In this document: positions 1-64,000 of the stretch, piece by piece
Layout: each line of letters starts with the position of its first letter
How positions within the stretch are numbered: the stretch's first letter is position 1
Assembly (NCBI GenBank): GCA_017478185.1
Contig: JAFVEA010000009.1
Coordinates: 5,264-69,263 of the forward strand
Length of the DNA: 64,000 bases
Source: Clostridia bacterium
GTDB taxonomy: Bacteria; Bacillota; Clostridia; Christensenellales; UBA1242
Direction of reading: 5' to 3'
Made by a program: the position numbers and the translations under genes
Notes under the pieces: generated by a model
The model's input: the letters and a program-made list of their open reading frames with translations, nothing else
What the model was told of the DNA's origin: nothing
The model's database searches: none

Positions 1-29
1 TGAAAACAATTTTCAATATGCTCTTTTTT

Positions 30-1868
30 TTATTTGTTTTGTTTTTCTCTATATTTTGTTATTTGTCTTTTGTCGTGGTCTAAAATAATTTTTCTAAGCC
101 TTATGTTTTGTGGAGTTACTTCCAAAAGCTCGTCATCATTTAAAAATTCAATACATTTTTCCAAACTCATAAGTTTTGGTGGAATCAAGTGAAGGGCATC
201 ATCAGCTGCAGCTGAACGCATATTTGTTAACTGCTTTTTCTTGCAAACATTGATAACCAAATCATTCCCTCTTGGGTTTTCTCCAACAATCATTCCGCCA
301 TACACTTTGTCGCCAACTTTAACAAAAAGTGTTCCCCTCTCTTGAGCATTTGCAAGGCCATAGCCAATGCATTCACCCTTTTCGTGAGCTATAAGCGCCC
401 CACAAGTTCGTCTTTCAATATCTCCTTTATAATAATCATAACCATAGTGAACACTGCTCATAATTCCTTCACCACGAGTGTCTGTTAAAAGTTCTGATTT
501 ATAACCAAAAAGGCCTCTGCTTGGAATCAAAAACTCCAATCTTGTTCGTGAGCCCTGTGGCTTCATTTCAACAAGTTCACCTTTCCTTAAACCCATTTTG
601 CTCATAACAACGCCAGTTGCGTCTTCTGGAACATCAACAACAAGTTTGTCTATTGGCTCCATTTTTTTGCCATTTTCATCATATTTAAACAAAACCTTTG
701 GCATTGAAACCTGAAATTCATAACCTTCTCTTCTCATGTTTTCAATTAAGATAGAAAGGTGCATTTCTCCCCTTCCCCTAACTTTAAATGAGTCTGTTTG
801 TTCGGTGTCTTCCACCCTTAGTGACAAATCTTTTATTGTTTCACGATAAAGTCTTTCTCTTAAATGTCTGCTGGTCACAAACTTTCCTTCAGTTCCAGCA
901 AAAGGGCTGTCGTTAACCATAAAAGTCATTTCAACGCTTGGCTCGCTGATTTTAACAAATTCTAAGGCTGTGGCACAATCTTGGTCACAAATTGTGTCAC
1001 CAATCATAATGTCACCTAGGCCCGCAACACAAACAATATCTCCAGCAGAAACGCTGTTTGTTTCAACCTTTTTCATTCCGTCATACACAAAAAGTTGTTG
1101 AACTCTTATTTTTGTAACTTTTTCTGGGTGATAGAAATTTGTTATTGCAACAGTTTGGCCCACTGTTATTTTTCCGTTTTCCACCTTTCCAACTGCAAGC
1201 TTTCCTAAAAAGTCATTGTGTTCTGTGTTTGAAACAATCATTTGAAGAGGCTTTTGACTATCTCCACTCGGACAGCTTATGTGATTTATAATCTTTTCAA
1301 AAAGTGGAACCATATCTTTGCCCTCATCGCTCATATTAAGTTTTGCAATCCCTTGCCTTGCGCTGGCATAAACAATTGGGCTGTTTAATTGGTCCTCATT
1401 TGCGTTAAGGTCAAACAAGAGTTCCAAAATTTCATCTTCCACTTCTTTTATTCTGGTGTCTGGCCTATCTATTTTGTTGATAACAATAACAACTTTTAAG
1501 TTTAAAGATAAAGCTTTCTCTAAAACAAACCTTGTTTGGGGCATTGGCCCTTCAAAAGCATCAACAACAAGCAAAACTCCATCAACCATTTTTAAAGCTC
1601 TTTCAACTTCTCCTCCAAAATCTGCGTGCCCTGGGGTGTCTATTACATTTATTTTATAATCTTTATAGTGAATTGCTGCGTTTTTGGCAAGTATTGTTAT
1701 TCCTCTTTCACGCTCTAGGTCATTTGAGTCCATAACCCTATCCATAACCTCTTGGTTATCCCTAAAAACTCCACCTTGTTTTAAAAGCTCGTTAACCAAA
1801 CTTGTCTTTCCGTGGTCAACGTGAGCAATTATGGCAATATTCCTTATTTTTTCTTGATTAATTTCCAT
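30..1868 (-). CDS. typA: Translational GTPase TypA/BipA
   Basis: 612 aa from [25 protein letters not shown]. GTPase motifs [16 protein letters not shown] and NKIDR, with EF-G-like C-terminal domains. ATG 1868 is preferred over the track start 1928, which lies in an AT repeat tract. Confidence 0.95.
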
Positions 1869-1922
1869 TTTAAACTCCAAAAATTTAAATAATGGTTTGA
1901 TTATATCATATTTTTTTTTAAT

Positions 1923-2047
1923 TTTCAATAATTTTTTTGTTCTAAAAAATTCATTTCAATAATTTTTTGTTCTAAAAAATTCATTTCAATAATTTTTTAT
2001 TTTAAAAAAATTCCATTTCATTAATTTTTTATTTTAAAAAAATTATA
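1923..2047. repeat. Four tandem ~31-bp AT-only repeat units (TTTCAATAATTTTTTGTTCTAAAAAATTCA and variants)
   Basis: Units at 1923-1953, 1954-1983, 1984-2015 and 2016-2047. Units 1 and 2 differ by one T. Each unit contains the inverted repeat AATTTTTT-N5-AAAAAATT. Confidence 0.9.
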
Positions 2048-2126
2048 TTTTAAGTATTTTTATAGCATTTTTAACATAAATAAAAGCTTTTAATGCCAAA
2101 ATTAAAAAATTTATTTTAAAAAACAC

Positions 2127-2156
2127 TTGATTTTTATACCGCTATGGGTATATAAT
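2127..2156 (+). promoter_or_regulatory. Sigma-A-type promoter of the CsoR-family gene
   Basis: TTGATT (2127-2132), 18-nt spacer, TATAAT (2151-2156), about 30 nt upstream of the start codon. Confidence 0.6.
2136..2151. promoter_or_regulatory. Candidate CsoR-family operator, ATACC-N6-GGTAT
   Basis: Inverted repeat ATACCGCTATGGGTAT lies between the -35 and -10 boxes. It resembles the GC-cored palindromes bound by CsoR/CstR-type repressors. Confidence 0.5.
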
Positions 2157-2184
2157 TATCTCGTAATTTATGGGGGTGGAATTT

Positions 2185-2598
2185 ATGGAAAAAACAGAAA
2201 AAGTTAAAAAAGTTAAAAAAGTTAAAAAAACATCAAAAGCCAAAAGCGCAACAAAAAAGAAAACTTTAAAAGAAATTAAAGAACAAAGAGCAAAAGAAGC
2301 AATTGAAGCCTTTAAAGCACAAAAAGAAACAATTGGAACAGAAGAAGAGCGAAAAGAAATTGTTAACCGCCTAAAAAGAATTATTGGTTCTATGAACGGC
2401 GTTAAAAAAATGATTGAAGATGGCTATCCTTGTGACCAAATTTTAATTCAATTTTCTGCAATAGACAGAGCAACAAAAAGCTTGGCAAACTATGTTGTTT
2501 TAAAGCATATGACCAATTATGTTGTTGATGAAATCAAAAACGGAAACATTGAACAACCACTAAAAAATGTTGTTGATTATTTTAAACGCTTTGAATAA
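2185..2598 (+). CDS. CsoR/RcnR/FrmR-family (DUF156) metal/stress-sensing transcriptional repressor with a Lys-rich N-terminal extension
   Basis: RLKRIIGSMNGVKKMIEDGYPCDQILIQFSAIDRATKSLANYVVLKH matches the family helix 1-2 core with the conserved Cys and His. ATG 2185 follows GGGGGTGG. Confidence 0.8.
   Translation: MEKTEKVKKVKKVKKTSKAKSATKKKTLKEIKEQRAKEAIEAFKAQKETIGTEEERKEIVNRLKRIIGSMNGVKKMIEDGYPCDQILIQFSAIDRATKSLANYVVLKHMTNYVVDEIKNGNIEQPLKNVVDYFKRFE
2203..2229 (+). repeat. In-frame 9-bp x3 tandem repeat (GTTAAAAAA) encoding VKKVKKVKK
   Basis: Three exact copies read directly from the sequence. Confidence 0.95.
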
Positions 2599-2736
2599 TA
2601 ATCTTTTTGCTTATTAAAAAAGAAAAAATCAGTTAAAAACACACAAAATGTGGAAAAGTGGATATCTTTTAAAAGATTGATATAAAAAGCAAAAGAACAA
2701 ATTTAAGTTACAAAAATTTTAAAAGAAGGTCAAAAA

Positions 2737-3441
2737 ATGATATTATTTTTAGCTAGCAAACTTGGTTATTATGACCCTGAAATTGGAAAGACAAAGCCAA
2801 CAAGATTAGATAACAGATTTGGCTTTTTAAACCATTTAAAAAACAGTTTGAAAGATACAAAAAAAGTTGTTTATGTTGCAAATGACCCACAAGACAAAGA
2901 AAACTCGTTGCGTGCAAATGCGTTTTTTGAAGCGCTTAAGTTAAGTGGATTAGAATTTGAAACAAAATGCATTTTAGACGGCCACACAAAAAGGCTTGCC
3001 AAAGAGATTTTGTCTGGCGCAAGTTTAATTTATCTTGCTGGCGGAAAAGTTCCAAAACAAATAGATTTTTTTAACGAGATTAAGTTAAAGAAAAATTTGG
3101 AGGGCTTTAACGGAGTTATTGTTGGTGAAAGCGCTGGAGCAATATGCCTTGCAGAAAATGTTTATAATTACCCAGAAACAGAAAGTGAGCTTTCTGACCC
3201 ATCATACTTAACAGGTTTGGGATTTACAAATATAAATATCATTCCGCACTTTAACTTAAAAAACGGAAATGATTATGCTGAAGAAAAACTAAACATTATG
3301 CAAATATACAAAGAAAATAGTTATAGATTTTGCTTTTATTGTTTGCCCAACTTTTCTTTCATAAAACAAGAAAATGATAAAATTGAACTTTTTGGCCCAG
3401 TTTATGAAATGCAAAACAAAAATATTAAAAAAATAAATTAA
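2737..3441 (+). CDS. Peptidase S51 (dipeptidase E-like) / type-1 glutamine amidotransferase-like protein
   Basis: LIYLAGGKVPKQIDFF and VIVGESAGAICLAE (GxSAG nucleophile elbow) are typical of the S51 family. Confidence 0.65.
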   Translation: MILFLASKLGYYDPEIGKTKPTRLDNRFGFLNHLKNSLKDTKKVVYVANDPQDKENSLRANAFFEALKLSGLEFETKCILDGHTKRLAKEILSGASLIYLAGGKVPKQIDFFNEIKLKKNLEGFNGVIVGESAGAICLAENVYNYPETESELSDPSYLTGLGFTNINIIPHFNLKNGNDYAEEKLNIMQIYKENSYRFCFYCLPNFSFIKQENDKIELFGPVYEMQNKNIKKIN

Positions 3442-3469
3442 AAGAGCGTTAATTTAACGCTCTTTTTTA
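3441..3469. terminator. Bidirectional intrinsic terminator
   Basis: Perfect palindrome AGAGCGTTAA-T-TTAACGCTCT flanked by A and T runs, between convergent genes. Confidence 0.8.
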
Positions 3470-4207
3470 TTCATACTCAATTTTCTTTAGTGTTAACCCT
3501 TTTGCTGGCATAGTTTTTCCGGCAAGCTCTCTCTTCCCGCTCTTTATGATATTTTTTATATCACTCGCCTCTTTTTTGTTAAGCCCCACTTCGATAATTG
3601 TTCCAGCTAGTATCCTAACCATATTATATAAAAAGCCATTCCCGCACACCATTAAAGAGTATTCTTTTTCACTCACTTTGTTTAACTTTAAAGAATAAAT
3701 TGTTCTTGTTGTGTCTTTAACTTTTGTTCCACTAGCACAAAATGCAGAAAAATTGTGTGTTCCAACAAAAAATTTGCACGCTTTTTTAGCTTTTTTATAA
3801 CAAAACTCATATCCAACTCTTGTTTGCGTTTGCTCCAAAAGTGGCAAAATGGTGTCTGACACATAAAACTTATATTCATAAGTTTTTTTCTTTGCTGAAA
3901 ACCGTGAGTGGAAATCACTTGAAACTTCTTCACTATTTAAAATTCTTATATCATCTGGAAGAGCTGTGTTGATTAAATGATATAATTTTGGGGGATAAAT
4001 GTTTGCTATTGTTTCAAAATGTGCCACTTGCCCCTCAGCGTGAACTCCAGCATCTGTCCTGCCCGCTCCAAAAACTTGGCATGGTTCACCCAAAACTTTT
4101 AAAATGGCCTTTTCAATAACCTCTTGAACGCTCTTTCCATTTTTTTGCTTTTGCCAACCACAATAGTTTGTTCCAACATATTGCACCACTAATTTTATTT
4201 TTCTCAT
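3467..4207 (-). CDS. truA: tRNA pseudouridine(38-40) synthase TruA
   Basis: VQYVGTNYCGWQKQ and GAGRTDAGVHAEGQVAHF (catalytic Asp motif). Confidence 0.95.
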   Translation of the reverse strand: MRKIKLVVQYVGTNYCGWQKQKNGKSVQEVIEKAILKVLGEPCQVFGAGRTDAGVHAEGQVAHFETIANIYPPKLYHLINTALPDDIRILNSEEVSSDFHSRFSAKKKTYEYKFYVSDTILPLLEQTQTRVGYEFCYKKAKKACKFFVGTHNFSAFCASGTKVKDTTRTIYSLKLNKVSEKEYSLMVCGNGFLYNMVRILAGTIIEVGLNKKEASDIKNIIKSGKRELAGKTMPAKGLTLKKIEYE

Positions 4208-4314
4208 AACAATAGTTTAACAAAACAAAAAAAAAGTGTCAAACAAATGCTTGTTTGTTTGCCTATTTGATTGTTTTGGTATATAATAAATACTATACTT
4301 TGGAGGTTAAGAAA

Positions 4315-7300
4315 TTGAAAAAAGTAACAATTGACGGAAACACTGCTGTTGCAATGAGCGCTTATGCAGTGAACGAAATGGCAATAATTTACCCTATAAC
4401 ACCAAGCTCACCTATGGCGGAGAGCTGTGACCAATGGAGTGGAGAAAACAAACCAAATATGTTTGGCCAACCTATGAAGATTGTGGAGATGCAAAGTGAG
4501 GCAGGAGCTGCGGGTGCTGTTCACGGAAGCCTTTCTAGCGGAGTTTTAACAACAACATTCACAGCAAGCCAAGGTCTTCTTTTGATGATTCCTAATATGT
4601 ATAAAATTGCTGGAGAACTTCTTCCTTGCGTTTTTCATGTTTCAGCAAGGGCGCTTGCTGGTCACGCACTATCTATTTTTGGTGACCACAGCGATGTTAT
4701 GGCATGCAGGCAAACTGGGTTTGCTATGCTTTGTTCAAACAATGTTCAAGAAGCTCACGATTTTGCAAACATCTCTATGATGGCAACACTGAACTCAAGG
4801 GTTCCATTCTTACACTTTTTTGACGGATTTAGAACTTCTCACGAGATTGCAAAAGTTGAAGTTTTGGATACCGATGAAATAAAATCACTTATGAGTTTTG
4901 AGGCAATTGATGCTTTTAGAAAAAGAGGCTTGAATCCAACTCACCCACACCAACAAGGAACAGCACAAAACCCAGATGTTTATTTCCAAAACAGAGAAGC
5001 AAGCAATATATATTATGAAAGAGCTTATGAACAAATCATACAAGCCTTTAAAACTTATGCTGAAAAAACTGGAAGAGAATATGCCCCTTATGAATATGTT
5101 GGTTCAAAAACAGCAAAAAAGGTTATTGTTATGATGGGTAGTGGCGCCGACACCATGGAAGAAACCATAAAAGAAAAAGGTCTTGATGTTGGACTTTTAA
5201 AAGTTAGAGTTTATCGCCCATTTTGTGCAAGAGATTTTGTAACTGCTATTCCAGAAACAGCTGAAGTTATCACTGTTTTAGACCGAACAAAAGAAAGTGG
5301 CTCAGTTGGAGAACCATTATATCTTGATGTTGTTGCAAGTTTGAATGAATTTAACAAAAACATAAAAGTTTTGGGTGGAAGATATGGGCTTGGAAGCAAA
5401 GACTTCACCCCTGCAATGGCACTGGCTGTTGTTAACAACACCAAAAAAGATGGAAAAAACCACTTCACTGTTGGAATTGAAGATGACATAACAAAAAGCT
5501 CACTTGAAATTCCAGAATATGAAAGCAGTTATGAAGGCAAAGAATGTTTGTTTTATGGGCTTGGAAGTGATGGAACAGTTAGCGCAAACAAAAACAGCAT
5601 AAAAATAATTGGAAACAACACTCCGCTCTATGCTCAAGGTTATTTTGTTTATGACAGCAAAAAAAGTGGTAGCATAACAATTTCGCACCTAAGGTTTGGA
5701 AAAGAAAAAATTGGCTCACACTATGAAATTCAAAAAGCCGATTTCATCGCTTGCCACAACGAAAGTTTTGTTGGCAAATATGATATCTTAAGCCACCTTA
5801 AAAATGGCGGAACTTTTCTTTTGAACTGCTCTTATAAAAAAGAAGAATTAGAACAAAAACTTCCTGCAGATTTTAAGAAAGAACTGTTCAGAAAAAATGC
5901 TAAATTTTTTATTGTTGATGCTATAGACCTTGCCAAAGAACTTGGATTAAAAGGCAAAATAAGCACAATTATGCAAAGTGCATTCTTCTATTTAACAAAC
6001 ATAATTGATTTTGAAAAAGCCAAAGAAGAAATGAAAAAAATGGCAGAAAAATCTTATGGAAAAGCTGGAAAAACTGTTGTTGAAAACAACTTTAAGGCAA
6101 TAGACAAAGCCGAAACAAGTTTGCAAGAAATAAAAATTAAAAAAGAATGGGAAAATGTTGAAAATAATATAACAACAACAAAAGAAACTGAAACATCAGA
6201 GTTTAACGAGCAAATTATGAAAGTTATTGCAAAACAACAAGGAAACAGTTTGCCTTGCAGCGTTTTTTCAGCTGACGGAAGAGTGCCAACAAACACAACA
6301 AGATTTGAAAAGCGTGGAATTGCAACAACCATTCCTTGCTGGATTCCAGAAAACTGCTTGCAATGCAATATGTGTTCTTTTGTTTGCCCACACGGAGCAA
6401 TAAAACCAGTTTTAATTGACAAACAAACCAAAAAGCCAGAAACTTTTTCAAGCATAAAGGCTTTAATGACAGATAAATATGAGTTTAGAATTCAAATAAG
6501 CCCACTTGATTGCACGGGCTGTGGAAGCTGTGTTAACATCTGCCCTAGCCTTAAAAAAGCACTTGTTATGAGTGATGCTGAAAAAGAAATAAAAGAGCAA
6601 GCAAAAAACTATGAATTTGCTTCAAAACTCATAAATGACACCACTGTATATAACCAAAACACAGTTAAAGGCAGTCAGTTTAATCACTGCTTCTTCCAGT
6701 TTAGTGGAGCTTGTGCTGGCTGTGGCGAAACTCCATACATAAAACTTGCCACTCAAATGTTTGGAGAAAATATGGTTATTGCAAATGCAACAGGGTGCTC
6801 CAGCATTTATGGAGGCTCATACCCATCTTGCCCATACACGCAAAACGAAAAAGGGCGAGGCCCAGCTTGGGCAAACAGTTTGTTTGAAGACAACGCTGAA
6901 TTTGGTTTTGGAATAGAACTTGCGTCAAAAACACAAAATGAAAAAGTTAAAACTTTGATGCAAAAGGCAATAGAACAAAATTCTAAAAACAAAACTTTGA
7001 TTGAAAATTATTTAAACACTGAAAACAATTTAAAAGAAAACAACAAAATTTGCGATGAATTGTTGCCAAAACTTGAAGAAGAAAGCAAGACCGCACAAAA
7101 TGAACTTAAACAAACACTTGATGAAATTTTAAGCTTAAAAGAATTTATCTTCAAAAAATCTGTTTGGATTATTGGTGGAGATGGTTGGGCTTATGACATT
7201 GGCTATGGCGGACTAGACCACGTTTTGGCATCAAATGAAAATGTTAACATTTTGGTTTTAGACACTCAAGTTTACAGCAACACTGGTGGGCAATCTTCAA

Positions 7301-7797
7301 AAGCAACTCCTTGTGGCGCATCGGCAAAATTTGCTGAAAGCGGAAAAACAACTTCAAGAAAGAGTTTGGCTATGATGGCACTAAACTACCCTAATGTTTA
7401 TGTTGCGCAAGTTGCTATGGGCGCAAATATGCAACAATGCATAACCGCCTTAAAAGAGGCAGAGGCACACAACGGCCCATCAATTGTTGTTTGTTATTCA
7501 ACTTGCATAAACCAAGGAATAGATATGTCTAAAGGTATGGAAGAAATGAAAAAAGCTGTTAACAGCGGTTATTGGCATTTGTTTAGATATAGCCCAGAAA
7601 CACAAAAGCTAACGCTAGACAGCCCACAAAACCCAACCGAAGATTATATGAGCTTTGTTTCTGGTGAAAGAAGATATGCAAGCCTTATGCAAAAAAAGCC
7701 AGACCACGCTCAAAAACTTTTGGAAAAAGCCAAAAAAGATAACGATTTGCTTTTAGAAAAGCTTATTGCAATGGCAAAGTTAAACAAAAGTGAATAA
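4315..7797 (+). CDS. nifJ: Pyruvate:ferredoxin (flavodoxin) oxidoreductase, single-polypeptide PFOR
   Basis: About 1160 aa. Two 4Fe-4S motifs (CLQCNMCSFVCP, CTGCGSCVNICP) and the TPP site GGDGWAYDIGYGGLDH. TTG 4315 preceded by GGAGG is preferred over the upstream ATG 4255. Confidence 0.95.
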   Translation: MKKVTIDGNTAVAMSAYAVNEMAIIYPITPSSPMAESCDQWSGENKPNMFGQPMKIVEMQSEAGAAGAVHGSLSSGVLTTTFTASQGLLLMIPNMYKIAGELLPCVFHVSARALAGHALSIFGDHSDVMACRQTGFAMLCSNNVQEAHDFANISMMATLNSRVPFLHFFDGFRTSHEIAKVEVLDTDEIKSLMSFEAIDAFRKRGLNPTHPHQQGTAQNPDVYFQNREASNIYYERAYEQIIQAFKTYAEKTGREYAPYEYVGSKTAKKVIVMMGSGADTMEETIKEKGLDVGLLKVRVYRPFCARDFVTAIPETAEVITVLDRTKESGSVGEPLYLDVVASLNEFNKNIKVLGGRYGLGSKDFTPAMALAVVNNTKKDGKNHFTVGIEDDITKSSLEIPEYESSYEGKECLFYGLGSDGTVSANKNSIKIIGNNTPLYAQGYFVYDSKKSGSITISHLRFGKEKIGSHYEIQKADFIACHNESFVGKYDILSHLKNGGTFLLNCSYKKEELEQKLPADFKKELFRKNAKFFIVDAIDLAKELGLKGKISTIMQSAFFYLTNIIDFEKAKEEMKKMAEKSYGKAGKTVVENNFKAIDKAETSLQEIKIKKEWENVENNITTTKETETSEFNEQIMKVIAKQQGNSLPCSVFSADGRVPTNTTRFEKRGIATTIPCWIPENCLQCNMCSFVCPHGAIKPVLIDKQTKKPETFSSIKALMTDKYEFRIQISPLDCTGCGSCVNICPSLKKALVMSDAEKEIKEQAKNYEFASKLINDTTVYNQNTVKGSQFNHCFFQFSGACAGCGETPYIKLATQMFGENMVIANATGCSSIYGGSYPSCPYTQNEKGRGPAWANSLFEDNAEFGFGIELASKTQNEKVKTLMQKAIEQNSKNKTLIENYLNTENNLKENNKICDELLPKLEEESKTAQNELKQTLDEILSLKEFIFKKSVWIIGGDGWAYDIGYGGLDHVLASNENVNILVLDTQVYSNTGGQSSKATPCGASAKFAESGKTTSRKSLAMMALNYPNVYVAQVAMGANMQQCITALKEAEAHNGPSIVVCYSTCINQGIDMSKGMEEMKKAVNSGYWHLFRYSPETQKLTLDSPQNPTEDYMSFVSGERRYASLMQKKPDHAQKLLEKAKKDNDLLLEKLIAMAKLNKSE

Positions 7798-7800
7798 ACA

Positions 7801-7831
7801 AAAAAAGAACTAAAAAATTAGTTCTTTTTTT
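7801..7831. terminator. Bidirectional intrinsic terminator
   Basis: AGAACTA/TAGTTCT stem flanked by A and T runs, between convergent genes. Confidence 0.75.
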
Positions 7832-7838
7832 ATAAAAC

Positions 7839-8330
7839 TTAAAATTCACTCAAATAATTTTGCAAAAATTTGTGAATTGGTTTTAAAAACTCAAAATCAT
7901 CTAAAAACCTATCATAACAAACACACAATGCCCCAAAAACATCTCCGTTGCATATTATGGGCATAATTATTTCTGTTTGTGTTTTTGGAGTGAATTTAAA
8001 CAATTTTTCGCCGTGCAAAATAGTGTTTTTTCTTTGCTGAACAACATCAAAAAACTTTTTAGGCAAATTGGCACTTTTTGTGCTTGCAACAATTTGTGTT
8101 GTGTCACAAACAAAACAAAGTTCCGTTTTTTCAAAAGAAAAAACAACATTTTTCAAAATTTCAAAAAAGGGTTTGAGTTTGCTGTGCGGAGTTATCAAAA
8201 TTGTTTTTCCGTCATCACAAACAACTTTAACTTCACTGTTTGTTTTAAGTTTTAAACCCTCTCTAATTTCTTTTGGAATAACCACTCTGCCCAAGTCATC
8301 AATTCGGCGTATGGCACTTGTGTTTCTCAT
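7839..8330 (-). CDS. AbrB/SpoVT-family transcriptional regulator (SpoVT-like: SpoVT-AbrB N-domain plus a sensor-like C-domain)
   Basis: The N-terminus IRRIDDLGRVVIPKEIREGLKL is the canonical SpoVT/AbrB swapped-hairpin motif. 163 aa; GAGGTG SD. Confidence 0.75.
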   Translation of the reverse strand: MRNTSAIRRIDDLGRVVIPKEIREGLKLKTNSEVKVVCDDGKTILITPHSKLKPFFEILKNVVFSFEKTELCFVCDTTQIVASTKSANLPKKFFDVVQQRKNTILHGEKLFKFTPKTQTEIIMPIICNGDVFGALCVCYDRFLDDFEFLKPIHKFLQNYLSEF

Positions 8331-8417
8331 TTTTCACCTCTAAACTATTTTTTTCTTTTGATTAAAAATTATGTATTTTTTATAATTTTATGTTATAATT
8401 CTTTAAAAGGAGTTTTT

Positions 8418-9119
8418 ATGGAATTAAACAAAATTCATTGGGCAAAACAAGACATAAAGCCATTTTTAGGCTATTTAAAATCGCTGTCAAAAGGCGAAGA
8501 TAAAGCTTTGTGGGAGCAAAAAATAGCAAACACAAAAATGCCCTGTTTGGCAATACCTTCAAAAAAGATTGATGAAATAACAAAACAAATTTTTAAAGGC
8601 AATTATATAGAATTTTTAGATTTATGGATTTTTGAAAATTTGTCTTGCACTTTGATTATTGCTAAACTAATTTCTAAAATAAAAGACTTTTCTGTTTTTT
8701 GCTTTTATTTAGAAAAATTTGCTGACCAAATAGACAACTGGGCAAGCTGTGATACAATTAAATTTAACATAAAAAACAATGAAAAAAACTTTTTAAATTT
8801 GAGCAAAAGTTTTATAAAATCAAAAAAAGTGTTTAAAAGAAGAGTTGGCATAAGAATATGTTTCAAGTTTTGCGATGAAAAAAACATTTCAAAAGTTTTT
8901 GATATCATAAAAAGCCTTAAATGCGAGCAAGAATATTATGTTAATATGGCTATATCGTGGCTGATGTGTGATGCCTTCATAAAATGCAGAAAACAAACTT
9001 TAGATTTTTTAAAAGAAAACAATTTAAATAACTTTTGTTTAAACAAAATGATTTCAAAATGCCAAGATAGTTTTAGAATTTCAAAAGAAGATAAACTTAT
9101 GTTAAAAAGTTTTAAGTAA
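8418..9119 (+). CDS. DNA alkylation repair protein (AlkD-like HEAT-repeat family)
   Basis: 233 aa with the DNWASCDT motif and helical-repeat character typical of PF08713-type proteins. ATG 8418 follows AAAGGAG. Confidence 0.55.
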   Translation: MELNKIHWAKQDIKPFLGYLKSLSKGEDKALWEQKIANTKMPCLAIPSKKIDEITKQIFKGNYIEFLDLWIFENLSCTLIIAKLISKIKDFSVFCFYLEKFADQIDNWASCDTIKFNIKNNEKNFLNLSKSFIKSKKVFKRRVGIRICFKFCDEKNISKVFDIIKSLKCEQEYYVNMAISWLMCDAFIKCRKQTLDFLKENNLNNFCLNKMISKCQDSFRISKEDKLMLKSFK

Positions 9120-9161
9120 ACAAAAAATATTCTAAAATTAAAAAGCTTTGAAACTTGCAAT

Positions 9162-9192
9162 AAAAAAAGCGCAATATAAAAGCGCTTTTTTT
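9162..9192. terminator. Bidirectional intrinsic terminator
   Basis: AGCGC...GCGCT stem flanked by an A run and a T run. Confidence 0.7.
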
Positions 9193-9197
9193 ATTAT

Positions 9198-9306
9198 GAG
9201 TGCAGAAAGAGCTGTGGGTTTGTCATTCTCACGGAGGCACTTTGGGTGCTGGCGCAAAAATCTCAATGAGATTGCCACGGAGCAAAAGCTTCTCGCAGTG
9301 ACAAAT
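9198..9306. repeat. GC-rich modular hairpin repeat, copy A
   Basis: GTCATTCTCACGG-AGGCACTTTGGGTGCT-GGCGCAAAAATCTC followed by GAGATTGCCACGGAGCAAAAGCTTCTCGCAGTGAC. The same module types occur at 33054-33335 and 63640-63734. Confidence 0.85.
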
Positions 9307-9322
9307 AGAATAGCTTTTTGTT

Positions 9323-10018
9323 TTATTTCAAATATTTCATAAGGTCGGGCAAAACTTGGCTTCTCACTTTTGTTGCTTCATTCATAAATCTTGTGAAGTT
9401 TGTGTCAACAACTGCTGGTTCTTGCCTAGACATCTCTAAAAGCGAAATCCCCATTCTTGGGTTATAAAGCCCCGCAAACATTTGAGCAATAAAATATGCG
9501 ATGTCTTCTTCTTGAACATCATAGCGGTCTGCCATATATTCAATGTCTATGTTGGTGTCATCAACATATTCAAAAACAGGAGTTATAAACATTCTAAGTC
9601 TATCAACAGCAAGTTTGCTTCCGTTGGCTATTGCAAGCATTCCCCATTTGTGCGCCAATGTTAAGTTTGAAGGCAAAATGCCGTCAATCCCTTTTTTGTA
9701 TACATAACAAAGATAGTCCATTGCTGTAACATTGCCAGTTACTGCCATATCCAAAAGCTCAACAAAATAACTAATATACTTTTGATTAAACGCTTGCTCT
9801 TCCATAAACTTGCTGTTTTCTCGAAGCTCGGCAAACATTTCTTTTATTCCATTAAAAAGCTTTGTTTGGTCTTCATAAGACACATTTGTGTAGTCATCAA
9901 AATTAAATTTTGGGAGTTCATTTGTTCTTTCAGCCTCAGTTATTTTTCTTCTTTTTAAAACTGGCGCTTTTATTGAACTGATTTTGTTTTTTTGTTCTTC
10001 ATTTTTGTTTTCTGCCAT
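9323..10018 (-). CDS. Hypothetical cytoplasmic protein with one Sel1-like repeat
   Basis: 231 aa with a good SD (GAGGAG). MDYLCYVYKKGIDGILPSNLTLAHKWGMLAIANGSKLA resembles a Sel1/TPR-like repeat. Last gene of the 15956-9323 operon. Confidence 0.6.
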   Translation of the reverse strand: MAENKNEEQKNKISSIKAPVLKRRKITEAERTNELPKFNFDDYTNVSYEDQTKLFNGIKEMFAELRENSKFMEEQAFNQKYISYFVELLDMAVTGNVTAMDYLCYVYKKGIDGILPSNLTLAHKWGMLAIANGSKLAVDRLRMFITPVFEYVDDTNIDIEYMADRYDVQEEDIAYFIAQMFAGLYNPRMGISLLEMSRQEPAVVDTNFTRFMNEATKVRSQVLPDLMKYLK

Positions 10019-10038
10019 AATTTTTCTCCTCTTTTATA

Positions 10039-13000
10039 TTAGCTTCCGCTAGCTGTTTCGTTCACATTAAATCCTAACTGGCACTTTGCATTTATTTCAA
10101 TCACAAAATTTATTGAATTATCATTGTAATTATACCTAAACATATATAAAACAAGTTTTAAATCGCTTGAACCTTCAATTTTGGTGTTGATATTTGTATT
10201 TTCATCGCTAAACTCATAACTATTACTTGGTGGCCGGCAAGTTACACCAGTTTCTGTAACAAATACTAAGATATACTGGCTTAAATCTTCGTTTCCTCTA
10301 AATAATTTTGCTGTAATGTATCTTGGGCTTATATCATATTCAGTGCTATTATTATCGCTCATATCAACAGCCTTAATTAAATCTGAAATTTTAACAACAG
10401 TTTCACCTGATTTTAATTTTTTATCACTGCTATCAAAAACAAAAATATCTGTGCTTGATGTTTTATCTGTTATAACATAATTTGCGTTTGTGTTATCAAA
10501 AGTCAGTTTATAAGCATCAATAGCCTTTATTGTTGTTGTTTGCCCTGAAATTAAAGATGTTTTATAAACAAGATACAAATTGTTAATTTTACTTTGCCAC
10601 CCTTCATATAAATCGATATACAAATAGTCTTCAACTTTTCTTAATTTTATGTTGTCTGGCGTGCTAACAAGTGGATCGTTATTTTTATCAACGCCTCCAT
10701 AAGTTGAAAGAGTTAAAGGATCTTGTCCACTATAATTTATAATCTCATATTCATCTTGATAAGTTCCAGTTAATGTAACCCCTTCATTTCCATTCGCTTT
10801 TGTTATGTTTAATGTTCTATAAATTTTTGCTGGAATTTTAAATAAATAATGAGTATTTCCCACTAAAGGATCATAACCTATTTCTACTATTGGAGCACTT
10901 TCTGAAGAAGTTGGCTCAGTTGAAGAAGTGTTAATCCATTTTTGTGCTTGCATTTTAATTTCTTTTGAATTCCACCAAACCACATCGTCTGCCGTGTTAA
11001 ATTCGTCCCAATAATAAGTTGTAACACCACTTTCGGTTTGTGATTTAACAACATAATAGCCTTGTTCTAAATATTGTCTTGTTTCAACATAATTGCCGTT
11101 TATGTAATAAGTGGTGCCAGAAATTTCAAAACTGTTACTTGAAACTGGAATTGGATTTTCACTACCTTCAGCATAAATGTTTTTAGCCGGATTGCCTTCT
11201 ATAATCTCATCTTTTATTGTGTAAACAGTGCCACCAATGGCAAACATATTGTTATAAATTGGGGTTTTTGAGATTGTGATATAACCACTTTCTTCTGTGA
11301 AATAAGCAATTTTTCCAACATCACTTTCGGTCAAATATGGAGTTAAAGAATCTGTGGATTCATAAATACCTGAAATTTTTGCAACATCAACCTCAATTGC
11401 TTTTGCGTTAAAGCTTCCAAAAGATTCTTCGTTATTCACAATGTTTGCTGTTATATCAGAAGGGTTTGGCGTGAATATGATTTGAAGGCCAGAAGTTGTG
11501 TCGTCTTTTGTTATTGGGGCTATCGCGCTAGAGTTAGATACAACAGACCCTTCAGAAAAACTGATGCCAAATTGATTGTTTGCCCCTAAATTTGCTAATG
11601 CATTGCTTGAATTTGCCATAGCATAAACAATTTTTTGTTGATTTGAAGGAACTTCAATTGTTTCATTAAAACCTTGTTGAGAGGTTGCATCAAGTCTAAA
11701 CAAGTTTGAATACTTTCCACTTTCAGTGTCATAATTATAAAAGAATGCAAATTTTGTGAGTTGTTCAAAAACTTTAACTGAAACATTTATTTTTGGGGCA
11801 AACAAAACAACATAACAGTTTTCATAATCATTATCTTTTGTTAAATCACTAAAGTTTGTTGTTTCATCAAACAAAATAAATCCTGTGTTATCATCTGGAG
11901 TGAAGCGCTCATATTTATAATTTAGTGGAAAGCCTTGTTCATCACACAACACAAGTTTTGGAGAAATTGTTTCCGTTCCTTGGTTTTGCGCGCAAATGGC
12001 GTTTCCAAAAGTTTCTCCGTCTTTTGACACAATTTGCCCTGCTGTTGTGCATTTTATGGCTAGATTTGAAGTGCTGGTTTCTGGTGAGGTTTCAGATGAA
12101 TCTGAAGAATCTTCCTCAACGCTTGCTGTGCCCACTGATGTTTCATTTTTAGCTTTTACATCACTCAAGAAATAAACCCAATTGTTGTATGTTAATTCTT
12201 TGGTTACACTTACAGCTAAATAATCTTTAATTTCGCCTTGCTCTAAAACTTTATCTTCTGTGATTGTTCCACCAATAACCGCACTCAAAAAATCAGCAGA
12301 TTCTTTTGTGACCGTTGTGCTATGTTGTTGCTTCAAACTTAACTCATCTTGTGTTGGCAAAACTATTGATGAACTGATTGGAATTTTTATGGTTTTGCTT
12401 TCTTCAAATTTGTCATCAACAGAAATTTCTAAATAATATTCTTCATCACCAAACAAAAGTCTGTTTGCTTTGATAGTGAACTCACTAGAATTTTGGCTAC
12501 TTGAGGTTAAAGTTATGGCATCGGTATAGCTTTTGTTTGTGTCACCAAGTGATTGTATGTTAACTTGCCCAGACTCCTCTCCGTGATTGTTTGAAATTCT
12601 TGAGTTTAAGTTATATTGGCCAGCATAAGGGTTGTTGTGCTTATTATAAAACTTTGGAATGATTTCTATATCCAGATGAGTTAAGTTGTTTTCATTTTCT
12701 TTGTTTGCATAAAGAGTTTGTGTGCTGTTAACTGGAATGGTTATTTCTTTCATTTCGCCATTTTCTTTCATGCTGTCATTTTTTGACTTAATTGTTGCCA
12801 CTTCTGTTTGGGCTGATTGAACAAAAAATTGTGTTTTTATTGTGCTGTCACTGTTTAAAAGAACTTGAACCTCTGCTTCTATTTTTATTGTTCCCGGCTC
12901 GAAACTATTATTTTGGGTTTTATCTCTATCAATTTCCAACTTATTGTCTTCTTTAATTCTCGCTGTGTTTTGGTTTGTTTCAAAAAGGTTAAATTCAAAG

Positions 13001-14067
13001 TTTTTTATAGATTTTGAAAGTGGCATCAATGCATTTTCGGGGAATGTTTTTATGCTTAGCTTCAACTCTGTTCCTTCCAAAAAGTATTGTAGCTCCTCAA
13101 AAGTTAAATCATTGTTTTGTGCAAACTTAAGGTTGTTATCGTTATCTTTTATAACTGTGTAGAAATTTCCACTGGTGTAAGATACATTGTCAATGCTTAA
13201 TGTGGAATTTTCTTCATCTGTTTCATAATAAATTGTTGTTCCTAATGTTTTTTCGCTTCGAACGAATGAATCTAATTTAGTTTTTGAGGTGAATATGTGG
13301 TCATATTCAACATTTTGAGTTTTTGCAATTTTGTCTGTTAAATCAACATAATCTCCGTTATAATCATAACCCTCAACAGCAATTTTTGCACTTCTCACCG
13401 GAACATCAACTTTAACCTCAAGGTCTTTTGCAACAAAAAGCCCGTCTTCACTTCGAGCGTGAATATAACTCAAGCCACCTTTTATGTCTGTTTTATATTC
13501 ATAATTTTCAACTTCTTCTTCTAAGAAAAAGCTTTTTAAAGTTTCATCATCAAACGTGGTTGTTGCAAGCATTATGTATATTTTTTCATCAACTCTTGCT
13601 GTTAGTTTGTTTGTTTCAAGCCTAACATAGTGTTCTTCTTCAGTTTCTTCATCTTTAACTTTTTTAGGGTTTCCGTTTTCATCTTTTTCAACAAACCAAA
13701 TTGAAGTGGCATCAACTGGGGCTGCTTTAAAATTTTTGTATTCATTGTTTATGGTTAAAGTTATTTTTTTGGTTAAAACGTCTTGTTCACTTGCTTGCTC
13801 AGCTGGGGGTTGTTCTGTTCCTGCAACGCTAAATCCAATAATTTTTTGAATTTCTGTTGTTGAAATATTCATTGTGTTGTTTTGAGTTATAACTTCTGAA
13901 TCGGTATTCTCTGGAGCAACAAACACCAAAGCATCAATTTCTTTTTCTTTTTCTTTAAACCCAGTTACGCCCCAATAAATTCCAATAACAAGAGCCATAA
14001 CTGTAAAAATAGCAGTAAACGCATAGCCAATAATGGCTAGTGTGTTTAAAGTTCCGTCTTTAACCAT
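10039..14067 (-). CDS. Very large (1342 aa) N-terminally membrane-anchored surface protein, unknown function
   Basis: Single N-terminal TM helix (LAIIGYAFTAIFTVMALVIGIYWGV), then a long Asn/Thr/Ser/Glu-rich extracytoplasmic region. GGAGG SD. No recognisable domain or sortase signal. Confidence 0.8.
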   Translation of the reverse strand: MVKDGTLNTLAIIGYAFTAIFTVMALVIGIYWGVTGFKEKEKEIDALVFVAPENTDSEVITQNNTMNISTTEIQKIIGFSVAGTEQPPAEQASEQDVLTKKITLTINNEYKNFKAAPVDATSIWFVEKDENGNPKKVKDEETEEEHYVRLETNKLTARVDEKIYIMLATTTFDDETLKSFFLEEEVENYEYKTDIKGGLSYIHARSEDGLFVAKDLEVKVDVPVRSAKIAVEGYDYNGDYVDLTDKIAKTQNVEYDHIFTSKTKLDSFVRSEKTLGTTIYYETDEENSTLSIDNVSYTSGNFYTVIKDNDNNLKFAQNNDLTFEELQYFLEGTELKLSIKTFPENALMPLSKSIKNFEFNLFETNQNTARIKEDNKLEIDRDKTQNNSFEPGTIKIEAEVQVLLNSDSTIKTQFFVQSAQTEVATIKSKNDSMKENGEMKEITIPVNSTQTLYANKENENNLTHLDIEIIPKFYNKHNNPYAGQYNLNSRISNNHGEESGQVNIQSLGDTNKSYTDAITLTSSSQNSSEFTIKANRLLFGDEEYYLEISVDDKFEESKTIKIPISSSIVLPTQDELSLKQQHSTTVTKESADFLSAVIGGTITEDKVLEQGEIKDYLAVSVTKELTYNNWVYFLSDVKAKNETSVGTASVEEDSSDSSETSPETSTSNLAIKCTTAGQIVSKDGETFGNAICAQNQGTETISPKLVLCDEQGFPLNYKYERFTPDDNTGFILFDETTNFSDLTKDNDYENCYVVLFAPKINVSVKVFEQLTKFAFFYNYDTESGKYSNLFRLDATSQQGFNETIEVPSNQQKIVYAMANSSNALANLGANNQFGISFSEGSVVSNSSAIAPITKDDTTSGLQIIFTPNPSDITANIVNNEESFGSFNAKAIEVDVAKISGIYESTDSLTPYLTESDVGKIAYFTEESGYITISKTPIYNNMFAIGGTVYTIKDEIIEGNPAKNIYAEGSENPIPVSSNSFEISGTTYYINGNYVETRQYLEQGYYVVKSQTESGVTTYYWDEFNTADDVVWWNSKEIKMQAQKWINTSSTEPTSSESAPIVEIGYDPLVGNTHYLFKIPAKIYRTLNITKANGNEGVTLTGTYQDEYEIINYSGQDPLTLSTYGGVDKNNDPLVSTPDNIKLRKVEDYLYIDLYEGWQSKINNLYLVYKTSLISGQTTTIKAIDAYKLTFDNTNANYVITDKTSSTDIFVFDSSDKKLKSGETVVKISDLIKAVDMSDNNSTEYDISPRYITAKLFRGNEDLSQYILVFVTETGVTCRPPSNSYEFSDENTNINTKIEGSSDLKLVLYMFRYNYNDNSINFVIEINAKCQLGFNVNETASGS

Positions 14068-14105
14068 TTTTTCCTCCCATTTTAGTATGTTTTAACCAAG
14101 AGTTT

Positions 14106-15956
14106 TTATGCTTCCCAAACAATAACTGCTTCTTTTGTTAAAACACTATTTTTTAAAGTTATTTCCAGTTTTAGGTGTTCAAGCTTTTGCAAGCTTTCAA
14201 CAACAACATAATTTTCGTTTTTGATAACATTACTTTGAGCGCCTGCTTCCAAAACTTTTATGTTTTCAGCAAAAACATTAACTTTTTGATTGTTTGAATC
14301 AAATATAGAAATTTCTATCTCTATTTTATAAATGCCATCAATAATACAATTTGATATGTTTAAACCCAGTTCATAATTTGTGTTTATAACCTCAATTTCA
14401 TAAAAATAGCTTTGGTCTTTTATCCTTAAAGTTAACTCGCTTTTGCCCAAATTTATCGCTTCCACTTTTGTTCCACTCAATTCTAAAACATCACCAGTTA
14501 AAGCAATGTCATAATCCAAAAAACCATAAATTGGGTTAGCGTTTTTAGGGCAAAAATCAAAACTTTCACCAATTGATAAAGTTATTTTCTTGCCTTCTAT
14601 GGGTTCAAAACTTTCAATAAATACTTTTTCAACATCAAATTCAAACAATTTTGAAAACACTGAGCCGTCTAATGCTGTTAATTTTAATTTTAGGCTGGCA
14701 TCGCCACCTTCTATTGTTTCAAACTTTAAAAAGCCGTCAAAATTTTTGTTAACTTTTAAGTTAACAACTTCAGCATCAATGTCATTATAACAATTTGCAT
14801 CAAAATTGTCAAAGCAAATTAAACCATAAAAATACTTTTTGTCCTTTATTGCCTCTGCTTTTTTGTCTAGACTTGTGTCATCTATTTTGTATAATTTATA
14901 TTTTCCGCCCTTAGGCTCTAAGTTTGTTAATTTTGCTTCAGAAAGTTCGTTGTCATCACAATATTCTTTTGTCGATTTTATGGTTATGTCTTTTTCGCTA
15001 ACACGCTTATATATTAAAACATCCAAGCTGTTTGACTGCAAAACAAAATTGTTTTCTGAATCTTTTAAAATTATGGTTATGTTTGTTTCACCAAAATTTT
15101 TTAAAGTTAGTGGAATAATGGCTTGATTGTCACCATTATATTCAATTTGCCCAAAAATTTCAAAAAAGTTTTTGTCGTTTAAAGAAATATTATAATTTTT
15201 TAAGCTTCTTTCCCCAAAAAGTTTTATATAATAATTTGAGCTATCGCCACCATAAAAAAGTTCATATTTGTTTTGGCTGTTTGAAGTTAGCTCTTGTTTT
15301 TCACTATTTAAAACCAAAATTGAAGCACTTTGAACCCCTTCTTGAACAATAAGTTTTGCCCTTTGCGAAATAAAGGTATATTCGTTTTCTTGGCTGTTAT
15401 ATCCACTAACTGCTTTTATGATTAAATCACATTCTCCAACACCTTGTGGAATTATGTTTATGCCGTCAACTATGGCAACACTTTTGTTTGAAACCTCATA
15501 AGTTATGTTTAAGTTGTAATCTTTGTTGTTTATGGTTTTTATGTTTGGGTGAACCGAATTTTTGCCACTACCTTTTGAAAACACATAGCTATCTTGCAAA
15601 ATTATGCTTGTGGCATAGGCTGGGCTTAAAACTTTTATGTTAACGCTTTTTGTTTGTTTTTGAGAATTTTTATAATATGAAACTGAAATTTGGGTTTTGC
15701 CCTCTTGTTTTGCTGTTATTATGCCAGATTGAGTGTTATAATCAATGATGTTTTCATCCCAAGATGCTTCATAATTTGTGTTTGAACTTATCTTTAGCTC
15801 TTTTGTGCTGTTTTTTGTGTTTAACATCAAAATTATATCTTCATCATCAGAAAAATTGCAAAAAACTTTTTCATTTTGGCAACCAAAAAACATAATGCAA
15901 ACAAGCATTAAAAAACTTATAAACGCAAAATGCCCAAATAATAATTTTTTAGCCAA
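14106..15956 (-). CDS. Lipoprotein with bacterial Ig-like (Big_2-type) segments
   Basis: Signal peptide plus lipobox (MLVCIMFFGC). Segments such as ITAKQEGKTQISVSY, IIPQGVGECDLIIKAVS and VEAINLGKSELTLRI resemble Big_2. TTG start after an AGGA. Confidence 0.7.
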   Translation of the reverse strand: MAKKLLFGHFAFISFLMLVCIMFFGCQNEKVFCNFSDDEDIILMLNTKNSTKELKISSNTNYEASWDENIIDYNTQSGIITAKQEGKTQISVSYYKNSQKQTKSVNIKVLSPAYATSIILQDSYVFSKGSGKNSVHPNIKTINNKDYNLNITYEVSNKSVAIVDGINIIPQGVGECDLIIKAVSGYNSQENEYTFISQRAKLIVQEGVQSASILVLNSEKQELTSNSQNKYELFYGGDSSNYYIKLFGERSLKNYNISLNDKNFFEIFGQIEYNGDNQAIIPLTLKNFGETNITIILKDSENNFVLQSNSLDVLIYKRVSEKDITIKSTKEYCDDNELSEAKLTNLEPKGGKYKLYKIDDTSLDKKAEAIKDKKYFYGLICFDNFDANCYNDIDAEVVNLKVNKNFDGFLKFETIEGGDASLKLKLTALDGSVFSKLFEFDVEKVFIESFEPIEGKKITLSIGESFDFCPKNANPIYGFLDYDIALTGDVLELSGTKVEAINLGKSELTLRIKDQSYFYEIEVINTNYELGLNISNCIIDGIYKIEIEISIFDSNNQKVNVFAENIKVLEAGAQSNVIKNENYVVVESLQKLEHLKLEITLKNSVLTKEAVIVWEA

Positions 15957-16071
15957 GATTTTTTCCTTTGTTTAATTTTTAAAAATTATACATAACAACC
16001 CACACTTAGTCAATATGCTTTTAAAAAATTTGTAAATTTTTTATATAAAAAAAGTTTAGCATAAGCTAAAC

Positions 16072-16578
16072 TTAATTCTTTCTTCTTTCATCATAAATGT
16101 TATCTATTGCTATAACCAAGGCAACAACAAAAGCTTCTTCTGTTTCATCTTCAATTTCAGCAACATAACAATCTCTAAAAAAGTTATCTTTTAAATTTCT
16201 AATTATTTTTCCTATAACTTTTCCGTTTTTCACAATTTGCATTTCCAAATTTGGGAACTGAAAAACTGCCCCTGAAATTTCAATTTCATCACTATACCCT
16301 TTTAAAACAAACCTTCGCTTAAAATCAAAAAGTCCATTTGTGAGCATTGCAATTTTTTCTTTTTCATCATCAAGAATAAAACAACTTGAATTAAGAAAAT
16401 GCCAAAACTTGTTGCGAACAATATATTTTAGTTCGCCATCCATATCATAAATTCTCTTTTTTTGAGTCATTGTGAAAAACTTGCCTTTAACTCTAAAAAC
16501 TTTGTTGCCCTCTTCATCCAAAACAAAAGATGAACCTCTCATCGTTACCATTTTATTTTTTATAATTAGTTTTTTCAT
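16072..16578 (-). CDS. LURP-one-related / YxjI-family (tubby C-terminal-like fold) protein
   Basis: 168 aa. The pattern FVLDEEGNKVFRVKGKFF...KRIYDMDGELKYIVRNKF...RRFVLKG is typical of PF04525-type proteins. Confidence 0.55.
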   Translation of the reverse strand: MKKLIIKNKMVTMRGSSFVLDEEGNKVFRVKGKFFTMTQKKRIYDMDGELKYIVRNKFWHFLNSSCFILDDEKEKIAMLTNGLFDFKRRFVLKGYSDEIEISGAVFQFPNLEMQIVKNGKVIGKIIRNLKDNFFRDCYVAEIEDETEEAFVVALVIAIDNIYDERRKN

Positions 16579-16582
16579 ATTA

Positions 16583-17077
16583 TCACCTCAAAAAAATTAC
16601 CAAAAAAACAATAACAAAAATCAAAATCCAAGCCACGATTTTTGAATACTTTATTATCTTCTTTCTTTTTATCGCTGTTTTTGATTTTTCCAATTTGTTT
16701 TCAGTTTCTTTTATTTCTGCATTTGTGTTTAATATATTAACAGCTTTATCGCCCGATTTGTTAATAATTAAATCAATAAAATTGTCGCCATTTAGTTCCA
16801 CTTCTGCACTATACAAAATTTTTAATTGCCTATTTTCTTGTTTTAAGTCTAAAATCCCAAACAAACTCACAAAAAAATAAAGTATTTGCCACAACCACCA
16901 AAATTTTGTTTCTAACTCCAAAAATCTTGTTATAACTATTTTCATTGTTTCCTTTTCAGTTTCAACTGAATAACAATAATTTGAAAAATCGTTTTTTTCT
17001 GGCTCAAAAACTTCGCCATCAATTTCAACACACAAATTTTTTGGAGGAGATTTTATGGTTAATTTTAATCTGTTCAT
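16583..17077 (-). CDS. Hypothetical membrane protein (2 TM)
   Basis: Hydrophobic segments WWLWQILYFFVSLFGIL and IVAWILIFVIVFLVIFL. Start overlaps the upstream stop (ATGA). Confidence 0.6.
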   Translation of the reverse strand: MNRLKLTIKSPPKNLCVEIDGEVFEPEKNDFSNYCYSVETEKETMKIVITRFLELETKFWWLWQILYFFVSLFGILDLKQENRQLKILYSAEVELNGDNFIDLIINKSGDKAVNILNTNAEIKETENKLEKSKTAIKRKKIIKYSKIVAWILIFVIVFLVIFLR

Positions 17078-17574
17078 TTTATGGCACCTCCAACCGCTAA
17101 TATGAAGTCAACAACAAAAACCGCTATTGCTATGCCCAAAAAGGCATACCTTGTTGTGTGCTTTCCACTTTTTGAAAACTTTAGGCATAAAATCGCTCCA
17201 ACAGCAATCAAAATTCCGCAAGCACTAACATATGGGATTGATTGAAAAAGAGTGATGAAAAAATTTACAATACTGCTGTTACCATCCATAACAGCGGTTG
17301 CATATGACCATCCTTTTGCAACATTAGGGTTTGCATAAATTAACCCTAAAGAGCCAATCGTTATAACAAGCATAAACACTATTATTACAAAAGCAATAAA
17401 AAAGGCTATTAGTGTTGTTATAAATGAGCCAAAACTTACAATCAAACAATACGCCATAACAAAAAATGCCAAATTTGCCAAAACTTTGCCAAGATGTTTA
17501 ACATTCATTCTGGTTTGCATAACGCTTTTATAATCCACTTTTTTGGGCTGTTTTGCCTGTAATTCTTCTTCCAC
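17074..17574 (-). CDS. Hypothetical polytopic membrane protein (about 4 TM)
   Basis: GTG start 5 nt after GGAGGG, with four hydrophobic helices. Translationally coupled to the next gene. Confidence 0.6.
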   Translation of the reverse strand: MEEELQAKQPKKVDYKSVMQTRMNVKHLGKVLANLAFFVMAYCLIVSFGSFITTLIAFFIAFVIIVFMLVITIGSLGLIYANPNVAKGWSYATAVMDGNSSIVNFFITLFQSIPYVSACGILIAVGAILCLKFSKSGKHTTRYAFLGIAIAVFVVDFILAVGGAIK

Positions 17575-17762
17575 CTCTTCCCTCCTTTTTATTTTTGATT
17601 ATAACAAATATAAATTTATTAAGCAAATAATTTTAGTAGTAAAAATTTAAAACTATTTTGATTTTTGCATATTTTAATAATATAAATTTTGTGTTAATTT
17701 TTATATTTTATTTTAAAAATCAACAAAAAAACAAGATATTTTTTCATATTTTGTTTTTAAAA

Positions 17763-18683
17763 TTATTTTTTACTCTTTTTTTGTTTTTCTTCTGCTAAAG
17801 CTTCATTTTCAGCATCTTTTAAGGTGGCGCTTTCTTTTAAACTTGCAACCAAACCTGTGATGCCAGCAAGTTCTGTTGGAATAATTAATTTTGTTGATTG
17901 GCCATCAGCAATTTTTTGCATTGCTTCAAATCCTTTTAGCGTTAAATAAGCTTTGTCTGGCTTTGCGTCAATAATAAGTTTTATGGATTCAGACAAACCC
18001 TCAGCTTCTTTTATAAGAGCAAGCCTTTTTGCTTCTGCTCTTAAAATTGCAGCTTCTTTTTCACCTTCGGCAATCAAAATGTTGCTTTTCTTTTCACCTT
18101 CGGCAATCAAAATTGCTTCACGCCTTTCTCTTTCAGCACGCATCTGTTTTTCCATTGCGGTTTGAATGTCTTTTGGTGGCAAAATATTTTTAAGTTCAAC
18201 CCTATTTATCTTTATTCCCCAAGGGTCTGTTGCCTCATCCAAGATTGCTCTCATTTTTGTGTTAACTGTGTCACGAGAAGTTAGTGTTGCATCAAGTTCA
18301 AGTTCTCCAACCAAGTTCCTTAAGGTTGTTGCGGTTAAGTTTTCAATAGCTCCTATTGGGCGTTCAACCCCATAAGTATACATTTTTGGGTCAGTTACCT
18401 GAAAATATACAACGGTGTCTATTTGCATTGTTACATTATCTTTTGTGATAACTGGTTGTGGAGGAAAATCTGCAACTCTTTCTTTAAGTGTTATTGGAGG
18501 GCCTGCTGGTCTATCAAAAAATGGAACAATAAAATGTATGCCTGTGTCTAAAACTTTGTGGAACTTTCCTAATCTTTCTATAACTAGTGCTGTTGATTGG
18601 TGAACAATCTTTAAGCTTAAACTAAAGATTGCAATAACAAGTAAAATTAATATAACTATAACTACAACTGCAATTGTGCTCAT
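17763..18683 (-). CDS. SPFH/Band 7 (stomatin-like, slipin) family protein
   Basis: N-terminal TM, then VHQSTALVIERLGKFHKVL...VTKDNVTMQIDTVVYFQVTDP, and a coiled-coil EREA repeat region. Confidence 0.9.
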   Translation of the reverse strand: MSTIAVVVIVILILLVIAIFSLSLKIVHQSTALVIERLGKFHKVLDTGIHFIVPFFDRPAGPPITLKERVADFPPQPVITKDNVTMQIDTVVYFQVTDPKMYTYGVERPIGAIENLTATTLRNLVGELELDATLTSRDTVNTKMRAILDEATDPWGIKINRVELKNILPPKDIQTAMEKQMRAERERREAILIAEGEKKSNILIAEGEKEAAILRAEAKRLALIKEAEGLSESIKLIIDAKPDKAYLTLKGFEAMQKIADGQSTKLIIPTELAGITGLVASLKESATLKDAENEALAEEKQKKSKK

Positions 18684-19126
18684 TCATTTTCTCCTTTTTC
18701 TTCAAATTTTTTAACAATAAGTTTGTTGCCGTCAATTTTTGTAACAACAACTTTTTCTCCTGCTTTTATTTTTTGTTTTGAAATTGCCGTCCAAACAACT
18801 CCATTAACTTTTATGCTTCCTGCCTTTTCTTCATCAATTTCTTCTAAAAGCTTGTAAGTGCCGTTTAAAATGCTATCGACATTTGTTTTTGTTTTGTCTC
18901 CCTTTAAAAGGTATTTTATGCTAAATCTTCTTAAACATATCAGCAAAACAAGGGCCAGCACGCAGAACACCAAAACTTGAACCCAAATTATCACTCCACA
19001 AAGGTCTAAGATAATTGCCACAACTGATGAAAATGTAAACCAAATAGAAACCATTTGAAGAGATATAAGTTCTAATATTGTGCTCAAAATCAAAATCGCC
19101 AGCCAAATCCATACAAAATATGTCAT
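18680..19126 (-). CDS. NfeD-family membrane protein
   Basis: Three or four TM helices plus the C-terminal OB-like motif GSIKVNGVVWTAISKQKIKAGEKVVVTKIDGNKLIV. Overlaps the SPFH gene start, the classic NfeD-SPFH pair. ATG 19126 is better spaced from GGAGG than 19141. Confidence 0.85.
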   Translation of the reverse strand: MTYFVWIWLAILILSTILELISLQMVSIWFTFSSVVAIILDLCGVIIWVQVLVFCVLALVLLICLRRFSIKYLLKGDKTKTNVDSILNGTYKLLEEIDEEKAGSIKVNGVVWTAISKQKIKAGEKVVVTKIDGNKLIVKKFEEKGENE

Positions 19127-19291
19127 TATTCCATCCTCCAACTTTATTATAGAAAAAATTTAATTTTTAGTCAACAGATTACGCTATTTTATGCAAAAAT
19201 TTAACAAATTATTTGATTTTTCGCATAATTTGATGTTAAAATAAAAAAAGTGCTAATTTTTAACACTTATTAAAAATAAGGAGAATTTATT

Positions 19292-19831
19292 ATGTTAAAA
19301 TTAAAAAAGATAACAGAAGATATGAGCGAAAAACTCTTTGATATGTTTCAAGAAATCCCTTATGATGAGCCAACGCAAGACAGAAATATCGCAAACGGCT
19401 TGGATAAAGAAACTTTCAGAAAATATTGTGCTATGCTAGAACTAGCAGACAAAAACATTTTGCTTTCTTACAAAGTTCCACAAACCACATATTACATTTT
19501 GTTTGATGACGACACCCCTATTGGTTGGTTTTTGTTAAAACAAGAAAAATTGCCTGAGGGCTATCTTCACGCTGGGCATATTGGCTATACAATTAGACCA
19601 TCAAAACGAAATATGGGATATGGAACAAAGGGGCTTAACATGATGCTTGATATAGCCAAAAACAAAGGTTATAAGTGCGTTTGTGTAACAACAGATGACA
19701 TAAACACCCCAAGCGTAAAAATGCTTTATAAATTGGGATTTAAAAAACTTAACAAAAACAATTCTCTTCAAATTTTAACAAAAAAAGTTTATGACAAAAT
19801 GTCACAATACAAAAAAGATTTAAAAAATTAA
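19292..19831 (+). CDS. GNAT-family N-acetyltransferase
   Basis: The acetyl-CoA motif region IRPSKRNMGYGTKGLNMMLDIAKNKGY (R/Q-x-x-G-x-G/A). Confidence 0.75.
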   Translation: MLKLKKITEDMSEKLFDMFQEIPYDEPTQDRNIANGLDKETFRKYCAMLELADKNILLSYKVPQTTYYILFDDDTPIGWFLLKQEKLPEGYLHAGHIGYTIRPSKRNMGYGTKGLNMMLDIAKNKGYKCVCVTTDDINTPSVKMLYKLGFKKLNKNNSLQILTKKVYDKMSQYKKDLKN

Positions 19832-19834
19832 ACC

Positions 19835-19863
19835 AAAAAAGAAGCAAAAACGCTTCTTTTTTA
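19835..19863. terminator. Bidirectional intrinsic terminator
   Basis: GAAGC/GCTTC stem with A and T runs, between convergent genes. Confidence 0.6.
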
Positions 19864-19881
19864 TGTTTTTAAACTTAAATT

Positions 19882-20253
19882 TTAGATTTTGTTGCAATCT
19901 TTGCAAACTCCATACAAAATATGGTCATCACTAAGAACAAATCCGCTCTCTTTTTTAATTTTGTTTTGCACTTTTTCATATGGGCAAAAGTCTAGTTTCA
20001 CCATTTTATGGCACCTTGTGCATTCAACATAATGTGAATGAGCATCTTTTGCAATATAATATAGCGCTATGCCGTCATTGTTTTCCATTTTGTCTAATAT
20101 TTGATTTTTTACAAAAGTTTTTAGTGTTCGATATAGCGTTGAAAGAGTTATATCTTGTTTTTGCAAATGCTCAAAAATGTCATTTGCCGATATGGGAAAA
20201 GACTGCTCTCTCATAAATTCATATATAATTTGCCTTGGTTTTGTTTGTTTCAT
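19882..20253 (-). CDS. Fur-family metalloregulator (short, 123 aa; Zur/PerR/Fur type not resolved)
   Basis: Winged-helix N-domain (LSTLYRTLKTF), the HSHYVEC motif, and two CxxC pairs (CTRCHK, CKDC). ATG 20253 is preferred over the track start. Confidence 0.85.
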   Translation of the reverse strand: MKQTKPRQIIYEFMREQSFPISANDIFEHLQKQDITLSTLYRTLKTFVKNQILDKMENNDGIALYYIAKDAHSHYVECTRCHKMVKLDFCPYEKVQNKIKKESGFVLSDDHILYGVCKDCNKI

Positions 20254-20349
20254 AAATTTACCTCGTTTGCTAATAATAATTATATCAAAATAAAAACAGA
20301 TGTCAACAAAAAAGAGTATCAAAAAAAATCGTCAAAAAACGATTTTTTA

Positions 20350-20378
20350 TTGACAAATGCTTTTTTATGCAATATAAT
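20350..20378 (+). promoter_or_regulatory. Consensus sigma-A promoter of the permease gene
   Basis: TTGACA (20350-20355), 17-nt spacer, TATAAT (20373-20378). Confidence 0.75.
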
Positions 20379-20389
20379 AGGCTTATTGA

Positions 20390-20410
20390 AAATGCGAATC
20401 ATTTGCATTT
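20390..20410. promoter_or_regulatory. Candidate Fur-family box (7-1-7 core TGCGAAT-C-ATTTGCA)
   Basis: 21-bp imperfect palindrome AAATGCGAATCATTTGCATTT between the -10 box and the SD. It has the same 7-1-7 / 10-1-10 architecture as Fur, PerR and Zur boxes. Confidence 0.55.
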
Positions 20411-20421
20411 AGGAGGAATTT

Positions 20422-21402
20422 ATGGAAGGAACTTGGTGGGAAGTTTTGTTAGATGCCACCCTAGACACACTTAAAATTTTGCCATTACTTTTTTTGGTTT
20501 ATTTACTACTTGAATTTTTGGAATTTAAACAAGCTTTTAAATTTCAAAACTCAAAACTATTAAAAGGAAAAGCAAGCCCTGTTATGGGAGCACTTTTTGG
20601 AAGCGTTCCACAATGTGGATTTTCTATTATTTCAACTGACCTTTTCACAAAACAAAAGTTGTCGATAGGGGCTTTGATTGCTGTTTATATTGCAACAAGT
20701 GATGAAGCTCTTCCTATTATGATTTCTGATTATCACAACATTCCTGCCCTTTTGGTTTTGATTGGTGTTAAAATTGTTTTTGCCGTTTTGGTTGGATATC
20801 TTTCAATGCTGCTTTATCACAAAGTGTTTTTCAAAAAAGATAAAAAGCTTTTAGCACAAACTTTAAAAACAACAAATATATCTCATAATGAAAACGAGGC
20901 AAAAGAGGGTCATCATAATCACAATCACGATGTAAACATAGATAATGCCACGCAAGAAATTGGATGTTGCCACCACGATATTCAAAACCCAAAATTTAAT
21001 TGGAAACACCCAATCATTCACACATTAAAAATTCTTTTATTTATTTTTATCATAAACATTATTATGGGCACAATCATATTTTTTGTGGGTGAAGAAAGTT
21101 TGATTGCCTTTTTGGAATCTGGAAAAGCGCTTCAACCTTTGCTTGCGGTTGTGATTGGATTGATTCCTAATTGCGCCTCTTCTGTTGTTTTAACTGAATT
21201 ATATCTTGCTGGAGGATTAAGTTTTGGAGCAATTGTTGCAGGACTTTCTGTGAATGCGGGCTTAGGACTTATCTTCTTGTTCAAACAAGAAAAAAACATC
21301 AAAAAAATAATATTTGTTTTAACAATGCTTATTGTTCCTAGTTTGATTTTGGGATATGCCCTAAACTGGATTCCAATTGATTTGTTGTCTGTGATAAAAT
21401 AA
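20422..21402 (+). CDS. Putative 10-TM heavy-metal permease (ArsP_2 / putative manganese transporter-like) with a His-rich loop
   Basis: N-terminus EVLLDATLDTLKILPLLFLVYLLLEFLE, then GSVPQCGFSIISTDLF and ATSDEALPIM, match my memory of the PF11449-type family. Central loop EGHHNHNHDVN...GCCHHD. Confidence 0.55.
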   Translation: MEGTWWEVLLDATLDTLKILPLLFLVYLLLEFLEFKQAFKFQNSKLLKGKASPVMGALFGSVPQCGFSIISTDLFTKQKLSIGALIAVYIATSDEALPIMISDYHNIPALLVLIGVKIVFAVLVGYLSMLLYHKVFFKKDKKLLAQTLKTTNISHNENEAKEGHHNHNHDVNIDNATQEIGCCHHDIQNPKFNWKHPIIHTLKILLFIFIINIIMGTIIFFVGEESLIAFLESGKALQPLLAVVIGLIPNCASSVVLTELYLAGGLSFGAIVAGLSVNAGLGLIFLFKQEKNIKKIIFVLTMLIVPSLILGYALNWIPIDLLSVIK

Positions 21403-21509
21403 TTTGAAAATTTTTTACATAACAATTATTGTGTTTTGCATAAATTTATAAAGCTTTTGTTTGCTATAAAAATTTTTCTTTGCTATAATGCCTAAAAAGG
21501 AAGATAAAA

Positions 21510-22478
21510 ATGAATGTTTTGTTAAAAATTTTTTTAAAGCTTTTTGTATCTTTAATTATTCTTGTTGCAATTGTTGTTGGCGGAATTTGGGGAGTTGGCT
21601 ATTTTAAGTATAACGTTAATGTTTTTACAATCACATCAGACCTATTAAAAATTTCTAACCTGCCAAAAGTGGAAGAAATTGCGCCTAATAGGCCGCAACA
21701 AAGTGATTATGAAAGCATTATGGAAAAAATAAACAATGCCTTAACAATTCAGCCACTTGGCGCAAAAGTTATCGAAAAAGATGATGAAAACAACTATACA
21801 ATAAACTTTGACAACGCCACAAAATATTTAACCAGCGATTTAAATTTAACCAGCAAAGAAACTTGCGCTTTGATGAATATTGTTTTATCGTCACAAGAGC
21901 CAGTTATTCAAAATGGAAATGAAAAAATAAACTTAAAGAGTTTGGATTTTCAGCTTTTGCAAATTTATTATGCTGACCTTGAAAACGTCACCATAGATGA
22001 AAAAAATTACACCAAAAATTCTTTTAACTTTGTTGCAAGCCTAAGCCTTAAAAGCATAAAAGAAAAGATGAACTCATTTCCACTCTCCACTTTTAAAAGC
22101 AAAGTTCCAGACACACTTTATGTGTCTTCAACCGTTGAAATAACAATGGAAAACGGAACAATAACTTACACCACCAAAAGCCAAGACATTTTGGTGAACA
22201 CATTAAAAAAAGAAAACTTAGCGCCAATTTTTAGCCTTTTAAACAATTTTATAAAGGTTGGAACAGTTGATGAATTTAACAAAAATTTATGTGATGTTTG
22301 CGTTAATATGATTTTAGGGAATGAAAGCTCACAAGGATTTGCCTATTCACTGGCAAATCAAAAAGTTAGCGGTTTAGAAATTGATTATTATGCATCTGAA
22401 GGATTTTTGTTTGAAGAAAAAACAATTGATAGCGAAAATCAAGTTGTTTTAACCTTAAAAAAGGGATGCATTAAATGA
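21510..22478 (+). CDS. Hypothetical membrane-anchored extracytoplasmic protein
   Basis: One N-terminal TM (LFVSLIILVAIVVGGIWGVGYF), a good SD, and no recognised domain. Confidence 0.6.
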   Translation: MNVLLKIFLKLFVSLIILVAIVVGGIWGVGYFKYNVNVFTITSDLLKISNLPKVEEIAPNRPQQSDYESIMEKINNALTIQPLGAKVIEKDDENNYTINFDNATKYLTSDLNLTSKETCALMNIVLSSQEPVIQNGNEKINLKSLDFQLLQIYYADLENVTIDEKNYTKNSFNFVASLSLKSIKEKMNSFPLSTFKSKVPDTLYVSSTVEITMENGTITYTTKSQDILVNTLKKENLAPIFSLLNNFIKVGTVDEFNKNLCDVCVNMILGNESSQGFAYSLANQKVSGLEIDYYASEGFLFEEKTIDSENQVVLTLKKGCIK

Positions 22479-22508
22479 AAAAAGCTTGAGAAATCTCAAG
22501 CTTTTTTG
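22478..22508. terminator. Bidirectional intrinsic terminator
   Basis: AGCTTGAG/CTCAAGCT stem with flanking A and T runs. Confidence 0.8.
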
Positions 22509-22511
22509 TTG

Positions 22512-25061
22512 TTAATTTTCATCTTGTGAAGATTTTTCTTCAACTTTTTTGGCTTCGGCATCCAAAACTTTTTGTTTTTTTAACTTTTTCTCTTTTTGTG
22601 GATTTGTGGAAAACAAAAAGTTAGATTTATAAGTTGTTTTTGCAATAAACTTGTCAAGAAGAAGCAGTGTTTGTGGAAGCACAAACAAAATTGAAAGTGA
22701 AGCGCAAAGTGCACCAACTCCAATTAAATATCCTATTGATTTTAAGAGTGGAATTGATGAGAATATGCCAATGCTAAATGCTGCCAGTGTTAAAATTGTT
22801 CCACTTGAAATTATTGTTGTAAACGACTTGTCTATGGCAGTTTTTATGGCTGTATATTTATCTTGAGTTTTTCTTGCCTCTTTGTATCTGTCGCACAAAA
22901 GTATTCCATAGTCAATTGTGGCTCCCATTTGAATTGCTGTTCCCAACAAATAACAAATAAAGAATATTGCGTTTCCAAAAATTGCGTTTCCAGCAAGGTT
23001 TATGAATATTGAACCCTCAATTATTGCAACTAGCAAAACTGGAAGTGAAATGCTTCTAAATGAAAGTATGCAAATCAAAAGAATTGCCAGTGCTGTTATG
23101 AGTTCCACTTTTAATCTATCAGTTTTAAACACATCTTCTGTTTCTAAAACATTTTGTGTGTTTGAAACAATGCTATAAGAAAGCCCCTCTTGCTGGTTTA
23201 AATATGATTTCAAATTTGTTATAAATTCTTTTGCCAAGTCACTTTCAACTTCTGCATCAATGTTAAAAATCATTCTGGTGTAACTATCTGAATTATAGAT
23301 ATCTTCACCTAATTGAACTTTGTCATATTTTGAGGCAACAAACTCACAAATTTGTGCATACGAAGCTTTTAATTGCCCATTTTTTGCGTTTATAGCTTGC
23401 TTTTGCGCTTTAACTTCATCAGCATCATCGTCATTTATTGTTTGAAGTTGAATTTGTGAGTCTATTATTTGATTTAAAGCATTTAAAGTTTGTGTTTTGT
23501 TTTCTCCGCTCCCCATAAATTCTATTGCTTCATAAACATAAGCTGAACCGCTTTCATTTACACTTTCTACAAGAGTTTGATTTAAATACGTGAATAATTC
23601 TGTTGAATCTTCATCAACCTCATAATTTTTTGTAAAGTTTTCTGAAACAAAGCTTGCATCAATTTTGTCGCCTAATTTTATGGTGAGCATTTTGCCAGTT
23701 ACTGGTGACTGAACTTCACCTGAACTTGTTAAAAAGCTTGAGCCCAAGTTTATCACATCACTATCTTGAGATTTTATGGCTTTTATGTCTTCAAAAAGTT
23801 TTAACTGGTCTTCTTCGGTTAACAAAACATTTTCGCCGTCTTTTGTTTTTAAAATCACAACCAAAGCGTTTTGTTCACCAAAAACATTTTTAACTTTTTG
23901 CTCGTTTTCATATAACTTTTCTCCTGGGTTGTTAAACTTTGAGGTAAATTCAAAGTTAAGCATTGTGTGTTGAACAACAAAAGCTCCCACAAACACGCAC
24001 AAAAATGCTATTGGAAAAACCCACTTGGTCTTTTTTGCAAAAGTTCCAATATGACTTAAGCCTTTTAAAAAGTTTTTGTGTTCTGTTTTTGTTAAAAGCT
24101 TGCTGAAAAGCAACAAAACTGCTGGCATTAAAAAGATAACAGCAAGAAGTGAAATAAACACTCCTTTTGTTAAAACAAGCCCCATATCTAATCCAATTTT
24201 ATAGTCCATAAACACAAGGGCAATAAGCCCTGCCATAACAGTTAAGCCACTAGACACAATTGTGATTAATGAACCCGTTATTGCATTTTTCATAGCTTCA
24301 TAAACATTGCTTGTTTTTTCTCGCTCTTCCCGAAATCTGCTTACAAGAACAATTGAATAATCCATTGAAAGCGCAATCAGCAAAACAGAAGAAACCGAGT
24401 TTGAAATAAACGAAATTGAGCCCAGAAAATAGTTTGTTCCCATATTTATTAAGATTGCTGAACCAATAACAATTAAAAAGATAAGTGGTTCAATCCACGA
24501 ACGGGTTGTAAATAACAAAACCAAAATAACAATCACAACGCACGCAAGAAGTATGATTGGAATTTCCCCTAAAATCGAAACTCTTGAAGAAACCGCTGTT
24601 TGAGCTGACCCCGTTAAATAATAATTTTGATTTTCGCCCAAAAGCCCGCTTTCACCGGTTAAAACATTTTCAATTTCTTTTAATGACTGCTCTGCTTCTT
24701 GAGTGTAATCTCCGTCAATCAAAAAAACACTCATAAGAGCATATCCAACATCTTCTTTTGTTTGATATTTTGTTATAACTGCTGTTGAAATGCTTTCAAT
24801 GTTTGAAACTTTTTCAGCAATGTTTGTTGCCTCATCCTGAGAAACACCCTCAAGCATAATGCTGGCAGTTCCTGTTGCTCCAAACTCTTCTTTCATCAAA
24901 CTTATTGATTCTTTTGTGCTTGAGTTGTCTGGCAAATATTCTGTTAAATCATAGTTAACATTCACAAAGCTCATCAAAACGCCACTTGCCACCAACAATG
25001 CAAAAAATATTCCCAAGAACCAATATCTTCCTTTAACAATAAAATTTGCAAATTTATTCAT
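22512..25061 (-). CDS. MMPL/RND-superfamily transporter (12 TM, two large loops)
   Basis: 849 aa. The N-terminus FIVKGRYWFLGIFFALLVASG...NYDLTEYLPDNSSTKESISLMKEEFG is typical of MMPL exporters, and there are two 6-TM bundles. Confidence 0.8.
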   Translation of the reverse strand: MNKFANFIVKGRYWFLGIFFALLVASGVLMSFVNVNYDLTEYLPDNSSTKESISLMKEEFGATGTASIMLEGVSQDEATNIAEKVSNIESISTAVITKYQTKEDVGYALMSVFLIDGDYTQEAEQSLKEIENVLTGESGLLGENQNYYLTGSAQTAVSSRVSILGEIPIILLACVVIVILVLLFTTRSWIEPLIFLIVIGSAILINMGTNYFLGSISFISNSVSSVLLIALSMDYSIVLVSRFREEREKTSNVYEAMKNAITGSLITIVSSGLTVMAGLIALVFMDYKIGLDMGLVLTKGVFISLLAVIFLMPAVLLLFSKLLTKTEHKNFLKGLSHIGTFAKKTKWVFPIAFLCVFVGAFVVQHTMLNFEFTSKFNNPGEKLYENEQKVKNVFGEQNALVVILKTKDGENVLLTEEDQLKLFEDIKAIKSQDSDVINLGSSFLTSSGEVQSPVTGKMLTIKLGDKIDASFVSENFTKNYEVDEDSTELFTYLNQTLVESVNESGSAYVYEAIEFMGSGENKTQTLNALNQIIDSQIQLQTINDDDADEVKAQKQAINAKNGQLKASYAQICEFVASKYDKVQLGEDIYNSDSYTRMIFNIDAEVESDLAKEFITNLKSYLNQQEGLSYSIVSNTQNVLETEDVFKTDRLKVELITALAILLICILSFRSISLPVLLVAIIEGSIFINLAGNAIFGNAIFFICYLLGTAIQMGATIDYGILLCDRYKEARKTQDKYTAIKTAIDKSFTTIISSGTILTLAAFSIGIFSSIPLLKSIGYLIGVGALCASLSILFVLPQTLLLLDKFIAKTTYKSNFLFSTNPQKEKKLKKQKVLDAEAKKVEEKSSQDEN

Positions 25062-25221
25062 TTTTTCTCCTTTACTTTTGTTTATAAAATATACATTGTC
25101 AATTTTGTTGACTTATGTTTAATTATATGATATATTTAATTTGAAATCAACTGTTTTTATTATACAGAATTTAAAAGTGATTTTAGTTTTTAACAAAATT
25201 TTAAAAGTGTTTATTTTTAAG

Positions 25222-25248
25222 TTGAAATTAAAATTCATTTAATTTGAA
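25222..25248. promoter_or_regulatory. Candidate TetR operator (imperfect palindrome)
   Basis: TTGAAATTAAA-ATTCA-TTTAATTTGAA (10/11 arm match), 48 nt upstream of the tetR ATG. A second short inverted repeat, GTCAA-N5-TTGAC, lies at 25098-25112. Confidence 0.3.
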
Positions 25249-25295
25249 GTAAAATAAAAATTAGTTTTAATTTAAACATATAAGGAGATTTTTTT

Positions 25296-25862
25296 ATGAA
25301 AGAAAGCAAACAAGCAAAAAGAACAAGAAGAGATATATCTGAGGCTATGTTAAAACTTATGCTAGAAAAAGATTTTGACAGCATTTCTGTGACAGATATC
25401 TGCGAAAGTGCAATGATAACAAGAGCAACTTTTTATAAATATTTTGAAGATAAATATCATCTTTTTAGTTGCATTTTAGAAGACCTTAAAGAACAAATAT
25501 TTGAAAACGAATTAAAAAAGGTAACTTCCAAAAGTCAAAAAGAAATTTATTTAAAACTTGCTGAACTTTGTGTGGATTTTGTTAACAAAAATCAAAAAAA
25601 CTTTGTTTTGTTTTTAAAGCATTGTTATAACGATAGGCTTATTATGATGATTTTAAAATCAATAAATGATTATATTGAAACATTCACCAAAAAAGAAGAA
25701 CAAAACTTTAAGCTGAAAGTTCCAGCTGAAGTTTCTTCAAAATTCATAACTGGCGGATTTGCCTACTTTTTGGTTTATGCCCTTGAAAACAACAAAAACT
25801 ACACAAAACAAGAGCTTCTAGCTTGGACTGAAGAAGTTTTAAATCAATTGCTTAAAAACTAA
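25296..25862 (+). CDS. TetR/AcrR-family transcriptional regulator
   Basis: HTH region FDSISVTDICESAMITRATFYKYFEDKYHLF. Divergent from the MMPL gene. Confidence 0.9.
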   Translation: MKESKQAKRTRRDISEAMLKLMLEKDFDSISVTDICESAMITRATFYKYFEDKYHLFSCILEDLKEQIFENELKKVTSKSQKEIYLKLAELCVDFVNKNQKNFVLFLKHCYNDRLIMMILKSINDYIETFTKKEEQNFKLKVPAEVSSKFITGGFAYFLVYALENNKNYTKQELLAWTEEVLNQLLKN

Positions 25863-25875
25863 ATAATTATAAAAC

Positions 25876-25910
25876 AAAAAAAGAGCCTAAAATTTTTTAG
25901 GTTCTTTTTT
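25876..25910. terminator. Bidirectional intrinsic terminator
   Basis: AGAGCCTAAAA/TTTTAGGTTCT stem with A and T runs, between convergent tetR and galE. Confidence 0.7.
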
Positions 25911-25927
25911 ACTTTATAAACAAAACT

Positions 25928-26950
25928 TTATTTTTTGTCTTTCATTCTTTTTAGTTCTTGCGTTTGAAAGTTATAGCCATCACGGCAAGCATCCAAAATT
26001 GTATAGTCACAAACAAAGCCAAGTTCTTTTTTGGCTTTTTCAGTTCCCGCAAAGTTTTCATCAATATCTCCCGCCCTTCGTGGCGCAAACTCATAAGGAA
26101 TTTTTATGTTGTTTGCCTTTTCATATGCTTTCACAAGCTCCAAAACTGAAGTGCCTTTGCCAGTTCCAAGGTTGCAAACAAAAAGTCCGCAATCTTTCTC
26201 AAGCTTTTTAAGTGCCAAAACGTGCCCTTTTGCCAAATCCAAAACGTGGATATAATCTCTAACTCCAGTTCCGTCACAAGTTTTATAATCATTCCCAAAA
26301 ATATTAAGTTTTGGAAGTGCCCCAACGGCAACTTTGTTTATGTATGGAAACAAATTGTTAGGAAGCCCATTTGGGTCTTCTCCCAAAAGTCCAGACTGAT
26401 GCGCCCCAATTGGGTTAAAATACCTTAATATGGCGATATTCACTTTTTGCACTTTTGAAAAATCTGTTAAAATTTCTTCAATCATAATTTTTGTTTGCCC
26501 ATAAGGAGATGTTGCCTGTTTTATGGGTGAATTTTCAGTTAACGGAACGCTGTCTGGCTCCCCATAAACGGTGGCGGAAGAAGAAAACACAAAATTTTTG
26601 CATTTTGGATATTTTTGCATCATATCCAAAAGTGCAAAAGTGGATAACAAATTGTTTTCATAATACATAAGTGGTTTTTGGCAACTCTCACCAACCGCTT
26701 TAAATCCAGCAAAATGAATTATTGCCTCCGGCTTTTCAGAAACAAAAACACTTTCTAAGCTCTCTTTGTTTTGAACGTCAAAATTATAAAACCGTGGGCG
26801 TTTTTTTGCTATTTGTTCAATCCTATCCAAAACATCTATTTTTGAGTTAGACAAATTATCTATTATAACAACATCAAATCCCTCTTCCAAAAGCTTTACT
26901 GTTGTGTGTGAACCAATATATCCAAGTCCACCAGTTACCAAAACTTTCAT
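25928..26950 (-). CDS. galE: UDP-glucose 4-epimerase
   Basis: MKVLVTGGLGYIGSHT (Rossmann fold), SSSATVYG, and YGQTK (the YxxxK catalytic motif). Confidence 0.95.
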   Translation of the reverse strand: MKVLVTGGLGYIGSHTTVKLLEEGFDVVIIDNLSNSKIDVLDRIEQIAKKRPRFYNFDVQNKESLESVFVSEKPEAIIHFAGFKAVGESCQKPLMYYENNLLSTFALLDMMQKYPKCKNFVFSSSATVYGEPDSVPLTENSPIKQATSPYGQTKIMIEEILTDFSKVQKVNIAILRYFNPIGAHQSGLLGEDPNGLPNNLFPYINKVAVGALPKLNIFGNDYKTCDGTGVRDYIHVLDLAKGHVLALKKLEKDCGLFVCNLGTGKGTSVLELVKAYEKANNIKIPYEFAPRRAGDIDENFAGTEKAKKELGFVCDYTILDACRDGYNFQTQELKRMKDKK

Positions 26951-27035
26951 AACATTCCTCCAAGTTTAAGATATAAAAATAATAACACAAAAACGCCAAA
27001 TTATCAAACAAAATTCCCGATTTAAATTTTTTAAA

Positions 27036-27069
27036 CAAAAAAAAGTGCTTATTTAAAAGCACTTTTTTG
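27036..27069. terminator. Intrinsic terminator
   Basis: AAGTGCTT/AAGCACTT stem followed by TTTTTGTTTTT. Confidence 0.7.
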
Positions 27070-27072
27070 TTT

Positions 27073-29244
27073 TTATGGTTTTTTATGAGGCTGTCCGCCA
27101 AACTGTCCACCACCATTCATATCTCCAAAATTCATTCCGTTTCCACCACCATTTTGAGTGTTAACCCCTGAGGTTGAAACTTGTGAATTTGATGTGACAG
27201 ACCCTAAGCTGGTGCTTCCACTATAAAATGTGTAAGTTTGCCCGCTTGAAATGTTTTGTGAACTAACAGTTATGCAAACTCCACCACTTATGCTAACTGG
27301 AACTTGTGCAGAAATTATGGTGTTATTTCCGTTTTTAACCGCAATTGTTGTGTTTTCTGAAACTGAATTAGAACTGCTTAACATCAACACTCTTTGTGCT
27401 GATTTGGTTGATGGAACTTCTGGCATAGATTTTGTTGAAATAACAACAACCTCTCCGCCGTCAATTACAATTCCGTTGTCTGAATCAATTCCAGTGTCAC
27501 CATTTCCGTTTGACACAACAACAATTTCACCACCAGAAATTGTTAAATAACCATTTGAATCCAGCCCATCACCGTTTGCCGTAACTGTTAACTTTCCGCC
27601 ACAAATGGCAAGCACTTCACTTGTGGTTTGGCTGTTTCCGTCTGAAGCATTAATGCCATCATCATCAGACACAATGTTTATTTCAAGTTCATCACTTATG
27701 TTGTCACTTAAACCAATAACAATGTTTGAACCTTCTATTCCTTCATAACATTTTGTGATGCTTATATAAGTTTTGTATGTTTTTGCTGATGCACTCAAAC
27801 TTAAAGATGATTTAATGTTCGCAGTTACCTCTGTTGTTTGGGATGAATCATATCTTATAATCATATTTTCATCTGCCGTTAAACCGTCATCATAAGTTGA
27901 AATTTCAAAAACTCCACCATTTATTAAAACATCTCCACAGTTTGTGTGAATTGCATCATCAATTGTGTCTATCTTAAAAACTCCGCCGTCAATATAAATC
28001 ATATAATCGCCAGTTGTGATTTCCTGTTCATCGCCATTTGCATCATCATAATCAATTTCGCCAACTTTAATTCCTTTAACGCTTTGAGTTAAAGCATAAA
28101 GTGTGGTGTTGTTAACTTTTGAGCTAATCTCATCTTTTGCTATTCTTTTATATGTGCCATTACTTTTGACAAACTTAAAGTCTTCTAACACATAATCTTT
28201 TCCTGTTCCAATATTGCTATTTGTGTTTTCTGTGGCATAAGTTGTGAACATACTGTCAGATATTAAAGCAGATGCAATTTTATATGTTCCACCAACAATG
28301 CTAACATAAGAATCTGCTTGAATTCCATCACCCAAAATGTTTGTAGCTGTGAAATTAACATTATTAAAATAAACATAACCATACTCGTTTGTATAAGAAT
28401 AATCACTTGGAATGTTGTCATCATCAATTTCAGCATTTATTGCATCTTTTGTGGCACCACTTACGGTTATTGTGGCATCTTTTGCAATAAGCGTTTCACA
28501 AGCAATAGCATTTGTTTTTAAGGCCTCAGAACAATCTGCAACAATTGTTGCATCAACAATTGCCAAAGTGTTTTTAACTTTTATTGCTGAAGCTTTCTCT
28601 GCTTCATCTGAAGTTTGTGTTGTTATGTTTAAAGTGCCTGTTCCATTGATGCTTAAATTGCCTTTTGTTTGAATGGCATAAACTTTTGATGTTGAAGTTG
28701 TTAGGCTTATTGCGTTTGTGTTCACTAGAGTTAAATTAACATTTGAAGTGCCTTTTCCAACATCCACACAAGGAGCTGTAGCTGAATCTTGAGAAATTGT
28801 AACCTTATCTAAACAAATATTAACTGCATCAGTTATAGACTTGCCAACAACAATTTGCTTTAACTCTCCACCAGAAATGTAATAAGAACCTGCTTGTGTT
28901 ATTGTTAAAACACCCTCTTCTATCGTTGGAGCTGTAACAGTTGTGCTGTTTTGTTGTGTTATAGTATAAGTGCTATCACTATAAGCAACTAAATAATCAT
29001 ATTCACTACTGTTGGTTTTTGTATTTTTAAGTTTTTCTAAGATTTCATCATTTGAAGCATTTTTTCCCTGTATTGAAGTCATATTTTCATTTAATGAATC
29101 TATCTCGTTCAATATTCCTGTTAAATCATCGCTTTGCGTTGAATTATCATTATTGCTTGGACCGCAACCAACAAAAAACAATGGCAAAACAAACAATGCA
29201 AACAAAACAGAAAAAATGTTAAAAATGTTTTTTGATTTTATCAT
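27073..29244 (-). CDS. Lipoprotein, carbohydrate-binding beta-helix protein (Cthe_2159 / PF14262-like)
   Basis: Lipobox LFFVGC. VLTITQAGSYYISGGELKQIVVG...VNICLDKVTISQDSATAPCVDV and repeated GDGLDSNG / DDGINASDG motifs. Gly-rich C-terminal tail. Confidence 0.6.
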   Translation of the reverse strand: MIKSKNIFNIFSVLFALFVLPLFFVGCGPSNNDNSTQSDDLTGILNEIDSLNENMTSIQGKNASNDEILEKLKNTKTNSSEYDYLVAYSDSTYTITQQNSTTVTAPTIEEGVLTITQAGSYYISGGELKQIVVGKSITDAVNICLDKVTISQDSATAPCVDVGKGTSNVNLTLVNTNAISLTTSTSKVYAIQTKGNLSINGTGTLNITTQTSDEAEKASAIKVKNTLAIVDATIVADCSEALKTNAIACETLIAKDATITVSGATKDAINAEIDDDNIPSDYSYTNEYGYVYFNNVNFTATNILGDGIQADSYVSIVGGTYKIASALISDSMFTTYATENTNSNIGTGKDYVLEDFKFVKSNGTYKRIAKDEISSKVNNTTLYALTQSVKGIKVGEIDYDDANGDEQEITTGDYMIYIDGGVFKIDTIDDAIHTNCGDVLINGGVFEISTYDDGLTADENMIIRYDSSQTTEVTANIKSSLSLSASAKTYKTYISITKCYEGIEGSNIVIGLSDNISDELEINIVSDDDGINASDGNSQTTSEVLAICGGKLTVTANGDGLDSNGYLTISGGEIVVVSNGNGDTGIDSDNGIVIDGGEVVVISTKSMPEVPSTKSAQRVLMLSSSNSVSENTTIAVKNGNNTIISAQVPVSISGGVCITVSSQNISSGQTYTFYSGSTSLGSVTSNSQVSTSGVNTQNGGGNGMNFGDMNGGGQFGGQPHKKP

Positions 29245-29585
29245 AAAAATTCCCCCTTGAAAAAAAGTTTAACAAAAATTTTTGAATTCTCCAAACAACC
29301 AATAAAAATTATTTTTGAATTCATCATAAACATTTTTTGAGTTTAGTGCATATTTTAAACAAATTTAAAAAAATGTTTACTAATTTTGCTTAAAAAGCAC
29401 TTTTTTAACAACTTTTTTTAGCAATTTTCATATTCTACTTTATCAAAAAACTAAAATTTTAAAAAACAGCATCAAAAAACTATACAGATTTTTTAAAGTG
29501 TATAATTTTTGATTGTAGTATTGAAAAATTTTGCAATTTATGTTATAATAAAAATGCTTAAAAAGAGCAAAAAAAGGAGCGAAAA

Positions 29586-31004
29586 ATGGAAACAAAATCA
29601 AAAAATAAAACATTTATAACAATTATTTTATCTATCACAATGGTTTTAGCTTTGTTTGTTATAACACTTTTTGCTGGTTGTGGTCCAAGCAAAAATAATC
29701 AAACAGCACCACAAGATGTTAACCCAAGCGATCAAGGCACAGTGGACGATAAAAACACTGACAGCAAAACAGATGATGAAAACAAAGATGACGAAAACAA
29801 AGACGACGAAAAGCAACCAGAACCTGAAGTAAAAACATTAACTTGCACATTTAATGCAAACGGTGGAACTTTTGGTGAGGAAGAAACAACCAAAACAGTT
29901 GAGCAAAAGGTTGTTGGCGACAATTCATTTGATTTTAGCGAAGAAGCTGAAAAAATCCCAACAAAAGAGGGCTCCACATTTGTATGTTGGACCAAAACAG
30001 ATACAACAACAAATGACAATAATTCTTTTAGTTATAAACTTGCAAAAAGCTTTGTTGTTACAGAAGACAAAAATGGAGCAATCTTCTATGCCGTTTGGGT
30101 GGAAAACAACGCTGAATGCAAAATTACTTTTGATGCAAACGGTGGAACTTTTGCTAATGGTGAAAGCACATATGAAGTTGTAAAATCAGCTGAAAAAATT
30201 GGAAAAAATGGATATTATTCATTAAAAAGTGAAGCCAAAAAACTTAATCCAACAAAAACTGACTGTAAATTTATGGGTTGGGTTAACGAAAACGGAACCG
30301 CCCCTTCAACTGCAGACTTGTTTGTTTCAGGTTTGAGAACAGAATTTAAATTTACTGCAGTTTGGGAAGAAGCAACAACTTGCACATTTAATGCAAACGG
30401 TGGAATTTTTGAAGGTGGCAATAGCCAAATTTCATTCAAAAGAGCAACAAGTGAAGGCAACAACTTTGCTGAAGAAGCTGAAAGCCTTAACCCAACAAAA
30501 GAAGGATGCACTTTCTTGGGTTGGATTAAAGGTGAACCTGAACCAAAAGTTGCAGAAAGTGGAGCTTATAAATATGGACTTGCAAAATACTTAAAAGGTG
30601 CAAATGAAGAAGCAAATGTAACTTTCTATGCTCTCTGGTCAGATTATAGTGAATGCATAATCACATTTAACGCAAATGGTGGAGCTTTTGAAAACGAACA
30701 AACAACTTATGAAGTTGTTAAAACAGTTGCAGACAATGCTTATTATGGATATTATTTGTTCAGTGACACAGCTATTGAAGGCGAAAAAGATGCAGACAAA
30801 ATTGCAAAAACAGAACAAATTCAAACGCCAACAAGAGAAGGTTACACATTCAAAGGTTGGGCTAAAACAGAAAATGCTAAAACAATAGCTCAAAAAGAAG
30901 ATGGAACATATAAAGTTTCAGCTTTAAGAAATAGCTTTACATTCTATGCAGTTTGGGAAGAAATTGAAGCAAACGCTGAAAACGCTGAAACAGTTGAAGC
31001 TTAA
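29586..31004 (+). CDS. Lipoprotein with five Listeria-Bacteroides (InlB B-repeat / Flg_new) repeats
   Basis: Lipobox LFAGC. Five units of (C/I)TFNANGG(T/A/I)F ... PT(K/R)EG(S/C/Y)TF(V/L/K)(C/G)W. Confidence 0.8.
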   Translation: METKSKNKTFITIILSITMVLALFVITLFAGCGPSKNNQTAPQDVNPSDQGTVDDKNTDSKTDDENKDDENKDDEKQPEPEVKTLTCTFNANGGTFGEEETTKTVEQKVVGDNSFDFSEEAEKIPTKEGSTFVCWTKTDTTTNDNNSFSYKLAKSFVVTEDKNGAIFYAVWVENNAECKITFDANGGTFANGESTYEVVKSAEKIGKNGYYSLKSEAKKLNPTKTDCKFMGWVNENGTAPSTADLFVSGLRTEFKFTAVWEEATTCTFNANGGIFEGGNSQISFKRATSEGNNFAEEAESLNPTKEGCTFLGWIKGEPEPKVAESGAYKYGLAKYLKGANEEANVTFYALWSDYSECIITFNANGGAFENEQTTYEVVKTVADNAYYGYYLFSDTAIEGEKDADKIAKTEQIQTPTREGYTFKGWAKTENAKTIAQKEDGTYKVSALRNSFTFYAVWEEIEANAENAETVEA

Positions 31005-31027
31005 TTAAACCAAAATAGATAAAATAA

Positions 31028-31058
31028 CAAAAAGTGCTTAGTCTCAAGCACTTTTTTG
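31028..31058. terminator. Intrinsic terminator (bidirectional)
   Basis: AGTGCTT/AAGCACT stem followed by a T run. Confidence 0.7.
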
Positions 31059-31083
31059 TTTTGTTATTCACTTTTAAAAATCA

Positions 31084-31752
31084 TTATATTTTAAAATAAT
31101 CTTGCTTTTTCTCTTTGTTTATTTTTTTAACATTTTGTAAAGCATCAACTTTTTGTGATTCAATTCTTTCTCTCATCTTTCGTCCGTTTTCTGCTTCTTT
31201 TTGTGACTCTTGATATGATGTTAGTTCATCTTTCTTTGTTTTTCGTGATAATTCATCTTTTTTACTTTTTTTATTAAAATCTCTTTCTGGAAAATATGCT
31301 TCTTTTATTATATCCTTAAATTCTTTTTCTGGTAAATACACTTCTTTTATTCTATCATTATAATCTTTTTCTGGAAAATATACCTGAAATTTTTCTTGTT
31401 TACGTTTTCTCTTCCTGTCTTCTATTCTTTTTGCTATCTCTTCAAATTTAACCTCATTTTTTAAGTGTTTTTTAATTGTTTTTATATTTTCTTTGCGAAG
31501 TTGTTTTTTTAATGCTTTTGTAAGCTCGAACTTTCCATCTCCATTTGGGTCAAAGCTATCTAAAATTTTTGTTAAAAAGTCATATTGCATTAACATATCA
31601 TTTAAAGCCACGTCTTCAGCCTTTCTGTTTTTCACATTTGTTGCTTCTTGAAACAAAGGATGAGCATTGTTAAGTTCCCAAAAAACTCTTTCATCTTCTT
31701 GAAATTGGTCGTATATATATTTATACATTTCTTTTCTTTTTTGTTCGTTCAT
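31084..31752 (-). CDS. Hypothetical Lys/Glu-rich protein with three Y(F/L)PE(K/R)(D/E)(Y/F) repeats
   Basis: 222 aa from ATG 31752, preceded by GAGGTGG. Contains VYFPEKDYNDRIKE / VYLPEKEFKDIIKE / AYFPERDFNKK. Confidence 0.6.
   Translation of the reverse strand: MNEQKRKEMYKYIYDQFQEDERVFWELNNAHPLFQEATNVKNRKAEDVALNDMLMQYDFLTKILDSFDPNGDGKFELTKALKKQLRKENIKTIKKHLKNEVKFEEIAKRIEDRKRKRKQEKFQVYFPEKDYNDRIKEVYLPEKEFKDIIKEAYFPERDFNKKSKKDELSRKTKKDELTSYQESQKEAENGRKMRERIESQKVDALQNVKKINKEKKQDYFKI
31273..31383 (-). repeat. 42-bp x about 2.7 in-frame tandem repeat
   Basis: The plus-strand motif TCTTT(TT)CTGG(A/T)AAATA recurs at 31281, 31323 and 31365. Confidence 0.8.
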
Positions 31753-31902
31753 TTTCCACCTCAAAATTATTTATATATATTATTATATACAATTACATTA
31801 TAACACGGTATTGTTTTGTTGTCAATAACGAATAAAATACTATAAAAATCATAGCCAAAACAAAAAACCTATGCTATAATAAATACATATTTGGAGAAAA
31901 TT

Positions 31903-33054
31903 ATGGATTTTGAAATTGAATTTGACAAAATAAACAACAAAAACGCAGAAATTATTGATATAAGAAGCCCTAGTTCTTTTGAGTTTGGGCATATAACCAA
32001 TGCAATAAATATTCCTACAGATGAACTTTTGCAAAAAGAGTTATCTCCGAAAAAAACTTATTATATTTATTGCCGAATGGGTGTTATTAGCAAACAAATT
32101 GCTGAAAAGCTTAGAGAAAAAAACATCAAAGCTTATTCTATTGTTGGAGGCTACTTAAAATGGCTTGCAAACAATTATAAAGACGATGAAGAAAATGTAT
32201 CAGTTGCACTAAAGGCAGAAGATAGTTTGCGGAAAAAATTTCATCGTGAAATTTTAACAAAGTTTTGCAAAGCCATAAATGATTATAAACTTATTTTGCC
32301 AAACGACAAAATTGCCGTTTGCATTTCTGGCGGCAAAGATAGTATGTGTATGGCAAAGCTTTTTCAGGAAGTTAAAAAGCATAACAAAATTCCTTTTGAG
32401 GTTGTTTATCTCATTATGGACCCAGGCTACAGCAAAGAAAACAGAGAACTTGTTTTAAACAATGCCAAAAAGCTAAATGTTCCAGTAACTGTTTTTGAAA
32501 CAGATATTTTTGAAAATGTTGAACATATAACCAACTCCCCTTGTTATGTTTGTGCCAGAATGCGAAGAGGTCACCTATATAACAAAGCAAAACAGCTTGG
32601 ATGCAACAAAATTGCTTTGGGGCACCACTATGATGATGTTATTGAAACAATTTTAATGGGTATGTTATATGGCGCTCAAGTTCAAACCATGATGCCAAAA
32701 CTTCATAGCAACAACTTTGAAGGAATGGAGCTTATTAGGCCAATGTATTTAATTAGAGAAAAAGATATCATAAGGTGGCGAGATTATAACAACCTAAGGT
32801 TTATTCAATGTGCATGCAAAATGACCCGAACTTGCAGTGAATATGGCGATTTGGGTTCAAAACGCCTTAAAACCAAAAACTTAATCAAAAAATTAAGCCT
32901 TGAAGAACATCAAATTGAAGGAAACATCTTCAGAAGCGTGGAAAATATCAACTTATCCACAATTATCTCTTATAAAGACAAAGAAGGCCTCACCCACTCG
33001 TTTTTGGATGATTATGAAAGTGGTGTTATAAATAGTATGAAAGATAAAAAATAG
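31903..33054 (+). CDS. ttcA: Rhodanese-domain / TtcA-family PP-loop tRNA thiolase fusion
   Basis: N-terminal rhodanese of about 95 aa (IIDIRSPSSFEFGHITNAINIP, active-site loop YCRMGVIS), then the PP-loop CISGGKDSMCM and Fe-S Cys motifs SPCYVCARMRRG and QCAC. An extended -10 (TGCTATAAT, 31872-31880) lies upstream. Confidence 0.8.
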   Translation: MDFEIEFDKINNKNAEIIDIRSPSSFEFGHITNAINIPTDELLQKELSPKKTYYIYCRMGVISKQIAEKLREKNIKAYSIVGGYLKWLANNYKDDEENVSVALKAEDSLRKKFHREILTKFCKAINDYKLILPNDKIAVCISGGKDSMCMAKLFQEVKKHNKIPFEVVYLIMDPGYSKENRELVLNNAKKLNVPVTVFETDIFENVEHITNSPCYVCARMRRGHLYNKAKQLGCNKIALGHHYDDVIETILMGMLYGAQVQTMMPKLHSNNFEGMELIRPMYLIREKDIIRWRDYNNLRFIQCACKMTRTCSEYGDLGSKRLKTKNLIKKLSLEEHQIEGNIFRSVENINLSTIISYKDKEGLTHSFLDDYESGVINSMKDKK

Positions 33055-33335
33055 AGATTGCCACAGCCATAAAGGGCTTTAGAGTGCCTTGAGGCGAAAG
33101 CCGAAAGCTTGGCGCAGTATCAAGCAGTTGAGATTGCCACGCAAGAGTTAACCTTGCTCGCAATGCCTTGAGGCGAAAGCCGAAAGCTTGGCGCTGCACT
33201 ACTTGCTTTGAACCTCTTTTTAAAGCGCCAAACATAAAGAAGTGTTATTCTGAAGCAAAAGAAGTTATTCCCCACCTGTCATTCTAAGCGTAGTGCCAAA
33301 GGCACGAAGCGTGAGAATCTCTTGCTCGCAATAAT
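33054..33335. repeat. GC-rich modular hairpin repeat cluster, copy B (three modules)
   Basis: GAGATTGCCAC occurs at 33054 and 33130. An exact 30-mer, GCCTTGAGGCGAAAGCCGAAAGCTTGGCGC, occurs at 33086-33115 and 33165-33194. A GTCATTCTAAGCG-TAGTGCCAAAGGCAC-GAAGCGTGAGAATCTC module starts near 33277. Confidence 0.9.
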
Positions 33336-33373
33336 AAGTGAAATAACTTTTTTGATTTCCATATTTAAAAAAC

Positions 33374-33403
33374 AAAAGCGCACCAAATTGGTGCGCTTTT
33401 TTA
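33374..33403. terminator. Intrinsic terminator
   Basis: AGCGCACC/GGTGCGCT stem followed by TTTTTT. It lies downstream of ttcA and the repeat cluster. Confidence 0.8.
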
Positions 33404-33415
33404 AAAAATTGCATA

Positions 33416-33444
33416 TTGACCTTTTTTGCACTTTGTGATACAAT
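33416..33444 (+). promoter_or_regulatory. Sigma-A promoter of the Sel1 gene pair
   Basis: TTGACC, 17-nt spacer, TACAAT, with a TG extended -10 (TGATACAAT). Confidence 0.6.
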
Positions 33445-33471
33445 TAACTTACGCACAAAAAGGAGTGAAAA

Positions 33472-34443
33472 ATGGAAGAAAAAAAAATAAACAATATTAA
33501 CTATATTATTATAAACACAAGCGAAATCCAAAATTTAATTGAAGAAAACAAATTTGAAGAACTTGCTGAACTTTTAAGGATTCATGATATTACAGATTTT
33601 GAATCTATTAGTGACGAAGATAAAGGAAAGGCTTATTATTCCCTTGGTCAAATTTTATCAAATAACAATACCAATGACAAAGAAAAAAGAATTATCTATA
33701 ATTTTAAAATAAAAAAGAATTTAGAAAAAGCAGTTATGTGTTATTGGAAAGCGGTAGATTGTGGTAACATTTTATCCTCTAGAAGACTTTTTAGAATACA
33801 CACAAACGAACATGAAAGCTTTGTTGATTATAAAAAAGCAGAATTAGCTTGTCAGTGTGGTGTAAAAGCAGGAGATATTTTGTGTCGTTACTATCTTGGA
33901 GAACTTTATTATCAAAATAAATGTGGTTATAAACAAAATATTAAATTTTATAAAGAAACAGCAAAAAAGCTCTTTGAAGTTTCAGTTGAAGAAAACCCAA
34001 CATGGGGAGGATATGAGCTTGGCCGTATATATGAATATGGAGAGTGTGGTTGCCCAATTGATTTAGAAAAATCATTTTATTATTATTTGAACGCAGCGGA
34101 TTGTGGAGAAAGGCTTGCTATGCTTAGAATAGCAAGAATTTATGGCTCAAAAGATTTATCACAAAAATTTGGTGTTGAATTTGATAAAGAATCCTCAATT
34201 TACTATTTTAACGAATATTTAAAAATTGCTAGACCTGAAAAAATGGATGATGCACGCACCAATGTTGGTATGCTTAAACACGAATATGGCACAACCAACA
34301 AGGAAAAAAGCGAAGGTATAAAAAAAGTTTTTAGAAGCGCCAAAAAAGGTAATGAATTGGCTAAGCAATATTTAGAGCAACAAAATATTGGTTCAGTGGA
34401 TGAACCTAAAGAATTTGATTTATCATTTATGCAAAATAATTAG
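33472..34443 (+). CDS. Sel1-repeat (TPR-like) protein, paralog 1
   Basis: 323 aa. Sel1-like units such as GGYELGRIYEYGECGCPIDLEKSFYYYLNAADCGERLAMLRIARIYG. Parallels the next gene from end to end. Confidence 0.7.
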   Translation: MEEKKINNINYIIINTSEIQNLIEENKFEELAELLRIHDITDFESISDEDKGKAYYSLGQILSNNNTNDKEKRIIYNFKIKKNLEKAVMCYWKAVDCGNILSSRRLFRIHTNEHESFVDYKKAELACQCGVKAGDILCRYYLGELYYQNKCGYKQNIKFYKETAKKLFEVSVEENPTWGGYELGRIYEYGECGCPIDLEKSFYYYLNAADCGERLAMLRIARIYGSKDLSQKFGVEFDKESSIYYFNEYLKIARPEKMDDARTNVGMLKHEYGTTNKEKSEGIKKVFRSAKKGNELAKQYLEQQNIGSVDEPKEFDLSFMQNN

Positions 34444-34483
34444 TTTAAAAGTTTTTATCGCCAAAAAGCACAAGGAGCAAAAA

Positions 34484-35461
34484 ATGGAAGACAAAACAAA
34501 AAAAGATATCGATTTTGATATAAAGAAAAACGAAATTCAAAGTTTAATTGAGCAAGACAAATTTGAAGAAGTTATAGAAAAACTTGAAGATAATGAGATT
34601 GATTTTGAAACACTTAGCAAAGAAGATAAAGGAGAGGCTTATTATTCCCTTGGCAAAATTTTGTCACACGACAAAAAAAATAGTGATTATGAAAAAAGCA
34701 TTATTGATGATTATCAAATAGAAAAAGATTTAAAAAAAGCAGTGATTTGTTATTGGCATGCTTTAAATTACGATAACACAAACACACCTAGAAAACTTTT
34801 TAGCATCTATATGTCTGACGACTATGGATTTAAAGATGAAGATATGGCTTTTAAGATTTGTGTTTATGGAATAAATATAAAGGATCCTAAAAGTTATTTT
34901 AATCTTGGAAAACTTTATTATCATGGATTTTATCGCAAAGAAGGTTATGAGTTTTATTATGTCCAAGACAGAAATGAGGCAAAAAAGCTCTTTGAAGAAT
35001 CAGTTCAAATAAATCCAAGATGGGGAGGATATGAACTTGGATGTATGTATGAACATGGAGAGTGTGGTTGCCCAACAAATTATAAAAAAGCATTTAATTA
35101 TTATCGTGATGCAGCAGATTATGGAGATAAACTAGCAATGTTTAAAGTTGCCTGCATTTATGGAACAAAAGATGAAAAACAAAATTTTCAAAATGTTCAG
35201 TTTAACAAAGATCTTTCAATTAAATATTTTGAAAATCACTTAAAACAAGTAAAATCCGATAAAAGAAGCCATTCTATAACAAGCATTGGCGTGCTTAAAT
35301 ATGAAAATGCCGAAAGCCAAAAAGAAAAAATTGATGGAATAAAAAATATAATTAGAGGTGCCAAAAAAGGTAATGATTGGGCACAAAGATATTTGAAAAA
35401 CAACAACATTGGTTCAGTGGATGAACCTGAAAAATTTGATTTATCATTTATGGAAAAATAA
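34484..35461 (+). CDS. Sel1-repeat (TPR-like) protein, paralog 2
   Basis: 325 aa from ATG 34484, preceded by AAGGAG. GGYELGCMYEHGECGCPTNYKKAFNYYRDAADYGDKLAMFKVACIYG. Same C-terminal tail as paralog 1. Confidence 0.7.
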   Translation: MEDKTKKDIDFDIKKNEIQSLIEQDKFEEVIEKLEDNEIDFETLSKEDKGEAYYSLGKILSHDKKNSDYEKSIIDDYQIEKDLKKAVICYWHALNYDNTNTPRKLFSIYMSDDYGFKDEDMAFKICVYGINIKDPKSYFNLGKLYYHGFYRKEGYEFYYVQDRNEAKKLFEESVQINPRWGGYELGCMYEHGECGCPTNYKKAFNYYRDAADYGDKLAMFKVACIYGTKDEKQNFQNVQFNKDLSIKYFENHLKQVKSDKRSHSITSIGVLKYENAESQKEKIDGIKNIIRGAKKGNDWAQRYLKNNNIGSVDEPEKFDLSFMEK

Positions 35462-35528
35462 TTAACCAAACATAAACGGTGATATTGTGAAAAGTATAAG
35501 TTTTAAATAAAAACTTTTTAAGATTTTA

Positions 35529-35573
35529 ACGTCAGCCACCTTGGAGCAAGGTTTAGCCTTGCGTGGCAGTTGC
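35529..35573. repeat. GC-rich hairpin repeat, degenerate inverted copy D
   Basis: The reverse complement GCAACTGCCACGCAAGGCTAAACCTTGCTCCAAGGTGG aligns with GAGATTGCCACGCAAGAGTTAACCTTGCTCGCAATGCC of copy B. Confidence 0.6.
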
Positions 35574-35694
35574 TATTTTTTATGTTTCATACAATTCATA
35601 ACACCACCCATAAGTAAAAAACGCACAAAATTTTTTTGTGCATCTTTTAAAAATTTTAGATATAACATTTTTTAGTTTCAAACATTGTTAAAAA

Positions 35695-35883
35695 TTATGG
35701 GGTTCTAAGTCTTCCAGATTTGTTTTCCTTTGCTTTATCTTTTGGTTGATAAAAAGTTTTCTTTTTAAACTTTTTATACTTAGACAACACATCATCACCT
35801 AATCTTTCTCCTAAGTTATCAACAACCTTTTCATCTTTTGGCTCACATGGGCAATTTGTGTTATTATTGTTTTCTTCAAACAT
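35695..35883 (-). CDS. Small hypothetical protein (62 aa)
   Basis: AGGAG lies 6 nt before ATG 35883, and a terminator hairpin lies downstream at 35616-35648. No recognisable motif. Confidence 0.4.
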   Translation of the reverse strand: MFEENNNNTNCPCEPKDEKVVDNLGERLGDDVLSKYKKFKKKTFYQPKDKAKENKSGRLRTP

Positions 35884-36058
35884 ATTTTTCTCCTTTTTGT
35901 TTTAAATAACGCAAATATGATTATACATTAAACAACAAAAGTTGTCAATACAAAGTGTGTAATATCTCAAATTTGTTTAATATTTTTTGTCTAAAAAAGT
36001 AGATTTTTTAAAAAAGCATAAAAAGAATAAAAATTTATTTAAACAAATGGTTTTTTTA

Positions 36059-36087
36059 TTGAAAAAATATTTTCTTTTTTGTATAAT
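36059..36087 (+). promoter_or_regulatory. Sigma-A promoter abutting the rlmH start codon
   Basis: TTGAAA (36059-36064), 17-nt spacer, TATAAT (36082-36087). The rlmH ATG starts 7 nt after the -10 box. Confidence 0.55.
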
Positions 36088-36093
36088 GCATAT

Positions 36094-36561
36094 ATGAAAA
36101 AAATAACTTTAATATGCGTTGGGAACTTAAAGGAAAAATATTTAATTGACGCAAAAAATGAATATGAAAAAAGAATTAAAAAGTTTTTTGACCTTAAAAT
36201 TGTGGAAATCCCTGAAACAAAAATAAATAACTTTGGTGATAAAGAAATTGAAAAATGTTTGGATGATGAAGCCGAAAAGATTTTGGCTAAAATAAAAACA
36301 AAAAACATAATAACACTTTGCGTTGAGGGGCAGCAGCTAGCCAGTGAAAAGCTTGCTGATTTAATAGACAAAAAAACTGATTTGGGCGAACTTGTTTTTG
36401 TTGTTGGAAGCAGTTTTGGGCTATCGCAAAAGCTGAAAGATAGTTCTTTTAAACTTAGCTTTTCAAAACTAACCTTTCCGCACCAGCTTATGCGCATCAT
36501 TTTTTTGGAACAACTATATCGTTGTGGAACAATTTTAAATGGCACACCTTATCATAAATGA
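36094..36561 (+). CDS. rlmH: 23S rRNA (pseudouridine1915-N3)-methyltransferase RlmH
   Basis: 155 aa. MKKITLICVGNLKEKYLIDAKNEYEKRI aligns with the canonical RlmH N-terminus, and the C-terminal SPOUT knot motif is LTFPHQLMRIIFLEQLYR. Confidence 0.9.
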   Translation: MKKITLICVGNLKEKYLIDAKNEYEKRIKKFFDLKIVEIPETKINNFGDKEIEKCLDDEAEKILAKIKTKNIITLCVEGQQLASEKLADLIDKKTDLGELVFVVGSSFGLSQKLKDSSFKLSFSKLTFPHQLMRIIFLEQLYRCGTILNGTPYHK

Positions 36562-36611
36562 TTATGTTTTAAATTTTTATCTTTAAAAATTGAAAAAAAG
36601 ATTATATTTAA

Positions 36612-36640
36612 TTGACATATTTTAAAAGTGATGTTAATAT
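36612..36640 (+). promoter_or_regulatory. Sigma-A promoter
   Basis: TTGACA, 17-nt spacer, TAATAT, with a TG extended -10. Confidence 0.6.
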
Positions 36641-36670
36641 ATATGTATATAAACAAGGGGGATAACAAAT

Positions 36671-36895
36671 ATGGCAAAAAGTTCAAGTGACTATTTTGGA
36701 TTAAGCTACATTGTAAGTTTAATTCTTGCAATCATTCCTGTAACATCTTGGGTATGTGGATTCGTAACAAGATTTATGGAAGGAAAGATTGTTGCTGGAT
36801 TAATTCGTTTAATTTTCGGATTTACAATCGTTTGGATTCTTGACTTAGTGTTCATGATTTTACAGAAAAAGATTTGTCGTCTTTTGAACATCTAA
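36671..36895 (+). CDS. Small integral membrane protein (74 aa, 2 TM)
   Basis: Strong SD (AAGGGGG) and two hydrophobic helices. Confidence 0.6.
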   Translation: MAKSSSDYFGLSYIVSLILAIIPVTSWVCGFVTRFMEGKIVAGLIRLIFGFTIVWILDLVFMILQKKICRLLNI

Positions 36896-36920
36896 TTTAA
36901 GAAGTAAAAAAGAAGTGATT

Positions 36921-38105
36921 TTAGTCACTTCTTTTTTTGTTTGTGTTATAATCTTCTATTGCATTTAAATAAACTTTTAAATATTGTTTTGCCACATCTT
37001 CCCAATTTCGTGAAAGCGTTTCTTTGGCACTACTTGAAACTTTTTCTAACAATTCTTTGGATGATTTTATTTGTGACAAATACTCCGCATATTTATTAGC
37101 ATCTTCACAAACACAAAAACCATTTTGTTTGTCAACTATTTCTTCACTTGAACTGCTCCCTTCCAAAACTATCGTTGGAGTTTTAAATGTTGCACTTTCT
37201 AATATTGTTAATGAATTATTATCAAACACATTGGTTAAAGTTAAAATATCTGCTCTAGCATAAATTTTTTCTAAAGTTTTGTGGTCAGCCTTTCCAAAAA
37301 ATATTACATTTGATTCTAAATCATATTTTTTAACCAAATTTTTTAAATTTAACAAATATTCTCCATCTCCAACAATAACATATTTAAAATCACTTTTGTT
37401 TTTTATTTTTGAAAGCGCTTCAAGAGTAAATTGTATGTTTTTATATTTTTCTAATCTTCCAACAAACAAAAGCATAAAATCTTTTTGACTTAAATGTAAT
37501 ATTTTTTGACCTTCTTTTCTTAATAATCCATAATTATTGTTTTTTGAATATTCTGTTGCATTTCTAATAATATTTATTTCTTCTGTTTTGCAAGGCCAAG
37601 TTTTCATATCTTTTATCATTCCTTTGCAAATAGTTATTATTTTGTTTGATTTATTCAAGCTTTTTGCTAATCTTTTTAACAAACATTTTGTAAAAGGTCT
37701 TAAAAACCACACTTGTTTATACACTTCTCTAAAATTTGTGTGAACATTTGAAACAACTGGAATATTTTTTTGTTTTGCAACTTTTATTCCAAGCCTTAAG
37801 AATATTGCGTTGCTATGTGTGTTGATAATATCAAAATCTATATTTTTTATTTGCTTCTTTGCTTTAAAAGATATTGCTGGCATCCCCGCATAAGTGTTCC
37901 AATAAACATGAAGAGCTTCAAATCTAATAACATTATACGGAAGATTTGCATCAAATTTTTTAGCGTGAACATAAGGAGCCACAACATAAACATTATGCCC
38001 AAGTTTTGTTAAAGCTGTTGCAAGTTGATGAACAACCATTTCTGTTCCTCCAATTGCGGGGAAAAAATTATCTGTAAACAAACCTATCGTCAATTTCTTA
38101 TCCAT
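36921..38105 (-). CDS. Glycosyltransferase family 4 (GT-B; glycolipid-synthase-like)
   Basis: IGLFTDNFFPAIGGTEMVVHQLATALTKLGHNV at the N-terminus and an E-x7-E region (TLTNVFDNNSLTILESATFKTP). ATG 38105 follows GAGG. Confidence 0.8.
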   Translation of the reverse strand: MDKKLTIGLFTDNFFPAIGGTEMVVHQLATALTKLGHNVYVVAPYVHAKKFDANLPYNVIRFEALHVYWNTYAGMPAISFKAKKQIKNIDFDIINTHSNAIFLRLGIKVAKQKNIPVVSNVHTNFREVYKQVWFLRPFTKCLLKRLAKSLNKSNKIITICKGMIKDMKTWPCKTEEINIIRNATEYSKNNNYGLLRKEGQKILHLSQKDFMLLFVGRLEKYKNIQFTLEALSKIKNKSDFKYVIVGDGEYLLNLKNLVKKYDLESNVIFFGKADHKTLEKIYARADILTLTNVFDNNSLTILESATFKTPTIVLEGSSSSEEIVDKQNGFCVCEDANKYAEYLSQIKSSKELLEKVSSSAKETLSRNWEDVAKQYLKVYLNAIEDYNTNKKRSD

Positions 38106-38193
38106 AGTAACCTCGTTTTTCATTATATAACAATTTATCATTTTTTGTCAAACGATATACAGCTTTCATAAACATAAGAGATTTTTTAATAAC

Positions 38194-38230
38194 AAAAAAA
38201 AGACCTTTAAAATTTAAAAGTCTTTTTATT
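38194..38230 (-). terminator. Intrinsic terminator after groEL
   Basis: Stem AGACTTTTAA/TTAAAGGTCT on the minus strand, followed by a U run. Confidence 0.65.
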
Positions 38231-38238
38231 TTTTATAT

Positions 38239-40141
<1,903 letters not shown>

Positions 40142-40266
40142 AATTTTTACCTCTTTTTTCATATTTTTTCTGTCTGCATATATATTTTATCACAAAAAAC
40201 ACAAAAGGCAAGTGATGTGCGACACATTTTTGCAAGTTTTTATTTTTTTATGCATAAAATTATTTT

Positions 40267-41025
40267 ATGAAAAACTATAAAGAAGTGTCTATAATCAAAA
40301 CAGACAGAAAAAAATTTATACTTTTGATTTCCGCTCTGTTTTCTGTTTTTCTTGGTTTTTCTCTTTTGGCATTTTTAATTGCTCCTGCCCTAAAAATCAC
40401 GCAAATTGCAAATTCGAAAGTTTTTGATGTTTCAAAAAATTATTATGTTGTTTGCGTTGATACAAAACTAACATCCCAAAAAGATGCTTTAAATGAAGCT
40501 CAAAGTTTTAAGGCAAAAGGTGGCGCTGGGGTTTTGTTTTTTGACTCCACTTATTTTATCACAATTTCATCATATTTTAAAAAAAGCGATGCCCAAAAAG
40601 TTGCTGAAAATTTAACAACTGAAGAACTCCCTTTTTGCGTTTTGGATTTTAATATTCAACTAAACTTAAAAGATTTTGAAAAAGATGAAAAACAAGAATT
40701 TTTAACTTATTTTAACTTTTGTTTAAATCTAATTGATGAACAAAAAGCCTTGGCAGAAGATTTAGACACCAATTCTATCAGCAAAATAAATGCCAATCTA
40801 AAAGTTAAAAATATGCTTTTAAAAGCGCAAAATTATAGCCACAACTTATTAAACTCAAACAATAAAAACTTGCAAAAACTTTCTAGCACTATGATAACTT
40901 TTTCAAGCATCTTGGATTACGCATCAGACGAGGACTTGCTGGATTTGGCAGTTTTGCCATATTCTTCCAGCATAAGGCAGGCTGAGATGCAATGCCTTTT
41001 AACACTGAAAAACTTTAAATTATAA
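40267..41025 (+). CDS. Membrane-anchored protein with a possible SPOR-like domain
   Basis: N-terminal TM (LLISALFSVFLGFSLLAFLIAP), then YYVVCVDTKLTSQKDALNEAQSFKAKGGAGVLFFDSTYFITISSYFKKSDAQKVAENL, which resembles a SPOR repeat. Confidence 0.4.
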   Translation: MKNYKEVSIIKTDRKKFILLISALFSVFLGFSLLAFLIAPALKITQIANSKVFDVSKNYYVVCVDTKLTSQKDALNEAQSFKAKGGAGVLFFDSTYFITISSYFKKSDAQKVAENLTTEELPFCVLDFNIQLNLKDFEKDEKQEFLTYFNFCLNLIDEQKALAEDLDTNSISKINANLKVKNMLLKAQNYSHNLLNSNNKNLQKLSSTMITFSSILDYASDEDLLDLAVLPYSSSIRQAEMQCLLTLKNFKL

Positions 41026-41060
41026 AAAACAAACCTATTTAAAAAATGGTTTGTTTTTTT
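41025..41060. terminator. Bidirectional intrinsic terminator
   Basis: CAAACC/GGTTTG stem with A and T runs. Confidence 0.65.
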
Positions 41061-41508
41061 ATTGCGTTAATTCTTTGTCTTTTTTAAGCTCTTTGACATC
41101 ATATTTTTTAATACTTTTTATGTTGTTTTTTCTAAAATTTAAATAAATTTCTGTTTTTTCTTTTTGCAAATTTTTTGGATTATTGTTATCGTTTATTTCT
41201 TTAAGAGCTTCAAGATAGTTTTTACCCACTGCTTTGACTTTGAAAAAGTCATATGCTAGTTCTCCAGTTGGATTCAACTGATATCTTTCATAAACCTTTT
41301 GGTCTTTTCCAATATGCCACCCCAAACGATTCATATAATTGTTGTTTTTCAAAAATAATAAATCCACTTTTTCTGCAAGCATCAACTCTAATGTGTGTTT
41401 ATCTATAATCCAACGCACATCATCTTTAAATTCCATTTCCATAACAAACCAGTTATTTTCCTCTTGCTTTTTTTGTTTAAAATAATTTTTAATTTTTTCA
41501 AAACTCAT
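41059..41508 (-). CDS. Hypothetical protein (149 aa)
   Basis: Start overlaps the CYTH gene stop (ATGA coupling). No recognisable motif. Confidence 0.55.
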   Translation of the reverse strand: MSFEKIKNYFKQKKQEENNWFVMEMEFKDDVRWIIDKHTLELMLAEKVDLLFLKNNNYMNRLGWHIGKDQKVYERYQLNPTGELAYDFFKVKAVGKNYLEALKEINDNNNPKNLQKEKTEIYLNFRKNNIKSIKKYDVKELKKDKELTQ

Positions 41509-41999
41509 AACTTACACTTCCTCATAATATATTCTTTGTTATGTTTTGCCATCATACTGTTTGAAACCTTGTTTGTTAGCTCTTTATCAAACCAATTTGG
41601 CAAAGCTGTTTCATAAGCCTCTTTTTCAGACTCAAATTCTATTTCAGCAAACATAAGCCCTTCATATTCTTTCTCAAAAATGTCTAGCTCAATTATCAAT
41701 TTATCTAAATAAGGAATTAAATATCTTGTTTTTACAATTTGCTTAAATTTGGGTGATGTGGCAATTTTGTCATACTCGTCTTTTGTTATTTCTTTTTCAA
41801 TCTCGTTAACGCTAATGCCTTTTCGGTCCGTTTTTATGGTGTAGATATATTTTGTTTTATTATTAGCTGTTATCTCTCTTTTTCGAATGGTTGTAAACAA
41901 GTCGCTATAAACATAGTCTTGCACAATGTGTTTGTGTTTATAGCTTTTTAAATTTAACCCATTTATATCAGTTACCAAAAACTTTCTTTCAATTTCCAT
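41505..41999 (-). CDS. CYTH-domain protein (triphosphate tunnel metalloenzyme: CyaB-type cyclase / triphosphatase family)
   Basis: N-terminal signature MEIERKFLV, plus later acidic/basic strands (LIIELDIFEKEYEGLMFAEIEFES). Confidence 0.8.
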   Translation of the reverse strand: MEIERKFLVTDINGLNLKSYKHKHIVQDYVYSDLFTTIRKREITANNKTKYIYTIKTDRKGISVNEIEKEITKDEYDKIATSPKFKQIVKTRYLIPYLDKLIIELDIFEKEYEGLMFAEIEFESEKEAYETALPNWFDKELTNKVSNSMMAKHNKEYIMRKCKL

Positions 42000-42012
42000 T
42001 TTTTAACCCTCA

Positions 42013-42654
42013 CTATAAAACTTTATGTTTTTTCACGTTAAATTTCTGTTCTTCTTTTTTGGTTGCAATTTTTGTTATATCATCACTTTTTAAAATTGTT
42101 TTGTGGCTTTCTCTAAAGTTTTTTATTATTTTTTTGGTCTTATAATCTTTTATCGTTACAAAAAGTCCTAAAATCGTGCTTAAAGCTAGGCCAATTTCAA
42201 TGATGCCAGCCAATGTGCTCCCTATTATAAATAGATATATAACAGCCAAAACAACTTGCACAACAGCACAGCTTTTAACAATAATAAGATTTCTAAAACA
42301 TAGCCCAACAAGAAGTGAAATGCATTGAAAAAGTGAAATTAACACAACCCATTCACTGAAAGTAAAAATAAAAGCAACAATATCCATAATTATAGTAAAA
42401 ACGCAAGCAATAGTTGTTATGGTTTGGTCATTATTATAATATTTCTGCAAAAAATATAACACAAACAGAAGTATCATTTCATTAACCACAAAAATCATTG
42501 CCGAATGTTTTTCTAAACACAAAAAATGCATTGAAAAACAAAAATCTGCTCCCATTAAACAAAGAGTTAGCAAAATCTTCTTTTTTTGAAGCATTGATGT
42601 GGTGTATAGAAGAACAGACCCAACATACAAAATTTGCGATAAAACAAAAAGCAT
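42013..42654 (-). CDS. Polytopic membrane protein, YgjV-like; paralog of 43754-44377
   Basis: 213 aa, about 6 TM helices and a Lys-rich tail. Its N-terminus aligns with the other copy (see 43754-44377). The family assignment is from memory of PF10688-type proteins. Confidence 0.5.
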   Translation of the reverse strand: MLFVLSQILYVGSVLLYTTSMLQKKKILLTLCLMGADFCFSMHFLCLEKHSAMIFVVNEMILLFVLYFLQKYYNNDQTITTIACVFTIIMDIVAFIFTFSEWVVLISLFQCISLLVGLCFRNLIIVKSCAVVQVVLAVIYLFIIGSTLAGIIEIGLALSTILGLFVTIKDYKTKKIIKNFRESHKTILKSDDITKIATKKEEQKFNVKKHKVL

Positions 42655-42815
42655 TTTTTATCTCCCACTTTTATTTTAACAAAAAATTTTGTTATTTGCA
42701 AAAAATTTTATGTAAAAACAATTATTTTTTAATTTTTTGTTTAAATTTTTATAAAATTTTGTTATAATAATTTTAAATAATTTTTATTTAAAAATTTTTA
42801 ACATAGAGGTGAAAA

Positions 42816-43085
42816 ATGATTCATTCGCTAGCTGGTGGGGTTTTAAGTGATAACAAGAAGTTGGATTTTGCAAAAGTTGAGATTTTGAGTGATTATTATT
42901 CTGGCACTTTTTGGTATATAAGTGAAATTCCAAACTTAAAAGTTGGCGATGTTGTGGTTGTTCCTTTTGGTCAGAATGAAATTTTTGTGAATGCAAAAGT
43001 TTTAAAGATAGACAAAAACATTTCAAGCCAAACTGCACCAATCACCATAAAAAGAGCGAAAAAGATTTTAAAGAGAATAAAATAA
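42816..43085 (+). CDS. Hypothetical protein (89 aa)
   Basis: Good SD (AGAGGTG) and a terminator at 43090-43110. No motif recognised. Confidence 0.55.
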   Translation: MIHSLAGGVLSDNKKLDFAKVEILSDYYSGTFWYISEIPNLKVGDVVVVPFGQNEIFVNAKVLKIDKNISSQTAPITIKRAKKILKRIK

Positions 43086-43289
43086 GTAGAACTTCAAAAG
43101 TTCCCTTTTTTGTTTGTTTCAACTTAAATTTAAATTACAATTTTTCTTTTTAAAATAAATTTCTAAAAAATTTGTCATAAGATTGCAAAAACTATTAACA
43201 TCATATGATATAATTAAATTATAAAATGCAAACAACCTTTTTGGCTTGCTTTTATTTTTAAATAAAAATTTCTAAAGGATAGATAATAA

Positions 43290-43631
43290 ATGAGAATGAA
43301 ATATTTTGACAAAGTTAAAGTAATAAGAAATAATGAAGAATATAATAAAGCAGGAATTTATGCTGGAGATGTTGGAATTATATGGATTGCTGAAATTAGA
43401 GATAACACATTTTTTGTTTTGTTTGATAATGATTCAGAAAATGAATGGTATAAAGAAGCTTGTATTAAAATTGAAGATTTAGAATTAGTGGAAAATGGAA
43501 ACGCAACCAATGAAGAAATTGCTGAAGACTTGCCTTCAGATGAACCTTGGTGGTGTATTGTTGAAGACGGATTTATAAAAAACCTTAAGGGTGAAAAGAA
43601 AAATAAGATTCCTTATGATTATAACTCCTAA
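43290..43631 (+). CDS. Hypothetical protein (113 aa)
   Basis: SD-like AAAGGA and a terminator at 43647-43680. No motif recognised. Confidence 0.5.
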   Translation: MRMKYFDKVKVIRNNEEYNKAGIYAGDVGIIWIAEIRDNTFFVLFDNDSENEWYKEACIKIEDLELVENGNATNEEIAEDLPSDEPWWCIVEDGFIKNLKGEKKNKIPYDYNS

Positions 43632-43646
43632 AAATAGCATATTATA

Positions 43647-43680
43647 TAAAAAATCTCAATCAAACGATTGAGATTTTTTA
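43647..43680. terminator. Bidirectional intrinsic terminator
   Basis: ATCTCAATC/GATTGAGAT stem followed by TTTTTT. Confidence 0.8.
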
Positions 43681-43753
43681 AATTTTTAAAAATTATATGA
43701 AAAATAAGTGTTTTTTGCACAAAAAGTTATCCACTTTTGCACATTTTTTGTTT

Positions 43754-44377
43754 TTATGCGCTAAAAGTTTGCTCTTTTTCATCATAAGCAATAGTTTTAA
43801 TTTTCTCTCTTTTAAGAAGGGTTGTTTTCTTGATTTCCCTAAAACTGTGAACGCATTTTTTGGTTTTGCGGTCTTTTATGCTCACAACAATCCCCACAAT
43901 AACAAAAGCGATTAAAGAAAGTTGTAATATCGCTGAAAAATAGCTGTGCAACAAAAGCAAATAAATAGAGTTACATAATATGCAATAACATAAAGTAATT
44001 TTTGAAACCAAAACATTTTTAAACATAAGGCTCACCAAAAATGCACAAGTTGAGCTAAACGGAATAAGAGTTAAAGCATCTTTCCAAGTCCAGATTAAAA
44101 CATTTATGTCTAACGCAACAAAACTTGAGCATAACAAAATTGTCCACTTGTTTTTTAGATTATACTTTTCAAAAAAATATAATGAGAACAAAACAACAAT
44201 TTCGTGCAATAGGAAAATTGATGTTCCAATCCTATCCAAAAAAACATAATTTAGAGCAAAAAAAACATTGGTTATTCCACAAGCCAAAGTGAACCAAATC
44301 TTTTTCTTTTGAAATTGAGCGCTAATATAACAAAGAACTCCAAAAGCATACATAACTTGCGCCAATATAAATGACAT
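43754..44377 (-). CDS. Polytopic membrane protein, YgjV-like; paralog of 42013-42654
   Basis: 207 aa. MSFILAQVMYAFGVLCYISAQFQKKKIWFTLACG aligns with MLFVLSQILYVGSVLLYTTSMLQKKKILLTLCLMG of the other copy. Confidence 0.5.
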   Translation of the reverse strand: MSFILAQVMYAFGVLCYISAQFQKKKIWFTLACGITNVFFALNYVFLDRIGTSIFLLHEIVVLFSLYFFEKYNLKNKWTILLCSSFVALDINVLIWTWKDALTLIPFSSTCAFLVSLMFKNVLVSKITLCYCILCNSIYLLLLHSYFSAILQLSLIAFVIVGIVVSIKDRKTKKCVHSFREIKKTTLLKREKIKTIAYDEKEQTFSA

Positions 44378-44404
44378 TTTTTGCTCCTTTTTTAATATAT
44401 TTTT

Positions 44405-44629
44405 TTATTTGTTCTGAAAAGCAGTAAGTTTTTTATAAACCTCTATTGCATCATCTTTTTTAAATCCTAAATCTGCCAAAATAGAAAAAGCGGTGTCTAT
44501 TGAAATAGATAAAAAACAATCTTCTTTGTCTAATAATTTTAAAATTATTTCCAATCTTTTTAAAGTGTTTTTATCTGTTTTTTGTTGCATTTTTTTTATG
44601 CAAATATCTTTTAGCATTTTTTCAGTCAT
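44405..44629 (-). CDS. Hypothetical protein (74 aa)
   Basis: GAGG SD, tightly packed between neighbouring genes. Confidence 0.5.
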   Translation of the reverse strand: MTEKMLKDICIKKMQQKTDKNTLKRLEIILKLLDKEDCFLSISIDTAFSILADLGFKKDDAIEVYKKLTAFQNK

Positions 44630-44652
44630 TTTTACCTCTTTTTCTACTTTTT

Positions 44653-45936
44653 TTATAAAGATTGTGGTTTTGTTTTTGATGTGGTGTTTTCTTCTTTTTG
44701 AGCATCTTCACTTTTGTTAAAAGTAACACCTTTTTCTATTAAATAATCAAAATAGTCATTAAAATCTTTGTTAGGAAAATATGTTTCTTTAATCCCTTCT
44801 AGCAATTCTTTTTTATCTTCATTTTCATATAAACTTGCTTTTTTTACAAAATTTTGATATTCCACATAATCTTTTTTATATTTTTCATCTAAAAATGGTG
44901 ACTCTATTTTGGGAATAATAAATTCTGGTCTAAAAACATGTTTAAGATGTATGTAGTCAATTTTTCCACTCATAAAATCTTTTTCTAAATCATCGTGTGA
45001 AATAGATTCTAATTTGTTTGGAGGAGTTAATTTTATGTAACTTGTGCCTTTTTCTGTTTCCAGAAAAAACATTCCAATCATATCATAACAATCTTCTTCA
45101 TTCCCTATTCTTTCTCGAAGAGAAACATATTTTGTTTTTGTTTCAGTTAAAGTTGAATCAATCGCCTTATAAAGTTTTCTCATATATTCAACTGAAGCAA
45201 AAGTGTTTAAATCAACTCTTGAAACTTGTTCAAACAAAATTTTTAACTTTTCTTGGTCAGTTAAAGCTATATCTTTGTTTTCGCCTAACTGTTTGTATAA
45301 CTTTTCTAACTGTTCTATTTTTTGTTCTGTTTCTTGATTTTTCTTTTGCTTTTTTTCTTCAATTCTTGCTTGCTCTTTAACAATTTGAAGTATTTTGTTT
45401 GCAAATTTTTTATGTTCTTCTTTTAAACCAAGATTATCCAAAATTTTTTCATCAGAAATTTTTATGCTGTTAACATCAACATAACCATAAAGAGGAATAA
45501 AACCTTTAGAAAACTCACCCTCAAATTGTTCGGTTGGAATTTTTATGTCTATATGCTTTTCCCCATAATTTGTGAGCAAAATGTTTTTGTTTGTTTGATT
45601 ATCAATTTCAGACTTTATGCCAATTTTTTCTAGCATTTTATGAAAAATAACATTAAATTCATAACAAACTATTAAATTATTTTCTGGGGTAATTTTTGAA
45701 AGCTTTGATATTTTGTTATGCTCTTTTGCAAAAGGTCCGCTTGATTCACCTGAAACCCAAAACCTTGAATCATAATCGAGTATTGAGCAAAGTTTAAAAT
45801 AAACATAAAGCATATCAGCAAACTTTTTGTCTCCTGTTTTGCTAAAATCAGGCATATCATGAAAAACAGCATCATCAAGCGCTGGGTGAATTTTTGCCAC
45901 ACTAAGAGCTTCTTTCAGCATTCTATCTTCTTCCAT
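44653..45936 (-). CDS. Hypothetical protein, possibly transglutaminase-like (papain-fold) core
   Basis: 427 aa. LIVCYEFNVIFHKMLEKIGIKS resembles the Cys-helix of transglutaminase-like proteins, with GEKHIDIKI as a possible His strand. Weak. Confidence 0.3.
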   Translation of the reverse strand: MEEDRMLKEALSVAKIHPALDDAVFHDMPDFSKTGDKKFADMLYVYFKLCSILDYDSRFWVSGESSGPFAKEHNKISKLSKITPENNLIVCYEFNVIFHKMLEKIGIKSEIDNQTNKNILLTNYGEKHIDIKIPTEQFEGEFSKGFIPLYGYVDVNSIKISDEKILDNLGLKEEHKKFANKILQIVKEQARIEEKKQKKNQETEQKIEQLEKLYKQLGENKDIALTDQEKLKILFEQVSRVDLNTFASVEYMRKLYKAIDSTLTETKTKYVSLRERIGNEEDCYDMIGMFFLETEKGTSYIKLTPPNKLESISHDDLEKDFMSGKIDYIHLKHVFRPEFIIPKIESPFLDEKYKKDYVEYQNFVKKASLYENEDKKELLEGIKETYFPNKDFNDYFDYLIEKGVTFNKSEDAQKEENTTSKTKPQSL

Positions 45937-45952
45937 ATATTTCCCTCACAAA

Positions 45953-46309
45953 TTATTCTTCGTGGTGAATGCCTGTAACAACAATGTTTGAATGCGTTCC
46001 CAACACATTTTTAATAAAAATATCGCCAATTTTATAATTATTTTTTGTTTTTTGGCTTTCTATTGCGTCCAGCACTTCAAAATATTGCTCTTTTTTAACG
46101 GGAATATCTGTTTTTAGGCTGATTGTTCCATCTTTAAAACTTTTTATGGTTGTTATGGTTCTGCGAGGCTCAGTGATTTCTTGCCTTCCATATTCTTCTC
46201 CCCTTGGGCAACTGTTGCCCACAACACTAACCTCACCTTTATCATTTTTTGTAACAACAAGGTGGCACCCAATCGGGCATCGAATGCAAGTGAGTTCTAA
46301 CTTTTTCAC
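45953..46309 (-). CDS. DUF1667-domain protein (third subunit of the anaerobic-type glycerol-3-phosphate dehydrogenase cluster)
   Basis: LTCIRCPIGCHLVV...VVGNSCPRGEEYGRQEITEPRRTITT is the DUF1667 signature. GTG start 7 nt after GGAGG. Confidence 0.85.
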   Translation of the reverse strand: MKKLELTCIRCPIGCHLVVTKNDKGEVSVVGNSCPRGEEYGRQEITEPRRTITTIKSFKDGTISLKTDIPVKKEQYFEVLDAIESQKTKNNYKIGDIFIKNVLGTHSNIVVTGIHHEE

Positions 46310-46311
46310 CC

Positions 46312-47562
46312 TTAAACCTCCATTTTTAAAATTAAATCATCTTTTAGCTTTGATTTGTTTAAAACAATTTTTTCAAGTATTCCCGCACGCACAACTGGTT
46401 TAAAAAATGTGGCAACAACTTCTCCGCCACTATAGGCATTTATTTTAACTTTTCTAAAATCTTTCGTGCTTCTAAAAGAAATGGTTACATCATCATTATT
46501 TTTATAGACATAAGTTGGAATAGTGTATCTAAAATGCTCATCAAACTGTAGCTTTATTTTTTGTTTTGTGTCTAGCTTTGATTTAGAGAATTTTGCGGAA
46601 AACTTGCCCGCATCAAGCCCCTCATAAGTTACGTTATCAACAAGGTCATTAACATGCAAAACATTTCCGCACACAAAAATTTCTGGAACACTTGTTTGCT
46701 TATATTCATTCACAGCAACACTGCCTGTTGCCCTTAATTGCTCTAAATTAAAATCATCAATAAGTTCACATTCTGGAATTAACCCAACCGACAACAAAAG
46801 CGTGTCACACTTAATTAGCTTTTGTTTTGTTAGGTCAAAAGAAAAATCTTCTTTAACTGGAGCCACCACAACTCCTGTTAACCTTTTGTTTCCAACTGTT
46901 TTAACAATGCTTGTTGAAAGATAAAGTGGAATGTTAAAATCATTTAAACACTGGCTAACATTTCGGGCCAAGCCTCCACAAGTTTTTTGAATTTCATAAA
47001 CCCCCAAAACTTTTGCGCCCTCTAGCGTCATCCTTCGTGCCATAATAAGGCCAATATCGCCTGAGCCCAAAATAACAACTTTTTTGCCCACCATTTTCCC
47101 GTGAACATTAACAATTTTTTGAGCCTCTCCTGCCGAGAATATTCCCGCCGGCCTATCCCCACAAAGATTTATTGCTGGGCCTGGCCTTTCTCGGCACCCC
47201 ATTGAAAGCACAACTGCTTTGCACAAAATTTTGGAAATTCCGCTTTCATTTTCCACAAAAATTTGCATTTTTTTTGTGCCTAATTTTTCTATTTTTATAA
47301 CAGCGCTTTTCAAAAGAATGTCAACATTGGTTTCTTTTAATTTTTCAACCCAAACATTTGCGTATTCTGGCCCTGTTAACTCTTCACCCAAATAGTGAAG
47401 CCCAAAGCCATTGTGAATGCATTGGTTTAAAATTCCACCCAAGCGATATTCTCTCTCAACAATCAAAACGCTTGCTCCATTTTGGTGGGCGCTAAAAGCT
47501 GCTGACATTCCTGCTGGACCTCCACCAATAACAACAACATCATAAGCTTTATTTTCCACCAT
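46312..47562 (-). CDS. NAD(P)/FAD-dependent oxidoreductase (pyridine nucleotide-disulfide type)
   Basis: YDVVVIGGGPAGMSAA and a second dinucleotide fold, KVVILGSGDIGLIMA. Confidence 0.85.
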   Translation of the reverse strand: MVENKAYDVVVIGGGPAGMSAAFSAHQNGASVLIVEREYRLGGILNQCIHNGFGLHYLGEELTGPEYANVWVEKLKETNVDILLKSAVIKIEKLGTKKMQIFVENESGISKILCKAVVLSMGCRERPGPAINLCGDRPAGIFSAGEAQKIVNVHGKMVGKKVVILGSGDIGLIMARRMTLEGAKVLGVYEIQKTCGGLARNVSQCLNDFNIPLYLSTSIVKTVGNKRLTGVVVAPVKEDFSFDLTKQKLIKCDTLLLSVGLIPECELIDDFNLEQLRATGSVAVNEYKQTSVPEIFVCGNVLHVNDLVDNVTYEGLDAGKFSAKFSKSKLDTKQKIKLQFDEHFRYTIPTYVYKNNDDVTISFRSTKDFRKVKINAYSGGEVVATFFKPVVRAGILEKIVLNKSKLKDDLILKMEV

Positions 47563-48982
47563 TTTTTATATCCCCCACAATAAGTTCACTGCCTTTTTCA
47601 TTTAGGGCTATTTGTTCTTTTTTAAGTCTTCTTTCATTTGCCATAATTCTTATGAGCTTTGGAATGCAAAAACTCCCTTGGCACCTTCCCATTGTTGGCC
47701 TAACCCTACGCTTTAGGGCATCAATTGAAACTGGATGAAGTGGAGAGTTTAGGGCATCAATAATCTCTGCCTCACTGATGTGTTCACACCTGCAAACAAT
47801 TTTTCCGTAAAGAGGATTTTGTTTTATTAAATTGTCAAGTTCATCAGAAGACATATTTTGGGTGTCGATATATGGCTTTCTTTTTTTGTAATTTATAGGC
47901 TTTGTTTTTATGCCATCTTTTTTTAGCATTTCTAAAAAGTCTTTGGCAATTGCTGGAGCTGCCGTAAGCCCTGGAGAGCATATTCCCACGGCATAATAAT
48001 AATTTTTGTTGGTTTCATCTCTTTCAACAACAAAATCAGAGCCTGTTTTAACTCTAATTCCCGCAAAAAGCTTTATGGTCTTTTTAAAGTTTGGCTCTTT
48101 AACTGTTTGCAAAATTTGTTCTTTTATTTTTTCAACGCCATTTAAGTCAACGCTTCTGTCATCTTTTTGGCAGTCAACAGCAGTTGGCCCAAACATTATG
48201 TTGCCGTGAACAGTTATGTTTGCCAAAATCCCTTTTCCAACTTTTGTTGGAAGCGGAAAAATTGGGTGATTTATATACCCTTTTGTGGATTTATCAAGCA
48301 AAATATATTCACCTTTAACAAAACGCATTGGATAAGTTTTTGTGTTTAAAAGCTTGTTTATCTCATTTGCGTTTGGCCCAGCGCAGTTTATAACATATTT
48401 TGCGTGAACACTTTTTATGCCATCACTTAATATATAGCCCGTTTCATCTTTTGTTATTTGTTTAACCTCAAACTTTGTTTGAATTTCTCCACCATTTATG
48501 ATTCCTTCTTCTGCTAAAGCTATGCAAACAGAATAAGGCGAAACGACCCCACCAGTTGGAGCAAAAAGTGCAAACTTTATGTCATCACTTAAATTGGGCT
48601 CCATTTGTTTTAACTCAGCTTCTTCAATTATTCTTAAACCCAAAACGCCATTTTCTTCTCCCCTCTTTTTAAGCTCCATTAAAGCTTCTTTTCCGTCAGC
48701 CTTTGAAACTGTTAGCGTTCCGCACTCAAGATATTCCACCCCAAGCCTCTCACACATAGACTTATACATTTTGTTCCCCAAAACATTATATTTTGCCATA
48801 AGTGAACCTGGAATTGGGTCATAGCCCGAGTGAACAATTCCACTGTTTGCCTTTGTGGCATAAGCGCTAACATCGTTGCTAGATTCCAAAAGGCAAGTGT
48901 TTATGCCATTTAAAACAGCTTCACTAAAAGTGTTGCATCCAACAATTCCTCCACCAATAACAACCAAATCAAACTCTTTCAT
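47549..48982 (-). CDS. FAD-dependent glycerol-3-phosphate dehydrogenase/oxidase with a BFD-like [2Fe-2S] domain
   Basis: FDLVVIGGGIVGC (FAD fold) and a C-terminal CRCEHISEAEI...CQGSFC motif. ATG 48982 follows AGGAG. Confidence 0.85.
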   Translation of the reverse strand: MKEFDLVVIGGGIVGCNTFSEAVLNGINTCLLESSNDVSAYATKANSGIVHSGYDPIPGSLMAKYNVLGNKMYKSMCERLGVEYLECGTLTVSKADGKEALMELKKRGEENGVLGLRIIEEAELKQMEPNLSDDIKFALFAPTGGVVSPYSVCIALAEEGIINGGEIQTKFEVKQITKDETGYILSDGIKSVHAKYVINCAGPNANEINKLLNTKTYPMRFVKGEYILLDKSTKGYINHPIFPLPTKVGKGILANITVHGNIMFGPTAVDCQKDDRSVDLNGVEKIKEQILQTVKEPNFKKTIKLFAGIRVKTGSDFVVERDETNKNYYYAVGICSPGLTAAPAIAKDFLEMLKKDGIKTKPINYKKRKPYIDTQNMSSDELDNLIKQNPLYGKIVCRCEHISEAEIIDALNSPLHPVSIDALKRRVRPTMGRCQGSFCIPKLIRIMANERRLKKEQIALNEKGSELIVGDIKNGGK

Positions 48983-49119
48983 AACTCTCCTTAAAAATTG
49001 CATTTTTAATATTTTACTATGTTTTGTTTGAAAAGGCAAATAAAATGAAAACTTTTGCTATTTATTTGCTATAAATCACTAAAATTTGCTATAATAACTC
49101 AAAATGGGAGGGGCAAAAA

Positions 49120-50592
49120 ATGAACAAAAAATTTATTGTTGCAATTGATGAAGGAACTTCAAGCGTTAGAGTGAGTTTGTATGACGTTTTAAAAAACAAA
49201 TTCACGCTTTCAAGAAGGGAAACTATCACACAATATTATCCTCAGCCTGGTTGGGTGGAACATGACGCTGAAGAAATTTTTCAAAAAACAAAAATGTGCC
49301 TTGATGACATTTTGAGTGAAATTGACGAAAGCCTTGTTTTTGGAATTGGAATCACAAACCAACGAGAAACAACAGTTTGTTGGAACAAAAAAACGCAAAA
49401 ACCACTTCAAAAAGCCATTGTTTGGCAATGCAGAAGAACGGCAGATTATGTCAGCAAAAACTTAACTGGAAGTGTGGCGGAAAAAATTCACAAAACAACT
49501 GGACTGTTGCCAGACTCATATTTTTCGGCAACAAAAATAAACTGGATTTTAACTCACAACAAAAAAGCCCCTGCCCTTTTAAAATCAAACAATTTGTGTT
49601 TTGGAACAATTGACAGCTTTTTAACTTTTAGGTTAACTGGTGGCAAAAGTTTTGTAACCGACATAACAAATGCCAGCAGAACAATGCTTATGAACCTTAA
49701 AACTGGGCTTTGGGATGATGAGCTTTTATCTCTTTTTGGCATTCCAAAATCTGTTTTGCCTCAAATTGTTGAAAATGACAAAATTGTTGGCTATTATAAT
49801 TTTAAAGGAACAGATATTCCCATTGCTGGAATTATTGGTGACCAACAATCATCTTTGTTTGGGCAAACTTGTTTTGAATGTGGAGATATTAAGGCAACTT
49901 ATGGAACGGGAAGTTTTGTTTTGCAAAACATTGGAAACAAAATTTTGTATAGCAAAAACAAACTTATAACAACAGTTGCGTGGAAGCTTGAAAATCAAAA
50001 AACTTTTTATGCCATTGAAGGAAGCGTTTTTAACTGTGGGAGCGCAATAAATTGGCTTAAAAATGTTGGAATCATTAAAAGCCCGTCTGACTGTGACAAT
50101 ATGGCAGAAACTGGCGAGATAACAAAAGGAGTTTTCTTTATTCCAGCTTTCACTGGGCTTGGGGCGCCCTATTGGAATCCAAACGCCAAAGCTATTTTGT
50201 GTGGAATAACCCCTGGGGTTTCAAAAAATCAAATTGCACGAGCTGTTTTGGAAGGAATTGCCTTTAGAGTGTGTGATGTTTTAAATGTTATTTATAAAGA
50301 CACCAACTTAAGTTTTAACACCATAAAAGTTGATGGTGGAGTTAGCCGAAGCAATTATGCAATGCAATTTGAAAGCAATTTAATTCAAAAAAATATAGAT
50401 ATTAGCAAAGAATCTGAAAGCACCTCGCTTGGAGCAGTTTTTATGTGTGGGCTTGCAACAAAAGCGTTTAACAGTTTGGAAGAAATTAAAAAAGTTTATC
50501 AAAAATCAAAAACTTTTAAGCCAAAAATGGCTTTAAGTGACGCAGAAAATCTTTATGATGAATATAAAAAAATCATTAAAAAAGCTTTTTGA
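49120..50592 (+). CDS. glpK: Glycerol kinase
   Basis: FIVAIDEGTSSVRVSLYD, GITNQRETTVCWNK, and a FGGY-family C-terminal domain. Confidence 0.95.
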   Translation: MNKKFIVAIDEGTSSVRVSLYDVLKNKFTLSRRETITQYYPQPGWVEHDAEEIFQKTKMCLDDILSEIDESLVFGIGITNQRETTVCWNKKTQKPLQKAIVWQCRRTADYVSKNLTGSVAEKIHKTTGLLPDSYFSATKINWILTHNKKAPALLKSNNLCFGTIDSFLTFRLTGGKSFVTDITNASRTMLMNLKTGLWDDELLSLFGIPKSVLPQIVENDKIVGYYNFKGTDIPIAGIIGDQQSSLFGQTCFECGDIKATYGTGSFVLQNIGNKILYSKNKLITTVAWKLENQKTFYAIEGSVFNCGSAINWLKNVGIIKSPSDCDNMAETGEITKGVFFIPAFTGLGAPYWNPNAKAILCGITPGVSKNQIARAVLEGIAFRVCDVLNVIYKDTNLSFNTIKVDGGVSRSNYAMQFESNLIQKNIDISKESESTSLGAVFMCGLATKAFNSLEEIKKVYQKSKTFKPKMALSDAENLYDEYKKIIKKAF

Positions 50593-50605
50593 AAGGAGAT
50601 AAAAA

Positions 50606-51508
50606 ATGGTTAAAGAAGAATTTATAAAAAGTTTTGATAAAACAAAAATTTTTACTTACACATATGACAAAGTTAAAAACCCAAAAGGGGTTATCTTAAT
50701 TGTTCACGGAATGGCAGAACACGCAAAAAGATATTCAGAATTTGCGGAATTTTTAAACAAAAATTCATACATTGTTTTTTGTTTTGATTTAAGAGCTCAC
50801 GGAAAAACCGCAAACGGGATTGAAAACTTAGGAAAATATAAAGATGATTTGTTTGAACACTCAGTTTGTGATATTATGTTTTTTTCAAACTATTTGCATG
50901 AAAAATATAATTTGCCACTTTATGTTTTGGGGCACAGCTTTGGAAGCTTTTTGCTTCAACGATATATTGAAATTTATCAAAACTATGATGCGGTTATTTT
51001 TTCAGGCTCAGCAAATATGAAAAATCAATTAAGCGTAAGTTTAGGGCTTATGGTGGCAAGGATGACCAAACTTTTTTGTGGAAAAAATCACCCAGCAAAA
51101 ATGATTGCAAAATTAAGTTTTGGCTCTTATGAAAAACACTTTGAAAACAAAAACTGGTTAACTTCTGATGAAAAAATTTTTGAAGAATATCAAAAAGATG
51201 ATTATTGCGGTTTTGTTTGCAGTGCAAACTTTTATTGCTCATTTTTTAAAAATTTAAAAAAGATATATAAATATGAAAATTTAGCACAAATTAATTGTGA
51301 TAAACCTATGCTTATTTTGTCTGGAGCAAAAGATGCTGTTGGGGGCTTTGGAAAACTTGCTAAAAAACTTAAAAACTTATATGAAAAAATTGGAGTAAAA
51401 AACATAAACTTTAAGCTTTATGATGAAATGAGACACGAAATTTTAAACGAAACAAACAAACAAGAAGTTTTTGATGACATCTTAAACTTTTTAAAAAAAC
51501 AAAAATAG
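50606..51508 (+). CDS. Alpha/beta hydrolase (monoacylglycerol lipase / lysophospholipase-like)
   Basis: VILIVHGMAEHAKRYSEFAEFL, the nucleophile elbow GHSFGS, and a late His (MRHEILNE). Confidence 0.8.
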   Translation: MVKEEFIKSFDKTKIFTYTYDKVKNPKGVILIVHGMAEHAKRYSEFAEFLNKNSYIVFCFDLRAHGKTANGIENLGKYKDDLFEHSVCDIMFFSNYLHEKYNLPLYVLGHSFGSFLLQRYIEIYQNYDAVIFSGSANMKNQLSVSLGLMVARMTKLFCGKNHPAKMIAKLSFGSYEKHFENKNWLTSDEKIFEEYQKDDYCGFVCSANFYCSFFKNLKKIYKYENLAQINCDKPMLILSGAKDAVGGFGKLAKKLKNLYEKIGVKNINFKLYDEMRHEILNETNKQEVFDDILNFLKKQK

Positions 51509-51523
51509 TTTAAAGGGGATATT

Positions 51524-51988
51524 ATGAAAGGAGATTATATTGTTTCAACAAAAGATTTTGTAAACTTGATTTCAAATTCTGGATTCACTCCACAAAGGCA
51601 AAGAGGCAGTCACCAAACTTTTGTTCACGAAGTTTTAAATGCCACAATTCAAATTGTAAAAAACAAACCAACAATCGGAACAGGCGTTTTGAAAGACCAA
51701 CTTTCTATTCTTGTTTTTTCACAACTTGTTTCAAACAACAATCCCAAAGATGTTGGCAAATGGGTGGAAACAATTAAAAATAACAAAATTCAAAATTTAA
51801 TTAAAAACACCATAAAAGAATATGCTGAACAACCTTTTGAAGCCCTTCCACCAACTCAAAAAAAGTTGTGTGCAACAAAAACTGATAATGGAGCAAAAGA
51901 ATTTATTGAAAGAGAAAGAGAAAAGCATATAGGTGCAAAAATCAAAGAACAAAAATCAAAGACAACTGAAGTTTCTATGTTTGTGTAG
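51524..51988 (+). CDS. HicA-like domain protein with an approximately 90-aa C-terminal extension
   Basis: Residues about 8-66, VSTKDFVNLISNSGFTPQRQRGSHQTFVHEV...IQIVKNKPTIGTGVLKDQLSIL, match the HicA toxin pattern (GF-x-x-x-RQ-x-GSH ... G-x-L). Confidence 0.6.
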   Translation: MKGDYIVSTKDFVNLISNSGFTPQRQRGSHQTFVHEVLNATIQIVKNKPTIGTGVLKDQLSILVFSQLVSNNNPKDVGKWVETIKNNKIQNLIKNTIKEYAEQPFEALPPTQKKLCATKTDNGAKEFIEREREKHIGAKIKEQKSKTTEVSMFV

Positions 51989-52076
51989 AATAATTTTTTA
52001 AACAATTAAAAATTGTTTGCGTAAAATATATAAATTTGATACAATGAAGAGAGTATTCAAAAAAATGGAGGAAAAA

Positions 52077-53405
52077 ATGATTTACCCAGAGATACCAAAA
52101 TCAAAACGAAAAAGTAGTTATATAGTGGGTGGAATTTTTGCAATTTTTGCAGGAACTATTTTGCTATTGCTGTTTTTGCCAAAGTTCACCGACAAAGTTT
52201 TGGGCTTTATTTTATGGGATTGGAGCACAATCTTGCCACAAATTACCCCAGACTTCTTTTTAAGCGTTGGTTCTTATATGCAAATTGGGATTCCTGTTGT
52301 TTTGTTTTTGTGTGTTGTGGCTTCCTTTTTTATGGGAATTAGCAAAAGCTCGATGTTTTTAAAAATTTCTATGGCTTGCTCAACTTTTGCATATCTTTTA
52401 AGTTATTCTCTTAGTCCAGCAAACTTGTCTAACACCATTGTTGGTGCATTAAAATATGTTGCATATGTTTTGCTTGGAATTTCTCTTGTTTTTGTTGTTT
52501 TGGGAATCATATTTAGGTTCAGAAAAGATGAAGTGTATGTTCCTTATCACGCAAACAGCTTTCATATTTTTTGCTCAATTGCTCTTTTAATTATTAGTGC
52601 CCTTGACATCTTTTCTGACTTACTAAAATTTGATGGCATCAGCGCAAACTCAAGATATTATTACTGCGCTGTGATTGCTATATTTTTGATAACAGCTGGA
52701 ATTTGGATGTTATGTTCATCAAAGCGTAGCCCAAATGAGTTTGGAACAGGTTATGAAAGAGATAGCAAAATTAAAGCTGAGCAAAAACAAGACAAAATAA
52801 ATCAAACTCAAGGCGCAAATGAGCTTAACGCACAAAATGTTAATGCTCAAACAACTCCTCTAAATATGAATGCTGGTTTAAATCAAATGCCTCAGCAAGG
52901 AGCTCAAATTCCGCCTCAAACACAAAATGAACTTAAACCTCAAAATGCTGGTGGGCCTCAACAAACTGAGCCTCAAGTAAATGCAACACAAACAGTTTTA
53001 TCAGACGGCAGAGGAGTTCAAACTCCACAACAAATGTCTCCACAAAATCCAAACTTGCAAGTTGTTGGAAACGGCTCAGTTCCACCAAGGCCAGCAATGC
53101 CACCAAGGTTAGGTCCAGACGGAAAACCTATGCCACCGTTCCCTCCAAGGCCAGCAAATATGCCTCCAAGATTGGGGCCAGACGGAAAGCCTTTGCCACC
53201 ATTCCCACCACGCCCAGCAAATATGCCACCAAAATTAGGACCAGACGGAAAGCCTTTGCCTCCGTTCCCACCACGCCCAGCAAATATGCCTCCAAGGCCA
53301 GCGAATATGCCTCCGCAAAATCCAAATGTGGCACAACCAGAACAGCAAAACACAACACAAAACACGCCAGAAAACAATCAAAACAACATAGATAAAGGTG
53401 AATAA
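52077..53405 (+). CDS. Polytopic membrane protein with a Gln/Pro-rich tail carrying PPRLGPDGKPxPPFPPRPANM repeats
   Basis: 442 aa from ATG 52077 (GGAGG 5 nt upstream). About 6 TM helices, then a low-complexity tail. Confidence 0.7.
   Translation: MIYPEIPKSKRKSSYIVGGIFAIFAGTILLLLFLPKFTDKVLGFILWDWSTILPQITPDFFLSVGSYMQIGIPVVLFLCVVASFFMGISKSSMFLKISMACSTFAYLLSYSLSPANLSNTIVGALKYVAYVLLGISLVFVVLGIIFRFRKDEVYVPYHANSFHIFCSIALLIISALDIFSDLLKFDGISANSRYYYCAVIAIFLITAGIWMLCSSKRSPNEFGTGYERDSKIKAEQKQDKINQTQGANELNAQNVNAQTTPLNMNAGLNQMPQQGAQIPPQTQNELKPQNAGGPQQTEPQVNATQTVLSDGRGVQTPQQMSPQNPNLQVVGNGSVPPRPAMPPRLGPDGKPMPPFPPRPANMPPRLGPDGKPLPPFPPRPANMPPKLGPDGKPLPPFPPRPANMPPRPANMPPQNPNVAQPEQQNTTQNTPENNQNNIDKGE
53100..53309 (+). 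repeat. 63-bp x 3.3 in-frame tandem repeat
   Basis: Units at 53100-53162, 53163-53225 and 53226-53288, plus a 21-bp partial unit. Each encodes PP(R/K)LGPDGKP(M/L)PPFPPRPANM. Confidence 0.95.
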
Positions 53406-53872
53406 TGGAAAATAAAGTAGATTTAAGAAAATGGGACAAACGCTATATGAGCGTTGCCGAGCTTGTTGCAACTTGGTCAACTTGCATAAGAGAAAATAGG
53501 CAGGTTGGTGCTGTTATTGTTAGAGATAATCGCATTATTTCAACTGGATATAACGGAGCTCCTGCTGGAGTTAAAAACTGCAAAGAGCGTGGTGAATGCC
53601 TAAGAGATAAGCTTGGCATTAAAAGTGGCACTTGCCAAGAAATGTGTTATTCTGTTCACGCTGAACAAAATGCCATAGCTCAAGCAGCAAAACTTGGACA
53701 TTCGGTTAAGGATGGAACAATTTATATCACCCACTCCCCTTGCTCGGTTTGTTCTAGAATAATAATAAACACTGGAATAAAAAGAATTGTTTATAAACAA
53801 AACTATCCAGACGAGTTTTCACTAGGCATCTTAAAAGAGGCGGGCATTGAAGTTGTGCAGTTAAAAGATTAA
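53405..53872 (+). CDS. comEB: dCMP deaminase (ComEB-type)
   Basis: Zinc motifs HAEQNAI and PCSVCSRII. The start overlaps the upstream stop (TAATG). Confidence 0.9.
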   Translation: MENKVDLRKWDKRYMSVAELVATWSTCIRENRQVGAVIVRDNRIISTGYNGAPAGVKNCKERGECLRDKLGIKSGTCQEMCYSVHAEQNAIAQAAKLGHSVKDGTIYITHSPCSVCSRIIINTGIKRIVYKQNYPDEFSLGILKEAGIEVVQLKD

Positions 53873-53936
53873 AAGTTAAACAACTAAAAAAAGTATGTGC
53901 ATCACACATACTTTTTGTTTTTTTAAATTAACTTTG

Positions 53937-54878
53937 TTAATCTCTTTGAATTGAAGCTCCACAAGATGAACATTTTTTGTCTTGTTCAGAAATTTTTGAG
54001 CCACAGTAAACACAGAACTTTGATTTTGGTTTTTCTGTTGTTTGTTCAACAGGCACAGCTTCTTCTTTTTGCTCTTCTTTTTTGGCCTCTTCCTCTTCAT
54101 AAAGCTTTCTCTTTTTGATATAAAGCACAATGCTCGCAACACCCAAAGCAACACTAAAAGCCAAAGCTAAATATCCACTAACCTTAAGGCCTACTTCAGT
54201 GTTTTTTGTGCCTTGGCTGGTTAGTGCAGCATATTCTCCATCATCTTCTAATTTTGTTTGTCCATAACGCATATCAATTGAATTGGTTTCTCGGTCTATT
54301 TCTGTGTTTAAATCATCTATAGCAATCTCTATCACTTTTTGTATATATTCTGCTTCATATGCTTCATCATATGTATAAGTGTAAAACGTGTAACCTTCAA
54401 CATAACTGTTGCCTTCAGACGTTTTAAATTTATATATTAAACAATATTTATTTGAACTGTCACTTTTTTTAATTGATAACACATTTGCAGTGGTTTTATA
54501 ATTAGGATCACTTTGTGCCCTCTTAACCATAAGCTGATATTCTTGATAATCACTCTCTATTCTTTGTATTCTTTGAGTATTTGTTAACGCAATTAAATAA
54601 CCCATAACCAGCAAAATAACTGCTCCAACAAACAAAAATGAGGCAATAGTTCTTAAAATATATATTCCACTTCCAATTCTATTTGGAACATAATAACTTC
54701 TTCCACCAAAGCCACCAATAATAACAACGCTTTGTCCGTGCACCATTCCTCGGCGCCTATAACGTGGGCCATAACTATGTCCGTGGTCGTGTCCACCACT
54801 AAAGCCGCCTCCGCCAAAGTGACCACCTCCGCCGTGCCCTCCAAAGCTTCCACCACTAATTCCTCTTCCTGATGGCAT
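53937..54878 (-). CDS. Membrane protein: Gly/His-rich N-terminus, two TM helices around a DUF3592-like domain, C-terminal zinc ribbon
   Basis: GGSFGGHGGGGHFGGGGFSGGHDHGH, TM helices IASFLFVGAVILLVMGYLIAL and GYLALAFSVALGVASIVLYI, and the C-terminal FCVYCGSKISEQDKKCSSCG. Confidence 0.6.
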   Translation of the reverse strand: MPSGRGISGGSFGGHGGGGHFGGGGFSGGHDHGHSYGPRYRRRGMVHGQSVVIIGGFGGRSYYVPNRIGSGIYILRTIASFLFVGAVILLVMGYLIALTNTQRIQRIESDYQEYQLMVKRAQSDPNYKTTANVLSIKKSDSSNKYCLIYKFKTSEGNSYVEGYTFYTYTYDEAYEAEYIQKVIEIAIDDLNTEIDRETNSIDMRYGQTKLEDDGEYAALTSQGTKNTEVGLKVSGYLALAFSVALGVASIVLYIKKRKLYEEEEAKKEEQKEEAVPVEQTTEKPKSKFCVYCGSKISEQDKKCSSCGASIQRD

Positions 54879-54895
54879 AATCTTAATCTCCTTTT

Positions 54896-55924
54896 CTAAA
54901 AATTATTTTCTAAAGTTTTTTTATTGCCAACTTTTGTCTTATCTCTAGCTCCTCTTTTTGCGCTTGAGATAAATTCGCCTTGAATTTTTCCAAAAGTTTT
55001 GCCGTTTAAGCCAAAAAGCTCGCAATTTTCAACGCTTTTAGCCATAACATTTTCACAATTTTCTATCATACTATCTTTTGTGTTGTCTGGCATTTCACCA
55101 GCATTGTTATAAAACACAGAGCCCACATACAAGCTTTTTTGTTTGCCCTTTCCGTCACCAAAAGTTATATTACAGTTTTTTAATGAACAGTTTTCAAAGA
55201 TGCCGTCACCAACCAGCGTTGAATTTGAAACTGAACTTCCGTTTGAAAGAGTTATTGCTTGAATCCCTAAGCCTAAAACATAGCTTTTGTTCACATACGC
55301 TCCTTGCCTTAGGCAAACATTTTCTAAGCTTGTGTTGCCCCTAACGCTTATGTTATCGCCTATTGCATTAACATTTAAAAACTCTCCACCGTCACACAAA
55401 AAATCTATTGAATTGCCTTGAATTTTTGCGGGAGCAATAATGCCACGAAAATCAGCATTTTTTAATGTTATGTCTTCACCCAAAATATCATAATTTTGGG
55501 TTGCTGAGTTTTTTAAACTTATGTTGTTTCCAACAATTGCTGAATTTTTTATGTTTATGGCATCACCAATTTCGCTAAAGATATCCACTTTTCCACAAAT
55601 CACTGCATTTTCAACATTAAGCCCGCACCCGTCTTCTAAGGTTATATTATTATCACCCGCAAAAACACAATCTTTTAAATTTATGTAATTGTCACCGCTC
55701 CCAGAAAATATGGGAATATTGTTTTGTTTGTCTGGAAAAAATGATGCATTTTCTATGTCTATGTTCTTTGCCAAAATTTTGTCGAGATAGCAACACACTT
55801 CACCCTCTTTTGCTTTTAAAACTTCACCAAAAACTTTTTTTGTTTGAGGGGCTTTGCACACAATGGAAAAATATTCTTTTCCATTAATTTTTTTAATATT
55901 TTTATCAATTAAATAATCACTCAC
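54896..55924 (-). CDS. Cytoplasmic beta-helix-like repeat protein, unknown function
   Basis: 342 aa from GTG 55924, 8 nt after GGAGG. Irregular repeats of about 20 aa: N(I/V)xLxNxxxxGxxIxL. Confidence 0.55.
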   Translation of the reverse strand: MSDYLIDKNIKKINGKEYFSIVCKAPQTKKVFGEVLKAKEGEVCCYLDKILAKNIDIENASFFPDKQNNIPIFSGSGDNYINLKDCVFAGDNNITLEDGCGLNVENAVICGKVDIFSEIGDAINIKNSAIVGNNISLKNSATQNYDILGEDITLKNADFRGIIAPAKIQGNSIDFLCDGGEFLNVNAIGDNISVRGNTSLENVCLRQGAYVNKSYVLGLGIQAITLSNGSSVSNSTLVGDGIFENCSLKNCNITFGDGKGKQKSLYVGSVFYNNAGEMPDNTKDSMIENCENVMAKSVENCELFGLNGKTFGKIQGEFISSAKRGARDKTKVGNKKTLENNF

Positions 55925-56059
55925 AAAAGCCACCTCCTTTTGTTATAACAATTATAACAATTTTATTTAAAATGGTCAAGAAAAACATATGTTTGTTATA
56001 AAAATTTTGCTAAAATTAATTTAAAAAATAAAATTAACTTAACCTTTGTTTTTTGTTGA

Positions 56060-56146
56060 CAGTTTTTATATTTGTGATATAATATAGTCGCAAATATGAA
56101 ATCAGTTTTTATATTTGTGATATAATGTAGTTATCAAATATTAAAT
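56060..56146 (+). repeat. Tandem 43/44-bp duplication carrying an extended -10 promoter element (TGTGATATAAT)
   Basis: Copy 1 at 56060-56102 and copy 2 at 56103-56146. The first 24 nt are identical, about 38/43 overall. A degenerate third copy runs to about 56180. TTGACA at 56056-56061 serves copy 1. Confidence 0.85.
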
Positions 56147-56197
56147 GTTAATATTTTTGATATAAACAAAATATTGAAGAAAGCGGGAGGAATTTTT

Positions 56198-56677
56198 ATG
56201 AATCAAAATCAATTAGAATGCGTTAAAGGTATGTCATCATATAGGTCACGAAAGGCATTTTTGGATGATTATTATGGGTTTGATAAGAAAAATGCAACTA
56301 ATATACCAGAAGCAAATGTCCAAGAATCAATCTGCGCCTTGGGGGATGCGTGTGATATGGTGCACAACCAACCAGAAGGATATGGAAGTTTTCTTAGTGA
56401 TATGTTAAAAGCAATCAATAAAACAGACTATGATATTCAATATAGAGCTAGGGAATATCTTAGTAACCTTGCAGATAGAATAGATATGAAACAGCGCTAT
56501 AGATTGTCAGACAATTTTGGTGACATTGTTGTTGATTCATTTTCCAATGATGACATAGGATTCGATAAAGAGGCATATTTAAAAGTTGAAGAACAAATGG
56601 TTGGAGTGTTAGTGCAACAACGCTGGAAACCAAGCAAAAAAAATAGCCATAACACTAAAAAGCCTTTTGGTGAATAA
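56198..56677 (+). CDS. Hypothetical protein (159 aa)
   Basis: ATG 56198 follows GGGAGG. No motif recognised. Confidence 0.55.
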   Translation: MNQNQLECVKGMSSYRSRKAFLDDYYGFDKKNATNIPEANVQESICALGDACDMVHNQPEGYGSFLSDMLKAINKTDYDIQYRAREYLSNLADRIDMKQRYRLSDNFGDIVVDSFSNDDIGFDKEAYLKVEEQMVGVLVQQRWKPSKKNSHNTKKPFGE

Positions 56678-56778
56678 AATTTGATTTTGCTATAAAAAAT
56701 TAAAAGATGCAATATAAAACAAAAAAAAGCACTTTTTGTGCTTTTTTTTATTAAACTATTTTTAGAAATTTAGAATTT

Positions 56779-57189
56779 TTATTGATTAAAATATTTTGCA
56801 TATTTATCCACTCTAAGTTCAGTGTCTGATTTATCTTTTTGGCTATCTCCCACATCAATTGTTCCCAAATGGTTTGCCTTGTTTTGAATGAGTATTGGCA
56901 CAAAAGTGCTACCATATGGAATTGGGCTTAGCAAAAGATATAACCACCACCTATTGCCTTTTTTTGCCCCAATATAAACAAGCCTTTTATCAACAACGCA
57001 AAGCCAATAAATATAATAAATGATATTCACAACTGGCACAAGGAAAATCATCAAATGCCCTATCGCCATAATGCCTTGTCCACTTTCTTCTCTTAGTTCT
57101 TTTTGAAATTTATAGTGCCAAACAATATAATAAATCCCAAAAGTTACAAACCAAAGCAAAAGCATCATTCCAATTTTTCTTTCTTTCAT
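56779..57189 (-). CDS. DUF4234-like membrane protein
   Basis: LLLWFVTFGIYYIVWHYKFQKEL matches the DUF4234 signature (GIY..W). Confidence 0.6.
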   Translation of the reverse strand: MKERKIGMMLLLWFVTFGIYYIVWHYKFQKELREESGQGIMAIGHLMIFLVPVVNIIYYIYWLCVVDKRLVYIGAKKGNRWWLYLLLSPIPYGSTFVPILIQNKANHLGTIDVGDSQKDKSDTELRVDKYAKYFNQ

Positions 57190-57374
57190 CTTTCCCTCTT
57201 ATTTTTTATTATAAACATTTTAACAAAAAAGATTAAAAAAAACAAATAAAATGGTTGAATTTAGAATAATTATGTTAATTATTTTCAAAAATTAAAAATA
57301 TTAAACAAAAAAACTTAAGCTAGCAAAATAAAAAATAGCTTAGAATTTTTCTAAGCCATTTCATTTATTGTTTA

Positions 57375-57944
57375 TTATTCAGCAGCAACTTTTGCTAAAG
57401 TGTAAGTGCATGTTGATTCATCAGCAAATGATATAGTAACTATAGCCAAATCATTACTTCTTGCCCATGTTATAGAAGTAATATCTTCATCATCTACTGT
57501 GAGTTCTACTTTGTTGTTTACAATTTCCCATGTTGCAACTTCTGCATAATTGTTTTCATCCTCAGCAACACCTTTGTTATATACTTTGCCTTTTGCAGTG
57601 CCTTCACCTAATTCAAGTTTATAGTTTTGTAAAATTGCATACCCAAACATATGATATTCAAGCTGTTCTTCCAGTGTTAAATCTCTTTCATCTCCATCAT
57701 CAATTGCTTTAAGTTCTTGATATCTAGTATAAGTGTATGTCCCATTTGAAGAAGCGTCTTCCCCTGTTTTTCCAGCCACAACAACTTGTGTGCTATACCA
57801 AACACCAGCAACATCAGCGTTGGTTAGTTGTTGCTCATCTTCTCCTTTTGGTCCACAAGCGGCAAAGCCAAACATTGCAACAAATATCATTGCGAGTGTA
57901 ATAAAGCTTGCCAAAATTAAATTTTTTGTTTTAATTTTTTCCAT
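57375..57944 (-). CDS. Lipoprotein, unknown function
   Basis: Signal peptide with the lipobox GFAAC. 189 aa. Confidence 0.7.
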   Translation of the reverse strand: MEKIKTKNLILASFITLAMIFVAMFGFAACGPKGEDEQQLTNADVAGVWYSTQVVVAGKTGEDASSNGTYTYTRYQELKAIDDGDERDLTLEEQLEYHMFGYAILQNYKLELGEGTAKGKVYNKGVAEDENNYAEVATWEIVNNKVELTVDDEDITSITWARSNDLAIVTISFADESTCTYTLAKVAAE

Positions 57945-58044
57945 ATTTTTTATCCCCCTTTGATAATTTTATTCTAGCATTTGTTTTAAACCTTGTCAAA
58001 TAAATTACAAACAAATTAAAAACTTTGCCAAAAAAATATAAAAA

Positions 58045-58095
58045 ATAACATCGCAATTTGTCGATGTTATTTTTCTATTTTTAATTTAAATAAAA
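58045..58095. repeat. Terminator-containing direct repeat, left copy
   Basis: ATAACATCGCAATTTGTCGATGTTA hairpin plus TTTTCTATTTTTAATTTAAATAAAA. The latter 25 nt are identical to 59320-59344. Confidence 0.85.
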
Positions 58096-59222
58096 CTGTT
58101 TGATTCGTTATTATGTACTTCATCATTTATTTCGTCATTGTAGTTTTTTGCTTTATTATTGTTTGTTTCTTCGGCTTCTGGATTAAACATTTTTCCATCT
58201 TTTGTCAATAAACCTCTTGTGCATCCCTTTGGCGTTATTGCCCACAAACGATATCCTGGTTTTTCATATATCTTATAAAACTCTGGTATCTTTTTATATA
58301 TAATCATTGAATCATATTTTTTAAACATCCAACCAAAACCAGCTTTATTATAACTGTGGAAAATTTGCTTTGAATATGCTTCTCCATTCCTAAATGACTC
58401 ATTATCCGCCCTAAGGTAAACAGGGTATTTTATGGTTAAATCAGCAATTGTTTGTTTACCTAAATATACATCTTGTATTTCATATTTTAACTCATCAAAA
58501 AAATATTCTAAATTAATTTTTTCAAAGTTTTTTTCATTAAAATATGCTCCAAAAATAGCTGAATGACATCTATCATTTTCATTATAGTATGTTTTTATGC
58601 ACGAATTGAAATATGCAAAAGCATAAACATATCCATTCAAATGCCTAACATCAAACACAACTTCTTCTTTTGGATTTTTAGAAAATTTATCACTTATATA
58701 AAGTTCTTTTGATTCAAGTAAGTTAAATTTTTTAAGACATTCAACATCTTGATGCAAAATTTGTAAGATATTTTTCGAATCATGATATAAATCAATCCTA
58801 CCTGGAACAGCAAAACTATCTTTATGCATTAACGTAAAACTTGGAAGACTTTTTATATCTTTTTGTTTATAAGCATCAAGCTGCAAAGGAAACACGCCAT
58901 CTATATATAAAAAGTACCCCACGCAATCCGCTCTTTTTTTAGACAATCTTAAATTCTTTTTTTGTTCTTCTTCCCTTACCTTCAACAAATCTTCTTTGTA
59001 TAAAACTTCATTAAACAGAATTAATTCTTCATATTCGCTTAATTCTAATGGCTCTTCTGCGTTTTGTTGTTTTTCTTCAATTTTTAATTGTTTTAAAACC
59101 AAAAAATCAATGAATCTTGCTTTTTCTTCTTGTGATAATTTTTCTTCTTTTTCAATTTCTTTTACTTGTTCTTCTGCTTCTTGAACTATCTTTTTTAATT
59201 CTTCTCTCTTATTTGTTAACAT
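58086..59222 (-). CDS. Hypothetical protein (378 aa), N-terminal Glu/Lys coiled-coil-like region
   Basis: GGAG SD. No recognisable motif. The stop codon lies inside the left direct repeat. Confidence 0.6.
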   Translation of the reverse strand: MLTNKREELKKIVQEAEEQVKEIEKEEKLSQEEKARFIDFLVLKQLKIEEKQQNAEEPLELSEYEELILFNEVLYKEDLLKVREEEQKKNLRLSKKRADCVGYFLYIDGVFPLQLDAYKQKDIKSLPSFTLMHKDSFAVPGRIDLYHDSKNILQILHQDVECLKKFNLLESKELYISDKFSKNPKEEVVFDVRHLNGYVYAFAYFNSCIKTYYNENDRCHSAIFGAYFNEKNFEKINLEYFFDELKYEIQDVYLGKQTIADLTIKYPVYLRADNESFRNGEAYSKQIFHSYNKAGFGWMFKKYDSMIIYKKIPEFYKIYEKPGYRLWAITPKGCTRGLLTKDGKMFNPEAEETNNNKAKNYNDEINDEVHNNESNSFI

Positions 59223-59295
59223 ATAATTTTCTCCAAATATACTATAAACTTAGTATATCACATATTTATGAAATGTCAAGACACTTCAAAAAAGA

Positions 59296-59344
59296 ATAAC
59301 ATCAACAAATTTCAATGTTTTTTCTATTTTTAATTTAAATAAAA
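59296..59344. repeat. Terminator-containing direct repeat, right copy
   Basis: ATAACATCAACAAATTTCAATGTT hairpin plus the identical 25-mer at 59320-59344. Confidence 0.85.
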
Positions 59345-59369
59345 AGAGTGTTATAAAAACACCCTTTTA
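59341..59369 (-). terminator. thrS intrinsic terminator
   Basis: On the minus strand, AGGGUGUU/AACACUCU stem followed by UUUUUAUUU. Confidence 0.7.
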
Positions 59370-59378
59370 AATTTTTGT

Positions 59379-61127
59379 TTAATCTCTTATTTTATTTTCT
59401 ATTTCGTTTTTAGCAATTTTTATAAATTCATCAAGTTTAACTGCTCCCATATCGCCAACTTTGCGCTTTCTGATTGCAACAGTTTGTTCGTTCATTTCTT
59501 TTTCTCCAATAATCAAGCAATATGGAACTTTTTGAGCAGTTGCTTCTCTTATTTTCTTTCCGATTGTTTCATTTCTTAAATCAATGTCTGCTCTAATTCC
59601 GTTATCTTTTAATTTTTGAAGCACCATTTTGGCATAATCATTGCATTTATCAATAATAGGCAAAACATAAACTTGTTTTGGACTAAGCCACATTGGAAGA
59701 AGACCTTTATATTCTTCTATTAAAAATGCGATGAACCTATCAATTGAACCAAACACCGCTCTGTGGATAACAACAGGAGTGTGTTTTTCATTGTCTTCAC
59801 CAACATATTCTAGACCAAACTTTTCTGGAAGTTGATAATCTAATTGGCAAGTTGAAAGCGTGATTTCATGACCCAAAGCGCTATAAACTTGAACATCAAT
59901 TTTTGGACCATAAAAGGCTGCTTCGCCTTTTGCTTCACAAAATTCCGCACCACTTTCTTTTAAAAGCTCCCTTAATTCATTTTCACTTTTATCCCAAAGT
60001 TCATCATTATCAAAATATTTATCTGAGCCTTTTTCTCTTAATGATAATCTTAAATAATATTTTTCAAATCCAAAATCTTTGTAAACATCCAAAATTAGTT
60101 TTAAAACTTCGCCAACCACTTCTTTTATTTGGTCTGGACGGCAGAAAATGTGTGAGTCGTTTTGATAGAAGTTTCTAACTCTCTCTATACCTAAGAGTGT
60201 TCCGCTATCTTCAAACCTAAACACATTTCCAATTTCAGCAATTCTTAAAGGCAAATCCTTATAAGAATGCAAATCATTTTTAAACATCATCATGTGATGA
60301 GGGCAGTTCATAGGACGCAAAACAAATTCTTCGTTGTCCATTTTCATTGGTGGGAACATATCATCTTTATAGTGTGCCCAGTGCCCTGAAGTTTTGTATA
60401 GGTTGCTTGTTCCAATGCAAGGAGTTAACACATGTTTATAGCCATATGAAAGCTCTTTGTCCACAATATAATCGCATAAAGTTCTTCTTAAAATAAATCC
60501 GTTTGGAAGCCACATTGGAAGCCCTTTTCCAACAAGGTCAGAAAACATAAAAATTCCAAGCTCTTTTCCAAGCTTTCTGTGGTCACGCTCTTGTGCCTCT
60601 TGCAAAAACTTTTTGTGCTCTTTTAAATCTTGTTTATTTTCAAAACCAAAACAATAAATTCGTTGAAGCATTTTGTTCTTTTCGTTTCCTCTCCAATAAG
60701 CCCCTGCAACTTTGTCTATTTCAAAAGAAAAGTTTAACAAAAATTTTGTGTTTTCAACATGAGGTCCACGGCACAAATCAAAAAAGTCGTCACCAGTGTA
60801 ATAAATTGTTACAACCTCATCATCTTTTAAGCCGTTTAAAATTTCGCATTTATATTCGTTGTCTTTAAATATTTTTAATGCTTCTTTTTTGCTGACCTCC
60901 ACACGCCTGAAATCTTCTTGCCTTTTTAAAGTCTCTTTCATTTTGTTTTCAATTTTTTCAAAATCGTTAGGAGTTATTGGCACTTCGCAGTCAACATCAT
61001 AATAAAATCCAGTGTCTATTGCTGGCCCTATTGTGAGCTTGAGTTTATCTCCATAAATTTCTTTTAATGCTTTTGCCAAAATGTGTGCCATACTGTGTCT
61101 GAACATTTCTAATTTTTCTTTTTCCAT
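59379..61127 (-). CDS. thrS: Threonine--tRNA ligase (lacks the N-terminal TGS domain)
   Basis: 582 aa starting at the editing/second-additional domain (FRHSMAHILAKAL). Class II motifs (FRFEDSG..GIERVRNF; GFEKYYLRLS) and an anticodon-binding C-terminus. Confidence 0.95.
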   Translation of the reverse strand: MEKEKLEMFRHSMAHILAKALKEIYGDKLKLTIGPAIDTGFYYDVDCEVPITPNDFEKIENKMKETLKRQEDFRRVEVSKKEALKIFKDNEYKCEILNGLKDDEVVTIYYTGDDFFDLCRGPHVENTKFLLNFSFEIDKVAGAYWRGNEKNKMLQRIYCFGFENKQDLKEHKKFLQEAQERDHRKLGKELGIFMFSDLVGKGLPMWLPNGFILRRTLCDYIVDKELSYGYKHVLTPCIGTSNLYKTSGHWAHYKDDMFPPMKMDNEEFVLRPMNCPHHMMMFKNDLHSYKDLPLRIAEIGNVFRFEDSGTLLGIERVRNFYQNDSHIFCRPDQIKEVVGEVLKLILDVYKDFGFEKYYLRLSLREKGSDKYFDNDELWDKSENELRELLKESGAEFCEAKGEAAFYGPKIDVQVYSALGHEITLSTCQLDYQLPEKFGLEYVGEDNEKHTPVVIHRAVFGSIDRFIAFLIEEYKGLLPMWLSPKQVYVLPIIDKCNDYAKMVLQKLKDNGIRADIDLRNETIGKKIREATAQKVPYCLIIGEKEMNEQTVAIRKRKVGDMGAVKLDEFIKIAKNEIENKIRD

Positions 61128-61171
61128 AATTTTTCTCCTTTTAATTTTTTTGAACTTTTTCATATAAAAAC

Positions 61172-61396
61172 AAAAAAGTCCTTTTGCTTTGCTAAAAACA
61201 AAACATAAGGACGAGAATATATTTTTACCCGCGGTTCCACCTTATTTGCTATTTTTTAATAGCCACTTAATTTCACTTTAACAATAGTGATTATCGCATA
61301 GAAACAAAGTGGTTTCACATTATTTGCTCCTTGGGTGAATCTCAGCTGCGCACCCTCTCTGTGAATTGCACAAATACGCTACTTGTCTTTATCTTT
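61172..61396 (-). promoter_or_regulatory. T-box leader riboswitch (Thr; specifier ACC)
   Basis: On the minus strand: stem I AGAGAGGGUGCG, candidate specifier ACC at 61336-61334, T-box core AAGGUGGAACCGCGGG (61228-61243), and the terminator GTCCTT/AAGGAC (61178-61212) plus a U run, directly upstream of thrS. Confidence 0.85.
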
Positions 61397-61472
61397 ACTA
61401 TGATTATAAAAAGTTTAACATAGATTTTGCGATTTGTCAACTATAAAGAATAATAAAACAAAGTGCAAAAAT

Positions 61473-61502
61473 AAAAAAATGCAGAAAATTTCTGCATTTT
61501 TT
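61473..61502. terminator. Bidirectional intrinsic terminator, 29/30 identical to 63766-63795
   Basis: AAAAAAA-TGCAGAAA-A-TTTCTGCA-TTTTTT. Confidence 0.8.
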
Positions 61503-61534
61503 GTGATTTTTGTGTTTAAAATAGTGATTTTTAA

Positions 61535-63310
61535 TTATTCTTCAACTTTTATAATCTTAAAGCCACCACTAACATCATCTTGATTAGCGTATACTCTAAC
61601 ATATAAATAAGTATCATCAGAAACAGTTATACTACTCCAATTTGTTGAGTTTACTTCTTGTGCTGTTCCATTTGCATCATAATAAAATACTCTAACAGTT
61701 GCAACGCTTCCGCCCCCATAGAAATTATCATTAACACTAAAACTATATGTAGCACCTTGCTCAATCTCAAATCTTAAATACACTTTCTCATCGCTATTCA
61801 TATTTTCAACATGATTGGTTGCATCATATTCTTTTGATTGTGATGAGTAAGTATCACCAACAAAATACGCACTGCCAGGAACCACGCCTTTTCCTGTTGA
61901 CTCATTCACTTCATCCAAAATTCTAAATTTACCATCATTAAATGCTGAAGTTGCGGTGATTACAACATAATAATATCCGTCAAATGATGCTATGTGATCT
62001 TGATATGTACCATCAAATGTAGCTGATTGGAAAACCCCATTGTTATCAAGATAATAAAATGCAAAATCTCCAGCTTGAAGAGGTGTTTTATACTCTCTCT
62101 TTAATTTATAATCGCTTAGGTAAGCAAAACGATAATATGCCTTTTGTCCTACCCCTAAAGATAATGTTTGTTCTTCACCAAAGTTTATGGTTGTTCCAAC
62201 ATATTCTCCGCAAATCTCACAAAAACCATAGAAATCTGGATCTGTGTGTTCTGCGTGTTCTTTTAAAGTTATTGTTTCGGAATTGTCAATTTCATTATAG
62301 TTTGATTGAATAATTTTAACCATATATTGTTTGTTTTCTGTAGTATCAAAAGTTTGCCTATCCCCACCAGACTCATATAGTGTCCCATTAACAACTTCTT
62401 CCCATTCGTTAGATGTGTTCTTAGCATATATATAATACGAATATTCATTATCTTGCCCTAAAGAACAATCAAGATAATAAGTTTTGTCTGCTTCTAAATT
62501 TACTCTAAAATAATCTGTGTAGTATCCAGTTTGAGAACTTGTTGTAACCTCTGTGTATGGCGAAAAGTCACTATTAACTTGGATAAGGTCCCCGTATTCA
62601 ATATAATATTCTGGGCTTGTAACATTGTTTAAAAGTTTATAGTTTGTTGAATCTTCTCCAGTTAAACTTGCTGAATATGTGAATGTTTGCCCTGCCTCTA
62701 AGTTGTTGCCATTTAAAGTTTTTGTAACTGAGCAATTATCTCCAGCAATAATTCCACTTGTTTCTAGTGTCGGAACTCTTGGCGTTCCAAACACATAAGC
62801 AAATGTCGTGTTTTGTTGCCAAGCAAGAGTAACATCTTTTTGAGCAATTGTGTAACCTATTGTTCCAGTAAATTCTTCATTGTTGTTTTCTACTGCATTG
62901 ATGTGTATTTTTGCTTCATATTCTCCTGCATTTGTTGGAGCTATTTGAGAAAATTCATCTTCACTACCTTTTGCTCTATACCCAACAACACTAACTGAAC
63001 TTGGGCTTATTCCTTGTGCATTTTCTCCAAGAAGATTAAATGCTCCTTCAACATCAATTGGTTGAGCCTCACCGTTGTATGTTGCTGGCAAGGTTACTCC
63101 GTCCAAAAGGTCAGCGATGTCTTGAGCTGTTATAATTATTGTGTGTGAGTCTTGATTTTGAGTTTGTTCACTTTGATTGTTTTCTGGTTGCTCTGCTGGT
63201 TGCTCTGCTGGGTCCTTCCCACAAGCAGAAAAACCTAATGCAAAAAGTCCTATTGTGATGATTGATAACATAATCACAAAAAACTTTTTTAAACTTTTTG
63301 TTAAATTCAT
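61535..63310 (-). CDS. Lipoprotein (591 aa), unknown function
   Basis: Signal peptide with the lipobox GFSAC and a Gln/Pro/Glu linker. A segment resembling MBG/Ig-like repeats (TLAWQQNTTFAYVFGTPRVPT...GDNCSVT) is a weak call. Confidence 0.75.
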   Translation of the reverse strand: MNLTKSLKKFFVIMLSIITIGLFALGFSACGKDPAEQPAEQPENNQSEQTQNQDSHTIIITAQDIADLLDGVTLPATYNGEAQPIDVEGAFNLLGENAQGISPSSVSVVGYRAKGSEDEFSQIAPTNAGEYEAKIHINAVENNNEEFTGTIGYTIAQKDVTLAWQQNTTFAYVFGTPRVPTLETSGIIAGDNCSVTKTLNGNNLEAGQTFTYSASLTGEDSTNYKLLNNVTSPEYYIEYGDLIQVNSDFSPYTEVTTSSQTGYYTDYFRVNLEADKTYYLDCSLGQDNEYSYYIYAKNTSNEWEEVVNGTLYESGGDRQTFDTTENKQYMVKIIQSNYNEIDNSETITLKEHAEHTDPDFYGFCEICGEYVGTTINFGEEQTLSLGVGQKAYYRFAYLSDYKLKREYKTPLQAGDFAFYYLDNNGVFQSATFDGTYQDHIASFDGYYYVVITATSAFNDGKFRILDEVNESTGKGVVPGSAYFVGDTYSSQSKEYDATNHVENMNSDEKVYLRFEIEQGATYSFSVNDNFYGGGSVATVRVFYYDANGTAQEVNSTNWSSITVSDDTYLYVRVYANQDDVSGGFKIIKVEE

Positions 63311-63346
63311 TTTTTCTTCTCCTTTTAAATTTTTTTAAAATAAAAA

Positions 63347-63393
63347 CAACGCCAAAAATCAAAGATTTAAAAAATCCTCAACTTTTGGCGTTG
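63347..63393 (-). terminator. Hairpin plus U tract between the leader ORF and the lipoprotein gene (candidate attenuator)
   Basis: On the minus strand, CAACGCCAAAA (63393-63383) pairs with UUUUGGCGUUG (63357-63347). An inner GGAUUU/AAAUCU pairing is possible. UUUUUAUUUU follows. Confidence 0.6.
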
Positions 63394-63512
63394 ATTTTAT
63401 TAAAGTTATTTTTGAAAAACAAAAAATTGGCAGAGTTATAGCTGCTTGTCCGCTTGTCTGCTTGTCTGCTTGTCTGCTTGTCTGCTAAAATTGTGGCAAA
63501 ATTAAAGCTCAT
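63378..63512 (-). CDS. Candidate 44-codon leader ORF containing the octanucleotide repeat
   Basis: AGGAG lies 7 nt before ATG 63512. Product MSFNFATILADKQTSRQADKRTSSYNSANFLFFKNNFNKINAKS. The stop UGA (63380-63378) sits 2 nt past the hairpin 5' arm. Below the ORF-track length cutoff. Confidence 0.35.
   Translation of the reverse strand: MSFNFATILADKQTSRQADKRTSSYNSANFLFFKNNFNKINAKS
63444..63486. repeat. Octanucleotide microsatellite (GCTTGTCT)x5 plus a partial unit
   Basis: GCTTGTCC, then four exact GCTTGTCT units, then GCT. Read directly from the sequence. Confidence 0.95.
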
Positions 63513-63544
63513 TTGTCAACTCCTTTTTTGTTTTCCTAGAACTT

Positions 63545-63573
63545 ATTATATTAATTTAAAAAAAATAAGTCAA
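63545..63573 (-). promoter_or_regulatory. Near-consensus sigma-A promoter driving the leader ORF and lipoprotein gene
   Basis: On the minus strand, TTGACT (63573-63568), 17-nt spacer, TATAAT (63550-63545). Confidence 0.7.
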
Positions 63574-63639
63574 CAATTTAAACAACATTTTAGAAAATGT
63601 AAATTTTTTATTTTCAATAATTTTTAATGTTATTATTTT

Positions 63640-63734
63640 GAGATTCTCACGGTCGTGCTTTCAGCACTCCCTCAGAATGCCTTTCGGCTATCGCCTCAAG
63701 GCATTGCGAAGCCCTTTAGGGCTGTGGCAATCTC
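63640..63734. repeat. GC-rich modular hairpin repeat, inverted mosaic copy C
   Basis: The reverse complement GAGATTGCCACAGCCCTAAAGGGCTTCGCAATGCCTTGAGGCGATAGCCGAAAGGCATTCTGAGGGAGTGCTGAAAGCACGACCGTGAGAATCTC combines the three module types of copy B. Confidence 0.9.
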
Positions 63735-63765
63735 ATCTGTTTAAGACTTAAAGAAGTGAAAAAAC

Positions 63766-63795
63766 AAAAAAATGCAGAAAATTTTTGCATTTTTT
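63766..63795. terminator. Intrinsic terminator after nadD, 29/30 identical to 61473-61502
   Basis: AAAAAAA-TGCAGAAA-A-TTTTTGCA-TTTTTT. Confidence 0.75.
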
Positions 63796-63855
63796 ACAAC
63801 TTTTTAATGTTTTTTTGGTTAAAATTATAATAAAATTAAAAATTACACCAATTTT

Positions 63856-64000
63856 TTATTTCAAATATTTTTCAAAAAATGGCTTAGCGCTTGGGGCGAT
63901 ATAATCAAAATACTTTTTTATATCACCTCGAATTTTTGTGGAAGAGATATTTATTTCTTCTCTGTTTTTATCTTGCAAAACATATTCACTTTCTGGAAAA
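63856..64000 (-). CDS. nadD: Nicotinate-nucleotide adenylyltransferase, C-terminal fragment (continues beyond the window)
   Basis: My own translation of the minus strand gives FPESEYVLQDKNREEINISSTKIRGDIKKYFDYIAPSAKPFFEKYLK*. The ISSTxIR motif is diagnostic of NadD. Too short to appear in the ORF track. Confidence 0.7.
   Translation of the reverse strand, partial: FPESEYVLQDKNREEINISSTKIRGDIKKYFDYIAPSAKPFFEKYLK

Follow-up and report, generated by a model that had tools for sequence, protein, structure and literature searches.

On the minus strand of a Clostridia contig, a sigma-70-type promoter, a leader ORF built on an octanucleotide repeat, a very stable terminator hairpin and a predicted lipoprotein gene follow one another, with all parts in the right order and at the right spacing for a switch that couples repeat copy number to transcription. 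We lean, if only modestly, towards reading this locus as a phase-variable leader-peptide attenuator of the type known from pil1 and pil3 of Streptococcus gallolyticus. A preliminary description of the same DNA had proposed a phase-variable, translation-coupled attenuator; that proposal fits the sequence and matches the proven pil1/pil3 system, but the accompanying view that such a combination was undescribed is wrong, as Danne et al. demonstrated it for pil1 and pil3 in 2014 (PMC3894217).

The DNA read belongs to the Clostridia bacterium MAG GCA_017478185.1 (contig JAFVEA010000009.1). The window is the whole 64,000-nt stretch that was analysed, and the locus lies on its minus strand.

Anatomy of the leader

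The elements of the leader, in the direction of transcription, are the following.

63545..63573, minus strand: promoter P1 (consensus scan), TTGACT 63573-63568, 17-nt spacer, TATAAT 63550-63545
63520..63524, minus strand: Shine-Dalgarno sequence AGGAG of the leader ORF, 7 nt before ATG 63512
63490..63519, minus strand: second promoter-like site P2, TTGACA-18-(TGc)CACAAT, 10/12, with TG before the second hexamer
63378..63512, minus strand: leader ORF (ORF list), 44 codons plus UGA (MSFNFATILADKQTSRQADKRTSSYNSANFLFFKNNFNKINAKS)
63442..63486, minus strand: octanucleotide tract, four perfect units GCAGACAA at 63485-63454, GCGGACAA at 63453-63446, then partial GCAG; unique flanks TTGCCACAATTTTA and GCGGACAAGCAGCTATAAC
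63436..63438, minus strand: UAA of the predicted OFF/low frame
63337..63401, minus strand: attenuator, a predicted intrinsic terminator (terminator scan and folding), with 5' arm 63393-63372, 3-nt loop 63371-63369, 3' arm 63368-63347, A/U stem extension pairing 63401-63395 with 63345-63339, and U-tract UUUUUAUUUU at 63346-63337

P1 agrees with the sigma-70-type consensus at 11 of 12 positions, includes a T8 run in its spacer and is the top promoter-like match across 61000-64000; window-wide, 22 sites, P1 included, reach 11/12 or better. Transcription would start near 63538. The end of the -10 hexamer lies 33 nt from the leader ATG (18-91 nt at the other intergenic strong promoters here), whereas the lipoprotein ATG is 235 nt away from P1. 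As a start signal AGGAG-N5-9-ATG is fairly specific in this genome: of 24 such sites in the window, 16 open ORFs of at least 100 aa. The TTGACT-17-TATAAT promoter at 63573-63545, the AGGAG placed 7 nt before ATG 63512 and the 44-codon ORF that opens there had all been named in the preliminary description, and all three are there as described.

Two further elements were noted near the promoter. Candidate P2 overlaps the leader start codon, and transcripts from it would begin inside the tract, without the leader RBS. A GC-rich element upstream of P1 is a dispersed repeat; for both reasons, its position and its dispersed nature, it was ruled out as a part of the leader.

The leader ORF ends in UGA, which is a stop codon in this genome, and holds no run of any single regulatory codon. 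Its 44-aa product has no Pfam match, and the exact product is not on record as a called gene in the assembly collection. The tract inside it was delimited by TRF as a repeat of period 8 with 5.6 copies and 94% matches (63442-63486). An octamer tract had rightly been placed in the leader, but not as five tandem copies: four perfect GCAGACAA units are followed by one imperfect unit, GCGGACAA, which carries a substitution, so that perfect periodicity spans 35 nt. The 16-mer of the tract occurs four times in the window against 0.06 expected, and the tract is the window's sole SSR with a unit of 2-9 nt and at least four copies. Because its sense strand contains no T, all three reading frames through it are automatically open. 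A published survey of SSRs set its criterion at three units or more (PMC7383803); the four perfect octamers exceed this, whereas proven long-unit SSRs have 12-22 units. Slippage is likely to be much rarer here, with four perfect units, than at pil1 with its 22.

Terminator hairpin and reading frames

The hairpin is a continuous 22-bp stem of -25.5 kcal/mol, or -30.3 kcal/mol with the A-U extension, and its fold has a z-score of about -9.5 to -9.6, with none of 200 shuffles folding as well. It is far more stable than the terminators that end the flanking genes (-6.8 and -12.2 kcal/mol). The hairpin and the U-tract UUUUUAUUUU of the preliminary description are thus both real, but the stem, which had been given as 11 bp, is in fact 22 bp long and can be extended to 63401/63339. 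Against Rfam covariance models the 64-kb window yielded nothing at the gathering threshold, and over 63000-64000 there were chance-level matches only (E >= 0.15), which merely align the hairpin.

A simulation of frames links copy number to the position of the leader stop codon. With 3, 6 or 9 perfect units translation ends at UAA 63438-63436; with 4 or 7, the present state being 4, at UGA 63380-63378 inside the 5' arm; and with 5 or 8, at UGA 63361-63359 inside the 3' arm. The earlier claim that one unit fewer, the present number and one unit more give three different stops is borne out, with two corrections of position. The early UAA precedes the 22-bp stem by 42-45 nt and the extended stem by 34 nt. 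It had been placed about 55 nt before the hairpin. The n+1 stop, UGA 63361-63359, had been placed just before the 3' arm and in fact lies within it.

Folding of the leader found no competing RNA structure or antiterminator that depends on copy number. At each copy number tested the terminator is part of the MFE structure, the remaining fold does not change from 2 to 8 units, and the tract stays unpaired in the predicted RNA, ending about 50 nt before the hairpin. Since the hairpin is present at every copy number and nothing competes with it, copy number can act only via the reading frame. It should be noted that two frames open from tract to hairpin are statistically unremarkable (p about 0.14-0.28): among dinucleotide shuffles 14% show this pattern, and among intergenic windows of 52 nt 28% do. 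Chance falls far short of explaining the tract, the hairpin or the promoter, each taken singly.

The lipoprotein gene and its neighbours

Downstream of the hairpin and around the transcription unit lie the following features.

63319-63323, minus strand: Shine-Dalgarno sequence AGGAG of the lipoprotein gene, 8 nt before its ATG
61535..63310, minus strand: predicted lipoprotein gene (ORF list), 591 aa, ATG 63310
61474..61502, minus strand: palindromic terminator ending the lipoprotein transcription unit, -12.2 kcal/mol
63767..63795, minus strand: upstream palindromic terminator after the preceding gene, -6.8 kcal/mol

The ribosome-binding site and ATG 63310 of a 591-aa lipoprotein, reported earlier as following the terminator, were confirmed. 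The product begins with a lipoprotein signal peptide (...GLFALGFSAC/GKD) and is identical to the NCBI entry 'MAG: hypothetical protein IJ837_02600 [Clostridia bacterium]'. It has no Pfam, NCBIfam or PDB sequence matches, and its AlphaFold2 model, with a mean pLDDT of 45.7, is unusable. Single-sequence and profile searches of 5.8 billion proteins returned only two homologs, P0002 and P0003, both remote, and JGI metagenomes and IMG/VR returned none; the SAC of the signal peptide is conserved in all three homologs. The SSR thus appears to accompany a product predicted to be surface-exposed.

Between the terminator and the lipoprotein ATG (63347-63310) the consensus scan found no promoter of at least 9/12, the best relaxed matches reaching 8/12 with 15- or 19-nt spacers. 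The two flanking terminators are contained in a 51-nt direct repeat with copies at 61461-61511 and 63754-63804, and the one at 63767..63795 would insulate P1 from upstream transcription. The neighbours of the gene are thrS and a partial ORF without a Pfam match, the C-terminus of which we take to resemble NadD. A T-box leader precedes thrS (89.5 bits, E = 2.7e-20), so terminator-based attenuation is in use next door.

Proposed switch

From this anatomy we infer translation of the leader, ribosome-dependent read-through and switching by copy number. Transcription would begin at P1, and ribosomes would load at the AGGAG and ATG 63512 and translate the leader through the T-free tract towards the very stable terminator that separates it from a lipoprotein gene without a promoter of its own. 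In two of the frames, the present four-unit frame included, the leader stop falls within the hairpin; the ribosome's footprint would then lie over one arm of the stem as RNA polymerase passes through the terminator, the hairpin would be blocked and the lipoprotein gene transcribed (ON). With 3, 6 or 9 units translation would stop 42-45 nt upstream, the hairpin could form and most transcripts would terminate (OFF/low). By slipped-strand events that add or remove one 8-nt unit, the locus would move between these states. Attenuation by a translating ribosome is disfavoured in those Bacillota in which RNA polymerase runs ahead of the ribosome, although the pil1 system works in Streptococcus and Lactococcus all the same.

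Alternative readings

A free-standing small gene would present the same picture of a stop codon overlapping a terminator, and such overlap is common at gene ends. P1, the 44-aa ORF and the terminator may accordingly form a small gene or transcript of their own, with a neutral tract and with the lipoprotein expressed by leakage through the terminator or from an unrecognised type of promoter. Stand-alone small ORFs with a promoter, an RBS and a terminator do exist here, for example a 62-aa ORF from 35883; the tract is short and imperfect, and the pattern of open frames is not significant. This reading nevertheless leaves an intact 591-codon ORF with a good RBS but no sigma-70-type promoter, and it does not account for a hairpin far stronger than ordinary terminators here, for a layout that matches a proven regulatory module element by element, or for the SSR in the promoter spacer of the relative P0003. 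We regard it as unlikely, though deserving of serious consideration.

Could the leader instead be an ordinary ribosome-mediated attenuator that senses stalling or translation rate, as set by an antibiotic or amino-acid supply, in which the repeat is incidental? A leader ORF followed by a terminator is common to stall-sensing attenuators of Bacillota, VmlR being the example cited in PMC11955535, and the tract has only four perfect units. Yet there is no alternative antiterminator hairpin to select and no run of one regulatory codon in the leader, the target is an ORFan surface lipoprotein gene and not a biosynthetic or resistance gene, and the sole SSR of at least four copies in 64 kb falls exactly within the leader ORF. 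Stall sensing is therefore, in our judgement, improbable.

Regularly spaced CAG/AAG triplets that are predicted to be largely unpaired would suit an RNA platform for an oligomeric antiterminator or terminator protein. TRAP and HutP bind arrays of NAG triplets, with 5-nt spacing for TRAP and 7-nt spacing for HutP, whereas the period here is 8 nt. About 50 nt separate the end of the tract from the hairpin, the tract overlaps neither the hairpin nor any competing structure, no candidate regulator gene is adjacent (thrS and the partial ORF being the neighbours), and a perfect RBS and ATG would be left unaccounted for. A TRAP- or HutP-like platform is very hard to credit on these grounds.

An SSR might also act through the structure or processing of the 5'-UTR, with expression graded by repeat count as at hmw. 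The tract is indeed transcribed within a long 5' leader, and post-transcriptional effects of a 5'-UTR SSR are documented (PMC12721329), but no stretch of this leader is complementary to the tract, which stays unpaired, and the leader otherwise folds identically from 2 to 8 units, which makes such a mechanism here slightly more doubtful still than a protein platform. That the tract is an assembly artefact is the least credible reading of all: repeats are prone to mis-assembly and the Logan contigs break there, but the same tract end, GCGGACAA included, is shared by the MAG and two runs assembled independently.

Relatives and copy-number data

The homolog P0003 (L004) is 47% identical to the lipoprotein and has a nearly identical signal peptide. 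Its promoter, TTGACA-N8-G10-TAGAAT, holds a G10 run within an 18-nt spacer, and this tract suggests that the lipoprotein gene family attracts SSRs at its control region. The preliminary description had recommended looking in relatives for a similar arrangement of repeat, leader and hairpin; a homologous leader was found in no other genome.

The locus itself is carried by one MAG and two Logan contigs only. Both contigs have the same tract sequence, including the GCGGACAA variant, and both break inside the tract. As a sign of copy-number heterogeneity these breaks are ambiguous, since periodic 31-mers common to other organisms explain them equally well: (GCAGACAA)n with n of at least 4 occurs also in further MAGs from animal guts, among them an Alistipes from water-buffalo colon, and these shared periodic k-mers undermine the breaks as evidence. 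A scan of GTDB genomes for (GCAGACAA)x3 gave 69 stretches scattered over unrelated phyla and contexts; the genome of the window itself was absent, and none of the 69 had the flanking sequence or the context of the locus. An exact search of JGI metagenomes for the right flank of the tract gave 0 matches.

Wider implications

No new principle is proposed here, because the principle was published in 2014 (PMC3894217). If the reading is correct, no case before this locus would have lain outside streptococci, used an 8-nt unit or controlled a lipoprotein. It is a tentative thought, which we hold with somewhat less than even confidence, that SSR leader-peptide attenuators are not peculiar to the pili of S. 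gallolyticus but form a convergent class of switches in gut and rumen Bacillota, and that in sister lineages a single lipoprotein family has come under differing SSR devices. The G10 spacer of L004 and the leader octamer described here would then show that contingency mechanisms are replaced rapidly at a single gene.

Confirmation would take the mechanism beyond the pair of pilus operons in a single Streptococcus species where it is known, to uncultured Clostridia, to a new repeat unit and to another class of surface protein. It would also provide a searchable, genome-wide signature for phase-variable genes that standard SSR screens miss, as these cover only promoters and the regulated gene's own coding region. 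Such a signature would combine an RBS and ATG with a tandem repeat that is T-free on the sense strand and has a unit not divisible by 3, followed by one early-stop frame, two frames that stop inside a strong terminator, and a surface-protein gene without a promoter of its own.

Comparison with known systems

Phase variation by homopolymers in promoter spacers is familiar from Neisseria opc/porA and Bordetella fim, and the G10 spacer upstream of P0003 in L004 is of this kind. Like the present locus, these systems place an SSR where a gene for a surface protein is controlled. In contrast, the SSR described here lies downstream of the -10 hexamer, in a leader predicted to be translated; its copy number leaves promoter geometry unchanged, and any effect must therefore go through the reading frame.

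The pyrBI leader, an attenuator without an SSR, contains an ORF that runs through its attenuator. As proposed for our locus, in trp and pyrBI formation of an intrinsic terminator depends on a ribosome that translates the leader. What is sensed there is charged tRNA or nucleotide supply, whereas a heritable change of frame is proposed here, and trp uses alternative hairpins where this leader has a single one. The E. coli trp leader, taken up in PMC3894217, likewise represents ribosome-mediated attenuation without an SSR.

At hmw, too, an SSR with a unit of 7-8 nt separates the promoter from an adhesin gene and forms part of the leader transcript. The H. influenzae 5'-UTR repeat is an ATCTTTC heptamer (PMC12721329), and that of biogroup aegyptius is the octamer GCATCATC (PMC3309571). 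The hmw repeats are untranslated, and expression is graded via promoter distance and a hairpin processed by RNase III; the tract described here, by contrast, is predicted to be unpaired and sits inside an ORF with an RBS.

The closest counterpart is the pair of switches reported by Danne, Dubrac, Trieu-Cuot and Dramsi (2014, PLoS Pathog 10:e1003860; PMC3894217). In S. gallolyticus pil1 and pil3, GCAGA repeats lie in a leader ORF ahead of a premature terminator, and one frame gives low and two give high expression. At pil1, with 22 GCAGA repeats, the low-state stop lies 39 bp before a terminator of -18.7 kcal/mol, out-of-frame variants with the stop within or after the hairpin are in the high state, and the behaviour of the delta-term, ATG* and 3-STOP mutants bears the mechanism out (PMC3894217). 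pil3 uses the same mechanism with a hairpin of -28.2 kcal/mol (PMC3894217). Expression of pil1 is low when the stop lies at least 28 nt before the terminator, a distance exceeded by the 42-45 nt found here; with 22 units it switches at 5e-3 per cell per generation, and the system functions in both Streptococcus and Lactococcus (PMC3894217).

The likeness extends over the whole layout, from a promoter and an RBS/ATG through an SSR-bearing leader ORF and a terminator with a U-run to the RBS/ATG of a gene for a surface structure. In both cases the repeat unit is not a multiple of 3, is T-free on the sense strand and starts with GCAGA. The early stop lies 39 bp (pil1), 33 bp (pil3) or 42-45 nt (here) before the hairpin, the other two frames end within or adjoining it, hairpins of -18.7 and -28.2 kcal/mol compare with -25.5 to -30.3 kcal/mol, and the hosts are gut or rumen Bacillota. 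The differences are equally clear. The unit has 5 nt there and 8 nt here, 13-22 units stand against four perfect and one imperfect, a sortase-pilus operon is replaced by a single ORFan lipoprotein gene, and the host here is an uncultured Clostridia MAG. Strain UCN34 is in the low frame, whereas the reference state here is predicted to be ON, and the mechanism that was proven there by experiment is read here from sequence. Because GCAGA and GCAGACAA are different units and the genes that follow have nothing in common by descent, the relation that we claim is one of analogy and not of homology: the locus is probably a second example of the pil1/pil3-type switch, and not a new mechanism.

Organization of the leader locus

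Read along the minus strand, the locus contains a promoter (P1), a leader ORF with an octanucleotide tract, a predicted intrinsic terminator and a lipoprotein gene.

Features of the leader locus
63573-63545, minus: promoter P1, TTGACT-17-TATAAT; score 11/12, the top promoter-like match within 61000-64000
63524-63520, minus: leader Shine-Dalgarno sequence AGGAG, 7-nt gap to ATG 63512
ATG 63512 to UGA 63380-63378, minus: leader ORF, 44 codons
63442-63486, minus: period-8 array; 5.6 copies, 94% matches (Tandem Repeats Finder)
63485-63454, minus: four perfect GCAGACAA units of the array; after them one imperfect GCGGACAA and a partial GCAG
63393-63372 paired with 63368-63347, minus: terminator hairpin, unbroken 22-bp stem, 3-nt loop; then UUUUUAUUUU
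8 nt 5' of the lipoprotein ATG, minus: ribosome-binding site AGGAG
63310-61535, minus: lipoprotein ORF, 591 aa; signal peptide end LGFSAC

The elements listed in the preliminary description are thereby confirmed: P1, the leader start with its 44-codon ORF, and the downstream gene with its Shine-Dalgarno sequence stand as described, and the array and the hairpin with its trailing UUUUUAUUUU are present, except that the fifth of the five claimed octamers is imperfect and that the stem, given as 11 bp, has 22 bp. In folding, this stem alone reaches -25.5 kcal/mol and flanking A/U pairs bring -30.3 kcal/mol (z ~ -9.5), compared with only -6.8 and -12.2 kcal/mol for the two ordinary terminators beside the locus. 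The octamer tract is unique within the 64-kb window (4 matches versus 0.06 expected), where it is the sole simple sequence repeat (SSR) with a unit of 2-9 nt and at least four copies; a published SSR survey admitted octanucleotide tracts from at least three units (PMC7383803). Tract, hairpin and promoter are each well beyond chance.

The T8 run in the P1 spacer (63551-63567, minus) may be a second, though weak, site of slippage. Another promoter-like site (TTGACA-18-TGcCACAAT, 10/12, 63490-63519, minus) overlaps the leader start codon, and transcripts from it would begin in the tract, without the leader ribosome-binding site. Elsewhere in the window, an intergenic tandem repeat at 1923-2044 (unit of about 31-32 nt, 3.9 copies, TTTCAATAATTTTTTATTTTAAAAAAATTCA) sits between the divergent typA (30-1928, minus) and a CsoR/RcnR-like repressor gene (2170-2598, plus), which itself carries AAAAAGTTA three times in its 5' coding region (2198-2224).

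Copy number and reading frame

The leader was rebuilt in silico with 0-9 perfect units, and each version was translated.

Leader stop codon by number of perfect units (minus strand)
3, 6, 9 units: UAA 63438-63436, 42-45 nt ahead of the 22-bp stem
4 (present number), 7 units: UGA 63380-63378, within the 5' arm
5, 8 units: UGA 63361-63359, within the 3' arm

The frame arithmetic proposed earlier is right, with small corrections to the stop distances: the early stop lies 42-45 nt from the stem, and the stop after gain of one unit, placed before the 3' arm, falls inside it. UGA is a genuine stop codon in this genome: translated with table 11, the window has a coding content of 86% and long uninterrupted ORFs, and TGA closes 6 of 51 of them. 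The tract lacks T on the sense strand and is therefore open in every frame automatically, which we read as a design constraint because such a unit cannot make a stop in any frame. The 52-nt AT-rich spacer is open in two frames, a pattern matched by 14% of dinucleotide shuffles and by 28% of intergenic 52-nt windows of the same genome, and is thus not beyond chance.

Folding of the leader at 2-8 units gave an identical structure throughout, with the terminator intact and the tract mostly unpaired, so that copy number can act only via the leader frame or a unit-counting factor. In these folds nothing competed for an arm of the stem, including folds from which the 3' arm was omitted.

Start signals, apparent promoter dependence and alternative explanations

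Start signals carry more weight than the frame pattern. In the window, 16 of the 24 AGGAG-N5-9-ATG sites open ORFs of at least 100 aa, and intergenic promoters scoring at least 11/12 mostly have a start codon 18-91 nt away; the distance from P1 is 33 nt to the leader ATG but 235 nt to the lipoprotein ATG. In the stretch from the terminator to the lipoprotein ATG, a consensus scan gave no promoter scoring 9/12 or more (best 8/12 in a relaxed scan, with spacers of 15 or 19 nt), and the lipoprotein gene for this reason seems to depend on P1-initiated transcripts obliged to pass the hairpin.

A phase-variable leader-peptide attenuator is the best available explanation of this arrangement; it is somewhat probable and rests on a proven precedent. 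A main doubt is that the tract is short and slightly degenerate. Unlikely, though the strongest of the alternatives, is an independent small gene that has a terminator of its own and a repeat of neutral character, which would leave an intact lipoprotein gene with a good ribosome-binding site promoterless. For comparison with such a gene, a stand-alone 62-aa ORF at 35695-35883 (minus) has a perfect promoter (TTGACA-17-TATAAT, -10 end at 35920), a good ribosome-binding site and a terminator downstream, and appears to be a small protein gene. An attenuator that senses ribosome stalling, with the repeat incidental, is less plausible still, as the leader offers neither an alternative hairpin nor a regulatory codon run. 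Binding of a TRAP- or HutP-like protein to repeated triplets is very improbable: tract and hairpin do not overlap, the 8-nt period mismatches the spacings known for such proteins, and the leader ribosome-binding site would be left unexplained. An hmw-like RNA-structure effect of the tract is, if anything, slightly harder still to credit, the tract being unpaired at every length folded. Octanucleotide SSRs as such have a precedent: in H. influenzae biogroup aegyptius, GCATCATC stands in 12-15 copies ahead of hmwA (PMC3309571). An assembly artefact can be practically dismissed, three assemblies being concordant.

Genomic surroundings

Two near-identical palindromic terminators bound the lipoprotein unit, each inside one copy of a direct repeat; the pair of copies encloses a GC-rich element, P1, the leader, the attenuator and the lipoprotein gene.

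Repeats around the lipoprotein unit
63754-63804 and 61461-61511: 51-nt direct repeat, 86% identical, spacing 2293 nt
63734-63640, minus: GC-rich element, 95 nt, upstream of P1; GAGATTGCCAC...GCAATGCCTTGAGGCGAAAGCCGAAAG...CGTGAGAATCTC
33055-33107, 33131-33186, 33290-33335, plus: partial copies of the GC-rich element (dispersed repeat)

This layout suggests that the cassette with the ORFan lipoprotein gene either inserted at a terminator lying upstream of thrS and past the preceding gene, or duplicated that terminator. The GC-rich element (about 55% GC versus 30% in the genome) folds at -53 kcal/mol (z = -5.9) with several predicted GNRA-like loops and has no match in Rfam; the same element occurs upstream of a homologous lipoprotein gene in another organism (L004 1-35, the contig starting inside the copy). 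Possible identities are a REP/MITE-like repeat and a small RNA not yet described. A GC-rich segment near 35540-35575 (minus) is possibly related to it.

Downstream of the lipoprotein gene, thrS is preceded by a T-box leader (61204-61404, minus; 89.5 bits, E = 2.7e-20), on which the default Rfam window scan was silent because the score lies just below the gathering score of 93. The organism therefore employs terminator-based attenuation.

Relatives of the lipoprotein

The lipoprotein has an identical record, 'MAG: hypothetical protein IJ837_02600 [Clostridia bacterium]'. Among 5.8 billion proteins it has only two homologs, P0002 (49% identity) and P0003 (47%), each over part of the length; none was found in JGI metagenomes or IMG/VR, nor any match in Pfam, NCBIfam or PDB sequences, and its AlphaFold2 model (mean pLDDT 45.7) is unusable.

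P0003, whose signal peptide is nearly identical to that of the window lipoprotein, has an SSR of another kind: its promoter (L004 137-166; ENA ERZ27256846 k141_1057561) reads TTGACA-aaacacaa-GGGGGGGGGG-TAGAAT, GGGGGGGGGG being a G10 within the 18-nt spacer. A homopolymer in the promoter spacer is a classical layout of phase variation. At the P0002 locus (L003), the promoter is plain and lacks an SSR. An SSR is thus part of the control region in two of the three members of the family, each with a device of its own.

Upstream of P0002 (L003 749-782; ENA ERZ28653690 scaffold_64160), a good ribosome-binding site stands before ATG AAG TAA, which shares its frame with the called start located 18 nt downstream; with the TAA removed, the N-terminus would have the usual form of a lipoprotein signal peptide (MK?KLLMFVLALCL...SAC). 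A nonsense mutation may have switched the gene off, or the stop may be a sequencing error.

The octamer in other genomes

Two Logan contigs carrying the locus (SRR12529328, L001 1-40; SRR12529323, L002 1-40) start inside the tract, both at the first 31-mer holding the imperfect GCGGACAA unit, so that the assembly graph branches at the last fully periodic 31-mer. They confirm that the tract end and the imperfect unit are real. The branch could reflect longer alleles at this locus or, equally, other organisms in the sample; a GTDB genome scan found (GCAGACAA)n with n of at least 4 in further MAGs from animal guts, among them a water-buffalo colon Alistipes and Prevotella, and the breaks were therefore set aside as evidence on copy number.

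The uncultured bacterium Ja1_bin-3702 carries a multi-copy element (L008, L018, L019, L025, L045, L047, L057, L059) in which a TTGACT-17-TATAAT promoter-like site is directly followed by (CTTGTCTG)n and then by conserved atgaccatacctaataaatcc...; n ranges from 4.2 to 14.8 among copies, so the window's octamer varies widely in copy number there, and contigs often terminate in the tract. Many loci per genome with GCAGACAA-type arrays occur in Alistipes sp. RGIG7479 (L021, L026, L033, L051, L064, L072) and Prevotella BRZ_R__bin45 (L006, L056, L068, L073), with related octamers such as GCGGACAA and GAGACAAA; in most Alistipes loci the arrays flank a conserved core, gagggagcgaactgcatttgggaagcgtgttcgtattt, whose opposite side bears inverted arrays, and these loci look like a family of repeat-bordered elements. 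In the MAG 'Cyanobacteria bacterium UBA9971' (L011, minus strand, ~2437-3130), a 230-aa ORF whose N-terminus resembles a type IV prepilin (MRRQADKQTNPLEHENISKSRISKGFTLAEVLLVITIIGVIA...) contains (GCAGACAA)x3 from 4 nt past its ATG, which looks like a candidate translational phase-variation site with the same octamer.

Comparison with known systems

The combination of repeat and attenuator, which the preliminary description was not aware of having been described, surfaced in a full-text search: the mechanism was published for the S. gallolyticus pilus operon pil1 by Danne, Dubrac, Trieu-Cuot and Dramsi (PLoS Pathog 2014, PMC3894217), and the principle is not a new one. Novelty lies in the setting, namely an uncultured Clostridia MAG, an 8-nt unit and an ORFan lipoprotein, together with a sister gene bearing a promoter-spacer G-tract in place of the leader octamer; our literature search found no description of an SSR leader attenuator outside S. 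gallolyticus.

In pil1, a leader ORF that has a ribosome-binding site contains 22 GCAGA repeats and is followed by a -18.7 kcal/mol stem-loop terminator and the pilus genes (PMC3894217). At 22+3n repeats, the leader stop lies 39 bp ahead of the hairpin and the majority of transcripts terminate, while out-of-frame gain or loss yields longer leaders with a stop within or after the hairpin, on which the ribosome blocks terminator formation and pilus transcription is high (PMC3894217). Deletion of a stem arm locks expression high, mutation of the ribosome-binding site or ATG locks it low, and heterogeneity disappears once every frame contains a stop; expression is low in isolates with a leader stop 28 nt or more ahead of the terminator (PMC3894217). 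The module is functional in Lactococcus lactis, switching occurs at ~5e-3 per cell per generation, and pil3, with 13 repeats and a -28.2 kcal/mol hairpin, behaves in the same way (PMC3894217). The window octamer and GCAGA are both T-free and both start GCAGA, and the locus matches pil1 and pil3 element for element in its layout and in its predicted logic of one low and two high frames.
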